Below, in pieces: positions 1-64,000 of a stretch of DNA of 64,000 nucleotides. Both the position numbers and the translations under genes were made by a program. Within the stretch, counting starts at the first letter, position 1. The number at the start of each line of letters is the position of its first letter. The DNA is from an uncultured delta proteobacterium (GTDB lineage Bacteria > Desulfobacterota > DSM-4660 > Desulfatiglandales > HGW-15). The stretch covers positions 387,735 through 451,734 of the forward strand of contig CAVUFY010000004.1 of assembly GCA_963740905.1 (NCBI GenBank). Direction: 5' to 3'. The notes below the pieces were generated by a model, which worked only from the letters and a program-made list of their open reading frames with translations, was not told the origin of the DNA and searched no databases.

Positions 1-2
1 AC

Positions 3-527
3 CCCCAATTTTTCAAACGTGTGCCTGTCCTTTTCCGCTTCCTTGGGCAAATCATCCAAGTCCGAAAAGGCCACGGTTTCTTGATGGGACATTTTTTGAG
101 TAACCCAAGGAAAATGCTCTTTTGAAACAAATGTGCCGCCCGCAGAGAGGACAAAAAACTCTGGAAGCCCCTCTCTGGCCCATGAGTGTGTAGCATGGAT
201 CTGACCAAGATCTTTAGAATATTGCATGACGGACCCACGGTCGAGTTCAAACATCCCGGCAACACGCCGGATTACGTCCTTAATTTCCCGATCGACCTCC
301 TTAGCAGGGATATTCGCGAACTTCGCCGATACCTCGGAAAGAAGTCTCTCGAATTCCAGATCCTGCTTCAGCTCCTTCCAGACTTTCTCCCGGAGGTCCT
401 TCTCGAATTTTATGCGCTCTTCGAGTCGCTTCCGCTGATCTTCAATAGATGCCATGAGAGCCCTGTTTTGCTCTTCCAAGCTCTGGACTCTCTGTTCCAG
501 TGCTTCATATGTAGGCTTTTTAGCCAC
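3..527 (-). CDS. Sensor/signalling protein, N-terminal part only (coiled coil followed by a GAF/PAS-like sensory region); runs off the left edge
   Basis: Absent from the ORF track. My reverse-strand translation starts at GTG (rc of cac 525-527) and stays open to the window edge: VAKKPTYEALEQRVQSLEEQNRALMASIEDQRKRLEE...LLSEVSAKFANIPAKEVDREIKDVIRRVAGMFELDRGSVMQY... This pattern is typical of N-terminal sensory domains. The + strand ORF 186..548 looks like its antisense shadow. Confidence 0.5.
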   Translation of the reverse strand, partial: MAKKPTYEALEQRVQSLEEQNRALMASIEDQRKRLEERIKFEKDLREKVWKELKQDLEFERLLSEVSAKFANIPAKEVDREIKDVIRRVAGMFELDRGSVMQYSKDLGQIHATHSWAREGLPEFFVLSAGGTFVSKEHFPWVTQKMSHQETVAFSDLDDLPKEAEKDRHTFEKLG

Positions 528-658
528 TCGGAAAGCCCGCTATCTTAATTTGCATCACAATTGAAGCAGTGGAGATTTTCGCACGTTTTGAGATTGTTAA
601 TCAATTGAGAAATTGAGTTCCAGGATCTGTTCCATTAGATCCATTGACGAGGAACACC

Positions 659-1038
659 ATGAAAGAACTTCGCGAACTTCAATTCCCTGACGATTTGTTC
701 CATTCCAAAGATCACGAATAGGCCAAGTTTAAAGGGGACAATATCCACCGCCCGGCATCAGCGACTATGCCCAAGATCAGCTCGGAGACATCGTATTCGT
801 GGAATTGCCGCAGGTCGGCACCATCGAATGCGCCAAAACCCTATCTAAACTGTACATGCCACTGGGAGGGGAAATCCCCTCCACCAACAAAGCGATGGAG
901 GGATCTCCTGAACTCATCAACACGCAGCCCTACGAGTCAGGCTGGATGATTGAAATCAAACCGAGCGACCCGACTGAACTCAAAGGTCTCATGAACCGGG
1001 ATGCCTATTTAGGTTTTCTGAAAGGCTTGAAGCTATGA
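659..1038 (+). pseudogene. gcvH: Glycine cleavage system H protein, disrupted (in-frame TAG plus frameshift)
   Basis: MKELRELQFPDDLFHSKDHE, then TAG at 719-721 where GcvH normally has Trp (..HEW..). It continues AKFKGDNI, and after a frame change near 750 reads GISDYAQDQLGDIVFVELPQVGTIECAKTLSKLYMPLGGEI...PYESGWMIEIKPSDPTEL, which is classic GcvH sequence. Confidence 0.75.
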
Positions 1039-1250
1039 GATACCAGCCTCACATGGACGAAGAGATTGACTCTATGCGCAGTGTGGCTGGAGCAAAAAAC
1101 CTCGATGATCTCTTTTCTGCAGCCCCCTCGGTTGTGACTAAACCCTCCACCTTTGCTACCTTTGCCGGAGGACTCGGACAGGTTCTACCGATCCGGGATG
1201 AAATGGACTTGGCTCTTCTCGGGGAACTTTCTAGATCTCATCGAAGAATG
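1035..1250 (+). pseudogene. gcvPA: Glycine dehydrogenase subunit 1 (GcvPA) N-terminal remnant
   Basis: MRYQPHMDEEIDSMRSVAGAKNLDDLFSAAP matches the conserved GcvPA start (MRYIPHT.E.I..ML..IG....DLF..IP). It then degenerates, and the ORF ends after 97 aa against about 450 aa expected. Confidence 0.6.
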
Positions 1251-1267
1251 AGGGGAAGAAGGAGACA

Positions 1268-1340
1268 GATCTGGGCGGATTGTACGACCGGATCGCCGGG
1301 CTTTTCAGCTCCTCACTGTTGGAGGTAACAGGCGAGGCCG
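1268..1340 (+). pseudogene. Short fragment resembling the N-terminus of a PLD-domain/SNF2-type helicase (copy A)
   Basis: The alternative frame reads DLGGLYDRIAGLFSSSLLEVTGEAV. This is paralogous at the protein level to YDRIAGFFSSSLLEVADEAL at 2300-2360. The nucleotide sequences differ at many synonymous positions. Confidence 0.35.
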
Positions 1341-1447
1341 TATCACTTCAATTTGACTCCAAATGGGCACCCCAAGCCGTCATTGACTATAGAGAACGAT
1401 TAACGGATAATGGTTCAGAATAGAATGAATTATTAAGAGGTTTTGTC

Positions 1448-1702
1448 ATGGCCACACGACAGATTGTAATCGATGTACCGGAAAAGGTCCTGCTGGCAGA
1501 GAAGACGGATGAAATCGGATTCAGCCGTGAATTGCCGATCCTGGCCGCCGTAAAGCTTTACGAGCTTGGGCGCTTATCTTCGGGGAGGGCCGCGGAACTG
1601 GCCGGCATGACCCGCGTAGAATTCCTCATCAGTTTATACCGTTACCGCGTGTTTCCTCTCGCCTCCGAACTGGAGGATCTGGAAGGAGCCCATGCCGGAT
1701 AA
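1448..1702 (+). CDS. UPF0175-family antitoxin-like protein
   Basis: An 84-aa ORF with ...AAVKLYELGRLSSGRAAELAGMTRVEFL... (UPF0175/COG2886-like HTH). It overlaps the downstream PIN-like gene by 11 nt. Confidence 0.75.
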   Translation: MATRQIVIDVPEKVLLAEKTDEIGFSRELPILAAVKLYELGRLSSGRAAELAGMTRVEFLISLYRYRVFPLASELEDLEGAHAG

Positions 1703-2180
1703 GGCCATCAGCAATACGTCACCCCTGCTCTATCTGCACCGATGCGGCGGTTTGGCGTGGCTTCCCCGCCTGTTTACTTTGGTTTGCGTTCCCGGCGCGG
1801 TGGCTTTTGAACTGGCGGAAGGAAGAAGCCGGGGATTTGACGTACCCAATCCCGAAGACCATTCTTGGATGAAAATCACGGATCCCCAAGCGACGCCTTC
1901 CGAGTGGTTTGCGGTGGATCTCGGCGCCGGAGAGATTGCCGCCATGGCTTTAGCTCTCGAACATCCCGATCATATTCTTCTCCTGGATGACGCCTTGGCA
2001 AGAAGAACGGCCATCGCAGCGGGGCTCACGGTTTGGGGAACTTTGCGGATCCTGCTGGAAGCCAAGTCATTCGGTTTGATCGAAAGCGTCAAGCCGGTGA
2101 TTCATCGTCTGGAGAAGAGCGGTATGTGGGTTTCAGAGGACATCCGGCGGCGCATCCTGGCGCTGGCCGAAGAATCGTAA
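1692..2180 (+). CDS. DUF3368/PIN-like nuclease toxin
   Basis: A 162-aa ORF with AISNTSPLLYL...VCVPGAVAFEL..., typical of COG2405/DUF3368 PIN-like proteins paired with UPF0175 antitoxins. Confidence 0.7.
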   Translation: MPDKAISNTSPLLYLHRCGGLAWLPRLFTLVCVPGAVAFELAEGRSRGFDVPNPEDHSWMKITDPQATPSEWFAVDLGAGEIAAMALALEHPDHILLLDDALARRTAIAAGLTVWGTLRILLEAKSFGLIESVKPVIHRLEKSGMWVSEDIRRRILALAEES

Positions 2181-2232
2181 GGGCAAAACCCCTGTCCAAT
2201 TCCGACCCTGACTTCTGGAACGGTGACAACGG

Positions 2233-2571
2233 ATGATCCATCGCTATTCTTCCCGCCGCAGTCCATTGAAGGATTTCCTGGCCAAACAACTGGCAGGCGC
2301 AAAACAGTATGACCGCATTGCAGGTTTCTTCAGTTCATCTCTACTTGAGGTCGCCGACGAGGCGCTTGAGCAGATGACGCCCGAGGGCGGCGAGACTTGC
2401 GTTAGGGTGGTATGCAACTCTTGCCTCAATCTCCTGGACACCGTCCAACTGGCCCTCGCCGCCAAGCCGATGGCCCTCTACGGCGACAGGCCGATCCTTA
2501 TACTCGTCTCCAAGCCGCTCATGATCCAGTGGCAGGACGAACTCTGGAACCTTCTGGAGATGCCCTCATAA
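2233..2571 (+). pseudogene. Remnant of a PLD-domain + SNF2/DEAD-type helicase (copy B) with a large internal deletion
   Basis: N-terminal-type sequence (KQYDRIAGFFSSSLLEVADEALE...VRVVCNS) is joined directly to a helicase motif-Ia-like stretch (RPILILVSKPLMIQWQDELWNLL). The ORF is only 112 aa, where such proteins are normally about 900 aa or more. Confidence 0.5.
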
Positions 2572-2598
2572 ACTGAAAGCTGCCCGGAATTGTTCATA

Positions 2599-3810
2599 AT
2601 GAAGACTCCATCCTCGAATACCGGCCGATCCTCTCCTGCTACGCTGAGCGCATTCCGGGCTTTGCCGGCGGGCATCTGGGCGTTGGGTCTTGTCTCGATG
2701 TCCATGGACATCTCCTCAGAGCTTATTCACAGCCTGCTGCCGGTATTCATGGCCTCTGTCCTCGGGGCCTCCATGACCACCATCGGCCTTATCGAGGGTG
2801 TTGCCGAGGCCACCGCCGCGATCACGAAAGTATTTTCCGGCGCGATTAGCGACTACCTTGGGAAGCGCAAGTGGCTCGCAGGGCTCGGCTACGGACTTGC
2901 GGCGCTTACAAAGCCGATCTTCCCGCTGGCCACCACCATCGGTTGGGTATTTGCCGCACGGTTCGTCGACCGTATCGGCAAAGGCATTCGCGGGGCGCCA
3001 CGTGATGCGCTGGTGGCGGATATCGCGCCTCCGGAACTGCTGGGGGCCGCGTATGGGCTCCGGCAATCGCTGGATTCTGTCGGTGCATTCGTTGGCCCAA
3101 TTGCTGCGGTGGTATTCATGGCATGGCTCGCGAACGACATCAGAGCCGTGCTATGGGTTGCGGTTGCCCCTGCCTTCGTTGCCGTTGCGCTCCTTATCTT
3201 TGGAGTCAAGGATCCCGAGAGGCCGGAGGTCAAATCCGGCATACGAAGTCCTCTGACTTTCGCGGATGTTAAGCGACTGCCGCTTCGCTATTGGCTCATT
3301 GTTCTACTCGGAGCGGTGTTTACCCTGGCACGGTTCAGCGAAGCATTCCTGGTGCTTCGCGCCCAGGATGTCGGATTGGCGCTCGGGTACGTGCCCTTCG
3401 TGCTGATCGTGATGAATGTCGCCTACACGGCGACTGCCTACCCGGCGGGAGTCGCCGCCGATCGGCTTAATCAACGGACGCTCCTTATCGTGGGACTTGG
3501 GATGCTGGCTGCCGCCGATCTTGTATTGGCTGCAACCACCTCGCCGTTGCTGGCATTGACCGGCGCAGCGCTCTGGGGAATTCATATGGGGCTCACCCAA
3601 GGCCTTTTCGCTAAGCTTGTGGCTGAGAATGCCCCTTCAGAGATTCGCGGCACCGCTTTTGGCATCTTCAACCTTGTTAGCGGCGGTGCGCTGTTGCTGG
3701 CGAGTGTCGTTGCCGGTGCCCTCTGGGCCGCCTTCGGTGCGCCGGCCGCTTTTCTGGCAGGTGCGGCCTTGGCTATCCTTGCAATCCTTGGACTGCTCGC
3801 CTACCGATGA
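2599..3810 (+). CDS. MFS transporter
   Basis: About 400 aa and highly hydrophobic, with about 12 predicted TM segments. It carries an MFS loop motif, DRIGKGIRGAPRDAL. The ATG at 2599 is preferred over the TTG at 2590. Confidence 0.85.
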   Translation: MKTPSSNTGRSSPATLSAFRALPAGIWALGLVSMSMDISSELIHSLLPVFMASVLGASMTTIGLIEGVAEATAAITKVFSGAISDYLGKRKWLAGLGYGLAALTKPIFPLATTIGWVFAARFVDRIGKGIRGAPRDALVADIAPPELLGAAYGLRQSLDSVGAFVGPIAAVVFMAWLANDIRAVLWVAVAPAFVAVALLIFGVKDPERPEVKSGIRSPLTFADVKRLPLRYWLIVLLGAVFTLARFSEAFLVLRAQDVGLALGYVPFVLIVMNVAYTATAYPAGVAADRLNQRTLLIVGLGMLAAADLVLAATTSPLLALTGAALWGIHMGLTQGLFAKLVAENAPSEIRGTAFGIFNLVSGGALLLASVVAGALWAAFGAPAAFLAGAALAILAILGLLAYR

Positions 3811-3911
3811 AAGTCTCAATCCGTCTTGGGAAAATAGCATCCCCCTTCATAGCTCCCTGTTCGAAAGCAAGGACAGAGTTTCGGCAGGACAAGACAAAAG
3901 CGGGAATAAAT

Positions 3912-3933
3912 CAGGGGGCCCGAAGGCCCCCTG
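3912..3933. terminator. GC-rich hairpin between convergent genes (probable bidirectional terminator)
   Basis: CAGGGGGCC-CGAA-GGCCCCCTG: a perfect 9-bp stem with a tetraloop. On the minus strand it is followed by ATTTATTCCCGCTTTT and lies 33 nt after the fhs stop. Confidence 0.6.
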
Positions 3934-3965
3934 TTCAGGATACAGATTAATCCGACTTACAATGC

Positions 3966-5729
3966 CTAGAACAGTCCCCTTACCTTGCCCGTCTTCACGT
4001 CCACGTCCACACGGCGGAAGGCCGGGTCGGAAGCGGTTCCGGGCATGAGGCTGATCGTTCCGGCGCAGGGGCAGAGGAACTTGGCGCCCGAGTAAATGAG
4101 CACGTCCCGGATGGGGAGGGTCCATCCCTTGGGAACGCCTTTCAGCGCGGGATCATGGGATAGACTCAAGTGGGTCTTCACCATCATGGTGGCGAACTCA
4201 TCGAACTTGGGATCCCCTTCGAGCATCTTCGCCTTGGCTTCGGCCTCGGGTGTCCAGGAAACCCCGTTCGCCCCGTACACCGTCTTCGCGATCTTCTCCA
4301 CCCTTTCGCGGAGTTTCATTTCCATGGGGTAAAGAAACTTGAACTTGGGCTTGGCCTCGCAGGCTTCCTTCACGGCCTCGGCAAGTTCGATGGCTCCATC
4401 GCCGCCTTTGGCCCAGTGCTCGGACACCGCGCATCGTGCGCCGGCCTCTTCGGCGTATTTCCTCACCATGGCAATTTCGGCCTTCGTATCCGTGTGGAAG
4501 CAGTTGATGCATACCACCGGATTCATGCCCGATTTGCGGATGGTGTTGATGTGGTGCACCATATTGGGAATTCCTGCTTCGAGGAGCTTGAAATTCTCTT
4601 TTGTGTACGCGGGATCGAGAGCGATACCGGCCACCACCTTGGGACCTCCGCCGTGCATCTTGAGGGCGCGGATGGTCGTGGTCAGCACCGACACATGGGG
4701 GGTGAGGCCGCTGTAACGGCACTTCACGTTCCAGAACTTCTCGAACCCGATGTCCGCCCCGAAACCGCTCTCCGTCACATGGTAGTCGAAAAGCTTGAGG
4801 CCCACGCGGTCGGCTATGATGGAAGACTGGCCGACGGCGATGTTCGCAAAAGGCCCGGCATGGACAAAGCATGGCTGATACTCGGCCGTGCTCATAAGAG
4901 TGGGGTTGATGGAGTCGACCATCCAGGCGGCCATTGCGCCGTCCACCTCGAGATCTCCGGTGGTCACGGGCTTGCCTGCCTTGTTGAAAGCCACGGTGAT
5001 CTCCCCAAGGCGTTTCCTGAGGTCCGCGAGGTCCGTGATGATCGCCAGGATGGCCATGATCTCGGATGAGACCGCGATCCCGAACTTGGATTGCATGGTG
5101 AAGCCGTCCTGCCGGCCCCCTAATCCGATGACGATGTTCCTCAAGCTCTGGGCGCAGAAGTCGATAATCCACCCCATTTCCACGCGGGTGGGATCCACGT
5201 CCAGCCTCTTCATCCTGGTCAGTCGCTTGAGTTGCTCGTCATTGTAGTTTCTTTCGTGCTGCATCCTTGCGGTGAGAGCGACCATGGCAAGGTTGTGGGC
5301 GTTCATGATGTTGTTGATGTCGCCTGTCAGCCCCATGGAGAATTCGGTCATGGGGATGATCAACGCGTTCCCGCCGCCCGCGGCTGTTCCCTTGATATTC
5401 ATGGTTGGGCCGCCGGAAGGCTGGCGAAGGGCGCCGCCCACACTCATCCCGAGCTTGCCCAGGCCTTCCATCAACCCGCACGAGGTAGTGCTTTTTCCTT
5501 CCCCGAGAGGCGTGGGGGTAATGGCGGTCACCTCGATGTACTTCCCGTCCTTCTTCTTCTCCAGACGTTTCATGACCTTCAGAAAGTCAATCCTCGCCAA
5601 CCTTCCGTGAGGGATCATTTCGTCTTTTTCGAGTCCCATTTTCTCGCGCCACTCGTCCGCAGACGGCATTTTCTTCTCGGCAGCTTCAGATATCTGCCAG
5701 TCCTTCATCTTTACCGCATCATAGGGCAT
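3966..5729 (-). CDS. fhs: Formate--tetrahydrofolate ligase
   Basis: Signature [12 protein letters not shown] and full-length similarity to Fhs. Start chosen at MPYD (ATG 5729), 9 nt after AGGAGG. The track ORF extends upstream to 5897 without support. Confidence 0.95.
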
Positions 5730-6040
5730 ACTCTTCATCCTCCTCTTCTTTCTGTGTTTTTTGTTGACCGCATAGCAAGTGTCATTCCGAACCCAAAAGG
5801 CAAACTTTCTTCGCTGACAGCCCGTCTCTTCGTTGCCGGACACTGGAAGCACCTTCGGACAGAGGCAGGCATTGCCCGCAGGACGGGATTTACCCAAGAA
5901 AACAACTCGTTAGATCTGATTACGGTGCTGACGGCCCGATCTTTCTGGAGAAGGGCACTTTTTCGTACCAAAAAAAAGATGGGGCGTCAAGCGTTTCCGA
6001 AACCCAAATGCGTCGGATTTCAGATATTTCCCTCAAACCC

Positions 6041-6241
6041 CTATCCTCCGGCGATCATCGGAATCAGAAAGATCTCCGCCCCGTCGGGAATGGCGGTTTT
6101 TTCAAAATTGGGCCTGGAAATCACACGACCGTTGATCTTAACCACAGCATAGGGATAAGAGTCGTTCAGCTCTTTCAGGAGACCCGCGACCGTCATTCCC
6201 TCTCGCCAGGTGCGCTCCTTTCCCCTGACCCTGATCATCAT
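6041..6241 (-). CDS. ThiS/MoaD-family ubiquitin-fold sulfur-carrier protein
   Basis: 66 aa ending in ...PMIAGG (C-terminal Gly-Gly). There is a 4-nt ATGA overlap with the AOR stop. Confidence 0.8.
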   Translation of the reverse strand: MMIRVRGKERTWREGMTVAGLLKELNDSYPYAVVKINGRVISRPNFEKTAIPDGAEIFLIPMIAGG

Positions 6242-8376
6242 TGCACTCCGTGAGTTCTTAGAAGATCGATCACCTCTGGGAAATCAAGGCCGAGCCGCTT
6301 CACCGTTTCCCTCTTCGGTATGCCATCGCGCGTCCAGCCCCGGCGCTCATAGACCGCATCTTTAAGAGTCTCATACTTCTCTTCCCTGATCTTCCTGAGA
6401 AGGGCGACTTTTTCTTCCGTGCTCCTGCCTGAGATGTCTGCCTTGTGCTCTTCCACGAGCTGCTTGTCGTATCTTTCTTTCCTGGACTCGTACTCGTCCG
6501 CAGTCACAGGCCCCATTGCACGGTAAGGGATGGCATCATACCGCCTGGTTCCGAACCCCATCTTCAGGTTGAAAATACGTTGAAAATTGTAAACCGCTTC
6601 ACTCATGGTGATCAAATCGTCAGGGCCGACCTTTCGCCCGGTGACGGCGCTGAAGTAACGCGCATACCATTCCACGTGCTTCGTGATTTTGGCCGGCTCC
6701 AGGGTCTCCTTGTTATCCTCAGGCACGACGTCGTTCCACGGCAGCTTGCACAGGCCGCACAATCCAAACCAGGTTCGAAACATGGGGAACCAGTGAAGGG
6801 CTTCGGCTTTCTGCTCAAAGGTGGGCAAGTAGTTGTCGACCATGTCCAGAAAGATCAGCCAGGCTTCGTCATGCTGCGGTCCCTTGAGAGCCAATCCGAA
6901 TCCGCCCTGCTGGGCAAGGGACTCCTTGGTCATGTACTCCGAGAACTCAAGACCCTTGGCCTCCATCCCGATATCCTGCATGATCGTCGGCTCCGCTCCA
7001 AAGTCCCGGCTAAAGATATCTTTCATTCTGCGAACGCCCTGGCCGACGATTTTCCCGAAGCCCTCGCCCCTCGCCATCTGGTGAAGCACTTCCAGGGCGC
7101 TCAGCCGGTTTCCGAAAGACAAATCCAGACCCGCCGTGTGCGTAGCATTGATCAACCCCATCTCGTAGCACTCCATGGCAAAGGCCGTCGCGGTCCCGAA
7201 GGAGATAGTGTCGATTCCGTAAGCGTCACAGTAAAAGTTGAGTTCCACGACAGTAAAAGGGTCAAAGATGCCCAGGTTGGACCCGCAGCCGGCGATGGTT
7301 TCGTACTCCGGCCCATCCACAAAGACCCTCCTGCCCTTATAAGGCCCGGTGAAGGGGATAAAGTCTTTGACGCCGTGAGAGCAGGCCATGGTGCAACCGA
7401 TCCAGCATCCGTCAAAGCCCTTGTCAAACATTCGTTTGTACACCTCCGCGCCCAGGTTGGGAGCCTGGGGGTGCCGGCCGTTGCGGAAATTGTGGACAGG
7501 AAGAAGGTCAAAGTCATTCATGATGGTTACCAGGTGGGTGGTTCCGATCCTGGCCATCTCGTTCTGCTCGGGATCAAGTTCCCCGATCTCACGGGAGTGA
7601 AGTCTGGCTACTTCCTTCAGGGCCGGTTCATCCGAAGGCTTGTTCGTGGACAGTGCCACAATGTTCCAACGCGCCACCACGGCCTTAACCCTCTTGTCCG
7701 CAAAAACGGTCCCGATGCCGCCCCGGCCTGCCTGCTTGTATCTTACTTTTTTCCGTCTCGTATCATACCAGCTGAAGTTGAGACATCCCATCAGCGTGTG
7801 TTTCGCACCGGGGCCGGTGGAAACCACGGAGATGTTGCGGGGATTGCCCTCCCCGAAATGCTCCGTAAGAAGCCCTGAGAGATCGTAGGCCGAATCAGGA
7901 AGCCCCTCTGCCTCCAGAATCCTTACCCGTTCCTCGATGCCGTCGACAAGGATGATGACGTCCGATCGGCTCTTTCCCTGGATTTCCAAGGCGTCGAAAC
8001 CCGAAAATTTCAGGTAAGGACCGAAGTGCCCGCCCACATTGGAGTCCATCACGGAGCCGGTGGTGGGAGAAAGGGATGTGACGATGCTCTTTCCCGATCC
8101 GGGATATATCGGTGTTCCCCCGAGGGGCCCGCAGGCGATGCAGATTTCGTTATCCGGGTCGTTCCACCGGGTCGTGCTTATCACCCCATTCCACAGAAGC
8201 CAGAGGTCAAACCCCTTTCCTCCGATGAAGAGGCGTTTCATTTTCTCGGTCACGGGCTTGATGGATACTTCCAACGAGGAAAGATGGACGTAAAGAGTTT
8301 GATTCGCGTAACCCTTTTCCATGGCCGGTCTGTCGTAATTCAGCGTCCTAATTTCCTTGAAGGCAATATCGCTCAT
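6238..8376 (-). CDS. aor: Aldehyde:ferredoxin oxidoreductase family (tungstopterin) enzyme
   Basis: AOR N-terminal domain (YANQTLYVHLS...FIGGKGF...) and AOR domains 2/3 (GPEYETIAGCGSNLGI, DTISFGTATAFAMECYE, GPQHDEAW). Start at MSDIAF (8376), 9 nt after GGAG. Confidence 0.9.
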   Translation of the reverse strand: MSDIAFKEIRTLNYDRPAMEKGYANQTLYVHLSSLEVSIKPVTEKMKRLFIGGKGFDLWLLWNGVISTTRWNDPDNEICIACGPLGGTPIYPGSGKSIVTSLSPTTGSVMDSNVGGHFGPYLKFSGFDALEIQGKSRSDVIILVDGIEERVRILEAEGLPDSAYDLSGLLTEHFGEGNPRNISVVSTGPGAKHTLMGCLNFSWYDTRRKKVRYKQAGRGGIGTVFADKRVKAVVARWNIVALSTNKPSDEPALKEVARLHSREIGELDPEQNEMARIGTTHLVTIMNDFDLLPVHNFRNGRHPQAPNLGAEVYKRMFDKGFDGCWIGCTMACSHGVKDFIPFTGPYKGRRVFVDGPEYETIAGCGSNLGIFDPFTVVELNFYCDAYGIDTISFGTATAFAMECYEMGLINATHTAGLDLSFGNRLSALEVLHQMARGEGFGKIVGQGVRRMKDIFSRDFGAEPTIMQDIGMEAKGLEFSEYMTKESLAQQGGFGLALKGPQHDEAWLIFLDMVDNYLPTFEQKAEALHWFPMFRTWFGLCGLCKLPWNDVVPEDNKETLEPAKITKHVEWYARYFSAVTGRKVGPDDLITMSEAVYNFQRIFNLKMGFGTRRYDAIPYRAMGPVTADEYESRKERYDKQLVEEHKADISGRSTEEKVALLRKIREEKYETLKDAVYERRGWTRDGIPKRETVKRLGLDFPEVIDLLRTHGVQ

Positions 8377-8437
8377 CGAGTCGGCTCCTTCGGTGTCTAT
8401 CCAGACATGGTGCACGGCAATACATTTCTTTGATTGT

Positions 8438-8479
8438 CTCTGCCTTGCACCGTGCGCCGTGCGCCTTGTGCCTTGTGCC
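8438..8479 (-). repeat. Six tandem heptamers in the intercistronic spacer
   Basis: On the transcript strand: GGCACAA GGCACAA GGCGCAC GGCGCAC GGTGCAA GGCAGAG. It lies between the FAD-oxidoreductase stop (8488) and the AOR start (8376). Confidence 0.85.
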
Positions 8480-8487
8480 GTCTATCT

Positions 8488-9648
8488 TTATTTAAGCGCT
8501 TCCTGCCCGCCGAATCTCCGGTAAGGGGAAAACCCTTCCAGAATAACTTTATCCTCATCTGTGCGTCTGTCCGTGATTAACCTGGCCACAACCTCGCCCA
8601 CGCCTGGCCCGAGCATAAAGCCCTGGCCGCACATGCCCGTGGCATGGATCAGTCCCTGAACTTCCTTGTTCCACCCCACCAGGGGAGATCCGTCAGGCGT
8701 CATTGGGTAAAGGCCCCGCCAGGTCCTCCTCACTCTCAGGTGCTTGAGCCTTGGCAGCAATTTCACCATCCTCGATCCCACTTGGGGCAGAAACACCGAG
8801 GTCTCCCGCTTATCGTTTCCCACAATGAGGGGTTCCGGGGTAATGCAAAAAACAACTTGACCCAGTTGGTTCTGATAGAAGTAGTAGTTTTTGGAATCGG
8901 GGCCCGGTCTCAAATCGACCACCATGCAGGTGAAGAAGGGCTTCACCGGTTCCGTGATGGCCGCTTCGTGCGAATCCGGGGTTACAGGCACATCCACTCC
9001 TGCGGTTTTGCACAGATCCCTTGAGTAAGGTCCCGCCGCATCCACTACGACAGGGGCCTCGTAGGTCCCGCTCTTCGCAGCGACCCCCAGTACCTTCCCC
9101 TCCCCCACCATGATTTTCTCTACCCTGTCCTTGAAAAGAAAACGAACGCCGAGCTCCCCGGCTCTCCGAAAGAAGGCATTGACAGCGCGAAGGGGAGAGG
9201 CTGAACCGTCGTCCGGTGAAATCGTGCCGCCAATAAGGCCTTCAGGGTTGATCCCTGGAACCACTTCGCGGATTCTCTCCGGGCCGACGAACTCAATGTC
9301 CAGTCCGTACTTCTTCTGTATCGGGAAAATGCTCTTGAGCGCCTTCTCTTCTTTTTCTCTGTAAACCGGAAAGGTGTAACCGCCCTTCAGCCACTCGATG
9401 TTGTCGCCGTATTTTTCCTTCCAGGTCGAAAAGATCCGGAGCGAGCCGAGGCAGGTGAGAATCTTGGCAGGATCAGAGTGAGTCGCCCTGATGCCGCCTA
9501 TGGCTTTCTTGTTCTCCCCCTGTCCGGGTGATGCGTTGTAATCCAGGACTAGAGTTTTCACTCCCATTTCGGCGAGTGCCACCGCAGTGGGAACGCCGAT
9601 TGAACCGGCGCCCACGATAATGACGTCATATTTTCCGCTGCTCACCAC
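8488..9648 (-). CDS. FAD-dependent oxidoreductase (DAO family; sarcosine/opine oxidase beta-like)
   Basis: N-terminal YDVIIVGAGSIGVPTAVALAE dinucleotide fold, 386 aa, and DAO-type C-terminus (HATGMCGQGFMLGPGVG). Confidence 0.85.
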   Translation of the reverse strand: MVSSGKYDVIIVGAGSIGVPTAVALAEMGVKTLVLDYNASPGQGENKKAIGGIRATHSDPAKILTCLGSLRIFSTWKEKYGDNIEWLKGGYTFPVYREKEEKALKSIFPIQKKYGLDIEFVGPERIREVVPGINPEGLIGGTISPDDGSASPLRAVNAFFRRAGELGVRFLFKDRVEKIMVGEGKVLGVAAKSGTYEAPVVVDAAGPYSRDLCKTAGVDVPVTPDSHEAAITEPVKPFFTCMVVDLRPGPDSKNYYFYQNQLGQVVFCITPEPLIVGNDKRETSVFLPQVGSRMVKLLPRLKHLRVRRTWRGLYPMTPDGSPLVGWNKEVQGLIHATGMCGQGFMLGPGVGEVVARLITDRRTDEDKVILEGFSPYRRFGGQEALK

Positions 9649-9674
9649 AACCTCTCCCTCCTGATACCTCCGAC

Positions 9675-11759
9675 CTAGTCCCCCTCCCCTCTCATCCCCG
9701 CGAGGATGCCCAGCGGCACCTCTACGAACAGAGGCCGATCAACCCTGTCCGTGACCTGTTCAAGGTCTACACCCTCCTCCTGAAACAGACGCCGGATCAT
9801 CGGCCCGCACGTCTTTGACCCGCAGGCACCCATGCCCGCTCTGTTCAGGGCCTTTAGCTGATTCATGTCCTTGACTCCTTCCCGAATCGCGGCCCGAATC
9901 TCTCCGGCCGTCACCCTTTCGCAGCGGCACACCACGGCCTCGTCAGGAGGGAGCTCCCGCTCATAGATCAGCGAAGGCTCGATCTGCTCTTCCTGTACCC
10001 AGATTCCCACCGCCCTTTTGGCCGCATCCTTCTCAACTTTGACCTGTACCAGCAGCGTACCCGGGTATTTCTTCGGGCTGGTGAGCACCCTCTCCACGGG
10101 ATAATTACCCAGGATCGCGCCCTCCACATCCGTGACAGGCACCCTGTGTCCCACTTCAACCTTCTCTCTCCACACTTCGTAGGGAAGGGTCACCGTAGGA
10201 TGTTCCGCATCCTTTCGATAATCCACCAGAGTAGCGGCAAGACCCGGGCAAATGTAGACACAACTCATGCAACCTTTGCAGAGTTTCACATCCATGATGT
10301 AGGGAAGACCCGTGATCTCATCCCTGTCGGTCTTGATCGCCCCCTCCGGGCAGACGGACGTGCAGGGGTTGCAGGGGACTTCCTGGGTACAATGAAATAT
10401 GGGCATGACCCCCTTTTCTTCACCGGGTTTCTCTCTCTCGATCACCGGGCCCGGTTTGGATTTGAGAACCCGTTCCTTGTCCTCCCACTCCCAGGGAATT
10501 TCTCCCGCAAAAAGCCCGAGGGACTTTGCTATCTTCAATCCCTCAATCTTTCCCGTAAACATCGCGGCGGAGGCCTCGGCGATCTCCTTTGCATCCCCGG
10601 CAGAGTGGACTTCCATGCCCCACTCCCTGGCTTTGGTGTAGAACTCGTTCACCTCCGCCAGCCCGACGGCGATGAGGACCGTGTCCACCGTAAAGGTCTT
10701 GTGCGTCCCCGGGACGACTTTCCACCGCGGGTCCAGGCAGGCAATGGTCACTTTTTCCACCTTCTCCCCGCCCGTCGCGGAAACCACCGTGTGGCTCGTG
10801 TAGATGGGCACGCCCAGCCTCTTAAGTTTGTCCGCATGGACTTTGTATCCCCCCACCTGGGAGAGCGCCTCCACAAGAGCGACAACTTCTATCCCCGCCT
10901 GAATCGCATGATAGCCCGCAATGAGGCCTACGTTGCCGCCCCCCACAATGAGGACCCGGTCTGAGGACTTGACAAGATCCCGATTGACCAGCGTCTGAAA
11001 TGCGCCGGCGCCGTAGATCCCCGGCAGGGTGTTGCCGGGAAAGGAGAGCATCTTCTCCCTTGCCCCTGTAGCCACGAGAAGCCTCTGGGGCTTGATCCTT
11101 CTGTACGTGTTCCCTTTCACCACACCCACGACGCGGTCCGAAAAAATGCCCACAGCGGTCGTATTGAGCCAGACCTCCACGGAATCCAGTGCTCTCACTT
11201 CTTCTTCGAGAATCCGGGCGATCTCAAACCCCCGGGTCCCGGCATGGGAGTCTTCCACGGAACCGAAGAACTTGTGTGTCTGGAGCACCAGTTTGCCTCC
11301 CGGCTTGCTCTTGTCATCCACGATGAGGGTGTCCACCCCGCGCTTTCCCATCTCGATGGCAGCCGAAAGCCCTGCCGGACCCGCGCCGAGGATAAGGACC
11401 TCCACAGCTCTGACAGGCGGCTCCTTCAGCAGAGGAGCGCGGTCATCATGAGGCAGTTCGGGCAGTCCTTCCAGGCTTGCCAATACCATGCCCGGCTTCA
11501 GGGAGGTCATGCACGCCTTGACCGGCAGTCCATCGGCGATAACCATGCACTGGGAACACTGGCCGTTGGCGCAGAACAGGCCCTGAGGGCTGTGATCTTT
11601 GGGATGATGACCCAGTATGCGGATGTCATTGGCCATGAGGGCCGATGAAATCATCTCTCCCTGGTAGCCTGTCAGGCTTTCCCCGTTCCAGGTAAATTCG
11701 ACCTCTTTTCTCTTGGGAATTTCCAGAACAGGATGTTTCTCGATTCTTCGCTTGTTCAT
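9675..11759 (-). CDS. Multi-cluster NAD(P)/FAD oxidoreductase (sarcosine/opine oxidase alpha-like, without the folate domain)
   Basis: N-terminal 2Fe-2S-type domain (FCANGQCSQCMVIADG..KAC). Two GxGxxG folds (LILGAGPAGLSAA; LIVGGGNVGL). Two ferredoxin-type motifs (CNPCTSVCPEGAI; CKGCMSCVYICPG). BFD-like C-terminus (VCRCERVTAGEI...CGSKTCGPM). ATG 11759 is preferred to TTG 11768. Confidence 0.8.
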   Translation of the reverse strand: MNKRRIEKHPVLEIPKRKEVEFTWNGESLTGYQGEMISSALMANDIRILGHHPKDHSPQGLFCANGQCSQCMVIADGLPVKACMTSLKPGMVLASLEGLPELPHDDRAPLLKEPPVRAVEVLILGAGPAGLSAAIEMGKRGVDTLIVDDKSKPGGKLVLQTHKFFGSVEDSHAGTRGFEIARILEEEVRALDSVEVWLNTTAVGIFSDRVVGVVKGNTYRRIKPQRLLVATGAREKMLSFPGNTLPGIYGAGAFQTLVNRDLVKSSDRVLIVGGGNVGLIAGYHAIQAGIEVVALVEALSQVGGYKVHADKLKRLGVPIYTSHTVVSATGGEKVEKVTIACLDPRWKVVPGTHKTFTVDTVLIAVGLAEVNEFYTKAREWGMEVHSAGDAKEIAEASAAMFTGKIEGLKIAKSLGLFAGEIPWEWEDKERVLKSKPGPVIEREKPGEEKGVMPIFHCTQEVPCNPCTSVCPEGAIKTDRDEITGLPYIMDVKLCKGCMSCVYICPGLAATLVDYRKDAEHPTVTLPYEVWREKVEVGHRVPVTDVEGAILGNYPVERVLTSPKKYPGTLLVQVKVEKDAAKRAVGIWVQEEQIEPSLIYERELPPDEAVVCRCERVTAGEIRAAIREGVKDMNQLKALNRAGMGACGSKTCGPMIRRLFQEEGVDLEQVTDRVDRPLFVEVPLGILAGMRGEGD

Positions 11760-12147
11760 GACTGTCAAACCCCTTGGATAGCCTTTTGGGTTAACGATTT
11801 CAGTAAGTTAGAATGGTTAGATTAACAGGATATATCAAAATGTCAAGTTTCGAGCACCCTATGTGTGCGATGAAAACGGAGGATTTCTTGGCACAAAGAG
11901 AGAATGTTCATCTATGTGAGGGGCAGGCACGTGCAGATATGTTCTCGCTACAGTTTTCCGAGGGAATGAAGCAAATGAATTCAACGGGGTTATCTGACAA
12001 AGCAATAGCGGAAAGACAGCAACAAGGGACTGAGACGTATCATTTAGTTCTCCGCGGTCAGAAAATCTATCATGCCCAACTCCTTGCGGAGGAGGAAAAA
12101 GGCTTTATAGTGTTTTAGAAATTGAACCATGGAAAGGAGATGGAACC

Positions 12148-12621
12148 ATGAACAAACATGTTGCAATTGGCGCGATCGTGTTGATTGCCTCCATCTTCGT
12201 TTCTGGATGCGCAAATTACGGCACAATATCGTCGACACGGGCTCAGGATGTAACAATCGACACATTAACGAAGAATTGGACGAATTAAACGGTTTACTGG
12301 ACAGGCCTGGATATAAAAGAACCGACTGCGATTATGTTCGATCCCAAGGCGGATGGCAAAGCCCTCACAGGCGCTGGCGACCGGTGGTACAGGGTGGATA
12401 GCCAAGAGTCACTGTCAAAGCTGGTCGGTTGGCCAAAATTTAATCCTCTCTATTATCCATACGTATGGAGGGTCGCCGGGCCGGATGGACAGTTTTATGG
12501 GTATGTCTACGCAGGTTACACCCAGTTCGGGATGAGAGTGGTTGATGAGAAAACGATGCTGGTTTACGGCATACCGGCAACGCTTCGAGGGGGAGAACGA
12601 AAGCTTTTTAGCAAAGACTGA
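12148..12621 (+). pseudogene. Small lipoprotein interrupted by an in-frame TAA
   Basis: AAGGAGA lies 7 nt before ATG 12148. MNKHVAIGAIVLIASIFVSGC has a signal peptide and lipobox. TAA at 12286-12288 is followed in the same frame by coding-looking sequence TVYWTGLDIKEPTAIMFDPKADGK..., running into track ORF 12334..12621. Confidence 0.45.
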
Positions 12622-12949
12622 TGGGTACCAACAAAACGATCCATGAGGAGCGATATCCGGCAGAAGGTTAGTTCCTAATACCGCTGCCGTCATTATGTTC
12701 GGGCGTCACGAAGACTCCCGGTTGTTTGAAAAATCCATTATCTTCTGCGAGACGGGATTGAGGGGCAGATTCGCGGAAGATCCGTGATAGAAAAGTCAAC
12801 AGACAGCAAGTAGTTTAAAACAAGGGTCTTAACATGCTTTTGTAACTTGGCTCTTCCGAGCGTATTTAGCGGCTCAGCAAAATTTTGTTTGCCCTGCGAT
12901 CAAAGTTTGACAAAACTGTGTTTCTGGCCACACAGGGAGGAGACTAGCA

Positions 12950-13333
12950 ATGTTCAAGAGAATCGATCATGTCGAAATTGTTCCGAGAAACGCAGAAAAG
13001 ACCATTGACTTCTATGTCGATATCCTGGGCTTTAGGGTTAAAGGCCGAAATGAAGTCAGAATGCCGCCTATGAGAGAGGTCATTTATCTTCAACTGGGCG
13101 ATACGGTCATCGAGGTTATTTCCGCAGATAACCCCAAACTGAAATCAGAAAATCCCTGGGAAGTAGGATATAGAGGCATTGCCCTTGAGGTGGAGGATAT
13201 GGCAAAAGCGGTGGATTATCTGAAAAGCAGGGGGATAGCCATAGCCCGTGAACCTGTGGACTTGGGGGATTCGTATCGTGGAGAAATAAGAGATCCTGAT
13301 GGACTCATTATTGAACTCCGACAGTGGAAATAG
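12950..13333 (+). CDS. VOC (glyoxalase/bleomycin resistance/dioxygenase) family protein
   Basis: 127 aa with IDHVEIVPRNAEKTIDFYVDILGF...GIALEVEDM..., typical of a single VOC module. GGAGG lies upstream. Confidence 0.8.
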   Translation: MFKRIDHVEIVPRNAEKTIDFYVDILGFRVKGRNEVRMPPMREVIYLQLGDTVIEVISADNPKLKSENPWEVGYRGIALEVEDMAKAVDYLKSRGIAIAREPVDLGDSYRGEIRDPDGLIIELRQWK

Positions 13334-13699
13334 CCGATTAATGCCATTTTGCAAATCGGGTAAAGGCGAGGAGTCGTGAACTCCTACGCGGGTCATCAGG
13401 GACGGTCACCCGTCTCCAACTCCCTCGGATCATAGCAAACGGATTTTCCTCACAACACTCTTCCAAACAAGATCTATTCACAGCACAGAGGGTGATTACA
13501 GTTCCCTATAGGAAAACGACAATCTTGGTCGCGGAAAGAGAAGACTGTCCATAACTTCTTGACTTTTGGCCGATTTTCATCCAGCATTACTCGCAATTTC
13601 GGCTACCCAATCAGGTTCGTTTGACTTTTCTTCAAGGAAGAATGAGCTGTGCCTATTTTTTAACCCTTCGTCGTTCAGGGGTTCTAAGGAGCTAAAGAG

Positions 13700-14674
13700 A
13701 TGCAGGGGTCATTCCGAGAATACTGCAGCAGCCTCAAGGGGCTCCTGGATGATGCGGTGGAAGCAATCCTGCGAAGGATCTTCGATCATTTGCACACCAG
13801 TCCCTGTGATGCCTTGAATCAGACTTTTCGGGGCGGAAAAATGATCAGAGGCTCCCTTGTTTGCATGGTCAATGAAAGCCTCGGAGGATTGCGGGACTCC
13901 GCCGTTCCTCGATCTGTAGCCGTGGAACTCATTCACGGGGCTACCCTGATTCACGATGATTTTGTCGATCAGGATCGGACGAGACGGGGCAAGCCTGCCG
14001 CGTGGACCCTGGAGGGTGCCCGGAAAGCCGTCCTTTTCGGCGATGTGGTCTTTGCTTCGGCCATTGAGATGATGAGCAAAGTGGGGTGGGAAGATGGCCT
14101 GGTTGTTTCTCGTGCCATCGCCAGTATTTCGAAGGGAGCTTTCCAGGAACCCCTCGATCCTGCTGAACTGGCCGGGCAGGTCGAATCCAATGCTGTGAAC
14201 GATCGGCTCTATGATGCGATTATCCGTCTGAAGACTGGTGTCCTTTTCGGCGTTGCCTGTGAATTGGGCGCTATTGCTGCGGGTGCTGAGAGTCATGCAA
14301 GGGAGGCTTTTCATCGCTACGGCTTACTCCTTGGTGAAGCCTATCAGATTGCAGACGACCTGAAGGAGATCCGGCATCACCTGATCACCCGGTCCATCGG
14401 CTCCAGAGAACTCGCGGCGCTTGCCCCTGCCGTTCTTCGCTTCGGAAAGGACTCGCGGCATGTAATCCCGCTTATGTTGAGAAAGACGCATTCCTTGCTC
14501 GAAGGCACTGTGCTGGAGGAGTGGGAACACGTTCGGCAATGCATGGAACAGGAGATAGGGATACACCTGGAAAAGGCACAGCTTCAAGTCTCGGGGCTTT
14601 TTCCGGAGATCCTTCAAGAAACGATGATCCGCCAAGCTCCCTATGAGCTGATTGAGATGTTTAACGACTTGTGA
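13700..14674 (+). CDS. Polyprenyl diphosphate synthase family protein
   Basis: First Asp-rich motif LIHDDFVDQDRTRRG and second motif region YQIADDLKE. AAGGAG lies upstream of the ATG. Confidence 0.8.
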   Translation: MQGSFREYCSSLKGLLDDAVEAILRRIFDHLHTSPCDALNQTFRGGKMIRGSLVCMVNESLGGLRDSAVPRSVAVELIHGATLIHDDFVDQDRTRRGKPAAWTLEGARKAVLFGDVVFASAIEMMSKVGWEDGLVVSRAIASISKGAFQEPLDPAELAGQVESNAVNDRLYDAIIRLKTGVLFGVACELGAIAAGAESHAREAFHRYGLLLGEAYQIADDLKEIRHHLITRSIGSRELAALAPAVLRFGKDSRHVIPLMLRKTHSLLEGTVLEEWEHVRQCMEQEIGIHLEKAQLQVSGLFPEILQETMIRQAPYELIEMFNDL

Positions 14675-15107
14675 AGTCCTGTTTGAGAGCCGTGGGGCTT
14701 TTTCAAACCTCTGCGTCTCGTGCTGTCCTCCGAAACTTGTGATCACTTGCCAAGACAACAGAACCATGGGAATTCCTGATACATTGGGTATCCCAAGTAT
14801 TTCCTTTAAACCCTGTGATAGCTTGCCTTGGCGCATCGCTTTAAATGGCGCTCCCGGTTCTGATTAACGTCAGGGTAGTTGAAAATTTGCCGATTTGAGG
14901 TTACCCCAAAGAAATGGTCACGTTCCCGGGTAATCGGCTCGCGGCCCCACTGCCTTGGCATGCACATCCGTAACTCATGAGGATCATTCCAAAAAGTAGG
15001 CATTTAGCCCCGGAGAACCCGCGACCCGCCGGCAGGTTCGAATTGGGGGTTAAGCTCATCCTAGTGGGGCCCCGCAGCCCTCGCAAGTATACGGTTCTCT
15101 TGACCTT

Positions 15108-16346
15108 TCAGCTAGCAGGACCGATATCATCACGGGGGCGTGGCCCCGCCTGGCTCTCACGCAACAGGGGCCACAGCCCCCCCACAGCACCGGCAAGAAC
15201 AATCGGGCTTACGCCGGCGAGGATGCCGAGGGCCGCCTGGTGCCAGAGGTTTCCGAGCGCCCTTCCCGCCAGGGCGGCGGCAGGACCCAGGACGAATCCT
15301 GATCCGATCAGACCTTCGTGAGTCCCGCCGGATTTGACGGCCGCATTGCTGATCACCATCGCGTAGTAGAGACTAGCGTAATAGGCCACACCATGCGAGG
15401 CCCCGTACACGACCAAGCCCAAGGCGATGATGCCACCTCGACCCGTCGAGAGCGCCATCAGGAAACCGATCGGCAGGAGAATCGCCGTCAGGGCGAGGAT
15501 AGACCGTCGGCCATGCCAAATTTCGGTGCGCTGCATCAGCACGAATGTTATGGCTCGCCCGGCATCCAGACAACCGACAAGCGCTGTCTGAGCCACGAGC
15601 GTGTAACCCAGCCGGCTGAGAAGGACGGGCAGCAACGGCGACAGAACGAACAGCATAGCGTACCCGGCGACCATGGATGATCGACTGGATATCATCAGGG
15701 CGCCGAGCCAGCGAAGGCGCTCGGGATCGGGGCGTTCAGGATGATCCGCGGCCAGATGCTCGGGCACGGCCCGGAGACGCAGGACGAGGGTCATGGCCAA
15801 CGCCATGCACCCGGCCGCGCACAGGAATAGGCCGGCCCCCAGGAACTGTATGATCGGACCTGAAGACCAGACGGCCAGTGGCACCGGCACGGACCAGGCG
15901 ATGTTGAACTTTCCAATGGCCCGTGAGGCCCACACAGGAATCAGTCCCACGCTGATGTAGCTTTCCACGATGGGCCACATCATCCCGTTCAAACCCGAGA
16001 ACATGAAAGAGCCACCCACAAGCAGCCATCCGTGCGGCCTGTGCCAAACAGACGCAAGCATTACGATCTGACCGATCAGGACGCCCAGAAGAGCTCGCCT
16101 CTCGCCGAACCGCGTGGCCACGCGATGGCTGGGCAAAGCCCCGATCACATAGACGGCGCCCATCCCCAGCGCCAGGAGGAGGTTCGCGTTCTCCCCGAAG
16201 CCCAGCGCCTCTTGCGTATAGAAATACACCCCACGCTGCACCAGGACGGTGGCGAAGCTCTCGATAGATGCGAAGACTAGCAATCGGGCGAGGTAGCTCA
16301 TGCAGAAATTTGATGACAAGAAGTCCCTTTTTAACAGCCGGACCAT
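15108..16346 (-). CDS. MFS transporter
   Basis: About 410 aa and strongly hydrophobic, with 12 TM-like segments. The start is uncertain (TTG 16370, ATG 16346 or ATG 16301). Confidence 0.75.
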   Translation of the reverse strand: MVRLLKRDFLSSNFCMSYLARLLVFASIESFATVLVQRGVYFYTQEALGFGENANLLLALGMGAVYVIGALPSHRVATRFGERRALLGVLIGQIVMLASVWHRPHGWLLVGGSFMFSGLNGMMWPIVESYISVGLIPVWASRAIGKFNIAWSVPVPLAVWSSGPIIQFLGAGLFLCAAGCMALAMTLVLRLRAVPEHLAADHPERPDPERLRWLGALMISSRSSMVAGYAMLFVLSPLLPVLLSRLGYTLVAQTALVGCLDAGRAITFVLMQRTEIWHGRRSILALTAILLPIGFLMALSTGRGGIIALGLVVYGASHGVAYYASLYYAMVISNAAVKSGGTHEGLIGSGFVLGPAAALAGRALGNLWHQAALGILAGVSPIVLAGAVGGLWPLLRESQAGPRPRDDIGPAS

Positions 16347-16746
16347 AGGGGATTTGGCCTTGTGTGTCAAGGATAGAGTCAGTTTATGATTGAGCTGTGA
16401 TCGTGAGAGGCCGGGGAGGCTATTCTCCGCCTGCGCCCGGCCTCTTCAAGGAATGAAGACTTCGGGAAAGAATCCTGTCATTCGGAGGCACATCGAGCCA
16501 ATCCGTATCGTAACATTGGCTTTGAGGCGCTCAATTCATTTTCCTTTACCATCACAAACCTTGAAGATTATGGGCTTGGAAGGATCAGATAGCACAAGAA
16601 TCAACTAGCCTCTGATACAGGTGTTGAGAGGTCAGCAGCCACAATAATTTGTGCTGCATTTGTCATTGACACGCATTGTGGATCTTCATAAACTTGGGTC
16701 CCGAAAAAGTGAGTTCTTATCCCCTGAATTTGGAGGTGTTGTGATC

Positions 16747-17181
16747 ATGACAGGAGAAGAACGCAAAGCATCGGCGCGGCAAGCCATCGACGAGGTAGTG
16801 AATAAAGGGAACTTGGCACCCGTTGACGAGTTTTTTGCGGCGAATTACATCGGACATCTTTCCGACGGAGCGGAACTGAATGGTCCGGCGGAATTCAAAC
16901 AGTTCATCACCTTGTTACGCAACGCTTTTCCGGACATCCAGTACAAAGTGGAGGATATGGCCTGCGACGGCGATATCTTAGCGGTTCGCACGAGTTTCAC
17001 CGGGACCATGACCGGTCCGTTGAGAGGAATACCGCCTACCGGCAAGAAAGTGGTCATGCAGGAGGCACTGTTCTATCGGTTCGAGGGCGACAAGATAGCC
17101 GAAGAATGGTCGTTCATCAACCAAATGGCCCTGTTACAACAGATCGGTTTAGCTCCTCCGGCCCCAACCCCAGGCGCCTAA
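16747..17181 (+). CDS. SnoaL-like (ester cyclase) family protein
   Basis: MTGEERKASARQAIDEVVNKGNLAPVDEFFAANYIGH...GIPPTGKKV...FYRFEGDKIAEEW is the typical predicted-ester-cyclase pattern. GGAGG lies 10 nt before ATG 16747. Confidence 0.75.
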   Translation: MTGEERKASARQAIDEVVNKGNLAPVDEFFAANYIGHLSDGAELNGPAEFKQFITLLRNAFPDIQYKVEDMACDGDILAVRTSFTGTMTGPLRGIPPTGKKVVMQEALFYRFEGDKIAEEWSFINQMALLQQIGLAPPAPTPGA

Positions 17182-17342
17182 TACGTCCACAGCAAAATCG
17201 CGGGCAAGGTGCTGAACAAGTCTCATCGAAAAAGGACTTGGCTCCAGACTACACCAACGAATATTGAGCATGGTGCGCAGGGAAGATGGTTTGGTCATAC
17301 GTTTACGCACTATCAGCATGGGTTTTTGCTAAAATACTAGCT

Positions 17343-17639
17343 TTAAATTACGCGATAGAACTGATCTACGGGCATGTCCCCGGTAGCGCTTATGATAGAC
17401 TTGACTAACTTCGAATACTCCTCGTCTTTGTCTAATTCAGCGTCGATTCGTTCGTAGTCGGCCAGCGAAGCATATCGTGTCTGAATCGTTGCGCGACCTC
17501 TCTCCCCTGCCAAGTTGTACATCAGCTCCACTGAGATTTCAGGATACTTCTTTTCCATGTGTGCCTTGGCTTTGACAAGTGCCTCGAAAAATTCCGAATA
17601 ATTCTCGCTATAACTGATTTCCCTCTGATGTATTATCAT
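17343..17639 (-). CDS. Hypothetical small protein (98 aa)
   Basis: Clean ORF with GGAGGA upstream (rc of tcctcc at 17645-17650). No family recognised. Confidence 0.5.
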   Translation of the reverse strand: MIIHQREISYSENYSEFFEALVKAKAHMEKKYPEISVELMYNLAGERGRATIQTRYASLADYERIDAELDKDEEYSKLVKSIISATGDMPVDQFYRVI

Positions 17640-18070
17640 TTGGTCCTCCTGATGCTATTTTGTCATAAAAAAGTGATAGGTTATAATTCAATAGCGCCGT
17701 AACCTCACTTATGTACAAGACAGGTAGCTCGTCGGCTCCTGGCGGAGGTTATGCAGCATCGATCTTCAACTTGGCAGAACTGGCTGTTCGTTACTTCCAC
17801 TCCGAACTCTCGTCCCGACAGTTAATCCTGATAAAAGGTGGAACAACATAATGGAATCCCCGTCTCGATTCCCACTTTAAGCATCTAAATGAAAGGAGGA
17901 AAATGGGGTGATCCCAGTATATTTTCACCAATAATCATGTACAGACGTCATGCAGTCCTATCCGTTTAGCCAACTGATTTCTGTGAAACCATAGGGGTGG
18001 AGCATTCGGCACTTAACGCTTGATCCTGCCCACCGAATGCGAAATACTATATGGCTACGGGAGAGCGTGG

Positions 18071-19504
18071 ATGAACACGATCAAGAGCAGGATCATCGTT
18101 TTCTTTATTCTGTGCCTGATATTTTTCAGCGTCTTAACTTTTCTGTACTACGATAACATATTTGTCCTTGAGAACAAGGTGCTCATCACAGAAAAATTCC
18201 ACGAAATTCTTGATAACATCCTTGAGTTGAGGCGCTATGAAAAGAACTACGTCTACTACCGGGACGGCGAAGACCGCTATGAAATCGTCTCTTATCTCTA
18301 CAGGACGGAAGACGCCTTGAAGCGGTCTGCGAATGAGATCAGGCCTGCCATCGGCGAGAACGAACTGGGGAAATTCAGGAACAATCTCGCGGATTACAAG
18401 GCAGCGCTAGAGGAGACCATGGCCTTCATGGGAGAAAACGGTGGAGAACAGATCTATCCGGAGGTTCTGAGGTCCAGGGGAAAAGTCCTGGTCGACTCCG
18501 CCCAAGAACTCATAAACCTCAACCGCTCCCGGATCCGGCAGGCCATGCGAAAGACCTTCACCATCCCTGTCGCCTTCGTGGGGATCTTTGTGGTTCTGGC
18601 CGTCTTCATATTCGTTCTCGTGGTCAGGAGTATCCTCAAGCCCTTGGCATTGATCCAGAGGGCGACGGAGCAGGTCGCCAAGGAGACCTTCGCCCCCATT
18701 TCCATTCAGACAGGCAAGAAAGACGAAGTATCCCGACTGATCGTAGCTTTCAACAACATGGCCGAAGAGCTTGAATCGAGACAGATGCAGCTCTTGCAGT
18801 CTCGAAAAATGGCATCCATCGGCACCCTCACGTCAGGTATTGCGCACGAACTCAATAACCCCCTCAACAACATTTCTCTCACTGCTGAGACCCTGATAAT
18901 GAACCACCGGGAGATGCCGGACGAGGAAAAGGAAGAGATGCTGGAGGAGATCATGCATCAGTCGGACAGGGGGAGCCAGGTGGTGAAGAACCTCCTGGAA
19001 TTTTCCAGGAGCGATCGTCCTTTCCTGAGCGCCCTCAGCGTACAGGAGACCATCAAGGGAACCATCAGACTCATCAGGAACCAACTGATGGTGAACGGGA
19101 TCAAGCTGCATGAAGAAATCCAGGACGACATCCCGTTCCTCAGAGGCAAACGCCAGGACTTGGAGCAGGCCTTTCTGAATATCCTGGTGAATTCCATCCA
19201 GGCCATGCCGGAGGGAGGGCGCATTACTATCAGGGCGGGCTTGGGACCGCAGGGTTACATTAGAGTAGATATCGAGGATACGGGAATCGGCATCAAACCG
19301 GAGGATTTGACCCACGTTTTTGACCCCTTTTACACGACCAAGCCCGTTGGTCAAGGCACAGGCCTCGGACTTTCCCTGGCCTACGGTATTGTCAGGAACC
19401 ACGGCGGGTACATCGAAACAAAGAGTCAGGTCAACAAGGGGACCGCCTTTTCCATCTATCTGCCCATTCCTGAGGAGAGGGAGGAGAGAGCCCATGCCCT
19501 TTAG
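18071..19504 (+). CDS. Sensor histidine kinase (TM - sensor - TM - HAMP - HisKA - HATPase)
   Basis: Two TM segments, H-box SGIAHELNNPLNNI, and G-boxes DTGIGI and GTGLGLS. Start at MNTIKSR. Confidence 0.9.
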   Translation: MNTIKSRIIVFFILCLIFFSVLTFLYYDNIFVLENKVLITEKFHEILDNILELRRYEKNYVYYRDGEDRYEIVSYLYRTEDALKRSANEIRPAIGENELGKFRNNLADYKAALEETMAFMGENGGEQIYPEVLRSRGKVLVDSAQELINLNRSRIRQAMRKTFTIPVAFVGIFVVLAVFIFVLVVRSILKPLALIQRATEQVAKETFAPISIQTGKKDEVSRLIVAFNNMAEELESRQMQLLQSRKMASIGTLTSGIAHELNNPLNNISLTAETLIMNHREMPDEEKEEMLEEIMHQSDRGSQVVKNLLEFSRSDRPFLSALSVQETIKGTIRLIRNQLMVNGIKLHEEIQDDIPFLRGKRQDLEQAFLNILVNSIQAMPEGGRITIRAGLGPQGYIRVDIEDTGIGIKPEDLTHVFDPFYTTKPVGQGTGLGLSLAYGIVRNHGGYIETKSQVNKGTAFSIYLPIPEEREERAHAL

Positions 19505-20855
19505 GATCGCCGTTGTTGACGACGAAGCCCCTGTCCGGAGGCACCTTCAGAAGGCTCTCGAAGGAGAAGGATACGAGGTGGAGACCTTCGACTCGGCGCG
19601 ACCCTTTTGGGACCGCATGGGTGAGAAGCCCTTCAACCTGGCCTTTCTGGATGTTAAGCTGCCTGATACCGACGGCATCGAGTTGCTCGCCCGTCTTAAG
19701 GCTCGCTATGAGCACACGGAGGCGATCATCATCACGGGCTACGGCTCGATTGATTCGGCTGTCGAGGCCATCAAGAAGGGCGCCTACCATTACGTGACCA
19801 AACCTTTCAGGCTCACCGAGGTATGTCTTCTCTCAAAGGGAGCCAGGGAAAAGATTGATGTGAGAGAGGAGAACCGTCGCCTGAAAGAGTCCCTGGAGGG
19901 ACCCGAAGTCCTCAAAGGGTTCATCGGTACGACCCCTGCCATGCAGGAGATCTTTGCCATGATTAAGAAGGTGGCCGCGGTCAATTGTAATGTGCTCCTG
20001 CAAGGTGAAAGCGGAACCGGAAAGGAACTGGTAGCAAGATCGATCCATGCCCTCAGTCCCCGGAAGGACCGGCCGTTTGTGTCCTTCAACTGCGGAGGAT
20101 TTACCGAAGAGTTGATCTGCAATGAGTTATTCGGCCACGAGAAGGGCGCCTTCACAGGGGCGACCTTGAGCAAGATCGGCCTCATTGAGTCGGCAGCGGG
20201 GGGCACGGTTTTCCTCGACGAGATTGGGGAAATGCCCCAGTCCATGCAGGTGAGGCTGCTCCACGTGATTCAGGAAAAACGGATCATCCGGGTTGGCGGC
20301 ACCAGACCCATCGATCTGGATATACGCATCATTGCGGCCAGTAACAGGGACATCAAGAAAGCGGCTTTTGAAGGCTATTTCCGAGAGGACCTTTTCTACC
20401 GGTTAAATGTGGTAACCCTTTATCTTCCCCCGCTGGCGGAAAGAAAAGAGGATATCCCCCTTCTGGTTTCCCGCTTCCTGGAAAAGTACAGCAGGCCTTT
20501 CGGCAAAAAGGTGAGGCGCATATCAGCTCAGGCACTTGAAATCCTGATGCACTACAATTTTCCCGGCAACGTGAGAGAACTGGAAAATATCACCCAACGG
20601 GCGGTAGCTCTTGCGGAGGGCGAAGTAATCCGGCCAAGAGACCTCCCCGCCGACCTCCAGGGCCTCGAATTCGACAGCTTCGAAGGAGAGGGGCTGCCTA
20701 CCCTCGAAGAAATGGAAAGGCAGCACATCGCCAGGGTTCTTGAGAAGACAGGGCACAACAAAGGCCTGAGCAGCAAGATCCTCAATCTCCCCCGGACCAC
20801 CCTCTGGAGGAAAATGAAAAAGTACGGCCTCCTCCGAAAGGATGAAACCCCTTAG
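19494..20855 (+). CDS. Sigma-54-dependent response regulator (NtrC family)
   Basis: Receiver domain (VVDDE...DVKLPDTDG...KPF), AAA+ domain with GESGTGKE and the GAFTGA motif, and a C-terminal HTH (LNLPRTTLWRKMKKYGL). It overlaps the kinase stop by 11 nt. Confidence 0.92.
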   Translation: MPFRIAVVDDEAPVRRHLQKALEGEGYEVETFDSARPFWDRMGEKPFNLAFLDVKLPDTDGIELLARLKARYEHTEAIIITGYGSIDSAVEAIKKGAYHYVTKPFRLTEVCLLSKGAREKIDVREENRRLKESLEGPEVLKGFIGTTPAMQEIFAMIKKVAAVNCNVLLQGESGTGKELVARSIHALSPRKDRPFVSFNCGGFTEELICNELFGHEKGAFTGATLSKIGLIESAAGGTVFLDEIGEMPQSMQVRLLHVIQEKRIIRVGGTRPIDLDIRIIAASNRDIKKAAFEGYFREDLFYRLNVVTLYLPPLAERKEDIPLLVSRFLEKYSRPFGKKVRRISAQALEILMHYNFPGNVRELENITQRAVALAEGEVIRPRDLPADLQGLEFDSFEGEGLPTLEEMERQHIARVLEKTGHNKGLSSKILNLPRTTLWRKMKKYGLLRKDETP

Positions 20856-20925
20856 GACTGCAATTTTTCATATTGAAACACCATTTTCCGCCTTGACCTA
20901 TCCGTTCCTGTTTCTTGAACAAATC

Positions 20926-20952
20926 TGAAACAGCTTCGTCCGCAGCGTTTCA
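20926..20952 (+). promoter_or_regulatory. Candidate upstream activator site for the NtrC-type regulator
   Basis: Inverted repeat TGAAAC-N15-GTTTCA about 75-100 nt upstream of the -24/-12 element. Extra TGAAAC half-sites lie at 20874-20879 and nearby. Confidence 0.35.
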
Positions 20953-21023
20953 AAATGAAAAGCTATTTTCTCTCTCTGTTTCCTCCCCTGTCATAACCCA
21001 ATGTTATCTTTAGATTTTTCTCC

Positions 21024-21039
21024 TGGCATGCCTCTTGCC
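21024..21039 (+). promoter_or_regulatory. Sigma-54 (-24/-12) promoter
   Basis: TGGCATgcctcTTGCc matches TGGCAC-N5-TTGCW with correct GG/GC spacing. It ends 25 nt upstream of the first gene of the block and lies directly downstream of an enhancer-binding-protein gene. Confidence 0.65.
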
Positions 21040-21064
21040 TTAATGTTCACGCGAGGAGGCTTCC

Positions 21065-21505
21065 ATGGAGAAGATTCTTGTGGGGGTGACACCGGAGAAT
21101 GATCGCCTATGGGCCGGCATGCACGCCCTCAGCCTGGCGAAAAGGATCGGGGCACAGGTCACCTTTCTCTTGATCTTGGACCCCGCTAGAAACAGCGCAA
21201 AACCCGGAGAAAGGAAAGAGGCGGAGCAGTCCGTCAGGAAAAGCCTGGAATCCATCATTGGTCAGGCTCGTTCCGAGGGGTTGCACGTGGAGTACTACGT
21301 GGCGCACGGCAGCTACGAGAGCGAGCTGATAAGATTCGTCAAGGAAAACAAGATGAGCATGCTCATCATCGATTGGCCGACTTGCGAAAAAGGGGCCGCT
21401 GGAAACGCTAAGGACATTTTGGAAAAGATCCGACATCAGATCGACTGCCGCGTGGAGGTTGTCCAGGAGAGAAGCTCGGATCTTGCGTGCAAAAGGAGAA
21501 GATGA
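21065..21505 (+). CDS. Universal stress protein (Usp)-like protein
   Basis: 146 aa with KILVGV...LLILD...ELIRFVKENKMSMLIID, a Usp-like alpha/beta fold pattern. No clear ATP-binding G-x2-G-x9-G(S/T) motif seen. Confidence 0.65.
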   Translation: MEKILVGVTPENDRLWAGMHALSLAKRIGAQVTFLLILDPARNSAKPGERKEAEQSVRKSLESIIGQARSEGLHVEYYVAHGSYESELIRFVKENKMSMLIIDWPTCEKGAAGNAKDILEKIRHQIDCRVEVVQERSSDLACKRRR

Positions 21506-22425
21506 TGATAGACTTGTACTTACCTATTGCCGGCGAGAGCGTCAATCTCCTTCTGGTGTTTGGCATGGGAGGCCTGGTGGGGGTCCTCTCGGGTATATTC
21601 GGTGTTGGAGGCGGTTTCCTGATGACCCCTTTGCTGATTATGCTGGGGATTCCTCCCACGGTGGCCGCGGCTTCCGATTCCAATCAGATCGTGGGCGCTT
21701 CAACCTCCGCCACCCTCGCCCATTACAAGATGGGCAATGTGGATTTCAAGATGGGCATCTTTCTCCTCATAGGAGGGGTGGCGGGCGGGACTCTGGGCGT
21801 CCAGATTATCAAGATTCTCCGTCAGATGGGAAATGCGGACTTCCTTATCAAGATCACCTATGTATTAATGCTTGGGCTCATAGGAACCTATATGTTTATC
21901 GAAAGCATCCAGGCCATGAGACACAAAGCCGTCAGGGAATCCGGCCCAAGGAAGGAGTCCAGGTACAGCCTTCTGGTGAACCGGCTTCCCTGGCAGATTG
22001 ATTTTGAGAAATCAGGGGTGAGGCGATCCATCCTTATGCCCCTCGGCCTCGGGATCTTTGTGGGCGTCATGGCTGCAATCATGGGGGTGGGCGGAGGATT
22101 TATCATGGTTCCCGTCATGGTGTATCTGCTGAGGATGCCCATGCATGTCGTGGTGGGGACCAGCCTTTTTCAGATTCTCTTCACCTGCATCAATGTCACT
22201 GTCATGCAAGCTTTAACCAACCACACCGTCGACTTCATCCTGGCGGTCATTCTTCTGGCAGGCTCCACCTCAGGGGCCCAGGTGGGCGCCCGATTGAGCA
22301 GGAGGCTGAAAGGCGAGCAACTGAAGATCCTCTTGGCATCTCTCGTTCTTCTCGTCATGCTCAAGATGCTGTTCGACCTTCTATTGCCCCCCGGAGTCCT
22401 GTTCTCAAGAATGGGAGGTCATTAA
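21502..22425 (+). CDS. TauE/SafE (TSUP) family anion permease
   Basis: GMGGLVGVLSGIFGVGGGFLMTPLLI and the second-half repeat IMGVGGGFIMVPVMVYLL are hallmark TSUP repeats. ATGA overlaps the upstream stop. Confidence 0.85.
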   Translation: MMIDLYLPIAGESVNLLLVFGMGGLVGVLSGIFGVGGGFLMTPLLIMLGIPPTVAAASDSNQIVGASTSATLAHYKMGNVDFKMGIFLLIGGVAGGTLGVQIIKILRQMGNADFLIKITYVLMLGLIGTYMFIESIQAMRHKAVRESGPRKESRYSLLVNRLPWQIDFEKSGVRRSILMPLGLGIFVGVMAAIMGVGGGFIMVPVMVYLLRMPMHVVVGTSLFQILFTCINVTVMQALTNHTVDFILAVILLAGSTSGAQVGARLSRRLKGEQLKILLASLVLLVMLKMLFDLLLPPGVLFSRMGGH

Positions 22426-22429
22426 ATTG

Positions 22430-23218
22430 ATGAAACGCCTTTCAGCAGTTCTCGTCCTATTGGTGACTGGTTTGTGGGCCTGCGCTCATGCCGCCCAGGC
22501 GTCAACTTCGGTGGAAGCTTACATGGAGCCCAGTGTTGTTTCCATCGGCGCCTTTTTCAACGGCGCCCGGATCACCGTTAAGGGGAAGGCTCCGGCGTCC
22601 AACGAGGTAATGATCACCGTGACCGGGAAGACGGAAGACCTGGAGCTCAACAAGAAGGGGCGCGCCTTCGGCCTTCTATGGATGAACGTCGGCACCATGA
22701 CCTTCCATCAGGTCCCCAGCGTGTATTTGTTTTACACATCAATGCCGCTCAATCCCTCTGCCCAGGCCTATCCCGAGTGGTGGCGTCAGATGCCGGGAGG
22801 ATTCGAATCCCTCGAAAAGAAAACTCAGATCACACCTGCCTCTGGAAAGGATGCCGGGGCTCTGTTCAAGGAATTCCTGAAGCTGAAGAAACAGGAAGGG
22901 CTTTACGCCCTTCACGGGGGTGAGATTCGATACGGCCGGGAAAAGGACAAAGAAAAATCCTATGAGGCTACGCTCTGTATTCCCGCCAAAATACCCCCAG
23001 GACGATACGAGGTGACGGTGTCCGCTCTCAACGGCGCATCCGTCGTGGGCTCCGCATCCGAGTATCTGACGGTTAAAGAGGTGGGCATGCCTGCTTATCT
23101 CTCGTCTTTTTCTCTGCACCATGGCCTCCTGTACGGTGTTCTCGCGGTCTTGATCGCTGTGGGAACAGGACTGCTCATGGACACGCTTTTTGGAAGCAAG
23201 AGGCCGCATTCCCATTAA
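22430..23218 (+). CDS. Secreted/membrane-anchored protein of unknown function (signal peptide + C-terminal TM; TIGR02186/Alph_Pro_TM-like from memory)
   Basis: MKRLSAVLVLLVTGLWACAHA signal peptide and C-terminal TM helix (LLYGVLAVLIAVGTGLLM). I recall this family being paired with TauE-like permeases. Confidence 0.5.
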   Translation: MKRLSAVLVLLVTGLWACAHAAQASTSVEAYMEPSVVSIGAFFNGARITVKGKAPASNEVMITVTGKTEDLELNKKGRAFGLLWMNVGTMTFHQVPSVYLFYTSMPLNPSAQAYPEWWRQMPGGFESLEKKTQITPASGKDAGALFKEFLKLKKQEGLYALHGGEIRYGREKDKEKSYEATLCIPAKIPPGRYEVTVSALNGASVVGSASEYLTVKEVGMPAYLSSFSLHHGLLYGVLAVLIAVGTGLLMDTLFGSKRPHSH

Positions 23219-23246
23219 GAAAGGGATCGCCTCGGAGGGACAGCCT

Positions 23247-25829
23247 GTGAGCGCATTTTCGGAACGGATCAGAGGGTTATTCGGGAAAAGGAGGGACCGC
23301 CCGGTCATGTTCCCCGCCCTTTTCACTCTGTTCCAGGAGGTTCTGGGCCTGAATAACGAGATCCTGGACACCATCGCCGATCTGGGCACCAAGCTGGGAG
23401 GAAATTATGTCTTTGACCAGCAGTACATTCGCTCCACATGTGCGCTCCTGGCCGACAAAGTCTACAGGATCATCAACAACCTGAATGCCATGACCGGCAA
23501 CAGACACATGGCTCTTTACGACACCTTTCAGCGTATCAACCATGAAATCACTGAAGAGCTGGAAGGAAGGCCCGTCATCGCCCAGACAGATTACACGATA
23601 CCCTACGAAGCGATAGGCACAGATCTTGTGGACGTGGTGGGCGCCAAGAACGCTACCCTGGCCGAAGTGGAGAACCTGCTCGGGCTCAAAGGTCCGGAAG
23701 GTTTTGCTATTACCGCTCGGGCCTTTCAGGCATTCTTGGAGCACAAGGATCTTGCAAAGAAGATCGCCTCTGTGACTTCACGGTGGGAAAAGGGGCACAT
23801 CATAAGCCGGGAGGCAGAGGAGATGATACGGGCCTTGATTAAAGCGGCCGAGGTGCCGGTCCCCTTGCAGAAGGCCCTTCGCAGGGCCACGGAAGCGCTT
23901 CGTGATAAAACGCAGGGCAACGAGGAGAAGCTCGCCTTTCGGAGCAGCGCCCTGAATGAGGACGGTGAACACTCTTTCGCCGGTCAATACATGAGCCTTC
24001 TCAATGAGGCGGCGGAAAAAATCATCGACTGCTACAAATCCGTGCTGGCAAGCACCTATTCCGCTTCCGCCATGGAGTACAGGCGCCAAAAGGGGTTTCT
24101 TGAAAGCGAAGTGGCCATGGCTGTCGGATGCCAGCGCATGGTTGCGGCAAAGGCGAGCGGAACTCTCTACACCCTTGATCCCCGTTCCCCTGAAGATGAG
24201 GTGATGGTCATTACGGCCACCTGGGGGTTGGGCGCCCCCCTGGTGGGAGGGACCGCGAAAGCAGACCTTTATGCGGTCACACGTGAGCCCTCCCACGAAA
24301 TCGTGCGCCTTGACATCGTGCGTAAAACGGAAAGACTCATGCCTAAGCAGGAGGGCGGAGTAGAGTTTCTCCCCGTTCCCGAGGAGCTTCAGAGCGTGAG
24401 TTGCCTTTCCGGCGATCAAGCAAGGCGTCTGGCTGATGCAGGGCTCCTCATCGAAAGGCATTTCAAAAAGCCCCAGGATGTCGAGTGGGCTCTTGACGAC
24501 CGCGACAGGCTCTTCATCCTGCAGACACGACCACTCAACATCCGGGCGAAAGTGGCCCAGATGGTCTGTGACATCTCGTCAGTGCTCCGGAACTATACGG
24601 TCCTCTTTGAGGGCAGAGGTTTCGTTGCCCAGGAAGGGATCGGGGCAGGAAAGGTTTTCATCGCCGACACGGATGAAGACCTGGATGTCTTTCCGGAAGG
24701 AGCCGTCCTGGTCACAAGGTATGCCTCTCCGCGGGTCGGAAGGGTCATCAAGAAGGCGAACGCAGTTCTCACTGACGTGGGATCTCCTACCGGACACATG
24801 GCTACCATCGCGCGGGAGTTCCGCGTCCCTGCCCTCGTCAATACGGAAGTGGCAACGGAACTACTCCGACCGGGCCAGGTCATCACAGTAGATGCCAGGC
24901 AGAACGTGGTGTACTCAGGCACGGTCAAAGAGCTTTGTCTCTATGAGTTCGCAGGGGAAGCCTTCGAAGAGATGTGGGAATATCGTCTCTTACGACGAGT
25001 TCTGAAAAGAATCGCGCCGCTGAACCTGATCGACCCCGCCGACAAAGATTTCTTGCCTTCCGCCTGCAAGACCTTCCACGACATTACGCGCTTCGTCCAC
25101 GAAAAAGCGGTGGAGGAACTGATCGACCTGAGATACTCCCATGCCTCTGAAGAGGCCATGGCGGGCCGGAAGAAGCTCAAGTTCGACGTCCCCCTTTCCT
25201 TGGTTCTGATCGATATCGGCGACGGCCTTAATCAATCGAGCGGCTTGACCGTAGAACCCAAAGACGTGGCCTCGGTGCCCATGCAGGCCTTTCTGCGCGG
25301 TCTGTCCGAGCCGGGAGCCTGGAGTACCCGGCCCCTGTCAGTGGATTTCACGAGCTTCATGTCAAGCCTGACGCGCACGCTGTCACTTGCAGGAACAGGG
25401 CCCAAGTACGTGGGGCAGAATCTTGCAATCATATCCAAAGAGTATGCGAACATTACCCTTCGGCTGGGTTACCACTTCAACATGATTGACGCCTATATCA
25501 GCGAGCAGTCCAACAGCAACTATGCTTATTTCCGCTTTCTCGGAGGAGTAACGGAGATGGTCCGCAGGTCCCGCAGGGCGCGGCTTCTCGCCGATATTCT
25601 TTTGCAGAAAGACTTTCGCGTGGATGTGCGGGGGGACCTGGTTGTGGCTAGGATCAAGAAATTGCCGAAGGAGAGAATGGAAGATAAGATGCGTCTTCTC
25701 GGTTCCTTGGTCGCCTTTACCCGCCAGCTCGACGTAAGGATGATCAGCGACGAGGAGATCCCCAGGGTCAGGGAAGAGTTCAACGAACTGAAAGAGACCG
25801 AGCAGGGTCACCACAACCTAACGGTATGA
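23247..25829 (+). CDS. PEP-utilising-enzyme family protein: ATP-grasp (PPDK_N) + swivelling His domain + non-canonical C-terminal domain
   Basis: PPDK_N-type region (VGAKNATLAEV...FRSSALNEDGEHSFAGQY...DVEWALD..LFILQTRP) and mobile domain TDVGSPTGHMATIAREFRVPALV. The C-terminal ~300 aa lack PpsA TIM-barrel motifs. Start set at GTG 23247 after GGAGGG. Confidence 0.85.
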   Translation: MSAFSERIRGLFGKRRDRPVMFPALFTLFQEVLGLNNEILDTIADLGTKLGGNYVFDQQYIRSTCALLADKVYRIINNLNAMTGNRHMALYDTFQRINHEITEELEGRPVIAQTDYTIPYEAIGTDLVDVVGAKNATLAEVENLLGLKGPEGFAITARAFQAFLEHKDLAKKIASVTSRWEKGHIISREAEEMIRALIKAAEVPVPLQKALRRATEALRDKTQGNEEKLAFRSSALNEDGEHSFAGQYMSLLNEAAEKIIDCYKSVLASTYSASAMEYRRQKGFLESEVAMAVGCQRMVAAKASGTLYTLDPRSPEDEVMVITATWGLGAPLVGGTAKADLYAVTREPSHEIVRLDIVRKTERLMPKQEGGVEFLPVPEELQSVSCLSGDQARRLADAGLLIERHFKKPQDVEWALDDRDRLFILQTRPLNIRAKVAQMVCDISSVLRNYTVLFEGRGFVAQEGIGAGKVFIADTDEDLDVFPEGAVLVTRYASPRVGRVIKKANAVLTDVGSPTGHMATIAREFRVPALVNTEVATELLRPGQVITVDARQNVVYSGTVKELCLYEFAGEAFEEMWEYRLLRRVLKRIAPLNLIDPADKDFLPSACKTFHDITRFVHEKAVEELIDLRYSHASEEAMAGRKKLKFDVPLSLVLIDIGDGLNQSSGLTVEPKDVASVPMQAFLRGLSEPGAWSTRPLSVDFTSFMSSLTRTLSLAGTGPKYVGQNLAIISKEYANITLRLGYHFNMIDAYISEQSNSNYAYFRFLGGVTEMVRRSRRARLLADILLQKDFRVDVRGDLVVARIKKLPKERMEDKMRLLGSLVAFTRQLDVRMISDEEIPRVREEFNELKETEQGHHNLTV

Positions 25830-25836
25830 GGACATC

Positions 25837-26235
25837 ATGAATGAGAACAAGAAGACGAGCGTTCTTATCCTGGACGATGAAACGATCGTGATCAAGCGAC
25901 TGAAGCCGGCCCTGGAGAAGACGGGCTATGAAGTGGAGGCCTTTTCCCAAAGTGCGGAAGCCTCAAGGCGTATCATGGAAAAGGACTTCGATATCGTCAT
26001 TACCGATCTCAAGATGGAAGGGCTTGACGGTATGCAATTCCTGACTCAGGTTAAGGAACGCTCCCCGTCCACGGAGGTCATTGTCATCACAGGCTTTGCC
26101 ACCATGGAGACGGCCAAGGAGTCCTTCCAGAAGGGAGTGTTCGATTTTCTGGCAAAGCCTTTCAAAATCGCAGAGATCCAAGAGGTCTTGAAAAGGGCGG
26201 AATTAAAAATAGGAGAGAGAAAATCGGTCCGGTAG
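25837..26235 (+). CDS. Single-domain response regulator (CheY-like receiver)
   Basis: VLILDDE...DIVITDLKMEGLDG...VIVITG...KPF, 132 aa, with no output domain. Confidence 0.9.
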   Translation: MNENKKTSVLILDDETIVIKRLKPALEKTGYEVEAFSQSAEASRRIMEKDFDIVITDLKMEGLDGMQFLTQVKERSPSTEVIVITGFATMETAKESFQKGVFDFLAKPFKIAEIQEVLKRAELKIGERKSVR

Positions 26236-26298
26236 AGGCGCCCGTTCGATCGGGGACCGCCCTCCACCGGCTCGGCAAAGAAGGAGTGGACAAGTACC

Positions 26299-27123
26299 AT
26301 GATTAGAGCTCTCGTTTCTCTGGACGTGGATCTGGCATCAAGCATCGCCCTAAGATATGCTTGCCAGATGGCTAAGATTGTCGAGATGGAGCTCCAACCT
26401 ATCCACGTTGAGGAGCCCGGGCGTGAGGGGCGCGTCCTCGGAACGGGCTGGGTCGAGCGAACATGGGAGAAAACCCTGCTCAAAACCGGACTGGAAGAGA
26501 TTAACCGGCTGATCATGACAGAAAGAGGCTCGTGTCCGGCCATCTTCCCTCCCAAAATCTCTGTCGGAAATCCTCAGAACGAGATCCTCCGTGAACTCAA
26601 AGAAGAACCCTATGACCTGCTTGTAAAAGGCGAGTTGTACGCATTCACTTCAGCCGGGTTTCACGAAAAGGTCCACTCCCGTCTCTTCCGCTATGCCCCC
26701 TGTCCCATCATGGTAGTCAACAACCTCGTTCATCTTCAGAAGGTGAGCCTTCTTCTGGAAGAAGGGACCGAAATCCAGCCCCTGATCGGAACTTTCCTAA
26801 AGCTGTTCGGTGCGACAGACGTTGATGCCGACCTGCTCTATTGCAGGTTTCGGCCTTCCGCCAGGCAAGGTACCCGCCAGGATGAGAAGCCTGATACGAT
26901 CATTCGCGCCGCAGAGGAAATGTTTTCCCGGCAAGGTCGTAGGCTGGGAAAAACCGAGGTCAGAGAGGAGGCGCCCGAGAAGCTGGGGGATCTCATGCGG
27001 GATTACGGTCTTGTCATGACTTCCATCCACCATGATCGAGGCCGGAAGAATCCGATGGCGGAGTTGTTGAGCCATACGCCGTCTCCCATCCTGCTGCTTA
27101 TCCGGCAGGGTGCAAACAGATAA
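26299..27123 (+). CDS. Tandem universal-stress-protein-like protein
   Basis: 274 aa with two Usp-like halves (...YDLLVKGE...CPIMVV... and ...SPILLL). Confidence 0.6.
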   Translation: MIRALVSLDVDLASSIALRYACQMAKIVEMELQPIHVEEPGREGRVLGTGWVERTWEKTLLKTGLEEINRLIMTERGSCPAIFPPKISVGNPQNEILRELKEEPYDLLVKGELYAFTSAGFHEKVHSRLFRYAPCPIMVVNNLVHLQKVSLLLEEGTEIQPLIGTFLKLFGATDVDADLLYCRFRPSARQGTRQDEKPDTIIRAAEEMFSRQGRRLGKTEVREEAPEKLGDLMRDYGLVMTSIHHDRGRKNPMAELLSHTPSPILLLIRQGANR

Positions 27124-27134
27124 AGGAGGATGGA

Positions 27135-28031
27135 ATGAGAATCCTTGTCGCAGTGGACCGAAACCCATACAGCGCCCTTGCCATCGCTGAAGCGGCGGCG
27201 CTCGCCAAGAATACGTGGGCCAACGTCACCCTGCTCGGTGTGGACGCCAAGAGGCTGCAGAAGGGAGAGAAATCCGCCGCGAGTCCCATGGGAAAGGACA
27301 TGAAACACCACCCGCTCATGGAGACGCTTCGCCGTTACCGGGAGGACTTTCTCGGGTATTTCGAGGCAGGCGATTCGCCTTACACGGGACAGGAGTTCGA
27401 TTATGAAGTCATTGAGATGAAGAAGGGCATATGGGAGGAACTCCGCGTGTGCCGGGCCGGGAAGAAGGACCTGAGGGTGCGCGTGAGAACCGGAAACCCC
27501 TTGAAGGAAATCCTGTCGGAATCCATCGAGAAGGAGAGCGACCTCATCGTCATCGCCTGTGACAAAGGAAATAACTGCGCGTGGGAGAAGGCCGGAAACC
27601 TTCCCCAGAAAGTCGCTAATGAAGCTTCCTGTTCTGTCATGGTGGTAAAGGGCAAGGAGAAGATCAACCAGGTGGTTTGCTGCTTGGATCATGCTCAAGT
27701 GAGCCAGGCCTCTCTCGAATTGATCAGCCAGATGGTGACCCTGCACCAGGCGACTTTGGACATTGTCGGGCTCACGGACAAGGAGAGCCTTAAAGCCGAA
27801 GTTGAGAGAAAGATGGATTGGATCCTCAAGTATTACGCAGCTCGGCAGATTAAGCCCTGGATTAAACTGGTAGACGGCTACTCTCTTGAAACTTTCATCA
27901 GCCAGGAAGCTCGTCGGGGTCTTATCGCCTTGTGGATGGGGGAGAAATCCGTCCTGAGCAGGATCTTTCCGCGAAGCAAAGTCGAGAAGTTGGTCAAATC
28001 CGCGGGCTCTTCCATCCTGATCCTGAGATGA
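27135..28031 (+). CDS. Tandem universal-stress-protein-like protein
   Basis: 298 aa with MRILVAVDRNPYSALAIAEAA...SDLIVIACDK...CSVMVVK and a second half ending SSILILR. Confidence 0.7.
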   Translation: MRILVAVDRNPYSALAIAEAAALAKNTWANVTLLGVDAKRLQKGEKSAASPMGKDMKHHPLMETLRRYREDFLGYFEAGDSPYTGQEFDYEVIEMKKGIWEELRVCRAGKKDLRVRVRTGNPLKEILSESIEKESDLIVIACDKGNNCAWEKAGNLPQKVANEASCSVMVVKGKEKINQVVCCLDHAQVSQASLELISQMVTLHQATLDIVGLTDKESLKAEVERKMDWILKYYAARQIKPWIKLVDGYSLETFISQEARRGLIALWMGEKSVLSRIFPRSKVEKLVKSAGSSILILR

Positions 28032-29370
28032 ACTCTGAGAAATCCTCCGGATCGGGGATGTCGAGTCCCAGGTGACGGCCCATCAATCCGAATTGCCCGT
28101 AGGCCATTTCCGCCCCGTACTGGACTGCGCAGCCCTTTTCGAGAGCTGCCGCCAACCATGGCGTGACTTTGGGGTTGGTGACCACATCGGCCACCAATGT
28201 TGGCGGGGACAGCGACTCCGTGGGAAACGGCACATGTGGATCGTCATTCATCCCCACCGGTGTGGCGTTCACCACGAGGTCGAAGCCCTCCAGCTCGGTG
28301 AGCTCAAAGGAAATTCTGACAGCCGGATTTCCCTTTTTGAGCAAACGCTCCAAGAATCCATGGCGCTCCGTCCGTATTTCTTTGATCACGATTTCATCGG
28401 CTCCGGACCGGGCTATCGCCTCGGCAATGGCCGCTCCGGCACAGCCCCCGCCGATCACCGCGACGCGTTTGCCATGGACAGACAGCCCGTGGTTCCTGAT
28501 CGCCACCATAAAACCAAGGCCGTCCACCATGTCCCCGATAAGACGTCCGTTTTGAGCCCTGACGACGTTGACCGCAAGAAGGTCTTTGACCCTCCCGGAT
28601 ATTTCGTCCATAAATTCCACCGCCGATTGCTTGTGGGGTACCGTCACGATACACCCCCCAAAGTTGGAAATAGTCCGCATCAACATGAAATGATCCTTTA
28701 CCCGGTCCACGGGCACGTCCATGGCGATCATGACGGCATCTATTTCGTGTTCGCCAAAATAGCGATTGTAAAGAAGGGGGGATTTTACCTGGATGACCGG
28801 CGTTCCGATCATGGTGTAAAACGTTGTGGTTCCCGTCGGGACAACCCCACTCGTGCTCTCGGCTCTCCTTTCCGTTTGCCTCTCAAGCCACGCTTCGTTT
28901 GCCAGAACAACGGAGGTTTCTACCTGGCGTCCGGGAACGGACCAGTATTTCCTGAGCAGCCGGTTCTTTTCCTGATCGGGGATCACGATGAATCCGCGCT
29001 TTTCATAGAAGCGAACAGCCCAGACAGCATCCGCCCATGTGCCGATGAGGATCGGCCTTGCAGTCTCTTTGCACAGAAAGGACAAAAGCTCGCTTCCGAT
29101 GCCCCTGCCCTGTTCAGAGGGCAAAACGTAGGCATGCCTGATCAGGGCAACATCTTTGACTTGCTGAAAACCCATGACACCTATCAACCGGTCACCGCGT
29201 CGGTATCCCCAGAACTCGATTCCCTCCCTGATCTCTTGTCCGAGTTCTTCCTCCGACATATAAGGCTCTTTCCAGCAGTCTTCGGAGATCACTCCTTGAT
29301 ACTTCTCGGCAGCCTTATTGATGATAGAATAAATGGCTGCAAAGTCTCCATCCTCACATCGTCGGATCAT
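27994..29370 (-). CDS. GNAT acetyltransferase fused to a shikimate/quinate dehydrogenase (AroE-like) domain
   Basis: The N-terminal half has a GNAT core (VLPSEQGRGIGSELL...FYEKRGF). The C-terminal half has AroE motifs (GTPVIQVKSPLLYN, VTVPHKQ, GDMVDGLGF, VIGGGCAGAAIA, NATPVGM). The start is uncertain (29370 or 29400). The 3' end overlaps the convergent Usp gene by 38 nt. Confidence 0.8.
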   Translation of the reverse strand: MIRRCEDGDFAAIYSIINKAAEKYQGVISEDCWKEPYMSEEELGQEIREGIEFWGYRRGDRLIGVMGFQQVKDVALIRHAYVLPSEQGRGIGSELLSFLCKETARPILIGTWADAVWAVRFYEKRGFIVIPDQEKNRLLRKYWSVPGRQVETSVVLANEAWLERQTERRAESTSGVVPTGTTTFYTMIGTPVIQVKSPLLYNRYFGEHEIDAVMIAMDVPVDRVKDHFMLMRTISNFGGCIVTVPHKQSAVEFMDEISGRVKDLLAVNVVRAQNGRLIGDMVDGLGFMVAIRNHGLSVHGKRVAVIGGGCAGAAIAEAIARSGADEIVIKEIRTERHGFLERLLKKGNPAVRISFELTELEGFDLVVNATPVGMNDDPHVPFPTESLSPPTLVADVVTNPKVTPWLAAALEKGCAVQYGAEMAYGQFGLMGRHLGLDIPDPEDFSEFISGSGWKSPRI

Positions 29371-29595
29371 CCTGTCTCTCCTCGCCTCCACTCCGGCCAT
29401 CGAATATCCAGGCAACCTATGAAACATGATACGATGGCGGACGCTAACCCGCAATCGCAAAAAGCAGATCTTTCTCAGGTGCTGCCCCCCAAGCTTGCCA
29501 ACTCCGCCCAAATCTGTTAAGCAAAGAATCTCCGGCTTTCAAATTTTACATTATCTTCGGGAATTCCGCTGGCTCGGAAGGAGATCATCACAAAA

Positions 29596-30519
29596 ATGCG
29601 GTCAGCCGCGGGCGGACTTTTGTGGCTTGGTTTAGCACCTCTCTTCTACAGCGCTTTAAGCAGTTCGGCTAAACTAGCAGGGACGCATCTCAGCGTCTGG
29701 CAGATTGGCGTGGGCCGCTTTGTCCTCGGCCTTATGCTTGTCCCGCCTGTCATTCGCCTTCTGGGCTTGAGCCTCTGGGGCAGGCAGCGCCCCCTTCTGA
29801 TTATGCGCGGATTATGCGGCGCTACGGCCTTCCTGCTTCAGGTGGCCTCCTTCCAGAGAATCCCACTGTCCGTTGCAATGGTCCTCTTTTACCTTTATCC
29901 GGCCTTCACAGCTCTCCTGTCCCCTTGTCTTACCGGAGAGCCGACGAGCAAGAAAGCCTGGCCTTTTATCATCGGTGCTTTTGCCGGCACCACCCTGATT
30001 CTTTGGCCCACGAAGTCTGCCGGCCGGGATTTGGACTTGGGACATCTCTTCATCCTGGCCGCTGCGGTACTGTGTGCGGTTACCCTTCTTTTGGTTCGCA
30101 GACTGGGCAAAGAGAACAACATCTACACCTTGTTTTATTATCTTTGTCTTGCAGGAACCCTGGCCGGTCTCGGTCCTTTGCTGTTTCAGGAAGGTCCGAT
30201 TTGGCCGGCAGGCTCTCAGGCCTGGCTGGAGTTGGTCGCGGTGGCCGTCTTTTCAGTCGGCGCCCAACTGTCCATCAACCAGGCTTTGATTCATATCCCG
30301 GCGCCGAAAGTCAGTGTCATGATGACTGCCGAAGTGCCCCTTGTTGCATGCTTCGGTGTTCTTTACCTGGGAGAACCTTTGGATTGGCGCCTGTTGGTGG
30401 GATCTCTTCTAATCTTCGGCTGCGGAGTCGGGCTCAACATTCTGCCTGCTAAGACAGATCTCCTCTCAACGGTTCGGACATACCTTCGTCTTCCTAAGAC
30501 ACGTCGATCAATCAGCTGA
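29596..30519 (+). CDS. DMT superfamily (EamA-like) transporter
   Basis: 307 aa with 10 TM-like segments in two EamA-type halves. Confidence 0.8.
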   Translation: MRSAAGGLLWLGLAPLFYSALSSSAKLAGTHLSVWQIGVGRFVLGLMLVPPVIRLLGLSLWGRQRPLLIMRGLCGATAFLLQVASFQRIPLSVAMVLFYLYPAFTALLSPCLTGEPTSKKAWPFIIGAFAGTTLILWPTKSAGRDLDLGHLFILAAAVLCAVTLLLVRRLGKENNIYTLFYYLCLAGTLAGLGPLLFQEGPIWPAGSQAWLELVAVAVFSVGAQLSINQALIHIPAPKVSVMMTAEVPLVACFGVLYLGEPLDWRLLVGSLLIFGCGVGLNILPAKTDLLSTVRTYLRLPKTRRSIS

Positions 30520-30568
30520 CGGTTGGTCAGTAAGTGAGCCGGAGACAATTGCACTTGGGAGAAACCGC

Positions 30569-30745
30569 ATGAACAAAACCATTATCGAATTGAATGATCA
30601 GGAAGTGATGCGTGTCGAAGCCATATTGATGGATGAGGATGCGGCCGACGCCCTTCTATTTCTCAAAGAAGTGATGAAGCCCAAACTCAGAGCGAAAGGC
30701 TCCAGGACGTTGGACAGTTCCAAGTCCACCGGAATCATGACGTAA
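30569..30745 (+). CDS. Hypothetical small protein (58 aa, below the ORF-track cutoff)
   Basis: My translation: MNKTIIELNDQEVMRVEAILMDEDAADALLFLKEVMKPKLRAKGSRTLDSSKSTGIMT. GGGAGA lies 6 nt upstream of the ATG. Confidence 0.4.
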   Translation: MNKTIIELNDQEVMRVEAILMDEDAADALLFLKEVMKPKLRAKGSRTLDSSKSTGIMT

Positions 30746-31020
30746 AGGGAGACGCTTCGCAACGCAAGAGACCTTTCTCATAGCGCTTGCGGGTTGACTA
30801 CATAGTCCCGATATCCATCTGCACGATGGCTCTCTGGTTGAGCTCAACCGTTCCTGTAAATTCCTTTTCTTCCATATCAGCGCCGTTTTTGCTTGACACG
30901 ACTAAGGCAAAAGAGTAATGGGCTAATAATTACAATGATTGTCAGATTCATTGATTTATCTTTTTCGGCCGTGTCTGTCCCGGAGGCCGGATTCAAGGGC
31001 TGCAATTTCAAGAAAAGCAT

Positions 31021-31728
31021 ATGTTTAGTCACATTGCCCAAAGAAAAGTGTCACATTTAATAGAAGCTGAGATCAAGAAGGCCATTTTCAACAATCGCTT
31101 TAAGATCGGCGACAAGCTTCCGCCCGAAAGACAACTATCCGAAGAGTTCAAGAGCAGCCGATCAAGCGTTCGCGAAGCTTTCCGTCTCCTCGAAAAATCA
31201 GGTCTCGTGGAGATCAGAAAGGGAGTTCACGGGGGAGCCTTTGTAAAGAAAACCGGCGCCATGCCGGTTGTAGACTCGCTAAAGGACATGCTTCATCTCG
31301 AGCAAATCAGTCTTGAGGAGATCAGGCAAGTTCGCCTGATGCTCGAACCCCCGATCGCCGCTGAAGCAGCGCGTAACGCGACCCCCCGCGACATCGAACG
31401 CATCGAAGAAGCCAACAGAGCGCTTCAGGAAGGGTACAAGTCGGGGGATCCCGCCATTGAAAACAATCCGGCAATCCACAAAGTCATTGCTGAAGCATCA
31501 AAGAACAGGCTGTGTGCTCTCCTTATGACGGCGCTCATGGATATCCATGCTTATAGGATGAGGAACAACAAGCTGGATGAAAGAGCTAAAAAAAAGATTA
31601 TCGGCCATCATAATAAAATTATCGAGTCCATAACAGAGAAAGACGCTGAGTCGGCCTATGAAAATATGAAAACCCATATTTTGGAGGTCCATAAGATTCA
31701 CACAAAAATTGAAAAGAAGAATGGCTAG
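31021..31728 (+). CDS. GntR-family (FadR/FCD subfamily) transcriptional regulator
   Basis: wHTH LPPERQLSEEFKSSRSSVREAFRLLEKSGLVEIRKGVHGGAFV plus a helical FCD-type C-terminal domain. Confidence 0.9.
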   Translation: MFSHIAQRKVSHLIEAEIKKAIFNNRFKIGDKLPPERQLSEEFKSSRSSVREAFRLLEKSGLVEIRKGVHGGAFVKKTGAMPVVDSLKDMLHLEQISLEEIRQVRLMLEPPIAAEAARNATPRDIERIEEANRALQEGYKSGDPAIENNPAIHKVIAEASKNRLCALLMTALMDIHAYRMRNNKLDERAKKKIIGHHNKIIESITEKDAESAYENMKTHILEVHKIHTKIEKKNG

Positions 31729-31809
31729 AGTGTCTAGGTCTAGGACCGCCGCCTGCGTGAACGAGTCTACAGCAGGCTGGCCAAGGGTGAGAGAGGCACG
31801 CAGACCACC

Positions 31810-33006
31810 ATGAATTATCACGGCTTTTACGATGAGGGCAAGGATCGCACGAAAGTGATTTTCGGCGAGGGTTCGCTGGAAAGTCTACCCAAAGAATCGA
31901 GTGCGTGCGGAGGAAAGGTGCTGCTGATAACAAGCAAGACCGTCTACTCCAACACGAACCTAGCCGGCAAAATCGCTCGTCTCCTGGGTTCGAGCCTGGT
32001 TGGCGTCTTCGCCGAGACACAGACGCATACCCCTCGAAACTTAGTGCTCAAGGCGACTGCCATGGCCCGATCTCTGAAAGCCAATTGTCTGGTTAACCTG
32101 GGCGGCGGTAGTACGACAGATACTGCAAAAGCGGTGAGATTAGCCATTTGCATGGGCATCTTCGGCGAAGGAGACTTTGATAAGGCTCGGACAAGATTGC
32201 AGGCCGAAGACGCCCAGAGCATTTCGGAATGCGGCATACCGCAAATCTGTCTTCCCACCACACTTGTAGGCGCAGAATATTCATTCGGCATGGGAATCAC
32301 GGATGAGTCAACCCGGACCAAACAGGTCTTCTCGCACGAGTTCCTGCGATGCCGCACGGTTATTCTTGATCCTCAACTCACATTGTGTACACCACCGGCC
32401 CTCTTTCTATCAACAGGGATTAAGTCCCTTGAACATGCTATAGGAAGACTTTCGACTCTGGAGCGCCATCCTATACTGGACGCGACAGCCGCCCTTGCGA
32501 TCGGGATTCTCGGGGCAGAATTACTTCGTGCGTTCGGGTATCCGGATGATCTCTCAGCCCGCAGTCAATTGCAGATAGGAGGCTGGCTGTCCAAATTCGG
32601 CAGCGGCGTAATCCCAGGCATGCACATGGGCCTGAGCCATGCGCTGGGGAGGCAGGTCGGGAGCGTATGCGGAGTTCCACACGGTCTGAGTTCATGTGTT
32701 ATCCTTCCGCTATCGATTGAATATAATGCCTCAGCATGCGAAGAAGGATTTCGCATGGCGGCTCAGGCGCTCGGTGTGAATACGGATGCGTTGTCGGGGA
32801 AAGACGTGGGTCGGGCTATGGCGAATAAAATTCGCTCCCTTGTCGCGGATCTGGGGCTGCCGGGCCGGCTCAGTCAAATCGGGGTGTCTAAAGACTCTCT
32901 TTCTCTCATCGCGCAACGCACGATGACGGACTGGTCCATAAAGGCAAACCCCCGGCCGATTGCTGACGCCGAAGAGATCCTCGCCATTCTGCATGAAGCC
33001 TGGTAG
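31810..33006 (+). CDS. Iron-containing alcohol dehydrogenase family (maleylacetate-reductase-like)
   Basis: LGGGSTTDTAKAV nucleotide-binding motif and His-rich metal site region (MHMGLSHALG...GVPHG). Confidence 0.8.
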   Translation: MNYHGFYDEGKDRTKVIFGEGSLESLPKESSACGGKVLLITSKTVYSNTNLAGKIARLLGSSLVGVFAETQTHTPRNLVLKATAMARSLKANCLVNLGGGSTTDTAKAVRLAICMGIFGEGDFDKARTRLQAEDAQSISECGIPQICLPTTLVGAEYSFGMGITDESTRTKQVFSHEFLRCRTVILDPQLTLCTPPALFLSTGIKSLEHAIGRLSTLERHPILDATAALAIGILGAELLRAFGYPDDLSARSQLQIGGWLSKFGSGVIPGMHMGLSHALGRQVGSVCGVPHGLSSCVILPLSIEYNASACEEGFRMAAQALGVNTDALSGKDVGRAMANKIRSLVADLGLPGRLSQIGVSKDSLSLIAQRTMTDWSIKANPRPIADAEEILAILHEAW

Positions 33007-33110
33007 CTGCAAAGCGTTCGGTATTGAAACCAGGAGAGTGACAAGACGCGAAATTCGAAGGTGAAGCGCTTTTATTTCCAATTTTGACCTATTTAAAGGA
33101 GGAGTCACGA

Positions 33111-34082
33111 ATGGACCCAAGACCGATTGCTATGATAAAAAACGCTTTAAAACCCTATAGAAAAGTGGGGAAGCCGGGGGAGAAAGTCGTCATTATCGCC
33201 GATACGACGACAGACCCAGTTATTTGGGAGACTTTCGCCATGGCAGCACAGGCCGTGGGTGTGGAACCTATGATTGCCCTGATGGTTCCTACGAAACGAG
33301 ACTATGAAAACCCCCCTGATCCGGTCCAAAAAATGGCCCAGGCTGCCGATATCATCCACTTCACTACAAGGCAGGGGTTGATACACAGCCTTTTCGGACG
33401 CGAATTGAGCAGGTCGGGCAAAAAGCGAATTATCTCTGAGGGTGTAGAGGTTCAAATGTTCACTGAAGGCGCGGCACTCGCCGAGGATGAAGAAATTAAC
33501 CAGTGGATCGGGAAGATCAGACCGATTTGGGATAACGGCAACAGTGTAAAGCTCACAACGGCTGCGGGCACGAATCTCGATATCAGCATAGAGGGGCATT
33601 ACAGCTTTGAAAGCGCAGGGGCTCAGCTCTTCAAGTCGCCTTCAGCCCAATTTCCCGGAGGAGAGTCCGCATGCACGCCGGCTGAGAACTCGGGCGACGG
33701 GGTACTTATCATCGATAAAGCCATCCACTATCCCCATGGCAAACTGATTCACCCCATCGAACTGCATCTTCGAGGAGGAAAGATAGACGAGATTCGTGGC
33801 GGATCCGAAGCGGATGAATTTCGCTGGTGGGTTGATTCTTACGGAGATAAAGAGGGCAAGACCATTTGCGAACTGTCCGTGGGCTGCAACCCCAAGGCGA
33901 AATTTATGGGCAGCATGCGGCAGGACCGTTTCGTGCTGGGTAGTTTTCACGTAGGGTTTGGTATGAACGCGGACGTAGGTGGAAAAATCGTCAGTAACAT
34001 TCACTACGACGCGATCATGGGCAAGCCAACGCTTGTTGTTGACGGTAAAACCATCATCGAAAATGGGACCATACTTATTTAG
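33111..34082 (+). CDS. Aminopeptidase T (M29) / NicX-like family protein
   Basis: Overall resemblance to the M29/NicX fold pattern (KPGEKVVIIADTTTD...; ELSVGCNP...GSFHVGFG...IHYD). GGAGG lies 8 nt upstream of ATG 33111. Confidence 0.55.
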   Translation: MDPRPIAMIKNALKPYRKVGKPGEKVVIIADTTTDPVIWETFAMAAQAVGVEPMIALMVPTKRDYENPPDPVQKMAQAADIIHFTTRQGLIHSLFGRELSRSGKKRIISEGVEVQMFTEGAALAEDEEINQWIGKIRPIWDNGNSVKLTTAAGTNLDISIEGHYSFESAGAQLFKSPSAQFPGGESACTPAENSGDGVLIIDKAIHYPHGKLIHPIELHLRGGKIDEIRGGSEADEFRWWVDSYGDKEGKTICELSVGCNPKAKFMGSMRQDRFVLGSFHVGFGMNADVGGKIVSNIHYDAIMGKPTLVVDGKTIIENGTILI

Positions 34083-34126
34083 GTTTCACCATCAGGACCT
34101 TGTGCCTTATGAAGGGAGGATTCATC

Positions 34127-35173
34127 ATGCAAAAGCGTTCCACTGGCTTAGGTATTCTGATTCTGTGCTTGTGTATCGTGGCTGGAACTCTAGCCTCGAA
34201 AACGGCTGAAGCCGCCACAGCTTCTGATTTTTACGCTAAACAGACGGTAACCGTCGTCGTTCCTTATGGAGCAGGCGGCGGGGTTGATTTCCTTGCGCGG
34301 CTCTTTGCCAGTTGTTGGCCGCAGATCGTTCCCGACGGTACCATGGTAGTCAAGAATGTCACCGGAGCCGCCGGGATAAGAGGAACAAATTACATTTATG
34401 CTGCAAACCCGGACGGCCTCACTATCGGGATCTCGGTTTTGGCAGGATCTCTGATTGCCCCGCCGCTCTGGAAAGATCCGGGGGTCAGGTTTGATCCCGA
34501 CAAATTTATCTATCTCGGCGCCATCACGAAGGATCCCTACATATTCACCATATCCTCAAAACTGCCTTATAAGTCGATGGAAGAGATCAAGGGAGTGAAG
34601 GGATTCAAATTTGCAGGCATCGAGAGGATCGGGCAGCCGGTACTGGGCGCCGCACTGATTGCTGATCTTTTTAAATTTGTGGACCCTCGTATCGTCGCAG
34701 GTTACTCAGGAACCAAAGAAGTGGCCTTGTCTGTTGCCAGAGGAGAAACGGATGGTTATGTACTTGCGGCGGCGAGCACGGTCGAAGACATTAAGGCTGG
34801 ATATGTCAAGAAACCATTGGTTGTTTTGGATTCGAAGAGGACTAAGTGGTTTCCTGATGTGCCCACCGTCTCGGAACTGGCACAACTCTCCCCCAAAATG
34901 AAGGTGTACTTTAATATTTTTGAATCCATGGCGGAAGGAAGGCCATTCCTGATGCCCCCGGGCGTGCCGCAGGACAAAGTCCAGTTCATGCGTGATGCCT
35001 TTAACAAGATAGTAAACACCAAAGACTTTCAGGCCCAGGCGATGACTCACTGGCCGGTATGGGAAGACCCCTTATCCGGTCAAGAGGTTCAAGCCCTCGT
35101 TAAAAATGTAATGAGCACTCCTGAAGGAGATGTAGAAGCGTTTAGGAAGTTGGCCGACAAGTATTTGCAATGA
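34127..35173 (+). CDS. tctC: Tripartite tricarboxylate transporter substrate-binding protein (TctC/Bug family)
   Basis: Signal peptide, then VVVPYGAGGGVDFLARLFA...NVTGAAG, the hallmark Bug-family N-terminus. Confidence 0.85.
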   Translation: MQKRSTGLGILILCLCIVAGTLASKTAEAATASDFYAKQTVTVVVPYGAGGGVDFLARLFASCWPQIVPDGTMVVKNVTGAAGIRGTNYIYAANPDGLTIGISVLAGSLIAPPLWKDPGVRFDPDKFIYLGAITKDPYIFTISSKLPYKSMEEIKGVKGFKFAGIERIGQPVLGAALIADLFKFVDPRIVAGYSGTKEVALSVARGETDGYVLAAASTVEDIKAGYVKKPLVVLDSKRTKWFPDVPTVSELAQLSPKMKVYFNIFESMAEGRPFLMPPGVPQDKVQFMRDAFNKIVNTKDFQAQAMTHWPVWEDPLSGQEVQALVKNVMSTPEGDVEAFRKLADKYLQ

Positions 35174-35274
35174 CGGACAGACTGCGCCTGATGGATATTT
35201 TTTGCAGAGATCGATGTTAAGAAGAATCTCCGTCAGGCGTGTTCATTTTGGGCAAGAAAGGGTGGTAGTGACTG

Positions 35275-36771
35275 GTGGTCATACATGCATTAAGTCAAGC
35301 CTTACTTGACTTCACCAATTTGGGACTCTGGCTGTTCCTGATTGCCGGAACCGTCATAGGCCTGATTGTGGGTATCATCCCCGGCATTGGCAGCCTGGTT
35401 GCTTTGGCTGTCTTTCTGTCCTTTATCTTCAAGATGAGCCCGGAGCAGGCTCTTCCGTTTATGGTGGCTACAACTGCGGCCAGTATAACTGGCGGCTCGA
35501 TAACTGCCATTTTAATAAACATTCCTGGGCAGGAGACGAATGCGGCAACCCTCATCGATGGGTATCCCATGACACAGAAGGGGGAAGCTGGCCGGGCATT
35601 AGGGGCGGCATTGACCAGTTCTGCGATGGGGGGTATTGCATCGGTGCTCTTTGCCCTGGCCATGATTCCCATAATATTGCCTATGATTATGGCGATTCAG
35701 TCCCCTGATCTTGTTTCCGTGGTATTGTTGGGAATCGTTTTCATCGGTGTTTTGGGTGCGGGCTCCATGACAAAGGGACTGATCAGCGGAGGATTCGGCC
35801 TGTTGATCAGCTTCATCGGGTTTCAGCCGTCAACCGGGGTGCCGCGCTTTACCTTTGGTATCGAATATCTTTATGACGGCATCGGCCTTGTTCCTCTTGC
35901 CATGGGTCTTTTTGCGATACCCGAAGCAATAAGCCTCACTGTCAAGGGCGGCACGATAGCCGAAACATCGGCGGTTGTCGGGAAAATGCGCGGGGTATGG
36001 CTCGGCGCGAGCGATGTGTTTCGCTGGTGGTGGCTGTGGCTGCGCTCAAGCCTCATAGGCTATTTCATCGGCCTCGTCCCCGGAATTGGCGCCATATCCG
36101 CCACCTTTATCGCCTATGGCCAAGCTCAGGCAACCTCGAAACACCCGGACAAATTCGGCAAAGGGGCCGTAGAAGGGGTTATCGCACCCGAAAGCGCCAA
36201 TAACGCCAGTGTCGCAGGCTCTTTGCTGACCCTTCTGGCTCTGGGCATACCCGGAGGAGCTACTGCGGCTTTGCTTATGGGAGCATTTCTGATGCTGGGT
36301 CTTATACCCGGTCCTGAAATGATGACGGCACACCTGGATCTATCACTCACCCTGATGTTCGTTATCATTATCGCCAATCTGCTGGCGGCAGGGCTATGTT
36401 TTCTCAGTTCCTCAACCTTGAGCAAAATCGCCCATGTCCCGAGCCGTATTTTGGCTCCGCTGGTCCTGGTTATTGCACTCGTCGGTGTTTTTGCCTATCG
36501 TGAAATTTTTGGCGATGTCCTTGTTGCTCTCATTTGCGGTATACTTGGATTGGCCATGAGGGAGTTTGGCTACAACCGACCGGCCCTCTTTTTGGGATAT
36601 ATTTTAGGGTTTGTGTTTGAAAAATATCTTTTCATATCCCTTGCAGCCGCCGGGCCGTTTTTTTTCCTGCGACCCATAAGCATTAGCTTTATCGTTATTA
36701 GCATCGCCGTTCTCTGCTTTGGGTGCATGAGGAGTTCATCGCGCAGCAGACAAGGAGCTAAAAAGGCATGA
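35275..36771 (+). CDS. tctA: Tripartite tricarboxylate transporter large permease
   Basis: 498 aa and polytopic, with TctA-type motifs (GIIPGIG..., PGQETNAATLIDGYPM, GLVPGIGA, APESANNA). Confidence 0.85.
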   Translation: MVIHALSQALLDFTNLGLWLFLIAGTVIGLIVGIIPGIGSLVALAVFLSFIFKMSPEQALPFMVATTAASITGGSITAILINIPGQETNAATLIDGYPMTQKGEAGRALGAALTSSAMGGIASVLFALAMIPIILPMIMAIQSPDLVSVVLLGIVFIGVLGAGSMTKGLISGGFGLLISFIGFQPSTGVPRFTFGIEYLYDGIGLVPLAMGLFAIPEAISLTVKGGTIAETSAVVGKMRGVWLGASDVFRWWWLWLRSSLIGYFIGLVPGIGAISATFIAYGQAQATSKHPDKFGKGAVEGVIAPESANNASVAGSLLTLLALGIPGGATAALLMGAFLMLGLIPGPEMMTAHLDLSLTLMFVIIIANLLAAGLCFLSSSTLSKIAHVPSRILAPLVLVIALVGVFAYREIFGDVLVALICGILGLAMREFGYNRPALFLGYILGFVFEKYLFISLAAAGPFFFLRPISISFIVISIAVLCFGCMRSSSRSRQGAKKA

Positions 36772-37229
36772 AGATGAAAGGCAACTCTTATTTCCTTATG
36801 GTGATCATGGCAATCATGCTGGTCATTGTTGGATCTTCACTGAGAATGGATTACTTTAAGTCCAAGCTGCTTCCCATCCTGGTCGGTAGTATTGTTTTCA
36901 TTTTGGCAGCGGTGGCGCTGAAACAGGAAATTTTCCCGGCAAAAAGGCAAGCTGCGGCTGGAACAGGATTAAGGGCAGGAGGAGAGGTCAAACAAACCGG
37001 GCGCGCATATTTGACTGCCTGGGCGTGGGTGATAGGTTTTTTCGTGGCTATCTATTTGATTGGTTTTATCATAGCTATACCCCTGTTTATTCTTGCTTAC
37101 ATGAAGTCGCATCGCATAGGATGGGCCACAGCCGTCACCTTTGCCATTTTGACGGTTGCTTTTGTCTATGGAGTATTTGATCTGGCGGTGGGAATTAATC
37201 TGTATCCAGGCCTTATATTCACTTTATAA
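36768..37229 (+). CDS. tctB: Tripartite tricarboxylate transporter small permease
   Basis: 153 aa with 4 TM segments. ATGA overlaps the tctA stop. Confidence 0.7.
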   Translation: MKMKGNSYFLMVIMAIMLVIVGSSLRMDYFKSKLLPILVGSIVFILAAVALKQEIFPAKRQAAAGTGLRAGGEVKQTGRAYLTAWAWVIGFFVAIYLIGFIIAIPLFILAYMKSHRIGWATAVTFAILTVAFVYGVFDLAVGINLYPGLIFTL

Positions 37230-37316
37230 GTGTAATTTGCGCCGACCGAAATGGGCGGCAGAGCGGACTGTCGGAACCCCGGCGTTATTCGTGGAATTTA
37301 GAAGGAGGCCACTCTT

Positions 37317-39384
37317 ATGAAGGCAACGGCTACCCGTACCATTTGCCAATTCTGCCACACCAATTGCGGTCTGGTGATTCATCGGGATGACGACGGCGCT
37401 CTCTCTGTGCGAGGAGATCCCGATCACCCCACAAACAGAGGCCGTATTTGTGTGAAAGGGGCGGCTGTCCCGGAGTTTATTCGTTCGGAGGATAGGCTGA
37501 AATACCCGATGCAGAAGACGTCGACAGGCTTCAAGAGAATCTCTTGGGACAACGCTCTCAAGTTCGCAGCGGATAAACTGGGAGAGATTCGAAGCAAGTT
37601 CGGGCCCCTGAGCCTCGTGCGATGCGCGGGCGCCCCGGTTTCCTATCAGGCCAGGGACGGCTTTCTTCAGTTCATGGGTGAATTCGGCTCGCCCAACATG
37701 ACCGGGGCCGCGAACCTTTGCATGGTACCCAGGATGACGGCGTTCCGCGCTGTAACGGGCAGTATCAGAGCTGAACCGGATTATGATCACACGGAGCTGG
37801 TCCTTTTTTGGGGTGTAAACCCCCTTGTCTCCGAGCGTTTCGGAGCCTATGCCTCCTACAACGGCATGACACAAATCCTTCCCCGTCTGAAAAAACGAGG
37901 GGCGAGAATCATCTCCATCGACCCCTTTCGAACGGCAACGGTGCAGCAAACGGATGAATGGGTACGGCTCAAACCGGGCAGTGATGTGGCGCTTGGCCTT
38001 GCCATGATCCATGTGATCATCGCAGAACAACTTTATGACAAGGCGTTCGTGGAGAGTTATGCCGGCGGATTCGAGGAACTAAAGGAACACGTCAGAGCAT
38101 GCAGCCCTAAATGGGCCGAAGACCGCACCGGAATCCCGGACAAGACAATAGAGGAATTAGCCAGGGTCTATGCGACTACAAAACCGGCTGTCATTTACGA
38201 GGGCAACGGCCTGGATATGTACACGAACGGCGTAGATGCCGTGCGGACCATCGCAATCTTGATCGCCCTCACGGGTAATCTGGACATACCCGGCGGGAAC
38301 GCATTCATGCCCTTTGCGCCCCAGTCCTCCCTCCCCACAAAGGCTGTGCCCAGAGAGAAGAGAGTGTGGCACGAAAGATTCTCGGTGTTCGGCGAGGTTC
38401 CGTTCCCGGCTGTGAAAGAGGCACTTTTGGGAAACGAAAACACCCGCCCACGAGCCATGATCGTTCATCACTGCAACCCGGTTCTTGTTCAAGCCAACGA
38501 GATCCGCACCAGGCAGGCCCTGGAGAAGTTGGATTTCCTCATGGTGAATGAGGTTTTTCCCACAGCCACCTCTGAAATGGCCGACCTGGTCTTGCCCATC
38601 GCGTCCGACTTTGAAACCTTTGGGTACAGGGCCTACTCCAGTGTGGAGGGAGGCTTCCTGGCCCTTGCCCGGCCGATCACGGCGCCCGTGGGCGAAGCAA
38701 GATGCGTATTCGAAGTGGAGCACGAACTGGCGGAAAGGATGGGGTTTAGCGATGGTTATCCTTTTCACGACGCGGTGAGTTGGATCCGATTCATGATCAA
38801 GCCGAGCGGCGTCACGTTTGAACGTCTTGATCGAGGAACAGATCGTGTATGCGACGCCACCCCTTCAATACCGGAAGTATGTGGGCGGGGGGTTCAAGAC
38901 CCCTTCCGGAAAAGTCGAATTCTATTCCCGGAGGTTTGAGGCGGCCGGCTACAGCCCGATCCCGGCATACACCGAGCCTGCGGGTGAACCTTTGGTACAG
39001 CGGGTTATGTCGGAGAAAGGGTTCCCTCTGCTTGGGACCAGCCGGCGTCCGTCTTCATTCGTCCACACCAAGTTGAAGAACCTTGAAGCCCTGTCCAAAG
39101 CCTACCCGGAACCTCTCATCTGGGTTCACCCGCTGGATGCCTCTAACAGGAAGATCACTGACGGCGATCCGGTAGAAGTCGTATCGCCCCAGGGGAAGAT
39201 CGTGCTGAGAGCGAAGCTCACTGAGGACACGAAGCCGGGGTTCGTCTGGATAGACTTCGGATGGGGGAATCCTACCGACGGAAAAGCTAACATTAACGTT
39301 CTGACGAACGACGCGTACTTCGACCCCATATCAGGGGGGACCCCGAACAGACTGTTCCCCTGCGAGGTTCAAAAGGTGACGTAG
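37317..39384 (+). pseudogene. Cytoplasmic molybdopterin (bis-MGD) oxidoreductase, split by a +1 frameshift near 38826-38832
   Basis: N-terminal CQFCHTNCG...CVKG 4Fe-4S motif with no Tat signal. Frame 0 reads ...IKPSGVTFERL and then nonsense. Frame +1 continues IEEQIVYATPPLQYRKYVGGGFKTPSGKVEFYS...GDPVEVVSPQGKIVLRAKLTEDTKPGFVWI (MopB C-terminal barrel). Confidence 0.7.
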
Positions 39385-39482
39385 AAAAGTATCCAGCGCG
39401 GATCACGGACCGTACGGAAAATTCAATCATTCGGCTTTTGACGCCGCAAGCAAGATCCCTGTCGTTTCTCTCCAGAGCGGTC

Positions 39483-40157
39483 CTATTTCAATCCCCGATG
39501 TGCTTTCCAGAATTCGTACTCATAGAGCCAATCTTGCTTGCGGAAAACCATCAGGCGCCTCATCCTCTCTTCAAATGACTTCTTAACCTCTTCCGCCTCC
39601 GGGATCACCGCCTTTTCCTCCCAAGCCCTCACCAGATGCTTCCCCAGTTCATGGGCCGCTCTCAGAATCTCTTCAGGAAAATAATCGCCGACTATTTCGC
39701 CCATGGTAGCCCACACCGAGCCCACAGGGATCACGCCGGTAGTGATGAGGAAATGGTTCATGTACTGGGTGATGGGTTCCTCATCCCCGCCTCCGGAGGT
39801 AACGACGGATGCCCCGTATTTCCCTTCAAAGGCCATACGGTGAATCACGCCGCAGCATCGGTCCATAAAGGCCTTGATCTGCGCACTCACGCTGGAGATA
39901 TAGTTCGGACTGGCGAGCACTATCCCGTCTGATTCGAAGATTTTCTTCTTGATGGACTCGAATTCGTCCTTCTGCGGGCACACCCCTTTCCGGTGACAGG
40001 TATCACACCCCAGGCACGGAAGCACGGTGGCCCCGGAAAGAACGATTGTTTCAGTCTCTGCTCCCTCTGCTTTGCTCCCTTCCAAGACATGGGAGAGCAA
40101 CCGCGCCGTATTGCCCTTAAGCCCATGGGGACTTCCGATGATACTTATGATCTTCAA
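39483..40157 (-). CDS. Iron-sulfur flavoprotein (Isf) / NADPH-dependent FMN reductase family
   Basis: MKIISIIGSPHG...CLGCDTCHRKGVCP (compact C-x2-C-x2-C-x5-C motif typical of Isf) ...GIVLASPNY. Confidence 0.8.
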   Translation of the reverse strand: MKIISIIGSPHGLKGNTARLLSHVLEGSKAEGAETETIVLSGATVLPCLGCDTCHRKGVCPQKDEFESIKKKIFESDGIVLASPNYISSVSAQIKAFMDRCCGVIHRMAFEGKYGASVVTSGGGDEEPITQYMNHFLITTGVIPVGSVWATMGEIVGDYFPEEILRAAHELGKHLVRAWEEKAVIPEAEEVKKSFEERMRRLMVFRKQDWLYEYEFWKAHRGLK

Positions 40158-40213
40158 GTTAAACCCTCCTGACGAACCCTCTGAGGAGATTCAATCCGCT
40201 GCTGTCGGATACA

Positions 40214-41948
40214 TCATCCGATCTTGATTTTGGAGAAATCAACGTGGTTATCCTTCACGCGCTGTGCCAGGAAAGCGAAAAAATCCTTGTCATTCTTTTC
40301 CGGAAAATCTGCACGGTAGAAACCGAAGGGAATCTTCCTGCTCTCCTTCCTTTCCACCGAGGCCCTCAAGACCATTTCAGCATTATCCAGGATAGACATC
40401 ACTTCGAAGCATCGCCCCATCTCGCTGAGGCGTCTCAGCCCTGAATAAGACATTGCTCTTGATATCATTCAGCCTATCCAACCCTCTTAACAACATCTTT
40501 TCGGTTCGCACATTTCCCGCGTAGTGGTCAACGATGTTCTGCACGGCGATTTCAACCTCACGCCAGTGAAGCCCGTTCTTATTCTCGGAGAGCCGATGGC
40601 AGGATTCAGTTAAAGCGCTCAGCTTATCTCCCTTCACTGCGAAAAAAGCTTTTTGATTCCTAGCCTCTTTGGCGGCCATCTCCCCTGCGTGCCAGCCCAT
40701 GGTGAATGCTCCTGGAGCACAAACCCACGGCAATCCACCCACCTCGTCTCCTGCGGCAAACAGACCCTTCATTTCGGTTTCCAGGTCTCTGTTTACCACC
40801 AAGCCGGAAGAAGCCGTACCAGCCATTTCCCGGCTGTTGGGCAACCACTCCAGTTTATCGCTCTTGAAGTCGAAGCCTTCCTGGCTTTTTAAGTAGTCCA
40901 GGAAGTAGGCCCCTTTGCCCTCATGACTGATAGACCATTCTATATACTCTAGTTCTTCTCTGGTGCCCCCGGTTAAATCCAGGTAGAAAGGCCCTTTGCC
41001 CTGATTATGCATGGCGAAATAATCCGGACGCTCCGGCGGGCGGGCGGTCAACTGTTCGTGTAATGCCCGGGAAGTATCCACCTTCTTTCCGCCCAGACCT
41101 TCCCAATCGTAAAAACTGGTTCTGGGCACAATGACTTTCCCGTCACCATCTACAACGGAACCCGCAGGTTGCGTCGTGTTTCTGGGCGCGCCCAGATTGA
41201 GTTCAAAGTTGCCGATGGCAAAAGCGGAAGGCGACAGGAACTCCATGTTGATGACGGGTAGTCCCGCACGAAGCGCCATGGAACGTCCGTCCCCGGTCTC
41301 ATAGGCAGGGACCCTCAGGTTGCCCCAGACGCCTGTGAGGCTTCTGCTCAGGCGGTTGACTCTGCCCGTAGATGACACGACAGCCTTGGCCTTAAAAGAG
41401 TAAACCTTGCCGTCTCTTGTGCCCACTCCCAGTGCGCCGCAAACATGACCTTCAGGAGAGGCAAGCAGATCCATGACTGTGACCCGATTCACGATCTGCA
41501 CCCCCCTCTTCTTCGCCTCTCTCGTCAGATGAATCTTCACATCTCTCCCGTCAAAGTTGAAGGTGGTGGGCACACTGTGAAACTGGCTGACGACCCTGAA
41601 TTTACCCGGCCATTTGCTGTCTTCGTACCTGAAATTAAGGCCGAAACTCTCAAGGTCCAGCATACGGCTGTAGCTTTCTTGCGCGATCAGGCGAAGCAAC
41701 TCTGGATCGATGAAGCCGTGGGCAATAGCCTTTGTATGGCTTTCAAGCAAATCGTCGATGGAGTAGCCCATCTTTTCATGCACGGGCGGAATGTAACCCC
41801 ACATGTGATCCACACCTGTCCCTGCACAACCGCTTGCCAGGGTATTCGCTTTTTCCACAAGCGTGACACTTACGTCAAGTTCGCTTGCTTTGATGGCAGC
41901 CATACACCCTGCTAAGCCGCCACCGATGATCAGAACATCAGATTCCAA
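40214..41948 (-). pseudogene. FAD flavoprotein of the fumarate reductase/AprA-like family, split by a +1 frameshift near 40440-40456
   Basis: SDVLIIGGGLAGCMAAI...FAAGDEVGG... The upstream frame ends ...LDRLNDIKSNVLFRAETP. The downstream frame (ORF 40214..40468) carries the conserved C-terminal block SGLRRLSEMGRCFEVMSILDNAEMVLRASVERKESR...FYRADFPEKNDKD. Confidence 0.7.
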
Positions 41949-42014
41949 GGAAATAACCCCATTACTGTACGCATAGATTTTTCTCCGACTACGACAAAGT
42001 TTCAGAAGCTTTAG

Positions 42015-42251
42015 CTATCCCCTGAGAATGGACACCCTCATGGGAAGCGGCGGTATCACTTTGATGGCGCCTTGATCCCGATGAGGGCACCGCAGCCAGC
42101 AGGCGCCGTCATAGCAGCATTCTTCAGGATACTTTACGACAGGGGGTTTGCCTTTTACGGAATTTCGTTCGAATACATCACCGGGGCAAATGTCAACGCA
42201 AAGATTGCACCCGTTGCAAACTTCCTCGTTAAAGGTAACGGGGTTGAACAT
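42015..42251 (-). CDS. Small 2x[4Fe-4S] ferredoxin (AprB-like)
   Basis: CNGCNLCVDICPGDV and a second, spaced Cys set (ECCYDGACWLRCP). GAGGAGGAG lies 4 nt before ATG 42251. Confidence 0.8.
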   Translation of the reverse strand: MFNPVTFNEEVCNGCNLCVDICPGDVFERNSVKGKPPVVKYPEECCYDGACWLRCPHRDQGAIKVIPPLPMRVSILRG

Positions 42252-42355
42252 TGTTCTCCTCCTCAATTAAGATTCATCACTCTTTGTTCTTGACGAAGAA
42301 GTTGCAGGTTGAGAATCTATAGTATAACAAATCGTCAAAGCACCCGCAAGCAGCC

Positions 42356-43652
42356 CTACTTCATCAAGCTCGGTATGAAGAGCGCTATCTGCGGAAAAAT
42401 CGTAATGATGATCAAACAGACGATCATCGCGAAAACGAAAGGAACGACTCCCCTGAAAATCCTGGATATCGCGACATCACTCACTCCTCCGAGAATGAAC
42501 ACGTTCATGCCGAAGGGCGGGGTGATCATTCCCATTTCCTGGGTGATGACGATGACGACCCCGAACCATATGGGGTCAAAACCCATTGCTACGACTGAAG
42601 GGAAAATGATCGGCAACGTGAGAATTTGCGCCGCCATGACATCCAGGAACATCCCGAGTATAATGTAGACGACCACAATCGCAGAGAAAATGACATACTT
42701 TGACAAGGCGACCCCTGGGATAACATTGGCCAGCGCGAACGGGAGTTTGCTTATGGCCATAAAATTCATGAAGATCATTGCACCGATGATCAGGAGAAGG
42801 ATCATGGCCGTAATCTGCCCGGTATCGACCAGCGCCTTCACGAATAACTTCCAGGAAAGACGCCCGGCTATGGACGTGATAACGATAGCTCCAAAGGCTC
42901 CGATGGCCCCTGCTTCATTCGGAGTAAATATCCCGGTATAGATGCCTCCCATAACCAGCACGAAGAGACAGAGCATTGCCCAGGTTCGTCTGAGCGATGA
43001 GATTTTCTCCCTGAAAGTGGTCTTTGGACCTCGCGGACCAAACTGTGGCTTGTACTTCGTGATGACAGCAATGGTGACAATGAACAGGCCGGCCAAGAGA
43101 TTCTCCGGGATGATGCTGGCCATACAGAGTATTGGAACGGACTCTTCCGTAAGAATGGCATACAGAATGAATCCGAGGCTCGGCGGGATGAGAATCTGAA
43201 GTCGCTCCGGATGCCACACATCCTGAAGCCAATTCCAGGTTGTAGTTGTATTTTTTCATTTCTGGAAGCGCCACACGTCCCATGGTTCCCGAGGTAGCCA
43301 TGCTTGAACCGCAGATAGCGGCGAAGCCGGTGCATGCTGCGATGGTCGCTATGGCCAGTCCTCCTCTCAGGTGTCCCATCCACTTGTATCCCGTGTCATA
43401 AAGATCCGCGCTTATTCCTCCGATGGAAGTCACCGTGCCCATAAGGAGGAAAAGGGGTATCACGGTCAGATTGTAGCTGGACACGGTGCTGTAAGGAACG
43501 GTAGCCAAGACCCCGAGTGCCGCCTTGAGCCCTCCGATGTATGCAAAGCCCAGAAAGCCGACCAGCGCAAGGGCGAAGCCGATCCACATCCTGAGAGAAA
43601 GCAGGATAAGAAGGAGCAACAAACCGAGAAGACCTGCAAGACTTGGATTCAT
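42356..43652 (-). pseudogene. dctM: TRAP transporter large permease, split by a +1 frameshift near 43195-43205
   Basis: The upstream frame reads ...PEMKKYNYNLELASGCVASGAT, then nonsense. The downstream frame reads LQILIPPSLGFILYAILTEES... The intact paralogue at 54259..55563 reads MKKYRYLDTLSTGTVAAAGSLGILIPPSTVFILYGILVEES across the same point. Confidence 0.75.
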
Positions 43653-44164
43653 CCTTTTACGGCCTGATATATCGTTTGAATCAAAGTGATCAGAAGGACC
43701 GTCCACAAGATCAGAGAACCGATAGCCAGTATCAGGTAAAACGGATAGGCCGGCACGCCCAGCATGTCCGACACTCGGTTGGCTTCCACCATCTCATTGA
43801 ACTCAAGAAAGGCCTGCCACGTCATGAGAGAAAGGATTCCCAGACTGAGAAAGCAGGTGATGCTGTCCACGACAGCCAACAGCTTAGGCGGGAAGCGGAC
43901 GGTCAAAATCTCTACCCTCGCGTTGCCCCCTCTGACGGCACAGAGCGGCAATGCGAGGTACACGACGGCAACCATCAAGTATTCGCAGAGTTCTACGGTA
44001 CCCAATATGGGCTTATTGAAGGCGTAACGGAGGAAAACATCCGCTACGGTGACAAGCATCATGAAAGTCAGGACGGCCATGCCCACGCCGTTGGCGATGC
44101 GACTCACGGTCCTGATGGTTGTCTCAACTGAACGGAACGGGCTCCTTCGCTCCATATTTGTCAT
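43649..44164 (-). CDS. dctQ: TRAP transporter small permease
   Basis: About 170 aa with 4 TM segments, and ...VTVADVFLRYAFNKPILGT..., typical of DctQ. The start is uncertain (44164 or 44155). Confidence 0.75.
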   Translation of the reverse strand: MTNMERRSPFRSVETTIRTVSRIANGVGMAVLTFMMLVTVADVFLRYAFNKPILGTVELCEYLMVAVVYLALPLCAVRGGNARVEILTVRFPPKLLAVVDSITCFLSLGILSLMTWQAFLEFNEMVEANRVSDMLGVPAYPFYLILAIGSLILWTVLLITLIQTIYQAVKG

Positions 44165-44168
44165 TTCT

Positions 44169-45209
44169 CTATTTGCTGTATTTCGCAATCAGCCTTTTTG
44201 TCTCCTCGAACACTGCCCTGGCCGGCAGGCCCTTAGCTTCATTTTCTTCGATCCATTTCTCCTGAATCGGCCTGGCGCCGTCGTACCACTTCTTAAGCTC
44301 CTCTGGGGAGAGTGTGATCATGGTGTGACCAAGCTTCTGCATCACCTCCTGGGCCTCAGCGGCTTCCGCCTGTTCATTCTGCAACAGCTTTTCCGTGACC
44401 CAGGGTTCGAGGTCATCGATAATTTTCTGGATGTCCGGGGAAAGCCTGTTCCAGACATCCTTATTCATGATGGCGCCCTGCCCGAGGTAAGCCAGGTTCA
44501 TTCTCACATGGTATGGCAGCAGTGTATGCACTTTATGATTATAGATCGTCGTCCAGCCGGAACATGCTCCTTTGACAATCCCCCTTTCCAGGGATGTATA
44601 CCAATCAGGAGGCAGGAGGACGATCGGGCTCGCGCCCATGTCTTTCAATGCCTTGGCGGTCACTCCTGAAGCGATGATTTTGATACCCTTCATGTCTTCC
44701 GGAACCCTCACCGCCTTATCCACGAAGTGCATCAATCGAGGGTTGGTATCGATCTGCCACAACACCTTGACATCCTTGAATTCCGCCTGGAGGGCCGGAA
44801 ATTTCATGAACAGTTCTCGCCTGATACGAGTGGCCACCTTGTCGTCCGGCCAACCCATCAAGGGCATATCGACAATGGAATTGAGCGGAAACCGGCTGGC
44901 GTCATTCACCAGGACCTGGAAGGCGATGTCGCAAATGCCCTTGACTGTTGCAGGATAGGTATCCTGAGGCTTGACCAGAGACGCAGCAGGATAGAATGTC
45001 ACCTTGACTTTCCCCCCACTCCTCTTTTCAAGCTCTTTGGCCCACAGAGCAAAAACCTGATGGGTGCCCGATTGAGGGGGAATATGGCTCGCAAACTTCA
45101 GTTCCACCACGCCTTTCTCGCTTGCCGTGGCCCCACTCAGGGCTGCAAGCGTCATCCCAACGCTCAGACAAACAGCCAGAAGACAAAACCAGTAGTTTCT
45201 TTGCAACAT
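44169..45209 (-). CDS. dctP: TRAP transporter substrate-binding protein
   Basis: Signal peptide, then VELKFASHIPPQSG... in a DctP-family pattern. GGAGG lies 6 nt before ATG 45209. Confidence 0.85.
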   Translation of the reverse strand: MLQRNYWFCLLAVCLSVGMTLAALSGATASEKGVVELKFASHIPPQSGTHQVFALWAKELEKRSGGKVKVTFYPAASLVKPQDTYPATVKGICDIAFQVLVNDASRFPLNSIVDMPLMGWPDDKVATRIRRELFMKFPALQAEFKDVKVLWQIDTNPRLMHFVDKAVRVPEDMKGIKIIASGVTAKALKDMGASPIVLLPPDWYTSLERGIVKGACSGWTTIYNHKVHTLLPYHVRMNLAYLGQGAIMNKDVWNRLSPDIQKIIDDLEPWVTEKLLQNEQAEAAEAQEVMQKLGHTMITLSPEELKKWYDGARPIQEKWIEENEAKGLPARAVFEETKRLIAKYSK

Positions 45210-45487
45210 TTTGCGCCTCCTTCTTTTCTCGATCACCTAAAATGAAGATTCCCTTCAAAACCCGAGTTTTTAGGATCTTGACCTTCAACTTCTTCGCAAT
45301 CGGCGGAGAAAGTCTATGGCCCGGTCTGAGAATCTTCCCAGCCGATTCTTTTCTGCTATTCTCGATGTGCAGTATACAGGACAGGGGTGAAGGATCGTCT
45401 CTTCGCATGGCGCGTTTGAGAACATTCCTCAAATGCACGAGTAACAAGGCCCCCTGGGGAAGTCAACAAAAAATTTGGCAACCCGCT

Positions 45488-46243
45488 TCAGTGGAATGTC
45501 ACGCCTCCATCGACATTGATGGTCTGTCCCGTAAGGAAGTTGCTGTCATCCGAAGCAAGAAAGACCGCAGTCCCGGTGAGATCTTCGGGGACTTCAGGCC
45601 GTTTGAAGCATCGGCTCCCCGCCGCCGCCTTTAGATACTCTTCGGGGTACATCCGATTTCCTCGGACTGCCTCACTGGACGTCAGTCCCGGAGCGATGGC
45701 GTTGACTCCGATCCCCGAATCGCCCACTTCGCGGGCCAAGGCCCTGGTCAACGCGATAACGCCACCCTTCGATGAAACATAGTGCAGAAAATACGGCACC
45801 CCCTGGAAAAAGGTTGATGAGGCCACATTGATGATCTTTCCTTTCCCTTGTTTCTTCATCTGAGGATAGACTGCCTTGCAGCAGTGAAACATGCCCTTGA
45901 GGTTGATTCCGAGCACCCGGTCCCATTCTTCGCTCGATATCTCGAAGAAAGGTTTTTTGGAAAGATCCGCAAAGACCCCTGCGTTGTTCATCAGGATGTC
46001 GATGCTCCCAAAACGCTCTACAGCGGCCCGCGCCATTTCTTTTGTGCTTTCCTGATCCGATACGTCCGTGTGCAAGGCGATTGCCTCACCGCCTTGCTTG
46101 ACTATTTCATCTTTGGCCGGTGTTCCGTCGAGAACATCTGCGATCACGATCCGGGCGCCTTCCTCCGCAAAACGGAGGCCGCAGGCCTTCCCGATCCCTC
46201 GCGCCCCGCCCGTAATAATTGCCACTTTCCCTTTAAGCCTCAT
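45488..46243 (-). CDS. SDR-family oxidoreductase (FabG-like)
   Basis: MRLKGKVAIITGGARGIGKA, NNAG, and the Y-x3-K region (YVSSKGGV). The ATG at 46243 is preferred to the extended track ORF. Confidence 0.9.
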   Translation of the reverse strand: MRLKGKVAIITGGARGIGKACGLRFAEEGARIVIADVLDGTPAKDEIVKQGGEAIALHTDVSDQESTKEMARAAVERFGSIDILMNNAGVFADLSKKPFFEISSEEWDRVLGINLKGMFHCCKAVYPQMKKQGKGKIINVASSTFFQGVPYFLHYVSSKGGVIALTRALAREVGDSGIGVNAIAPGLTSSEAVRGNRMYPEEYLKAAAGSRCFKRPEVPEDLTGTAVFLASDDSNFLTGQTINVDGGVTFH

Positions 46244-46817
46244 ACTGCCTCCTTTCTTGTACCACTTCAGCTCTTTCAAGCAACGGAAAGGATCATGACT
46301 TTCTTTCCATATCCCCTCCATCATCCTCGCTTTCAACAAATGCCGTCTCTAAAGTCAAATAAATTCTTCAGCATGTAAAATAGGAACGTTGGCAATGCAC
46401 TCTTGCGGGTCTTCTGTCCCATTCAAGCCCTCAATCCGGCTTTTGAACCTCAATGTGATCCTATCCACGCTACCGAATTCTTTCAAGAAAACAGTTGACA
46501 ATGCTGATCGAAGAAACCTAACATCAAATGCTCCTCATCAGAAGATTTCCTGAAAAGGCCCTTATAACATCAACATCACCCTGTGCTTCTCTGTGCCGGC
46601 CGCTTAACGAATTTGGGGGCACGGGACCGCATTGAACGTTTCTCGGTGGAGTCGACCGAAGGCCCGGAACGCCCCAATTTGAACAATAGAGCAGATGAGC
46701 AGACCTCACCATAGCGTGCCATCGTCCGACGGCTGTGGACCAGCGCAGGGTGAGTCTCACGGAAGAAAGGGTGGTATCAGATCACGCTATTCTGCTGTTT
46801 AAATAAGGAGGAGAAAA

Positions 46818-48582
46818 ATGGCTTTTGATGAATTCAAAGGGGCAATGTTCAGCCCGAAATGGAAGTGTTCGGAGAGAAAACATAGGTACATCGTCGAACG
46901 GGATGTCAGGATTGCTGTGAGCGACGGGACCAAACTCAATTGTGACCTCTGGCGGCCTGACAGCCAAGGCAAGTTTCCAGCGGTCCTGAGCTTCCACAAC
47001 TATCATTCCCATGGACAGACCGGACCTATCAAGCCTGCGGCTATATCCACGGCTCAGTGGCGCCATCCCGGTCAGGAAAGAACCAACGCTTCCCTGGAAA
47101 GCGGGGATCCCGTTTTCTTTGCTCGCCGGGGTTATGCGCACGTGGTCTGTAATGCTCGCGGAACCGGGAAGTCCGAGGGGAAATGGCACTTTACAGGGCC
47201 GCAAGAAGTCAAAGACGCCTATGACGTCATTGAGTGGATCGCAGCACAACCGTGGTGCGATGGCAACGTCGGCATGTTCGGGGTCTCTTACTTTGCCTGG
47301 ATCCAGTTGTTTGTAGCTCAGCTCAATCCGCCCCATCTGAAGACCATTTTCTGTCCCTGGGGGTCTACCGATTTCTATCGGGACATCTGCTATCGCGGCG
47401 GAATATTCGCATGCAAGTGGCCCATTGGCTGGAGCCAAACTTCCCTCATCTATGGAAACATCAGGCCGGAAAACTACTCCAAAAACGACCTCGGCGCGGA
47501 AGGGTACAGAAAAGCTATTGCCACATTGCTGGAGGACGAAGACATTCGCTCAGTCCCCGAGCTACCGAACATCCTGAAAAACCCGGAGGAAGGAGTCAAT
47601 CCATTCATTGTGGACTTAGCCCTTCATCCAGACCTATGACAAGTACTGGGAGGATCGCACCGTCGACTACAGCAAGATAAAGATTCCAGCTTACATCGGC
47701 GGCGACTGGGAGTGTTTCGGCATACATCTGCCCGCCGCGTTTCGGAGTTGGGAATACCTCAACGTCCCCAAGAAGATGATCATAGGTCCTCCGGTCTACC
47801 TTGACCGTCCCCTCTATCAGCTTCAACATGAAGCGGTCCGATGGTTCGACTACTGGATCAAAGGGATTGACACAGGGATCATGGAAGAGCCGCCGGTGCG
47901 TGTCTTCGTCATGGGTACCGGTGAGTGGAAGGCCGGAAACGATTGGCCTTTTCCGGAGACAAAGTTCACCCCCTTCTTCCTCCATGAGTACGGTCTCCTG
48001 AGCGAGCACGAGCACTGGAGCTACGAGGGAAGCGATTCCTTCGAGGAATCTCCCTGGATGCGCGGAAGCCTCAAGTACATGACACCGCCGCTGGTAGAAA
48101 ACACGGAGATCGTGGGGCCCATCATGCTGAAGCTATACGCGGCCACCACCGATGTGGATGTGCACTGGATCATTTCGCTTATCGAGGTCGACGGTGAAGG
48201 AAACGAACGTCTCCTCACCAAGGGCTGGCTGAAGGGCTCTCACAGAGAACTCGATTCACAAAAGTCCAAACCCTGGGAGCCCATCTATACACATAAAAAG
48301 TCCGAGCCCCTCACACCGGGCAGAATCTACGAATTCGATATCAAACTGGTGGCTACGGGCAACCTGTTCAAGGCCGGTTCCAGGGTGGCGGTAAAGATCA
48401 GTTGCGTCGACGACGAGCCGAAGAATCCCCTTGAGCTTATCGGCACTGGAAGTCTTCGTAGGACAGCTGTTGCGAGGGTGACGGTTTTTCACAACGAGGA
48501 TTACCCTTCATATCTCCTCTTACCCATCACCCGAGGCAACCTATTGAATACCTATTTCTCGGGAGGCAAGTTTCCAGGCTAA
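46818..48582 (+). pseudogene. CocE/NonD (X-Pro dipeptidyl-peptidase S15) family hydrolase, split by a +1 frameshift between 47620 and 47639
   Basis: N-terminal alpha/beta-hydrolase part (ARGTGKSEGKW..., nucleophile GVSYFA) ends ...ALHPDL-TGA. The +1 frame continues YDKYWEDRTVDYSKIKIPAYIGGDWECFG...PPVRVFVMGTGEWK... through to the C-terminal jelly-roll domain. Confidence 0.75.
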
Positions 48583-48686
48583 TCCAGGCCGCAGGCAGCG
48601 AGCAAGAGATCTCCTCGGCCGCCATCGTTTTCTTATCAGTGTCCTTCGTGTCTGTGGCGAAAATCTTATTTTGGACAAGACTGACA

Positions 48687-49412
48687 TCAACTGATTTTCC
48701 GTGTCCGAGAGTTTGCTGCGGCCTGTAAATAGGCAAGAATCAGCGGGTGGGGATTCCCCGGCTTTGAAGCAACCTGGGGCAAAAAAAGTGTCGCCACGAA
48801 GAAAGGATGATCAGTGAGTTCCACGATCCGCACTTCTCCCTCAGGATCAACGCCCGTGATGTTAAGGTTTACGTTGTCGATCTTGTCTCGGAATACCGGA
48901 TTGAGGCCATAGTTGCAGAAGAACTGCTCCGTGGCTTTTTGCTCCCCGTAAGCGCGATGGGCAATCGAGCCTGACGCTAACTCTATCTCCTGAGTTTTGC
49001 CGACCAGAGAGCAGGCCAGCCTGCTGATAAAAAGGGTCGATGCCCCGGGCGCGGATTCTTCGTGCTCGGCATCCTTGATTCCCAACACGTTGCGTGCATA
49101 CTCTAACAGAGCATGTTGAAATCCTCCTCAGGTTCCGATAAACGGCAGTTTCCTCTCACGAGCGAAACGGATCGCCCGGAGCGCTCCGTCCATCCTCCTG
49201 TAAGGGCTTCCGGGGGAGCACCATAGGGCATCAAACTGCTCTAGGTTTTTCTGCCCGGTCTTACCCTCCAGCGACTGCGTCGGCAGCCATTGAAAATCAA
49301 GAGCGAATGACAAGGCCTTTGCGGCATGCTCCAAGCCTTCGTTGGTGGCCTTGTGGAACCGGAGACCCGGATTGTAATCCCCGATGATTCCCACCCTGAT
49401 TATCGGTTTCAT
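48687..49412 (-). CDS. CTP-synthase C-terminal (class-I glutamine amidotransferase)-related protein with in-frame UGA; candidate selenoprotein (241 aa if read through)
   Basis: Track ORFs 49128..49451 and 48687..49088 share one frame and are separated by one TGA (49128-49130) plus 13 sense codons. The joined sequence ...RFARERKLPFIGT-U-GGFQHALLEYARNVLG aligns with PyrG ...[28 protein letters not shown], placing the UGA on the nucleophile Cys. GGAGG lies 8 nt before ATG 49412. Confidence 0.6.
49097..49130 (-). promoter_or_regulatory. UGA codon plus SECIS-like hairpin
   Basis: UGA-GGAGGAUUUCAA-[CAUGCUCU]-GUU-[AGAGUAUG]: an 8-bp stem with one G-U pair. The apical loop starts 21 nt after the UGA with G as its first loop base. 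Confidence 0.45.
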
Positions 49413-49726
49413 GTTTTGTACCTCCTGGATTTGACGCTTAGTGCCTACCATACACGGTCGGCGTCTGAATTAAAACAGCAATCTCCTTGATTTTCATTCG
49501 CGAGTGAACTGATCTTGATCGGAACGACCCGCACTTCCCCGTTAAGGGGACCACTTTTTGCCGACCTCGATGGCGAAGCATGTCTTTTCGGCTCGGCTTG
49601 CGAGGATAAACATCTTGCAGCCGATAAACAAAAGGAATACAAGTATAAATCTGTGCGGTGAGAAGCGATAAAAGGATCCGCCTTTTCGATGTCACCGCTG
49701 GGGATTGTTTGCGAAGGGAATAGCTT

Positions 49727-52600
49727 ATGAAGAGAGGGTGGTTAATCGGCTTGGTGTTCGCCGGCCTGATCCTGTTCTGGTGGGCGTTTTCCATTTATCC
49801 CGACTGGCTCTGGTTCGGGAAACTTAACTATTCGTCGGTTTTTTGGACGGTGCTCGTGAGCAAATTTGGCTTTGGTCTTGCAAACTGGCTCCTTTTCATC
49901 CTTATCCTTGCCGTGAACCTTTACGTTGCCTCTCGTTTCAAGCCTCGATTTCCAGTCAAATCAGCTCTTGGAAGAGAAGCTGACTCCTACGGTCCACTGG
50001 GGATCTCCGCAAAATCGGGCGGTTTTCTTCTTGGAGCAATTGTGCTCGTGATCAGTCTCGTTCTTGCCTCAACGGGCTCCTCTGAATGGGATGTGATTCT
50101 CCGCTTCCTTCATCAACAACCCTTTGGCGGCAAGGACCCTATTTTCGGCAGGAATATAGCATTTTACGTGTTTTCTTTGCCTTTCTATCTCTTCCTCCAG
50201 GGCGACCTTCTTGCCCTGTTCATCCTTTCAGCCATCATCACGGTCGGGTGGTGCCTGAAGAACGGCGCCATTCGAGTGAGTAATCTGGAGGGATTCGGAC
50301 AGGCTGAAGGTAAACAGGCCGCCCCGCCCAAAATCGATGTTGACCCCCGGGTGATCAGGCACCTCATTTTTCTGGGAGGTATTGTCGTGCTGCTCCTGGC
50401 CTGGGGTTATCGCCTCAAGATGTTCAACCTCCTTTATTCGACCGCAGGGGCCGCCCCCGGGGCCGGCTACACCGACGTCCATGTCAATCTCATTTCATAC
50501 GGTGTAATGATTTTTGTTTCTCTCGCTTTTGCCTTGCTCCTCTTCCTCAGTGCCTTTAGGACCAGGACGAAACTGGTCTGGCTGAGCGGTGGAGTCTGGC
50601 TGGGAATGATATTGCTGCTTACTACCATTGTCCCCGTAGTGGTGCAAAAGACGGTGGTCAAGCCGAATGAATTGGCAAAGGAGTCTCCTTACATTAATTA
50701 CAATATCCACCACACCCGGGAGGCCTATAATCTGAACATGATTAACGAGGTCAGTTTCCCGGCGGGTGAGAAGCTGACCGCACAGAACATCAAATCGAAC
50801 CAGGCAACCATCAATAATATCAGGATTTGGGATGAGCGCCCCTTGCTGCAAACCTACAATCAGCTCCAATCAATACGGCTCTATTTTGAGTTCAACGACG
50901 TGGACGTTGATCGTTATCAGGTAAACGGTAGTTACAGGCAGGTGATGTTGTCCGGGCGGGAACTCAACGTGAACGCGCTTCCGCCTCAGGCCGACACATG
51001 GGTCAACAGGCATCTGATTTACACCCATGGTTACGGCTTGATCATGAATCCGGTCAACAAGGTGACGAGTGAAGGGCTTCCAGACCTCCTGATCAAGGAT
51101 CTGCCCCCTGTTATTGATTTTGACATGAAGATAGAGCATCCGGAGATCTATTACGGAGAAAAGACAGATGGGTATGTTCTTGTCAAGACCAAAACCGAGG
51201 AATTTGATTACCCCAAGGGCGACCAGAATGTTTACACCCATTATGAAGGAGCGGGAGGGGTCTCCATAAACTCATTCACCAGAAGGATCTTGTTTTCCCT
51301 GGAATTCGTGGACCCCCAAATACTATTCACCAACTCCCTGGGTCCCCAGAGCAGGATCATGTACAATCGAAGGATCGATAGGCGGGTACGGGCAATTGCC
51401 CCATTCTTGGATTATGACGGCGACCCCTACCTCGTTGTCTCAGGGGGAAGGCTCAAGTGGATTCAGGACGCTTACACCACTTCCGACATGTATCCCTATT
51501 CCACCCGGTCCTATGACTACTTCAACAAGGCCTTGAACTACGTCCGCAATTCGGTCAAGGTCGTTATCGATGCCTACAATGGCGATGTATCGTTCTACAT
51601 GATTGATCAAAAGGACCCCATCATAAAGACTTATTCGAGTATATTTCCGGGTCTGTTTAAACCCTTTAGTGAAATGCCCGATGATCTGAAAAAGCACATT
51701 CGCTATCCCAAGGATCTGTTCAAGATCCAGGCAAACATGTACAGCACCTATCACATGAAAGATGCGCAGGTCTTTTACAACCAGGAAGACCTCTGGCAGA
51801 CCCCTAATGAAATCTATGCGAGTAAGAGACAAAAAATGGAGCCCTACTACATCATAGCGCGGCTCCCTCAGGAAAAAAACGAAGAGTTCGTCCTGATGCT
51901 TCCCTTCACCCCTTCCAACAAAGACAATATGATCGCATGGCTCGCGGCAAGATGTGACATGCCCGATTACGGGAATCTGATTGTGTACAAATTGCCCAAA
52001 GACAAGCTCATCTTCGGTCCGATGCAGGTTGAAGCAAGGGTCGACCAGCAAACGAGTATTTCAAGAGAACTGACCTTATGGGGGCAGAGAGGTTCAAGCG
52101 TGATCAGAGGCAACCTTCTCGTTATTCCCATTGATGACAACTTTATCTACGTGGAGCCTGTATATCTGCAAGCTAACCAGCTTGGAGCGGAATCTTCTCC
52201 ACCTGGTCCTAATCAAGCGAGAGGGCCGAGAACGTCGAGGTCAACGGGTGCGGATGATTCAGCCGGAATGAGAGAGCAGGCTGTCACGGCGCTGCCGGAA
52301 CTCAAGAGGGTCATCGTTTCTTTCGGAGATCATCTGGTCATGAGCGAAAATCTTGAGAGTGCCATCTACGGTGTTTTAGGCGAAGCAGTCCCTACCCAAG
52401 AATCCGTCTCAACAGTCATCGCCCCCACGCTGCCGGGTGCTGTCAGCTCTGCGGTGTCAGAAGCCCTGGAACACTTTGAAAAGGCCAAGGCCTATTCGCG
52501 TCAGGGCAACTGGGCTGAATATGGGAAGGAACTGGAAACTCTGGAAAAGATACTGAACCAGATGGCCGCCGAAACGTCAAAGGCCCAGAAAAAACCATAA
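49727..52600 (+). CDS. UPF0182-family large membrane protein (957 aa)
   Basis: Multiple N-terminal TM helices and a large extracytoplasmic part. Remembered UPF0182 blocks are present (HLIYTHGYG, YYIIARLPQE, LLVIPIDDNFIYVEPVYLQA). Confidence 0.7.
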   Translation: MKRGWLIGLVFAGLILFWWAFSIYPDWLWFGKLNYSSVFWTVLVSKFGFGLANWLLFILILAVNLYVASRFKPRFPVKSALGREADSYGPLGISAKSGGFLLGAIVLVISLVLASTGSSEWDVILRFLHQQPFGGKDPIFGRNIAFYVFSLPFYLFLQGDLLALFILSAIITVGWCLKNGAIRVSNLEGFGQAEGKQAAPPKIDVDPRVIRHLIFLGGIVVLLLAWGYRLKMFNLLYSTAGAAPGAGYTDVHVNLISYGVMIFVSLAFALLLFLSAFRTRTKLVWLSGGVWLGMILLLTTIVPVVVQKTVVKPNELAKESPYINYNIHHTREAYNLNMINEVSFPAGEKLTAQNIKSNQATINNIRIWDERPLLQTYNQLQSIRLYFEFNDVDVDRYQVNGSYRQVMLSGRELNVNALPPQADTWVNRHLIYTHGYGLIMNPVNKVTSEGLPDLLIKDLPPVIDFDMKIEHPEIYYGEKTDGYVLVKTKTEEFDYPKGDQNVYTHYEGAGGVSINSFTRRILFSLEFVDPQILFTNSLGPQSRIMYNRRIDRRVRAIAPFLDYDGDPYLVVSGGRLKWIQDAYTTSDMYPYSTRSYDYFNKALNYVRNSVKVVIDAYNGDVSFYMIDQKDPIIKTYSSIFPGLFKPFSEMPDDLKKHIRYPKDLFKIQANMYSTYHMKDAQVFYNQEDLWQTPNEIYASKRQKMEPYYIIARLPQEKNEEFVLMLPFTPSNKDNMIAWLAARCDMPDYGNLIVYKLPKDKLIFGPMQVEARVDQQTSISRELTLWGQRGSSVIRGNLLVIPIDDNFIYVEPVYLQANQLGAESSPPGPNQARGPRTSRSTGADDSAGMREQAVTALPELKRVIVSFGDHLVMSENLESAIYGVLGEAVPTQESVSTVIAPTLPGAVSSAVSEALEHFEKAKAYSRQGNWAEYGKELETLEKILNQMAAETSKAQKKP

Positions 52601-52621
52601 TAACATACGAGGAGGAACCAA

Positions 52622-53719
52622 ATGGAAAAGGCGAAAAAGTTTATCCTGCTGGGAAGTATTTTTTTGGCCTTCGGATTCATGGTATACTCAATTGTCCTTG
52701 GCCAGGCGCTGGCGGCGTCGCAGATACGGCTTAAGTTCAGCAACTTCTTTCCACCCGCATCCGATCTGAGCAAAATCTGCGAAGCGTTCATCTCGGACAT
52801 CGAAAAACGTACGGACGGCAGGGTAAAGATCGCCTATTATCCGGGTGGCTCACTGCTCAAAGCTCCTGCCATGTTCATGGGCGTGGTGGAGGGAGCGTCC
52901 GACATAGGCTTTGCCTCCATTATGTATACTCCGGGCAGGATGCCCGTTACCGAAGTCCTCGGGCTGCCTTTAGGCTACCCCAATCCGTGGGTAGGTGGTC
53001 ATGTGGCCAACGACTTTTATAAGCAATTCAAGCCCAAAGAGTGGGACCCGGTTCATGTTCTCTGGATGCATTCCTCCGGCATCACCGTCCTGATGACCAA
53101 GCAGCCGGTGCACAAAATGCAAGACCTTAAGGGGCTGATCATAAGGGCTCCCGGCCGCATCGGTGAGGCAATCAAGGCGTTAGGCGGGACTCCTGCGCCT
53201 ACGGAGATGGGGGAAGTGTACGATGCGTTGTCCAAGGGCGTTATTCACGGCGTCTACACCGGCGTTATGGGACTTAAGGACTGGCGCTTCGCCGAGGTTG
53301 CCAAGCACACGACCCTATGCTGGGAGGTGAGCAGCATCTATCCATTCTACGTGGTGATGAACAAGAAGAGCTGGGACAAATTGCCCCAGGACATCAAAGA
53401 GATTTTCAATAAGGCCGCTGACGAGTATGAAGAGAAATTCGCGATGGTTTGGAACGGAGCGGAGGTCCGGGGCAAAGAATTCGGCGCGAAGTCTGGGGTG
53501 GAGTTCATCAAATTGTCCCGTGAAGAAGCAGCCTCGTGGCGGCAGGCGGTTAAGCCCGTGATAGCGGGATATGAAAAGGAAATGGTTGGCAAAGGGTTCG
53601 CAAACAAAGATGTGGCAAATTGGGTCGATTTTATAGAAGGAAAAATCGATTACTGGACGAAAAAACAGGCACAACTTGGGATCAAGTCTGCAACCGGTCC
53701 TGAAGAGGTCCTAAAGTGA
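52622..53719 (+). CDS. dctP: TRAP transporter substrate-binding protein
   Basis: Signal/anchor sequence, then IRLKFSNFFPPAS... in a DctP-family pattern. It starts 21 nt after the UPF0182 stop and is preceded by GAGGAGG. Confidence 0.85.
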   Translation: MEKAKKFILLGSIFLAFGFMVYSIVLGQALAASQIRLKFSNFFPPASDLSKICEAFISDIEKRTDGRVKIAYYPGGSLLKAPAMFMGVVEGASDIGFASIMYTPGRMPVTEVLGLPLGYPNPWVGGHVANDFYKQFKPKEWDPVHVLWMHSSGITVLMTKQPVHKMQDLKGLIIRAPGRIGEAIKALGGTPAPTEMGEVYDALSKGVIHGVYTGVMGLKDWRFAEVAKHTTLCWEVSSIYPFYVVMNKKSWDKLPQDIKEIFNKAADEYEEKFAMVWNGAEVRGKEFGAKSGVEFIKLSREEAASWRQAVKPVIAGYEKEMVGKGFANKDVANWVDFIEGKIDYWTKKQAQLGIKSATGPEEVLK

Positions 53720-53767
53720 AGCTCGCAGGCCGGAGGCAAATCCGAAAACGGAGGAAAGGTTCCCGCG

Positions 53768-54262
53768 ATGCTGGAGGAGATTAAGAGGATCAACCGTTCG
53801 GTCAGCAAGTTGTTTGAACGGGTGGGGATCGTTGCGCTCCTGTTCATGATCGGCGTGACGTGCGTGGATGCATTTGGAATTAAGGTTCTTCGCAGGCCTA
53901 TCACGGGCGCAATCGACCTGGTAATGCTTTGTCAGGTGGTGGGGATTGCGTTTGCCATCGCCTCGACACAAATCTTGGGCAAGCATGTCCGGGTCGATTT
54001 CTTTATCGACAGGCTGTCGGCAACGATGCAAGCGGTCGTCGATAGCGTTGTCTACTTTCTCCTGTTCCTCTTCTTCTGTTTGGTCGTATGGCGGTTATAC
54101 GTCCTCGCTCATTCCTTTCAGATAGCGAGGGAGGTTACCGCGACCTTGTATGTACCGCTTTATTTCTTCGTTTACGGAGCCGCTCTTGCCTGCGTTCCCG
54201 TGGGACTGGTTTTTCTGATCGAATTTTTGAGTTGCCTTGTGAGGGTGGTGGAAAGAAGATGA
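53768..54262 (+). CDS. dctQ: TRAP transporter small permease
   Basis: 164 aa with 4 TM segments, in a DctQ-like pattern (...GVTCVDAFGIKVLRRPITGA...). Confidence 0.8.
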   Translation: MLEEIKRINRSVSKLFERVGIVALLFMIGVTCVDAFGIKVLRRPITGAIDLVMLCQVVGIAFAIASTQILGKHVRVDFFIDRLSATMQAVVDSVVYFLLFLFFCLVVWRLYVLAHSFQIAREVTATLYVPLYFFVYGAALACVPVGLVFLIEFLSCLVRVVERR

Positions 54263-55563
54263 GCTTCATTACCATAGGGTTCATTGGAATCGGCATTCTG
54301 CTCCTCGTATTTTTCCTCAGGATGCCGATTTCCTTCGCCATGTTGCTGGTAGGATTCGCAGGCCTCGCCTGCCTGGACGGCTCGCAGGCAGCATTCTACA
54401 CCCTTTCCAGGGACATCTTCGACGATTTGTCTTCGTACCCTTTGACCGTCATCACCACCTTCATCTTCATGGGCACATTTGCATTCGCATCCGGAATGGG
54501 CACAAGACTTTACAAGGCGGCCTACATTTGGGTGGGACAATTGGGCGGCGGTCTCGTGATAGCGACCGTCCTCGCATGCGCCGGTTTCAGCGCCATCTGC
54601 GGGTCGAGCCCGGCCGCAGCAGCTACCATGGGAAAAATCGCGCTTCCGGAGATGAAGAAGTATCGGTATCTGGACACCCTGTCTACCGGCACGGTTGCCG
54701 CGGCCGGCTCTCTCGGTATTCTTATCCCACCCAGCACCGTATTCATCCTGTACGGTATACTGGTTGAAGAATCCATAGGGAAGCTGTTTGCCGCCGGGAT
54801 ATTGCCGGGCCTGCTGCTCACGTGTTTTTTTGTGGCGACAGTTGTATTTGTTTGTCGCCGCAATCCTGCTCTCGCTCCATCCGGTCCGCGCACCGGATGG
54901 AAGGAGAAGGTCAGGGCGATTCCGGCGGTTATTGAACCCCTCATTCTATTTGCATTCGTGGTCGGGGGTTTGCTAAACGGCTGGTTCAGTCCCACTCAGG
55001 CAGGGGCCATAGGTGCCGCGGGCGCCTTGATCATCGGTTTGGTCAGGAAAGACATTAACTGGAAAAGATTTGTCGAGGCCTGCGAAGACGGAATACGAAC
55101 ATCTTGCATGGTTATGTTTCTTATCACAGGGGGTACCGTGTTCGGCCATTTTCTGGCAGTGACAACCATACCCTTCGTGCTCGTGGATTGGGTAAAGGGC
55201 ATTCCCTGGCCCCCGGCAGCCATTGTGGGGCTTATAGCGTTTATGTTCTTCATAGGAGGCATGTTCATCTCCTCAATGGCTCTGCTCATGTTGCTCGTCC
55301 CTATCGTTCTCCCCGTTCTGGTCTATCTCAAAGTCGACCTGATCTGGTTTGGGGTTATACTCGTGCTCCTCACCGAGGCAGGTGTTATTACTCCTCCAGT
55401 TGGAGTGAATGTGTTTGTGGTTAAAGGCATTGCAGTGGATACCCCTCTCGAAAATATCTTCAAGGGAACACTTCCTTTTCTCGCCGCGATCGCTGCGTTG
55501 GTCATCATTCTGATATTTTTTCCTCACCTTGCGACCTTCTTGCCCTCGATCGTTGCTCGTTAG
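54259..55563 (+). CDS. dctM: TRAP transporter large permease (intact)
   Basis: MSFITIGFIGIGILLL...CGSSPAAAATMGKIALPEMKKY...ILIPPS... ATGA overlaps the dctQ stop. The track ORF start at 54088 is an upstream extension. Confidence 0.88.
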   Translation: MSFITIGFIGIGILLLVFFLRMPISFAMLLVGFAGLACLDGSQAAFYTLSRDIFDDLSSYPLTVITTFIFMGTFAFASGMGTRLYKAAYIWVGQLGGGLVIATVLACAGFSAICGSSPAAAATMGKIALPEMKKYRYLDTLSTGTVAAAGSLGILIPPSTVFILYGILVEESIGKLFAAGILPGLLLTCFFVATVVFVCRRNPALAPSGPRTGWKEKVRAIPAVIEPLILFAFVVGGLLNGWFSPTQAGAIGAAGALIIGLVRKDINWKRFVEACEDGIRTSCMVMFLITGGTVFGHFLAVTTIPFVLVDWVKGIPWPPAAIVGLIAFMFFIGGMFISSMALLMLLVPIVLPVLVYLKVDLIWFGVILVLLTEAGVITPPVGVNVFVVKGIAVDTPLENIFKGTLPFLAAIAALVIILIFFPHLATFLPSIVAR

Positions 55564-55745
55564 CGAAGCCGTCAAGTTTGAAGAGTATCCTGGGGCGGGG
55601 GAAAACGAGAGTCAAAGAAAACGACGAGGGGAGAGGCTTGCGGGAGAGCCGGGAAGAATGTCCAAGAAGAGCATGCCTGAGAATCGAGTATCCAAACTTC
55701 TCCACCGACCAAGACAAGGAATTTTCTCCCCGCGGCGGTCATTGA

Positions 55746-55934
55746 TTATTGTTCTTTTATTACTTCAAATTCATTCTCGTATAAGGCAAGTCCTCTCTCC
55801 GATTCTTGATCTTCGATTTCCACCCTGTAGCATCTTCCTTTGTAGAAATCGAAAGGCTCTTCTCGTATCACTCCGATTTTCCCGATCCACATGGGATCTA
55901 TTGTTGGAACACTTAATATTCGCACTTTGACCAT
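55746..55934 (-). CDS. Hypothetical small protein (62 aa)
   Basis: Clean ORF with AAGGAG 5 nt upstream of the ATG. No family recognised. Confidence 0.45.
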   Translation of the reverse strand: MVKVRILSVPTIDPMWIGKIGVIREEPFDFYKGRCYRVEIEDQESERGLALYENEFEVIKEQ

Positions 55935-56374
55935 TTCAACTCCTTGCCCTCTTCTTCGCGAGAGCGCGAAGATCGATCAAATTTTCCCCGCAAAATCGAG
56001 GATTCTGAAGCGGTGACTTTCCATAATGGCCGCTTCACTTTTGTGTAAAGATGTCCCAACTGGAGATTTATAGGTTTTGCCTAAGGCCGGGTTTTTCTAT
56101 CCGAATATGCAAATTGTGTGCTAGAAGCTCTCGCACATAAAAGGTAACAATTATGAGAGGTTATTCCCTTGCCTGGCGAGACAAATATGGCGCCTCCTGT
56201 AAAACAACGTGACAGGATGGAAAAAAAGGCGACACCTGAGCCGGTTGGTCACTTTCGGGAGTGCGGGTGATTTCAATCATCGTTTTCTGAGAAGCCGGGC
56301 CATAGACGAGGGCTTGGAGACGTCGAAATCTGAACCTGATTCATCTTGAAACCCTTCAGCGTAAAATGAGAGAC

Positions 56375-56450
56375 ATGTCAAGCAAACCAAGCATATTGGC
56401 CATTGTTTGATAAATCACAGGTATCAGATTAGCAAGAATTTGCTTGACAT
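56375..56450. repeat. Perfect 12-bp inverted repeat (ATGTCAAGCAAA ... TTTGCTTGACAT) with a 52-nt spacer
   Basis: Left arm 56375-56386, right arm 56439-56450. The right arm contains a TTGACA -35-like hexamer (56444-56449), with TAAAAC 16 nt downstream. The repeat lies about 230 nt upstream of the reductase-like operon. Confidence 0.8.
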
Positions 56451-56682
56451 CTTTTGAACAACAACTAAAACTGAACCAGATTCAATTTCGATGTCAACTC
56501 ATTTTCCGGGAGGGGACAAGACAAATATCAGACATGGCGGCGGTACCAGGTGAAGAAGTAGCGGAGAGAGAGTATTGATTGAATCGTTTGAAACCATCAG
56601 AAAGCGACGGTGAATTCAAGAGCGATAGAGACAATCCGTATGTTCCGGCTCCGAACACCGGGATACCGGATAGGAGGTTGAA

Positions 56683-57999
56683 ATGTCGTATACCTTAAAA
56701 ATTTGGAACGACTTCAAGAATTACCAGAGCACTTGTTACAGGAACTACGCGTATGTTTCGGAAGGTCTTCGCTGCATGGGCTCTACTTGGAGCGTGCTGG
56801 CCCCCCTTAAGGGGTTAGGGGAAGATGTATACCTGCTGGGCGGCGAGCCCCACGCCGCGTCAACCGCCGGAACATTCCCTGAAGAGGCCCGCGAGGATAT
56901 TTCGGCGGCTGAAATCGCAGGCTTGGGGTTTCACGCTTGCAGTTACCTGAAGCTGTTCGTAGGGGAAGTGGTCCGCGACAAGATGGGGATCACAGATGGA
57001 ACAATCAAGGAGGGATATCCCAAACCGAATTTGATCTGGACTACGCATTTGTGCAATCTGCATTCAAAGTGGTACCAGGAAGTTTCGAGGCGCCTAGGCG
57101 GCATACCCATGTACCCTATAGATATGATCGGCGGGGGGAATGCGGAGAAAGATCCTAAGATCGTAAAATACGTGTGCGACCAGATGGAGGAGGGAATACG
57201 CTGGCTCGAGAGAGTCACCGGCAGGGATTTTTCGGATGAGTTGTTCATCAAGGCAGCCAGAAATGAGATCAAGGTGCTGGTGCTATGGGGCAATATATGT
57301 GCACTGAACATGCATGCCCCCGCGCCGTTGGATGAGCGTCGGCTCATAGCTCTATTTCCGCCGGCCATGGTGGACAGGACGACGGATGAAGCGGTGCGGA
57401 TATATGAGGCATTGCTGAAAGAAGTGCGATACATGGTCGAAACCGGACAGAGTGTGGTTCCGGATCAACGCTACAGAATCGTCTATTTTGGACTGGCACA
57501 TACTTATGGCCACCCGGAAATCGCGAGAATCCTCAGGGACGCAGGAGCCGAGATTGTGGCCTCAGTCTATACTTTTGGCACGGCCGGCAATTTCAAGGGA
57601 TTTGTGAACGGAAAATGGTCATGGGAACCCATCAACCCTGCATGGGTCGACGAACTGGATTTCTCCACCAGAAGAGATGCCTTGTCTGCGCTGGCCAAAA
57701 TAGCGTTGGGCTGGCCGACCTGGCAAGGGGTAAGGTCCTATTGGGCACTGGAACAAATGGCCAGGGCGATGGTGACAGAATATGGGGCAGACGGCCTTTT
57801 GTTGGCCCCTACCCGTACGTGTGAAACGGACTTCAGGAACGGCTACATAGCGATGCAGCGCATCTTTAAGAACCAAATTCCGACCGTTGAATACGATACC
57901 GAAACCGTAGATGTCCGAAAAATGGATTTGCCCGGTTCCAAACGAAAAACAGAGTTATTCGTGCATCTCATGGAAGCGCACAAGAAAGGAAGGGCATGA
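56683..57999 (+). CDS. 2-hydroxyacyl-CoA dehydratase / benzoyl-CoA reductase B-type subunit (BcrB/BzdO-like)
   Basis: 438 aa with an HGD-D-family pattern (conserved Cys context ...THLCNLHSKWY..., ...APTRTCE...). First gene of a tightly packed four-gene set. Confidence 0.7.
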   Translation: MSYTLKIWNDFKNYQSTCYRNYAYVSEGLRCMGSTWSVLAPLKGLGEDVYLLGGEPHAASTAGTFPEEAREDISAAEIAGLGFHACSYLKLFVGEVVRDKMGITDGTIKEGYPKPNLIWTTHLCNLHSKWYQEVSRRLGGIPMYPIDMIGGGNAEKDPKIVKYVCDQMEEGIRWLERVTGRDFSDELFIKAARNEIKVLVLWGNICALNMHAPAPLDERRLIALFPPAMVDRTTDEAVRIYEALLKEVRYMVETGQSVVPDQRYRIVYFGLAHTYGHPEIARILRDAGAEIVASVYTFGTAGNFKGFVNGKWSWEPINPAWVDELDFSTRRDALSALAKIALGWPTWQGVRSYWALEQMARAMVTEYGADGLLLAPTRTCETDFRNGYIAMQRIFKNQIPTVEYDTETVDVRKMDLPGSKRKTELFVHLMEAHKKGRA

Positions 58000-58005
58000 G
58001 AAGAG

Positions 58006-59169
58006 ATGAACAGAAGTTCTGAATCAATAATCGAACATTTTCGCCACGTCACTGAGAATACGCATGAATACGCTAAATCCCTCCAGGAGAAAGGACGTCT
58101 CTTGGCTGGATATATGTGCACCCATGTGCCGGAGGAAATTCTATACGCAGCCGGAATCATACCGCTGAGAATTCTCAGCGCCCATGTTTCGCAAGCCATG
58201 ACAAGGAGCTACATTCACGAAACCTACTGTTCCTTTTCGCATGATTGCGCATACCAAGGACTGCAGCACAACTATGATTACCTGGACTTGATCGTGCATA
58301 GCAGCAGTTGCATACACATGGCTGAAGCGTTTAACGTTTGGGTCAGGTTTGCAGGCTTCCAGGAAAAAAGCTTCCTGATCCCCTACCCTCATATCATCCA
58401 TGCCAAACCTGCGGCCGGGTTTATGGCAGAGTCTTTTGCAGAGTTTAAACAATTCATTGAAAAGTTTGCGAAGACGTCCATAACGGATGATGACATCGAA
58501 CGGGCGATTAAGGTGTACAATCACACCAGAAGACTCCTCAAGCGACTCTGGGGGTTCCTGAAGCTGGACAGCTCCCCTATAACGGGGTCGGAAGTCGCGA
58601 CGGTCACTTTGGCTTCCCAAGTCATGGAAAAGCAAGAGTGCAATCAAATGCTGGAGCAACTGGTTCAGCAAATAGAAAACGCGCCCGGCAAAGCGTCCCC
58701 AGGGGTAAGGCTGATGGTGACGGGAGGCGCGTGTGACGACTTGCGGATTTTCGATTTAATTGAACATCTGAACCACAATACAAGCCTGATCTTCATTGAT
58801 TCTTGTACGGCGGCCAGGTACTTCTGGTTTGAAGTGCCTGAGGATCGCCCTGATAAGCTGGGAGCGATCGCTGAGGGACTCATCAATAGAATTCCGTGTC
58901 CTGCAAAGGACAATGTTCCCGGCACCGGGGAGAAAAAACGGTTCAGGTTCATACAACAGTTCATCGAGGACTTCAAGCCGGATGGAATAATATTTCTCTA
59001 CCAGCGATTTTGCAGCCCCCAATCCATGGACGTTGTGGCACTGAAGCCCATCGTGAACATGTTGGGAATCCCGTGGACCGAGCTCGAACTTGATACGACG
59101 GTGCCAATCGTTCAGTTCGGAACACAGCTGGAAGCCCTCGTAGAAATCATAAAGCAGGTGGCGCCATGA
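58006..59169 (+). CDS. 2-hydroxyacyl-CoA dehydratase / benzoyl-CoA reductase C-type subunit (BcrC/BzdN-like)
   Basis: 387 aa with LLAGYMCTHVPEEILYAAGIIPLRI... and ...FLYQRFCSPQ..., typical of HGD-D family subunits. Confidence 0.7.
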   Translation: MNRSSESIIEHFRHVTENTHEYAKSLQEKGRLLAGYMCTHVPEEILYAAGIIPLRILSAHVSQAMTRSYIHETYCSFSHDCAYQGLQHNYDYLDLIVHSSSCIHMAEAFNVWVRFAGFQEKSFLIPYPHIIHAKPAAGFMAESFAEFKQFIEKFAKTSITDDDIERAIKVYNHTRRLLKRLWGFLKLDSSPITGSEVATVTLASQVMEKQECNQMLEQLVQQIENAPGKASPGVRLMVTGGACDDLRIFDLIEHLNHNTSLIFIDSCTAARYFWFEVPEDRPDKLGAIAEGLINRIPCPAKDNVPGTGEKKRFRFIQQFIEDFKPDGIIFLYQRFCSPQSMDVVALKPIVNMLGIPWTELELDTTVPIVQFGTQLEALVEIIKQVAP

Positions 59170-59954
59170 ATAAGGGAAAAGTAATTGCCGGACTGGATGC
59201 AGGTCATATAAATACCAAGGCCATAATCATGGAGGGGCGGGAAATCCTTGGGTACCGCACGGTCCCCACAGGGTTTGATGTCGCCGCTGCGGCCCAAACA
59301 GCACTCAATGAAGCTTCGGAGAGTGCGGGAATCTCCCGCAGTGAACTGGGCGGAATCACGGCTACTGGAATCTTTAAAGATACGACCAACGGACCGTCCC
59401 TGAACATAAGCAAGACCGTCCCCGAATACGTGGCGGATGCTAAAGGCGCTTTGTTCCTCAATAAGAATTCCAGAACAGTCATCGACATCGGCGGCAATAT
59501 ACATAAAGTTGTCCAGTATGACGAAAGCGCGAATCTTCTGGATGTTGTTCAGAATGATAAGTGTGCCGACGGTTTGGGCATTTTTTACACCAACATGGCC
59601 AAGGCCATAGGATTAAACGAGCGGGAAATGTCCGATTTGGCACTTCAATCCACCAAGACTCTATCAGTCGCCATTCAGTGCGCACTATCCGCTGAATCAG
59701 ATGCGATTGATTTGATCTGCCAAGGCAGTGACATCGCGGATGTGGCGGATGCTGTCTTGAGATTCATAGTTGAACGGGTTGCGGATATGTGCACCTATAT
59801 GCCTCTTACCAGAGAGATCGTGGTAGCGGGAGGATTAGCCAAATCCGAAGCGCTTGTTAAGCACCTTGCGAGTCTGATAAAACAAGACCTGAGCACAGTG
59901 GACCTTCCGGAATACGTATGTGCCATAGGTGCGGCCATTTGTGATGGGGGTTGA
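59166..59954 (+). CDS. BadF/BadG/BcrA/BcrD-type ATPase subunit (BcrD/BzdP-like)
   Basis: Acetate/sugar-kinase-fold ATPase with GLDAGHINTKAII, cluster-ligand contexts NDKCADGLG and CALSAESD, and VVAGGLAKS. ATGA overlaps the upstream stop. Confidence 0.75.
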   Translation: MNKGKVIAGLDAGHINTKAIIMEGREILGYRTVPTGFDVAAAAQTALNEASESAGISRSELGGITATGIFKDTTNGPSLNISKTVPEYVADAKGALFLNKNSRTVIDIGGNIHKVVQYDESANLLDVVQNDKCADGLGIFYTNMAKAIGLNEREMSDLALQSTKTLSVAIQCALSAESDAIDLICQGSDIADVADAVLRFIVERVADMCTYMPLTREIVVAGGLAKSEALVKHLASLIKQDLSTVDLPEYVCAIGAAICDGG

Positions 59955-59956
59955 AA

Positions 59957-60808
59957 ATGAGCGGGTGGGTTTCAATGAAAGAACAGCTGGATTGGAAAAA
60001 GGCTGAGGTTATAGCAGCCGGTGTGGATGTTGGAGCCGTGAGTTCCAAAGCCGTGTTGCTGTTGGATGGGCAGCCATATGCCTTTTCTCAAGTCAGAACT
60101 CGAACGCCCAAAGAGTCTGCTTTAGGCGCCATGAACACGGCATTAGCGAAAGCTCATTTGAAGCTGGATAATATCCATTGCCTGGTGGCGACCGGCCGCG
60201 GCAGGTCCCAGGTTCCGTTCGCTCGCGAAACCGTGTCTGAAATCGCGTGCGCCGCCGCAGGGGCGGTACACATTTGGGGTCCATCGGTGCGAACAGTGCT
60301 GGATGCTGGAGGTCAAAGTTGCAGGGTCATTCACTGCACCGGCAAAGGCAGAGCAACCGCTTTCCTTTGGAATGACAAATGTGCCGCGGGCATTGGACGC
60401 TCGATAGAAGCATTTTCCGGGCTGATTAAGAAAGATGTAAATGAGATTGGAATCATAGCTCTTCAGACTGATCAGTTCCCGAGGCTGAGTGACTTTTGCG
60501 CCGTGTATGCTCAATCCGAGGCTCTGGACTTGATTCGAAGCAAGATCCCCCTGGAACAAGCAATAGCCGCTTACCACTATGCCATGGCTAAGAGAATCAG
60601 CACATTGGCGGCCAGATCAGGAGTGAAAAGGGATTTTGTAATTATTGGAGGGCTGAGCAAGAACCCAGGAATAAGATCTCGCGTTGAAAGCATCCTGAAG
60701 GTAAACCCGTTGGTTCCTGAACCTGAATGGGATCCTGCCTTGACCACGGCTTTAGGTGCTGCCCTATTTGCAGATAGTCTCTATAGGAGGCAAGCGCCTG
60801 ACAAGTAA
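59957..60808 (+). CDS. BadF/BadG/BcrA/BcrD-type ATPase subunit (BcrA/BzdQ-like)
   Basis: GVDVGAVSSKAVLL, WNDKCAAGIGRSIE, FCAVYAQSEA and IIGGLSKNPG. It could instead start at TTG 59951, overlapping the upstream stop. Confidence 0.78.
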   Translation: MSGWVSMKEQLDWKKAEVIAAGVDVGAVSSKAVLLLDGQPYAFSQVRTRTPKESALGAMNTALAKAHLKLDNIHCLVATGRGRSQVPFARETVSEIACAAAGAVHIWGPSVRTVLDAGGQSCRVIHCTGKGRATAFLWNDKCAAGIGRSIEAFSGLIKKDVNEIGIIALQTDQFPRLSDFCAVYAQSEALDLIRSKIPLEQAIAAYHYAMAKRISTLAARSGVKRDFVIIGGLSKNPGIRSRVESILKVNPLVPEPEWDPALTTALGAALFADSLYRRQAPDK

Positions 60809-60840
60809 ACCATAGCGCTGGCAAACACTCCACCCTTATC

Positions 60841-61440
60841 ATGTCCAAAAAGAAGATCGTCAGAAGAGAATCCATCATCCAGGCAGCCATTGAGGTCTTC
60901 AGCAAGAAAGATTTCAAGAGCGCAAGTATTTCGGAAATAGCTCAAAAGGCGGGTGTGGCTGATGGGACGATCTATCAGTATTTCAAAAGCAAGGAAGACC
61001 TTTTTTTCTCCATCCCCATAGAAAAGACCAACGAATTTCGGAGTCAGCTCGAATTACATCTCGAGGGGATTTCGGGCGCTTTTAACAAAATCAGGAAATT
61101 CGTATGGTTTTTTCTGTATTTCTTCAAGACGAATCCCGAGTACGGACGGATACTGATGCTCGAAATGCGGGTGAGCAAGACTTTTGCTAAAACGGAAACG
61201 TATGGATTTCTGAAGCAATCGGTCAGCCAGGTGATGAATATCATAGAAGAAGGCCGGAACGAAGGCGTCATTCGGCAGGATACAGACGTCTACGTCCTGC
61301 GCCATTTGATTCTGGGCACCCTTGAGCACATGGTCTCCCGCTGGCTGCTCAAGGAAGAGAAGTACAACCTTCTCGAGCATCATCAGGAGGTGAGCCAAAT
61401 ACTAATCGACGGCTTGAGGGCGACCGCCCCAATCGGTTGA
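60841..61440 (+). CDS. TetR/AcrR-family transcriptional regulator
   Basis: N-terminal HTH FKSASISEIAQKAGVADGTIYQYFKSKEDLF plus a helical ligand domain. Confidence 0.9.
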   Translation: MSKKKIVRRESIIQAAIEVFSKKDFKSASISEIAQKAGVADGTIYQYFKSKEDLFFSIPIEKTNEFRSQLELHLEGISGAFNKIRKFVWFFLYFFKTNPEYGRILMLEMRVSKTFAKTETYGFLKQSVSQVMNIIEEGRNEGVIRQDTDVYVLRHLILGTLEHMVSRWLLKEEKYNLLEHHQEVSQILIDGLRATAPIG

Positions 61441-61623
61441 CGTTTGACCTATTCCCATTCACGCTACCGCTATTGGGGTCGCCGATCCGCACCCGCAGGT
61501 ACGTCGCACCACGAAGGATGAAGGCAACACCGCTCGCAGATCCCGGCTTGACGGGGAGATAGGCGTTTTTGAGCAACATGCTGGTAATTTCAGATGCGCC
61601 GGAGATTCTCTTTGAGGGCCAAA

Positions 61624-62169
61624 TTAACGAATGGGATCAGGCCGGTACCTGCCGTAGCCCTCGTCGAACTTGTCTTCGAGGAACTGATTTACACCTCTGC
61701 ACCCATCCACGACGTCGCGAGCCCAATCGAAGTATTCGCGCTTTCGCTCCTCACTCCAACCTGCCGGGGGACTGCATAGAATCGACTCAAGATTACTGAT
61801 CTTGTCCGCCATCTTGATCATCTTCGCTTTCCTCGACTTTTGTGGAACCGTCAGTACCTGAAGACGCTTGCGCTCTTCTTTCGGCAGGGACCTGTCGTAG
61901 GTTACCTCACGCACCAAGTCGGCTACTTCACAGCCGAATTCTTCGGCCAGTTCTGCATGGGATGTTGCCGTGTCCTCGATTGTGTCGTGCAACAGGCCAG
62001 CCAGCACGAGATTCAAGTCCCTGCCCCCCGTTGCCTGTGCCAGGAGAAAAGCAACCTCAGCCAAGTGGTTGATGTAGGGTTCATGGGCCACTCCTTTTCG
62101 ACGCTGCGCCGTATGCTTCCGAGCAGCGAAATCCAAAGCACGCGCAAAAGAGATAATTTCATCCCCCAT
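61624..62169 (-). CDS. HD-domain protein of the RelA/SpoT hydrolase type (small alarmone hydrolase-like)
   Basis: FAARKHTAQRRKG...PYINHLAEVA...LLHDTIEDT...KMADKISNL is the typical (p)ppGpp hydrolase HD domain. Start at MGDEII (62169). Confidence 0.75.
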   Translation of the reverse strand: MGDEIISFARALDFAARKHTAQRRKGVAHEPYINHLAEVAFLLAQATGGRDLNLVLAGLLHDTIEDTATSHAELAEEFGCEVADLVREVTYDRSLPKEERKRLQVLTVPQKSRKAKMIKMADKISNLESILCSPPAGWSEERKREYFDWARDVVDGCRGVNQFLEDKFDEGYGRYRPDPIR

Positions 62170-62422
62170 ACATACTCCCTCCTCATATGCAATAATCAGC
62201 AAATCGGCTGGCAGACGAACGACCAGTTTAATCCAAAAAGGAAACTTCAAGACGAATATCGAATGTCAAAGGAAGGTATTTGGCGAAAAAACCTTCGAAA
62301 TTTCGCGGTTCATTATTCTGCTGTTCTGCGGTTCGCTGTTCAGGTCAGGTGAACTTTCATACAAGATTTCTGACGGAACAAGCATTCCTGGAGATTGGAT
62401 CGCGGACGATGACGGAGGGATC

Positions 62423-62908
62423 TTAGACGCTTTTGAACAATTGCCCTTTGGGGCGTGCTGCTTTCTTTTGCGAAGAGTCAGTCAGGAGCCCAAGAACCCA
62501 ACCCATCCTTTGGACCCACTTCGTATAGCTCTCGGGCTTGGTTATAAGACCGTTGGCTTTGAGCCGCTGGCAGATTTCAGCGTCATTCGGCAGCTCTGTG
62601 CCGGTCAGAGCAACAACCTTGATTTCTCGAAGATCGGGGTCGGCTCTTATATCCTTGAGTGCTTCACGGCCGTTTTCCCCCGGCATATTCAGATCGAGTA
62701 AAATCAAGTCCGGACGCGGACAGGCTTCCGCCTCTTCCTGGCGCTTGCTGCAATGCAGATACCTCAAAACACCTGCGCCGTCGTTCACAAACTGCAAGTT
62801 CCCTGTAAAACCTGCATCTTCAAGCGCCCGCGTTACGAGCAGACGATCATCCGGATCGTCTTCTCCAACAAGAATATTCGCACTAAGGTTCTCGGTATGT
62901 TCCATCAT
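62423..62908 (-). CDS. Orphan single-domain response regulator
   Basis: ILVGEDDPDD...PDLILLDLNMPGENG...VVALTG...KP, with a short C-terminal tail. Confidence 0.85.
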   Translation of the reverse strand: MMEHTENLSANILVGEDDPDDRLLVTRALEDAGFTGNLQFVNDGAGVLRYLHCSKRQEEAEACPRPDLILLDLNMPGENGREALKDIRADPDLREIKVVALTGTELPNDAEICQRLKANGLITKPESYTKWVQRMGWVLGLLTDSSQKKAARPKGQLFKSV

Positions 62909-63214
62909 TCTCCTTTTGATGCACTCGCCCGAGAATGAATCACCTTTCCTTTGGTTCCGAAGAATCCTGGATTTGGTTGTAAGTACTTTAGCCTATCTGC
63001 GTCCGGGCAGGCAATACAGTCAATCCAGTATTTTTACGGTACGTATTTAGAGAAAAGGCTTGAGAAGAATTCCTCGGCTGGCGGGGTGCTGAAAAAAAAG
63101 TAAACCTGGGTGAAACCGGCAGTAAAATCTTGCATTACGCCATTTTCTGTCACAAGATGGTCATATTACGGGGAAATCAAGAATTAGGCAGCAGGAATAA
63201 ACGGGAGGTATGTT

Positions 63215-63928
63215 GTGACTGATGGGATAATCGTCCTTGCGGGAACTGCCGCCACGATTGGATTCGTGCACACCGTTTTGGGACCGGACCACTATATCCC
63301 GTTCATTGCAATGTCCAAGGCAAGGGGCTGGAGCGGCACGAGAACCGGGGTCGTTACTGCGCTCTGTGGGCTTGGCCACGTGATGAGTTCCGTCATCCTA
63401 GGGTTCGTTGGCATCGCTCTTGGCACCGTTGTTTTCAAATTGAAGTCCCTGGAATCCATCCGAGGAGATCTAGCCGGGTGGCTCTTCATCGCCTTTGGGT
63501 TTACTTACCTTCTCTGGGGCATCCGTCGCGCCGTCCGAGGTAAGTCTCACGAACATAAGCATATTCACATCGACGGAGAAAGCCATTCTCACACTCATTC
63601 TCATGTCACCGCCCATTCTCATGTTCATACTGGTGTCCAGCCCGACGTCTTGACGCCATGGGTCCTTTTCACGATCTTCGTCTTGGGTCCCTGCGAACCC
63701 CTCATCCCGCTCATCATGTATCCGGCCGCCAAGTCGAGCCCGTTGACGGTGGCAGTTGTCGCGCTGACCTTCAGTGCCACGACCATTGCGACCATGCTCG
63801 CCTGCGTGATGGCGTCTTACTTCGGTCTTTCCAAGATTCCTCTGCCCCAGCCTGAGAGATACTCTCATGCGATTGCGGGGCTGACCATCCTTATCTGCGG
63901 AGGCACTATCAAGTTCCTTGGATTGTAG
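63215..63928 (+). CDS. Membrane protein with a His-rich cytoplasmic loop; putative Ni/Co-type metal transporter
   Basis: 6 TM-like segments with a GPDHYIPF motif in TM1 and the loop GKSHEHKHIHIDGESHSHTHSHVTAHSHVHTG. GTG start after GGGAGG. Confidence 0.6.
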   Translation: MTDGIIVLAGTAATIGFVHTVLGPDHYIPFIAMSKARGWSGTRTGVVTALCGLGHVMSSVILGFVGIALGTVVFKLKSLESIRGDLAGWLFIAFGFTYLLWGIRRAVRGKSHEHKHIHIDGESHSHTHSHVTAHSHVHTGVQPDVLTPWVLFTIFVLGPCEPLIPLIMYPAAKSSPLTVAVVALTFSATTIATMLACVMASYFGLSKIPLPQPERYSHAIAGLTILICGGTIKFLGL

Positions 63929-64000
63929 AAATAAGAGGGGAAAACCGATAAGCGATGGTGACAAGATTCGTAAGAGACAGCCGGTTTCGCGCCTCACTTG

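What the first reader, a model, noticed from the sequence alone, without database searches (positions are those of the whole stretch)
56683..61440. Class-I (ATP-dependent) benzoyl-CoA-reductase-like four-subunit enzyme with TetR regulator in an otherwise strict-anaerobe-looking context
Seen in sequence:
- Two HGD-D-family subunits (438 and 387 aa) are followed by two different BadF/BadG/BcrA/BcrD ATPase genes (262 and 283 aa). Each has the Cys contexts used for the bridging cluster.
- All are coupled by overlaps of 4 nt or gaps of 6 nt or less. A TetR gene follows 32 nt later.

Established knowledge:
- 2-hydroxyacyl-CoA dehydratases use a homodimeric activator encoded by a single gene.
- Two distinct ATPase subunits next to the alpha/beta pair is the arrangement of class-I aryl-CoA reductases (Bcr/Bzd type). 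This includes the tetrahydronaphthoyl-CoA reductases described from sulfate-reducing naphthalene degraders.

Inference:
- This is an ATP-driven dearomatising or ring-reducing enzyme for an unknown acyl-CoA.
- No CoA ligase, ferredoxin or downstream hydratase genes are adjacent.
- The nearest candidate uptake system is the intact TRAP transporter upstream.
Basis: partly seen in the sequence, partly recalled or inferred. Interest (0 to 1): 0.6.

Follow-up and report, generated by a model that had tools for sequence, protein, structure and literature searches.

The report
Divergent ATP-driven aromatic-ring reductase operon
This is an intact four-gene, ATP-powered iron-sulfur enzyme derived from benzoyl-CoA reductase, with its own repressor; its reshaped substrate pocket suggests it reduces a substituted aromatic acid that nobody has yet identified.

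Summary
Window 56683-60808 encodes two HGD-D catalytic subunits and two different BcrAD/BadFG ATPases. The junctions are tight, and a TetR gene follows 32 nt later.

Each of the four proteins is the counterpart of one Bzd subunit: BzdO, BzdN, BzdP and BzdQ. They are not dehydratase subunits. Sequence, trees and a confident structure model (TM 0.90 to BzdO) agree.

All FeS ligands and the catalytic Glu and His of BzdO are kept. Residues that contact the benzoyl ring and thioester are replaced, and the replacements are the same in every orthologue examined (A45T, Q274A, L302T, G382T, L383D). All four proteins also score about half the NCBIfam Bzd cut-offs.

The family is one tight cluster (77-93% identity) on a long stem. 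It was found in 37 species genomes, is patchy within its order, and also occurs in Dehalococcoidia and Dethiobacter. All four genes are under purifying selection.

Neighbours at other loci are aromatic-acid genes: CoA ligases, transporters, and Hcr-like and BamB-like enzymes. A conserved palindrome, TGAAT-N3-ATTCA, probably serves the FadR-like TetR.

Best reading: an ATP-dependent reductase for a polar-substituted aryl-CoA. The substrate is unknown. It is a new variant of a known kind.

The parts
56683..57999 (+). Catalytic subunit, BzdO-like (438 aa). It should carry the active-site [4Fe-4S]-OH2 cluster and the acyl-CoA channel.
   Evidence: Scores 208 bits on TIGR03191, below the 449 cut-off. 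Matches PDB 8s02_A at E 9e-59. The AlphaFold model has pLDDT 88.7 and TM 0.90 to 8s02_A. Cys95, Cys128, Cys380, Glu65, His131, Ser44, Trp46, Tyr97 and Tyr298 are kept. A45T, Q274A, L302T, G382T and L383D are the same in all 8 clade sequences tabulated.
58006..59169 (+). Electron-transfer subunit, BzdN-like (387 aa). It is predicted to hold a double-cubane [8Fe-9S] cluster.
   Evidence: Scores 205 bits on TIGR03190, below the 454 cut-off. Matches 8s02_B at E 1.5e-58. All six ligand cysteines (36, 73, 100, 263, 293, 327) and Arg53, Arg267 and Arg290 are kept; H330Q and S239G differ (ligand list from PMC11971306).
59166..59954 (+). ATPase subunit, BzdP-like (262 aa). It is the more divergent partner of the heterodimer.
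   Evidence: BcrAD_BadFG at E 1.3e-30. Sister to BzdP in the ATPase tree, support 83, stem 1.57. Both cluster cysteines are kept. The phosphate loops are atypical (DAGHINTK, GGNIHK), as they are in BzdP and MbdP. dN/dS is 0.10-0.24.
59951..60808 (+). ATPase subunit, BzdQ-like (285 aa from TTG; more likely 283 aa from the ATG at 59957).
   Evidence: Scores 236 bits on TIGR03192, below the 380 cut-off. Sister to true BzdQ with support 99. Has canonical DVGAVSSK and GGQS motifs and both cluster cysteines. dN/dS is 0.09-0.20.
60841..61440 (+). FadR/YsiA-type TetR repressor, probably responsive to an acyl-CoA.
   Evidence: TetR_N plus TetR_C_4. Scores 143 bits on NCBIfam Bacillus FadR, below the 200 cut-off. 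Best PDB matches are acyl-CoA-binding FadR structures 5gpa and 3whb, E about 1e-27; MbdR (4uds) matches at 1.7e-10. A homologous TetR lies next to the cluster in 14-17 of 38 loci.
56472..56484 (.). Candidate operator TGAACCAGATTCA, which fits TGAAT-N3-ATTCA with one mismatch.
   Evidence: The palindrome, allowing one mismatch, is present within 350 nt upstream of the O gene in 23 of 35 orthologous loci. Shuffled sequences gave 2.3 loci on average and at most 6.
56444..56471 (+). Promoter-like TTGACA-N16-TAAAAC directly before the operator. It would give a leader of roughly 200 nt.
   Evidence: Read from the sequence. CTTGACATCT is shared by 8 orthologous upstream regions. The consensus scan did not flag it. 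No Rfam family matches the leader.
56375..56450 (.). Perfect 12-nt inverted repeat, ATGTCAAGCAAA / TTTGCTTGACAT, with a 52-nt spacer. Its right arm holds the -35-like hexamer.
   Evidence: Confirmed. Its role is unknown, and it was not recovered as conserved among orthologues.
52622..55563 (+). TRAP transporter (DctP, DctQ, DctM). A link to the operon is possible but unproven.
   Evidence: Pfam and NCBIfam assignments. DctP-family genes lie near 4 other orthologous clusters, but the one checked is only 42% identical to this DctP. A 1.1-kb gap separates the transporter from the operon, and it directly follows UPF0182.

Best explanation
The four genes encode a functional, ATP-dependent class I aryl-CoA reductase. 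It arose from the Bzd type (BzdNOPQ) as a complete four-subunit unit and has since changed its substrate.

Proposed mechanism, by analogy with the solved BzdNO structure:
1. Reduced ferredoxin loads the [4Fe-4S] cluster that bridges the P-like and Q-like ATPase heterodimer.
2. ATP hydrolysis drives that electron to the [8Fe-9S] double cubane of the N-like subunit.
3. The electron passes on to the aqua-[4Fe-4S] cluster of the O-like subunit.
4. The cluster-bound water, with the conserved Glu and His, adds hydrogen to the ring of a bound aryl-CoA.

The catalytic machinery is intact, but the residues that pack against the benzoyl ring and bind the thioester oxygen are replaced by smaller or polar ones: Thr, Thr, Asp and Ala. 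The substrate is therefore most likely a polar-substituted aromatic acyl-CoA, for example a hydroxy- or amino-benzoyl-CoA type, rather than benzoyl-CoA. Whether the product is a substituted dienoyl-CoA, or benzoyl-CoA after the substituent is eliminated, is open.

Expression is probably repressed by the adjacent FadR-like TetR at the TGAAT-N3-ATTCA operator beside the promoter, and relieved by an acyl-CoA.

The four-gene module moves horizontally and tends to land in aromatic-acid catabolic neighbourhoods.

What is shown: homology, cofactor ligands, pocket changes, selection, distribution, and the conserved palindrome. What is inferred: activity, substrate class, and the regulator's effector.
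For: One-to-one correspondence with the Bzd subunits:
- Best NCBIfam hits are bzdO, bzdN and bzdQ.
- PDB BzdO and BzdN match at E about 1e-58, far better than HadBC or MbdON.
- The O tree nests the clade among true BzdO sequences on a stem of 1.09.
- In the ATPase tree D is sister to BzdQ (support 99) and C is sister to BzdP (support 83).
- The structure model reaches TM 0.90 to 8s02_A, against 0.78 for MbdO and 0.76 for HadB.

Cofactor and catalytic residues:
- They are complete in O and N across the orthologues tabulated. Residue roles come from PMC11971306.

Changed pocket:
- A45T, Q274A, L302T, G382T and L383D are identical in all 8 clade sequences tabulated.
- Only position 45 varies widely among the 9 Bzd-type sequences compared. 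Positions 274, 302, 382 and 383 are the same in most of them, with single exceptions.

Constraint:
- dN/dS is 0.06-0.24 for all four genes, with dS 0.5 to above 1.

A distinct family:
- It forms a single 50%-identity cluster. The next relatives are at or below 35% identity.

Context at orthologous loci:
- PaaK-type ligases at 7 loci and FadD-type ligases at 7.
- ABC, TRAP and MFS transporters.
- Hcr-like XDH-family enzymes at 6 loci.
- A BamB-like AOR plus an SDR at 3 loci.
- Phenylphosphate-synthase-like genes.

Host capacity:
- The genome has a true Oah/BamA, at 544 bits against a 464 cut-off.
- It also has a BamB-like gene.

Regulator and operator.
Against: - No activity, expression or substrate data exist.
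- The pocket argument rests on alignment to one crystal structure and on the roles its authors assign. No ligand was modelled.
- No dedicated downstream hydratase, dehydrogenase or hydrolase genes accompany the module. Characterised methylbenzoyl-CoA clusters, as I recall them, do carry such genes. This fits a product that is already a central intermediate, which could simply be the benzoyl-CoA-derived dienoyl-CoA.
- The PaaK-type ligase found next to several orthologous clusters is common in genomes that lack the reductase: 54 of 121 genomes against 7 of 121. It gives no specificity clue.
- The P-like ATPase has non-canonical phosphate loops, so the ATP stoichiometry may differ.
- The clade sits on a long branch. 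Its exact sister, a haloarchaeal BzdO-like protein, may be a long-branch artefact.
Confidence: 0.6

Rival explanations
1. It is simply a second benzoyl-CoA reductase, a divergent Bzd-type isoenzyme. It would reduce benzoyl-CoA to the 1,5-dienoyl-CoA, which the genome's central Dch/Had/Oah pathway then processes.
For: - It nests within the Bzd-type group.
- All catalytic residues and cluster ligands are kept.
- No dedicated downstream genes lie at any locus. The genome has a true Oah.
- The canonical bzdNO genes are missing from this genome while bzdPQ and the ferredoxin remain, so this enzyme could be their replacement.
Against: - All three subunits with a curated Bzd model (O, N, Q) score about half the equivalog cut-offs: 208 of 449, 205 of 454 and 236 of 380. 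Operons in the same order that reach or nearly reach them score 443-565, 436-454 and 408-417.
- The ring and thioester contacts Q274, L302 and G382 are kept in 8, 7 and all 9 of the 9 Bzd-type sequences compared (L383 in 6 of 9), but are replaced in this clade.
- There is a long stem branch followed by strong constraint.
- Genome G098 carries both a near-canonical Bzd-type operon and a decayed copy of this clade.
Confidence: 0.2
2. It reduces the remaining benzene ring of a partly reduced bicyclic acyl-CoA. [quoted passage not shown]
For: - ThnBCDE are described as homologous to bzdNOPQ (PMC12016498).
- The host belongs to Desulfatiglandales; I recall that NaphS2 belongs to that order too.
- One orthologous locus has an OYE-type flavoenzyme nearby.
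- PaaK-type ligases activate naphthoate.
Against: - The thn reductase genes lie inside a 22-gene operon with beta-oxidation enzymes and a ferredoxin. None of that is present at any of 38 loci.
- No hit labelled NaphS2 or N47 is among the 37 species that carry the clade.
- The pocket became more polar (Thr, Asp), not larger and more hydrophobic.
Confidence: 0.07
3. It is a 2-hydroxyacyl-CoA dehydratase (HAD/Hgd/Fld/Lcd type) with a duplicated activator.
For: It shares Pfam family HGD-D and the activase domain TIGR00241.
Against: - HadB and HadC match 30 to 47 orders of magnitude worse than BzdO and BzdN.
- In the tree HadB and the genome's own HAD-like pair (contig C13) are far away.
- The N subunit has all six double-cubane ligands.
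- His131 of BzdO is kept, whereas HadB has Val there in my alignment; the BzdNO paper gives Ala.
- There are two distinct, separately conserved ATPases.
Confidence: 0.02

Closest known systems
BzdNOPQ, the Bzd-type class I benzoyl-CoA reductase of Aromatoleum sp. CIB (BzdNO structures 8S02, 8S1T, 8S2R; PMC11971306)
   Same: - Four subunits that correspond one to one.
- The fold matches at TM 0.90.
- Three Cys plus Glu65 and His131 around an aqua-[4Fe-4S] in O.
- Six Cys for the [8Fe-9S] in N.
- Two different ATPases, each with the two cysteines that should bind the bridging cluster.
   Different: - Only about 30-35% identity, and about half the curated family cut-offs.
- Gene order is O-N-P-Q instead of N-O-P-Q.
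- No ferredoxin gene (BzdM) in the operon.
- Pocket residues are changed: A45T, Q274A, L302T, G382T, L383D with a one-residue insertion. In N, H330Q and S239G.
- The regulator is a FadR-like TetR, not (as I recall) BzdR.
MbdONQP, the 3-methylbenzoyl-CoA reductase (MBR type; PDB 9G87, 9GAI) with its TetR-family regulator MbdR (PDB 4UDS)
   Same: It is a precedent for a class I reductase specialised for a substituted benzoyl-CoA. It has O-N gene order, and as I recall it is controlled by a TetR-family repressor that senses the aryl-CoA.
   Different: - The sequences are distant: MbdO E 8e-8, TM 0.78; MbdR E 1.7e-10.
- As I recall them, the mbd clusters carry their own downstream ring-cleavage genes; this module does not.
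[quoted passage not shown]
   Same: A Bzd-like, ATP-dependent class I reductase in strictly anaerobic Desulfobacterota that acts on a non-benzoyl aryl-CoA.
   Different: It is embedded in the 22-gene thn operon with beta-oxidation genes and a ferredoxin, and none of that is here. Sequence orthology could not be tested.
HadBC plus HadI, and HgdAB plus HgdC (2-hydroxyacyl-CoA dehydratases)
   Same: The same superfamily and overall fold, and an ATP-driven electron injector.
   Different: - They have a single homodimeric activator.
- They have no double cubane.
- In my alignment they lack the His131 equivalent.
- Sequence and structure are much more distant.
Bacillus FadR (YsiA), an acyl-CoA-responsive TetR repressor (PDB 3WHB, 5GPA)
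   Same: A full-length match at E about 1e-27, and the TetR_C_4 acyl-CoA-binding domain. From memory, its operator also has TGAAT / ATTCA half-sites.
   Different: It scores below the NCBIfam FadR cut-off (143 against 200). It controls an aryl-CoA reductase operon rather than fatty-acid beta-oxidation. The effector is unknown.

Membership tests
Bzd-type class I benzoyl-CoA reductase (BzdNOPQ) | Two HGD-D catalytic subunits plus two non-identical BcrAD/BadFG ATPases, each the counterpart of one Bzd subunit | tested here: met
Bzd-type class I benzoyl-CoA reductase (BzdNOPQ) | O subunit: Cys95, Cys128 and Cys380 as ligands of an aqua-[4Fe-4S], plus Glu65 and His131 | tested here: met
   All are conserved in the window protein and in the 7 other clade sequences tabulated.
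Bzd-type class I benzoyl-CoA reductase (BzdNOPQ) | N subunit: six Cys (36, 73, 100, 263, 293, 327) for the [8Fe-9S] double cubane | tested here: met
Bzd-type class I benzoyl-CoA reductase (BzdNOPQ) | Scores above the curated equivalog cut-offs of TIGR03191, TIGR03190 and TIGR03192 | tested here: not met
   The scores are 208 of 449, 205 of 454 and 236 of 380. Bzd operons of the same order score 443-565, 436-454 and 408-417.
Bzd-type class I benzoyl-CoA reductase (BzdNOPQ) | Benzoyl-ring and thioester contacts: Trp46, Tyr97, Tyr298, Gln274, Leu302, Leu383 | tested here: not met
   Trp46, Tyr97 and Tyr298 are kept. Gln274 becomes Ala, Leu302 becomes Thr and Leu383 becomes Asp, the same in all 8 clade sequences tabulated.
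Bzd-type class I benzoyl-CoA reductase (BzdNOPQ) | Operon order N-O-P-Q followed by a ferredoxin | tested here: not met
   The order here is O-N-P-Q with no ferredoxin. The canonical order with a 96-aa ferredoxin is seen in locus L019 and in the contig C20 remnant.
Bzd-type class I benzoyl-CoA reductase (BzdNOPQ) | ATP-dependent reduction of benzoyl-CoA to cyclohexa-1,5-diene-1-carbonyl-CoA | not testable with these tools
   This needs enzyme assays.
2-hydroxyacyl-CoA dehydratase (HadBC, HgdAB, FldBC) | A single homodimeric activator, and catalytic subunits closest to HadB/HadC | tested here: not met
   There are two distinct ATPases. HadB and HadC match at E 2e-12 and 3e-27, against about 1e-58 for BzdO and BzdN. 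TM is 0.76 against 0.90.
Tetrahydronaphthoyl-CoA reductase (ThnBCDE) | Location in the thn operon with beta-oxidation-like genes, the ferredoxin ThnF and ThnR | tested here: not met
   None of these occur at 38 loci. The operon is described.
Tetrahydronaphthoyl-CoA reductase (ThnBCDE) | Sequence orthology to the N47 and NaphS2 ThnB-E proteins | not tested
   No Thn sequences were at hand. No record labelled NaphS2 or N47 is among the 37 species hits.
MBR-type class I reductase (MbdONQP, MbrCBAD) | Closest sequence and structure relatives are MbdO and MbdN | tested here: not met
   MbdO matches at E 8e-8 and MbdN at 4e-23. MbdO sits in a separate clade.
FadR/YsiA-type TetR repressor | TetR_N HTH domain plus the TetR_C_4 acyl-CoA-binding domain | tested here: met
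   The best PDB matches are FadR structures.
FadR/YsiA-type TetR repressor | Score above the NCBIfam NF053878 cut-off, and binding of long-chain acyl-CoA | tested here: not met
   The score is 142.8 against a cut-off of 200. The effector cannot be tested here.

The most novel reading that the evidence does not exclude
The enzyme may not be a ring-opening-pathway reductase at all. It could be an ATP-driven defunctionalising aryl-CoA reductase. It would add hydrogen at the substituted ring carbon of a hydroxy-, amino- or halo-benzoyl-CoA. The substituent would then leave, held by the new Asp and Thr next to cluster ligand Cys380, and the ring would re-aromatise to benzoyl-CoA.

This would be a dedicated, molybdenum-independent route to benzoyl-CoA. 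It would explain three observations:
- The module never carries downstream ring-cleavage genes.
- It travels alone.
- It lands beside ligases, transporters and Hcr-like genes.

The known precedents are only side activities: defluorination of 4-fluorobenzoyl-CoA (PMC4992971, title and abstract seen) and, as I recall, dechlorination of 3-chlorobenzoyl-CoA by ordinary class I reductases.
Probability: 0.2. Interest if true: 0.8.

Novelty: new variant of a known kind. Interest (0 to 1): 0.55.

Why it matters
Class I aryl-CoA reductases carry out a biological Birch reduction, and only a handful of substrate specificities are known: benzoyl-, 3- and 4-methylbenzoyl- and tetrahydronaphthoyl-CoA.

This clade is a clean natural experiment. 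The full catalytic apparatus is kept, five pocket positions are changed in the same way in every orthologue examined, constraint is very strong, and the module spreads horizontally among anaerobes of peat, soil, groundwater and digesters.

Finding its substrate would add a new reaction, or a new route to benzoyl-CoA, to anaerobic aromatic degradation. It would also give a structure-function handle on how the BzdO pocket sets specificity.

The FadR-like repressor and its conserved operator offer a cheap way to find the substrate, by screening aryl-CoAs for release of the repressor from DNA. They could also serve as a biosensor part.

Tried and rejected
- **A cognate ligase by co-occurrence.** The PaaK-type ligase adjacent in several orthologous loci is present in 54 of 121 genomes of the order. 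The reductase is in 7 of 121, and genomes without the reductase also carry the ligase. It is not a specific partner. The copy on contig C15 of this genome is only 66-68% identical.
- **A decayed ligase or regulator in the 1.1-kb gap upstream.** None was found by tblastn with all neighbour proteins and with the genome's own proteome.
- **A riboswitch in the leader.** No Rfam match at E up to 1.
- **4-Aminobenzoyl-CoA reductive deaminase.** I considered this because of the Asp in the pocket and the phenylphosphate-synthase-like and UbiD neighbours. Proteomics of Desulfatiglans anilini point to Hcr-like Mo enzymes for that step (PMC7500099). I kept it only as one member of the substituted-aryl-CoA class.
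- **My first taxonomic guess, Syntrophorhabdales.** Names on homologues suggested it, but it was wrong. The genome shares a family with a MAG labelled Desulfatiglandales.
- **The MbdONQP structure paper.** A literature search did not find it in the library.
- **Recent transfer as the reason for the 87-93% identity.** Rejected, because dS is 0.5 to above 1. The high identity reflects constraint.

Full report
**Observation.**
The five ORFs lie exactly where the finding puts them:
- A, 56683-57999, 438 aa
- B, 58006-59169, 387 aa
- C, 59166-59954, 262 aa
- TetR, 60841-61440, 199 aa

The junctions are a 6-nt gap, an ATGA overlap, a TTGA overlap (or a 2-nt gap) and a 32-nt gap. A GGAGG precedes gene A. 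Pfam gives HGD-D for A and B, BcrAD_BadFG for C and D, and TetR_N plus TetR_C_4 for the regulator. Both ATPases keep the two cysteines that align with the cysteines in the NDKC and C-x-x-F-AES contexts of HgdC and HadI; that these bind the cluster bridging the two ATPase subunits I recall from the HgdC literature.

**What the proteins are.**
- NCBIfam places A nearest bzdO (208 bits), B nearest bzdN (205) and D nearest bzdQ (236). All are far below the curated cut-offs of 449, 454 and 380.
- Against solved structures, A matches BzdO at 9e-59 and B matches BzdN at 1.5e-58. HadB and HadC match at 2e-12 and 3e-27, and MbdO and MbdN at 8e-8 and 4e-23.
- I built a tree of 116 O/alpha-type sequences. 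It used library representatives, true BzdO sequences from the same order, PDB chains transcribed from the HMMER alignments, and this genome's own paralogues. The query clade falls inside the Bzd-type group on a stem of 1.09 substitutions per site. HadB, MbdO and the genome's HAD-like and second Bcr-like paralogues lie far away.
- In the ATPase tree, D is sister to true BzdQ (support 99) and C is sister to BzdP (support 83, stem 1.57). The whole four-subunit unit therefore diverged together from a Bzd-type ancestor.
- An AlphaFold2 model of A (pLDDT 88.7, pTM 0.91) superposes best on BzdO 8s02_A at TM 0.90 and 2.6 Å. MbdO gives 0.78 and HadB 0.76.

**Active-site anatomy.**
I used the residue roles given for BzdNO in PMC11971306.
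- Kept in the O-like subunit: the three cluster cysteines (95, 128, 380), the catalytic Glu65 and His131, and Ser44, Trp46, Tyr97 and Tyr298.
- Changed in the O-like subunit: A45T, Q274A (a thioester-oxygen hydrogen-bond donor), L302T (packs on the ring face), G382T, and L383D with a one-residue insertion (the pocket wall next to ligand Cys380). These changes are identical in all 8 clade sequences tabulated. Among the 9 Bzd-type sequences compared, positions 274, 302, 382 and 383 are the same in most, with single exceptions; only position 45 varies widely.
- The N-like subunit keeps all six [8Fe-9S] ligands and the three arginines around the distal cubane. H330Q and S239G differ.
- The P-like ATPase has atypical phosphate loops (DAGHINTK, GGNIHK). 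So do BzdP and MbdP, so this marks the asymmetric partner rather than decay.
- All four genes are under purifying selection. dN/dS is 0.06-0.14 for O, 0.06-0.13 for N, 0.10-0.24 for C and 0.09-0.20 for D, with dS 0.5 to above 1.

**Family size and spread.**
- In the 1.84-billion-protein representative library the family collapses into one 50%-identity cluster. The next full-length relatives are at or below 35% identical.
- A scan of one genome per species found orthologues at 77-93% identity in 37 species. Most are Desulfatiglandales, Syntrophorhabdales and unclassified 'Deltaproteobacteria' MAGs from peat, soil, groundwater and digesters. Two Dehalococcoidia and a Dethiobacter also carry it.
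- In those three genomes the core is 84-87% identical to the window, while flanking genes are only 26-59% identical to their homologues in this genome. That argues for horizontal transfer.
- Within the host's order, only 7 of 121 sampled genomes have the module. The same-genus genome lacks it.
- In genome G098 the copy is decayed: N is truncated and the ATPases are gone.
- The host genome (5.29 Mb, 23 contigs) shares a family with a MAG labelled Desulfatiglandales.

**Context.**
- In the window, the operon stands alone between a TRAP transporter and an HD-domain gene.
- Across 38 orthologous loci only the four genes are constant. The FadR-like TetR is adjacent in 14-17 loci.
- Recurrent neighbours are PaaK-type ligases (7 loci), FadD-type CoA ligases (7), a DMSOR-type Mo oxidoreductase (7), Hcr-like XDH-family enzymes (6), DctP (5), ABC transporters, a BamB-like AOR with an SDR (3), MmgE/PrpD, and phenylphosphate-synthase-like and UbiD genes.
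- No dienoyl-CoA hydratase, Had or Oah paralogue and no ferredoxin travels with the module.
- The PaaK-type ligase is not specific to it. It occurs in 54 of 121 genomes of the order.
- The host has a bona fide Oah/BamA (544 bits, cut-off 464) and a BamB-like gene 80% identical to the one beside the cluster in other genomes. Benzoyl-CoA can therefore be handled elsewhere.

**Regulation.**
- The TetR matches the acyl-CoA-binding FadR structures best (5gpa and 3whb, about 1e-27). It also matches MbdR (4uds, 1.7e-10), which as I recall is the aryl-CoA-sensing repressor of the mbd cluster.
- A 13-bp palindrome, TGAAT-N3-ATTCA with at most one mismatch, lies within 350 nt upstream of the O gene in 23 of 35 orthologous loci, often in two or three copies. 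Shuffled sequences gave 2.3 loci on average.
- The window's copy is at 56472-56484. It directly follows a promoter-like TTGACA-N16-TAAAAC, whose -35 context is shared by eight loci.
- The perfect 12-nt inverted repeat that another first-stage note reported is real, but I did not find it conserved.
- No Rfam family matches the leader.

**Interpretation.**
- Shown: this is an intact, selected module derived from the Bzd type. It has every cofactor ligand and catalytic residue, a consistently remodelled and more polar substrate pocket, its own repressor and operator, and a horizontally mobile, patchy distribution in aromatic-acid catabolic neighbourhoods.
- Inferred: it performs ATP-dependent reduction of a polar-substituted aryl-CoA other than benzoyl-CoA, and an acyl-CoA relieves repression.
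- The lack of downstream genes is compatible with three outcomes: a product that the central pathway accepts, reductive elimination of the substituent to give benzoyl-CoA (the novel case), or the enzyme being just a benzoyl-CoA reductase isoenzyme (the main rival).
- The dehydratase reading is effectively excluded. The tetrahydronaphthoyl-CoA reading is not supported by context.

**Earlier notes of this scan.**
One follow-up on a Dethiobacteria genome that shares many words with A reached a similar reading. I treated it as a lead. I confirmed independently that a Dethiobacter MAG carries the clade, and I derived the pocket changes myself.

**Limits.**
- PDB reference chains in the trees are partial sequences transcribed from alignments.
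- The large tree used the quick LG+G4 search, and the clade is a long branch.
- Operator statistics used mononucleotide shuffles.
- No Thn, BcrB or BadE sequences were available for the tree.

Noticed in passing
own genome, contig C20:68351-72233 (minus strand), outside the window: This looks like a remnant of a canonical bzd operon. It holds a GNAT gene, then a 985-nt gap where bzdN and bzdO should be, with no remnants detected. After that come an intact bzdP (68% identical to the genome G044 copy), a bzdQ (77%; 436 bits on TIGR03192, above the 380 cut-off) and a 96-aa ferredoxin (66%). An orphan ATPase module with its ferredoxin may serve another catalytic pair in this genome.
   Followed up: partly
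own genome, contig C4:342156-346901 (about 100 kb upstream of the operon, outside the window): A second four-gene cluster in the order ATPase, N-like, O-like, ATPase. Its best hits are the double-cubane, HadB and Bzd models, all well below cut-off. It lies next to an AMP-dependent ligase at C4:339047-340633. The genome also has a HAD-like pair with one activase (contig C13), a DCCP-like gene with an activase (contig C18), and three large proteins (about 1000-1500 aa) with activase-like regions.
   Followed up: partly
window 61493-61592: A 70-90-nt element just after the TetR stop codon. It recurs at 85-94% identity at six or more other places in the genome (contigs C20, C6, C13, C3, C9, C12). 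It looks like a REP- or MITE-like intergenic repeat.
   Followed up: partly
loci L018-L022 (genomes G068, G044, G095, G021, G098 of the same order): Bzd-type N-O-P-Q operons with a trailing ferredoxin occur in strictly anaerobic Desulfatiglandales-order MAGs. In the two operons scored, BzdO reaches 565 and 443 bits (cut-off 449), BzdN 454 and 436, and BzdQ 417 and 408. Several of these genomes are small, 1.7-2.5 Mb.
   Followed up: partly
locus L013 (G098:C1:559673 onwards): The orthologous cluster is decayed in this complete genome. O is intact (92% identical), N is cut to 293 aa, both ATPases are absent, and unrelated genes follow on the other strand. The PaaK-type ligase there is also a fragment.
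   Followed up: no
window 55742-55935 (minus strand): A small ORF of about 63 aa with no recognised family. It lies in the 1.1-kb gap between the TRAP genes and the operon. The rest of the gap has no detectable gene remnant.
   Followed up: no
loci L049, L051, L065: In three 'Deltaproteobacteria'/Syntrophorhabdaceae MAGs the module sits in a conserved island. On one side is an Hcr-like XDH-family enzyme (FAD, 2Fe-2S and Mo subunits). On the other are an SDR and then BamB/BamC-like genes.
   Followed up: partly
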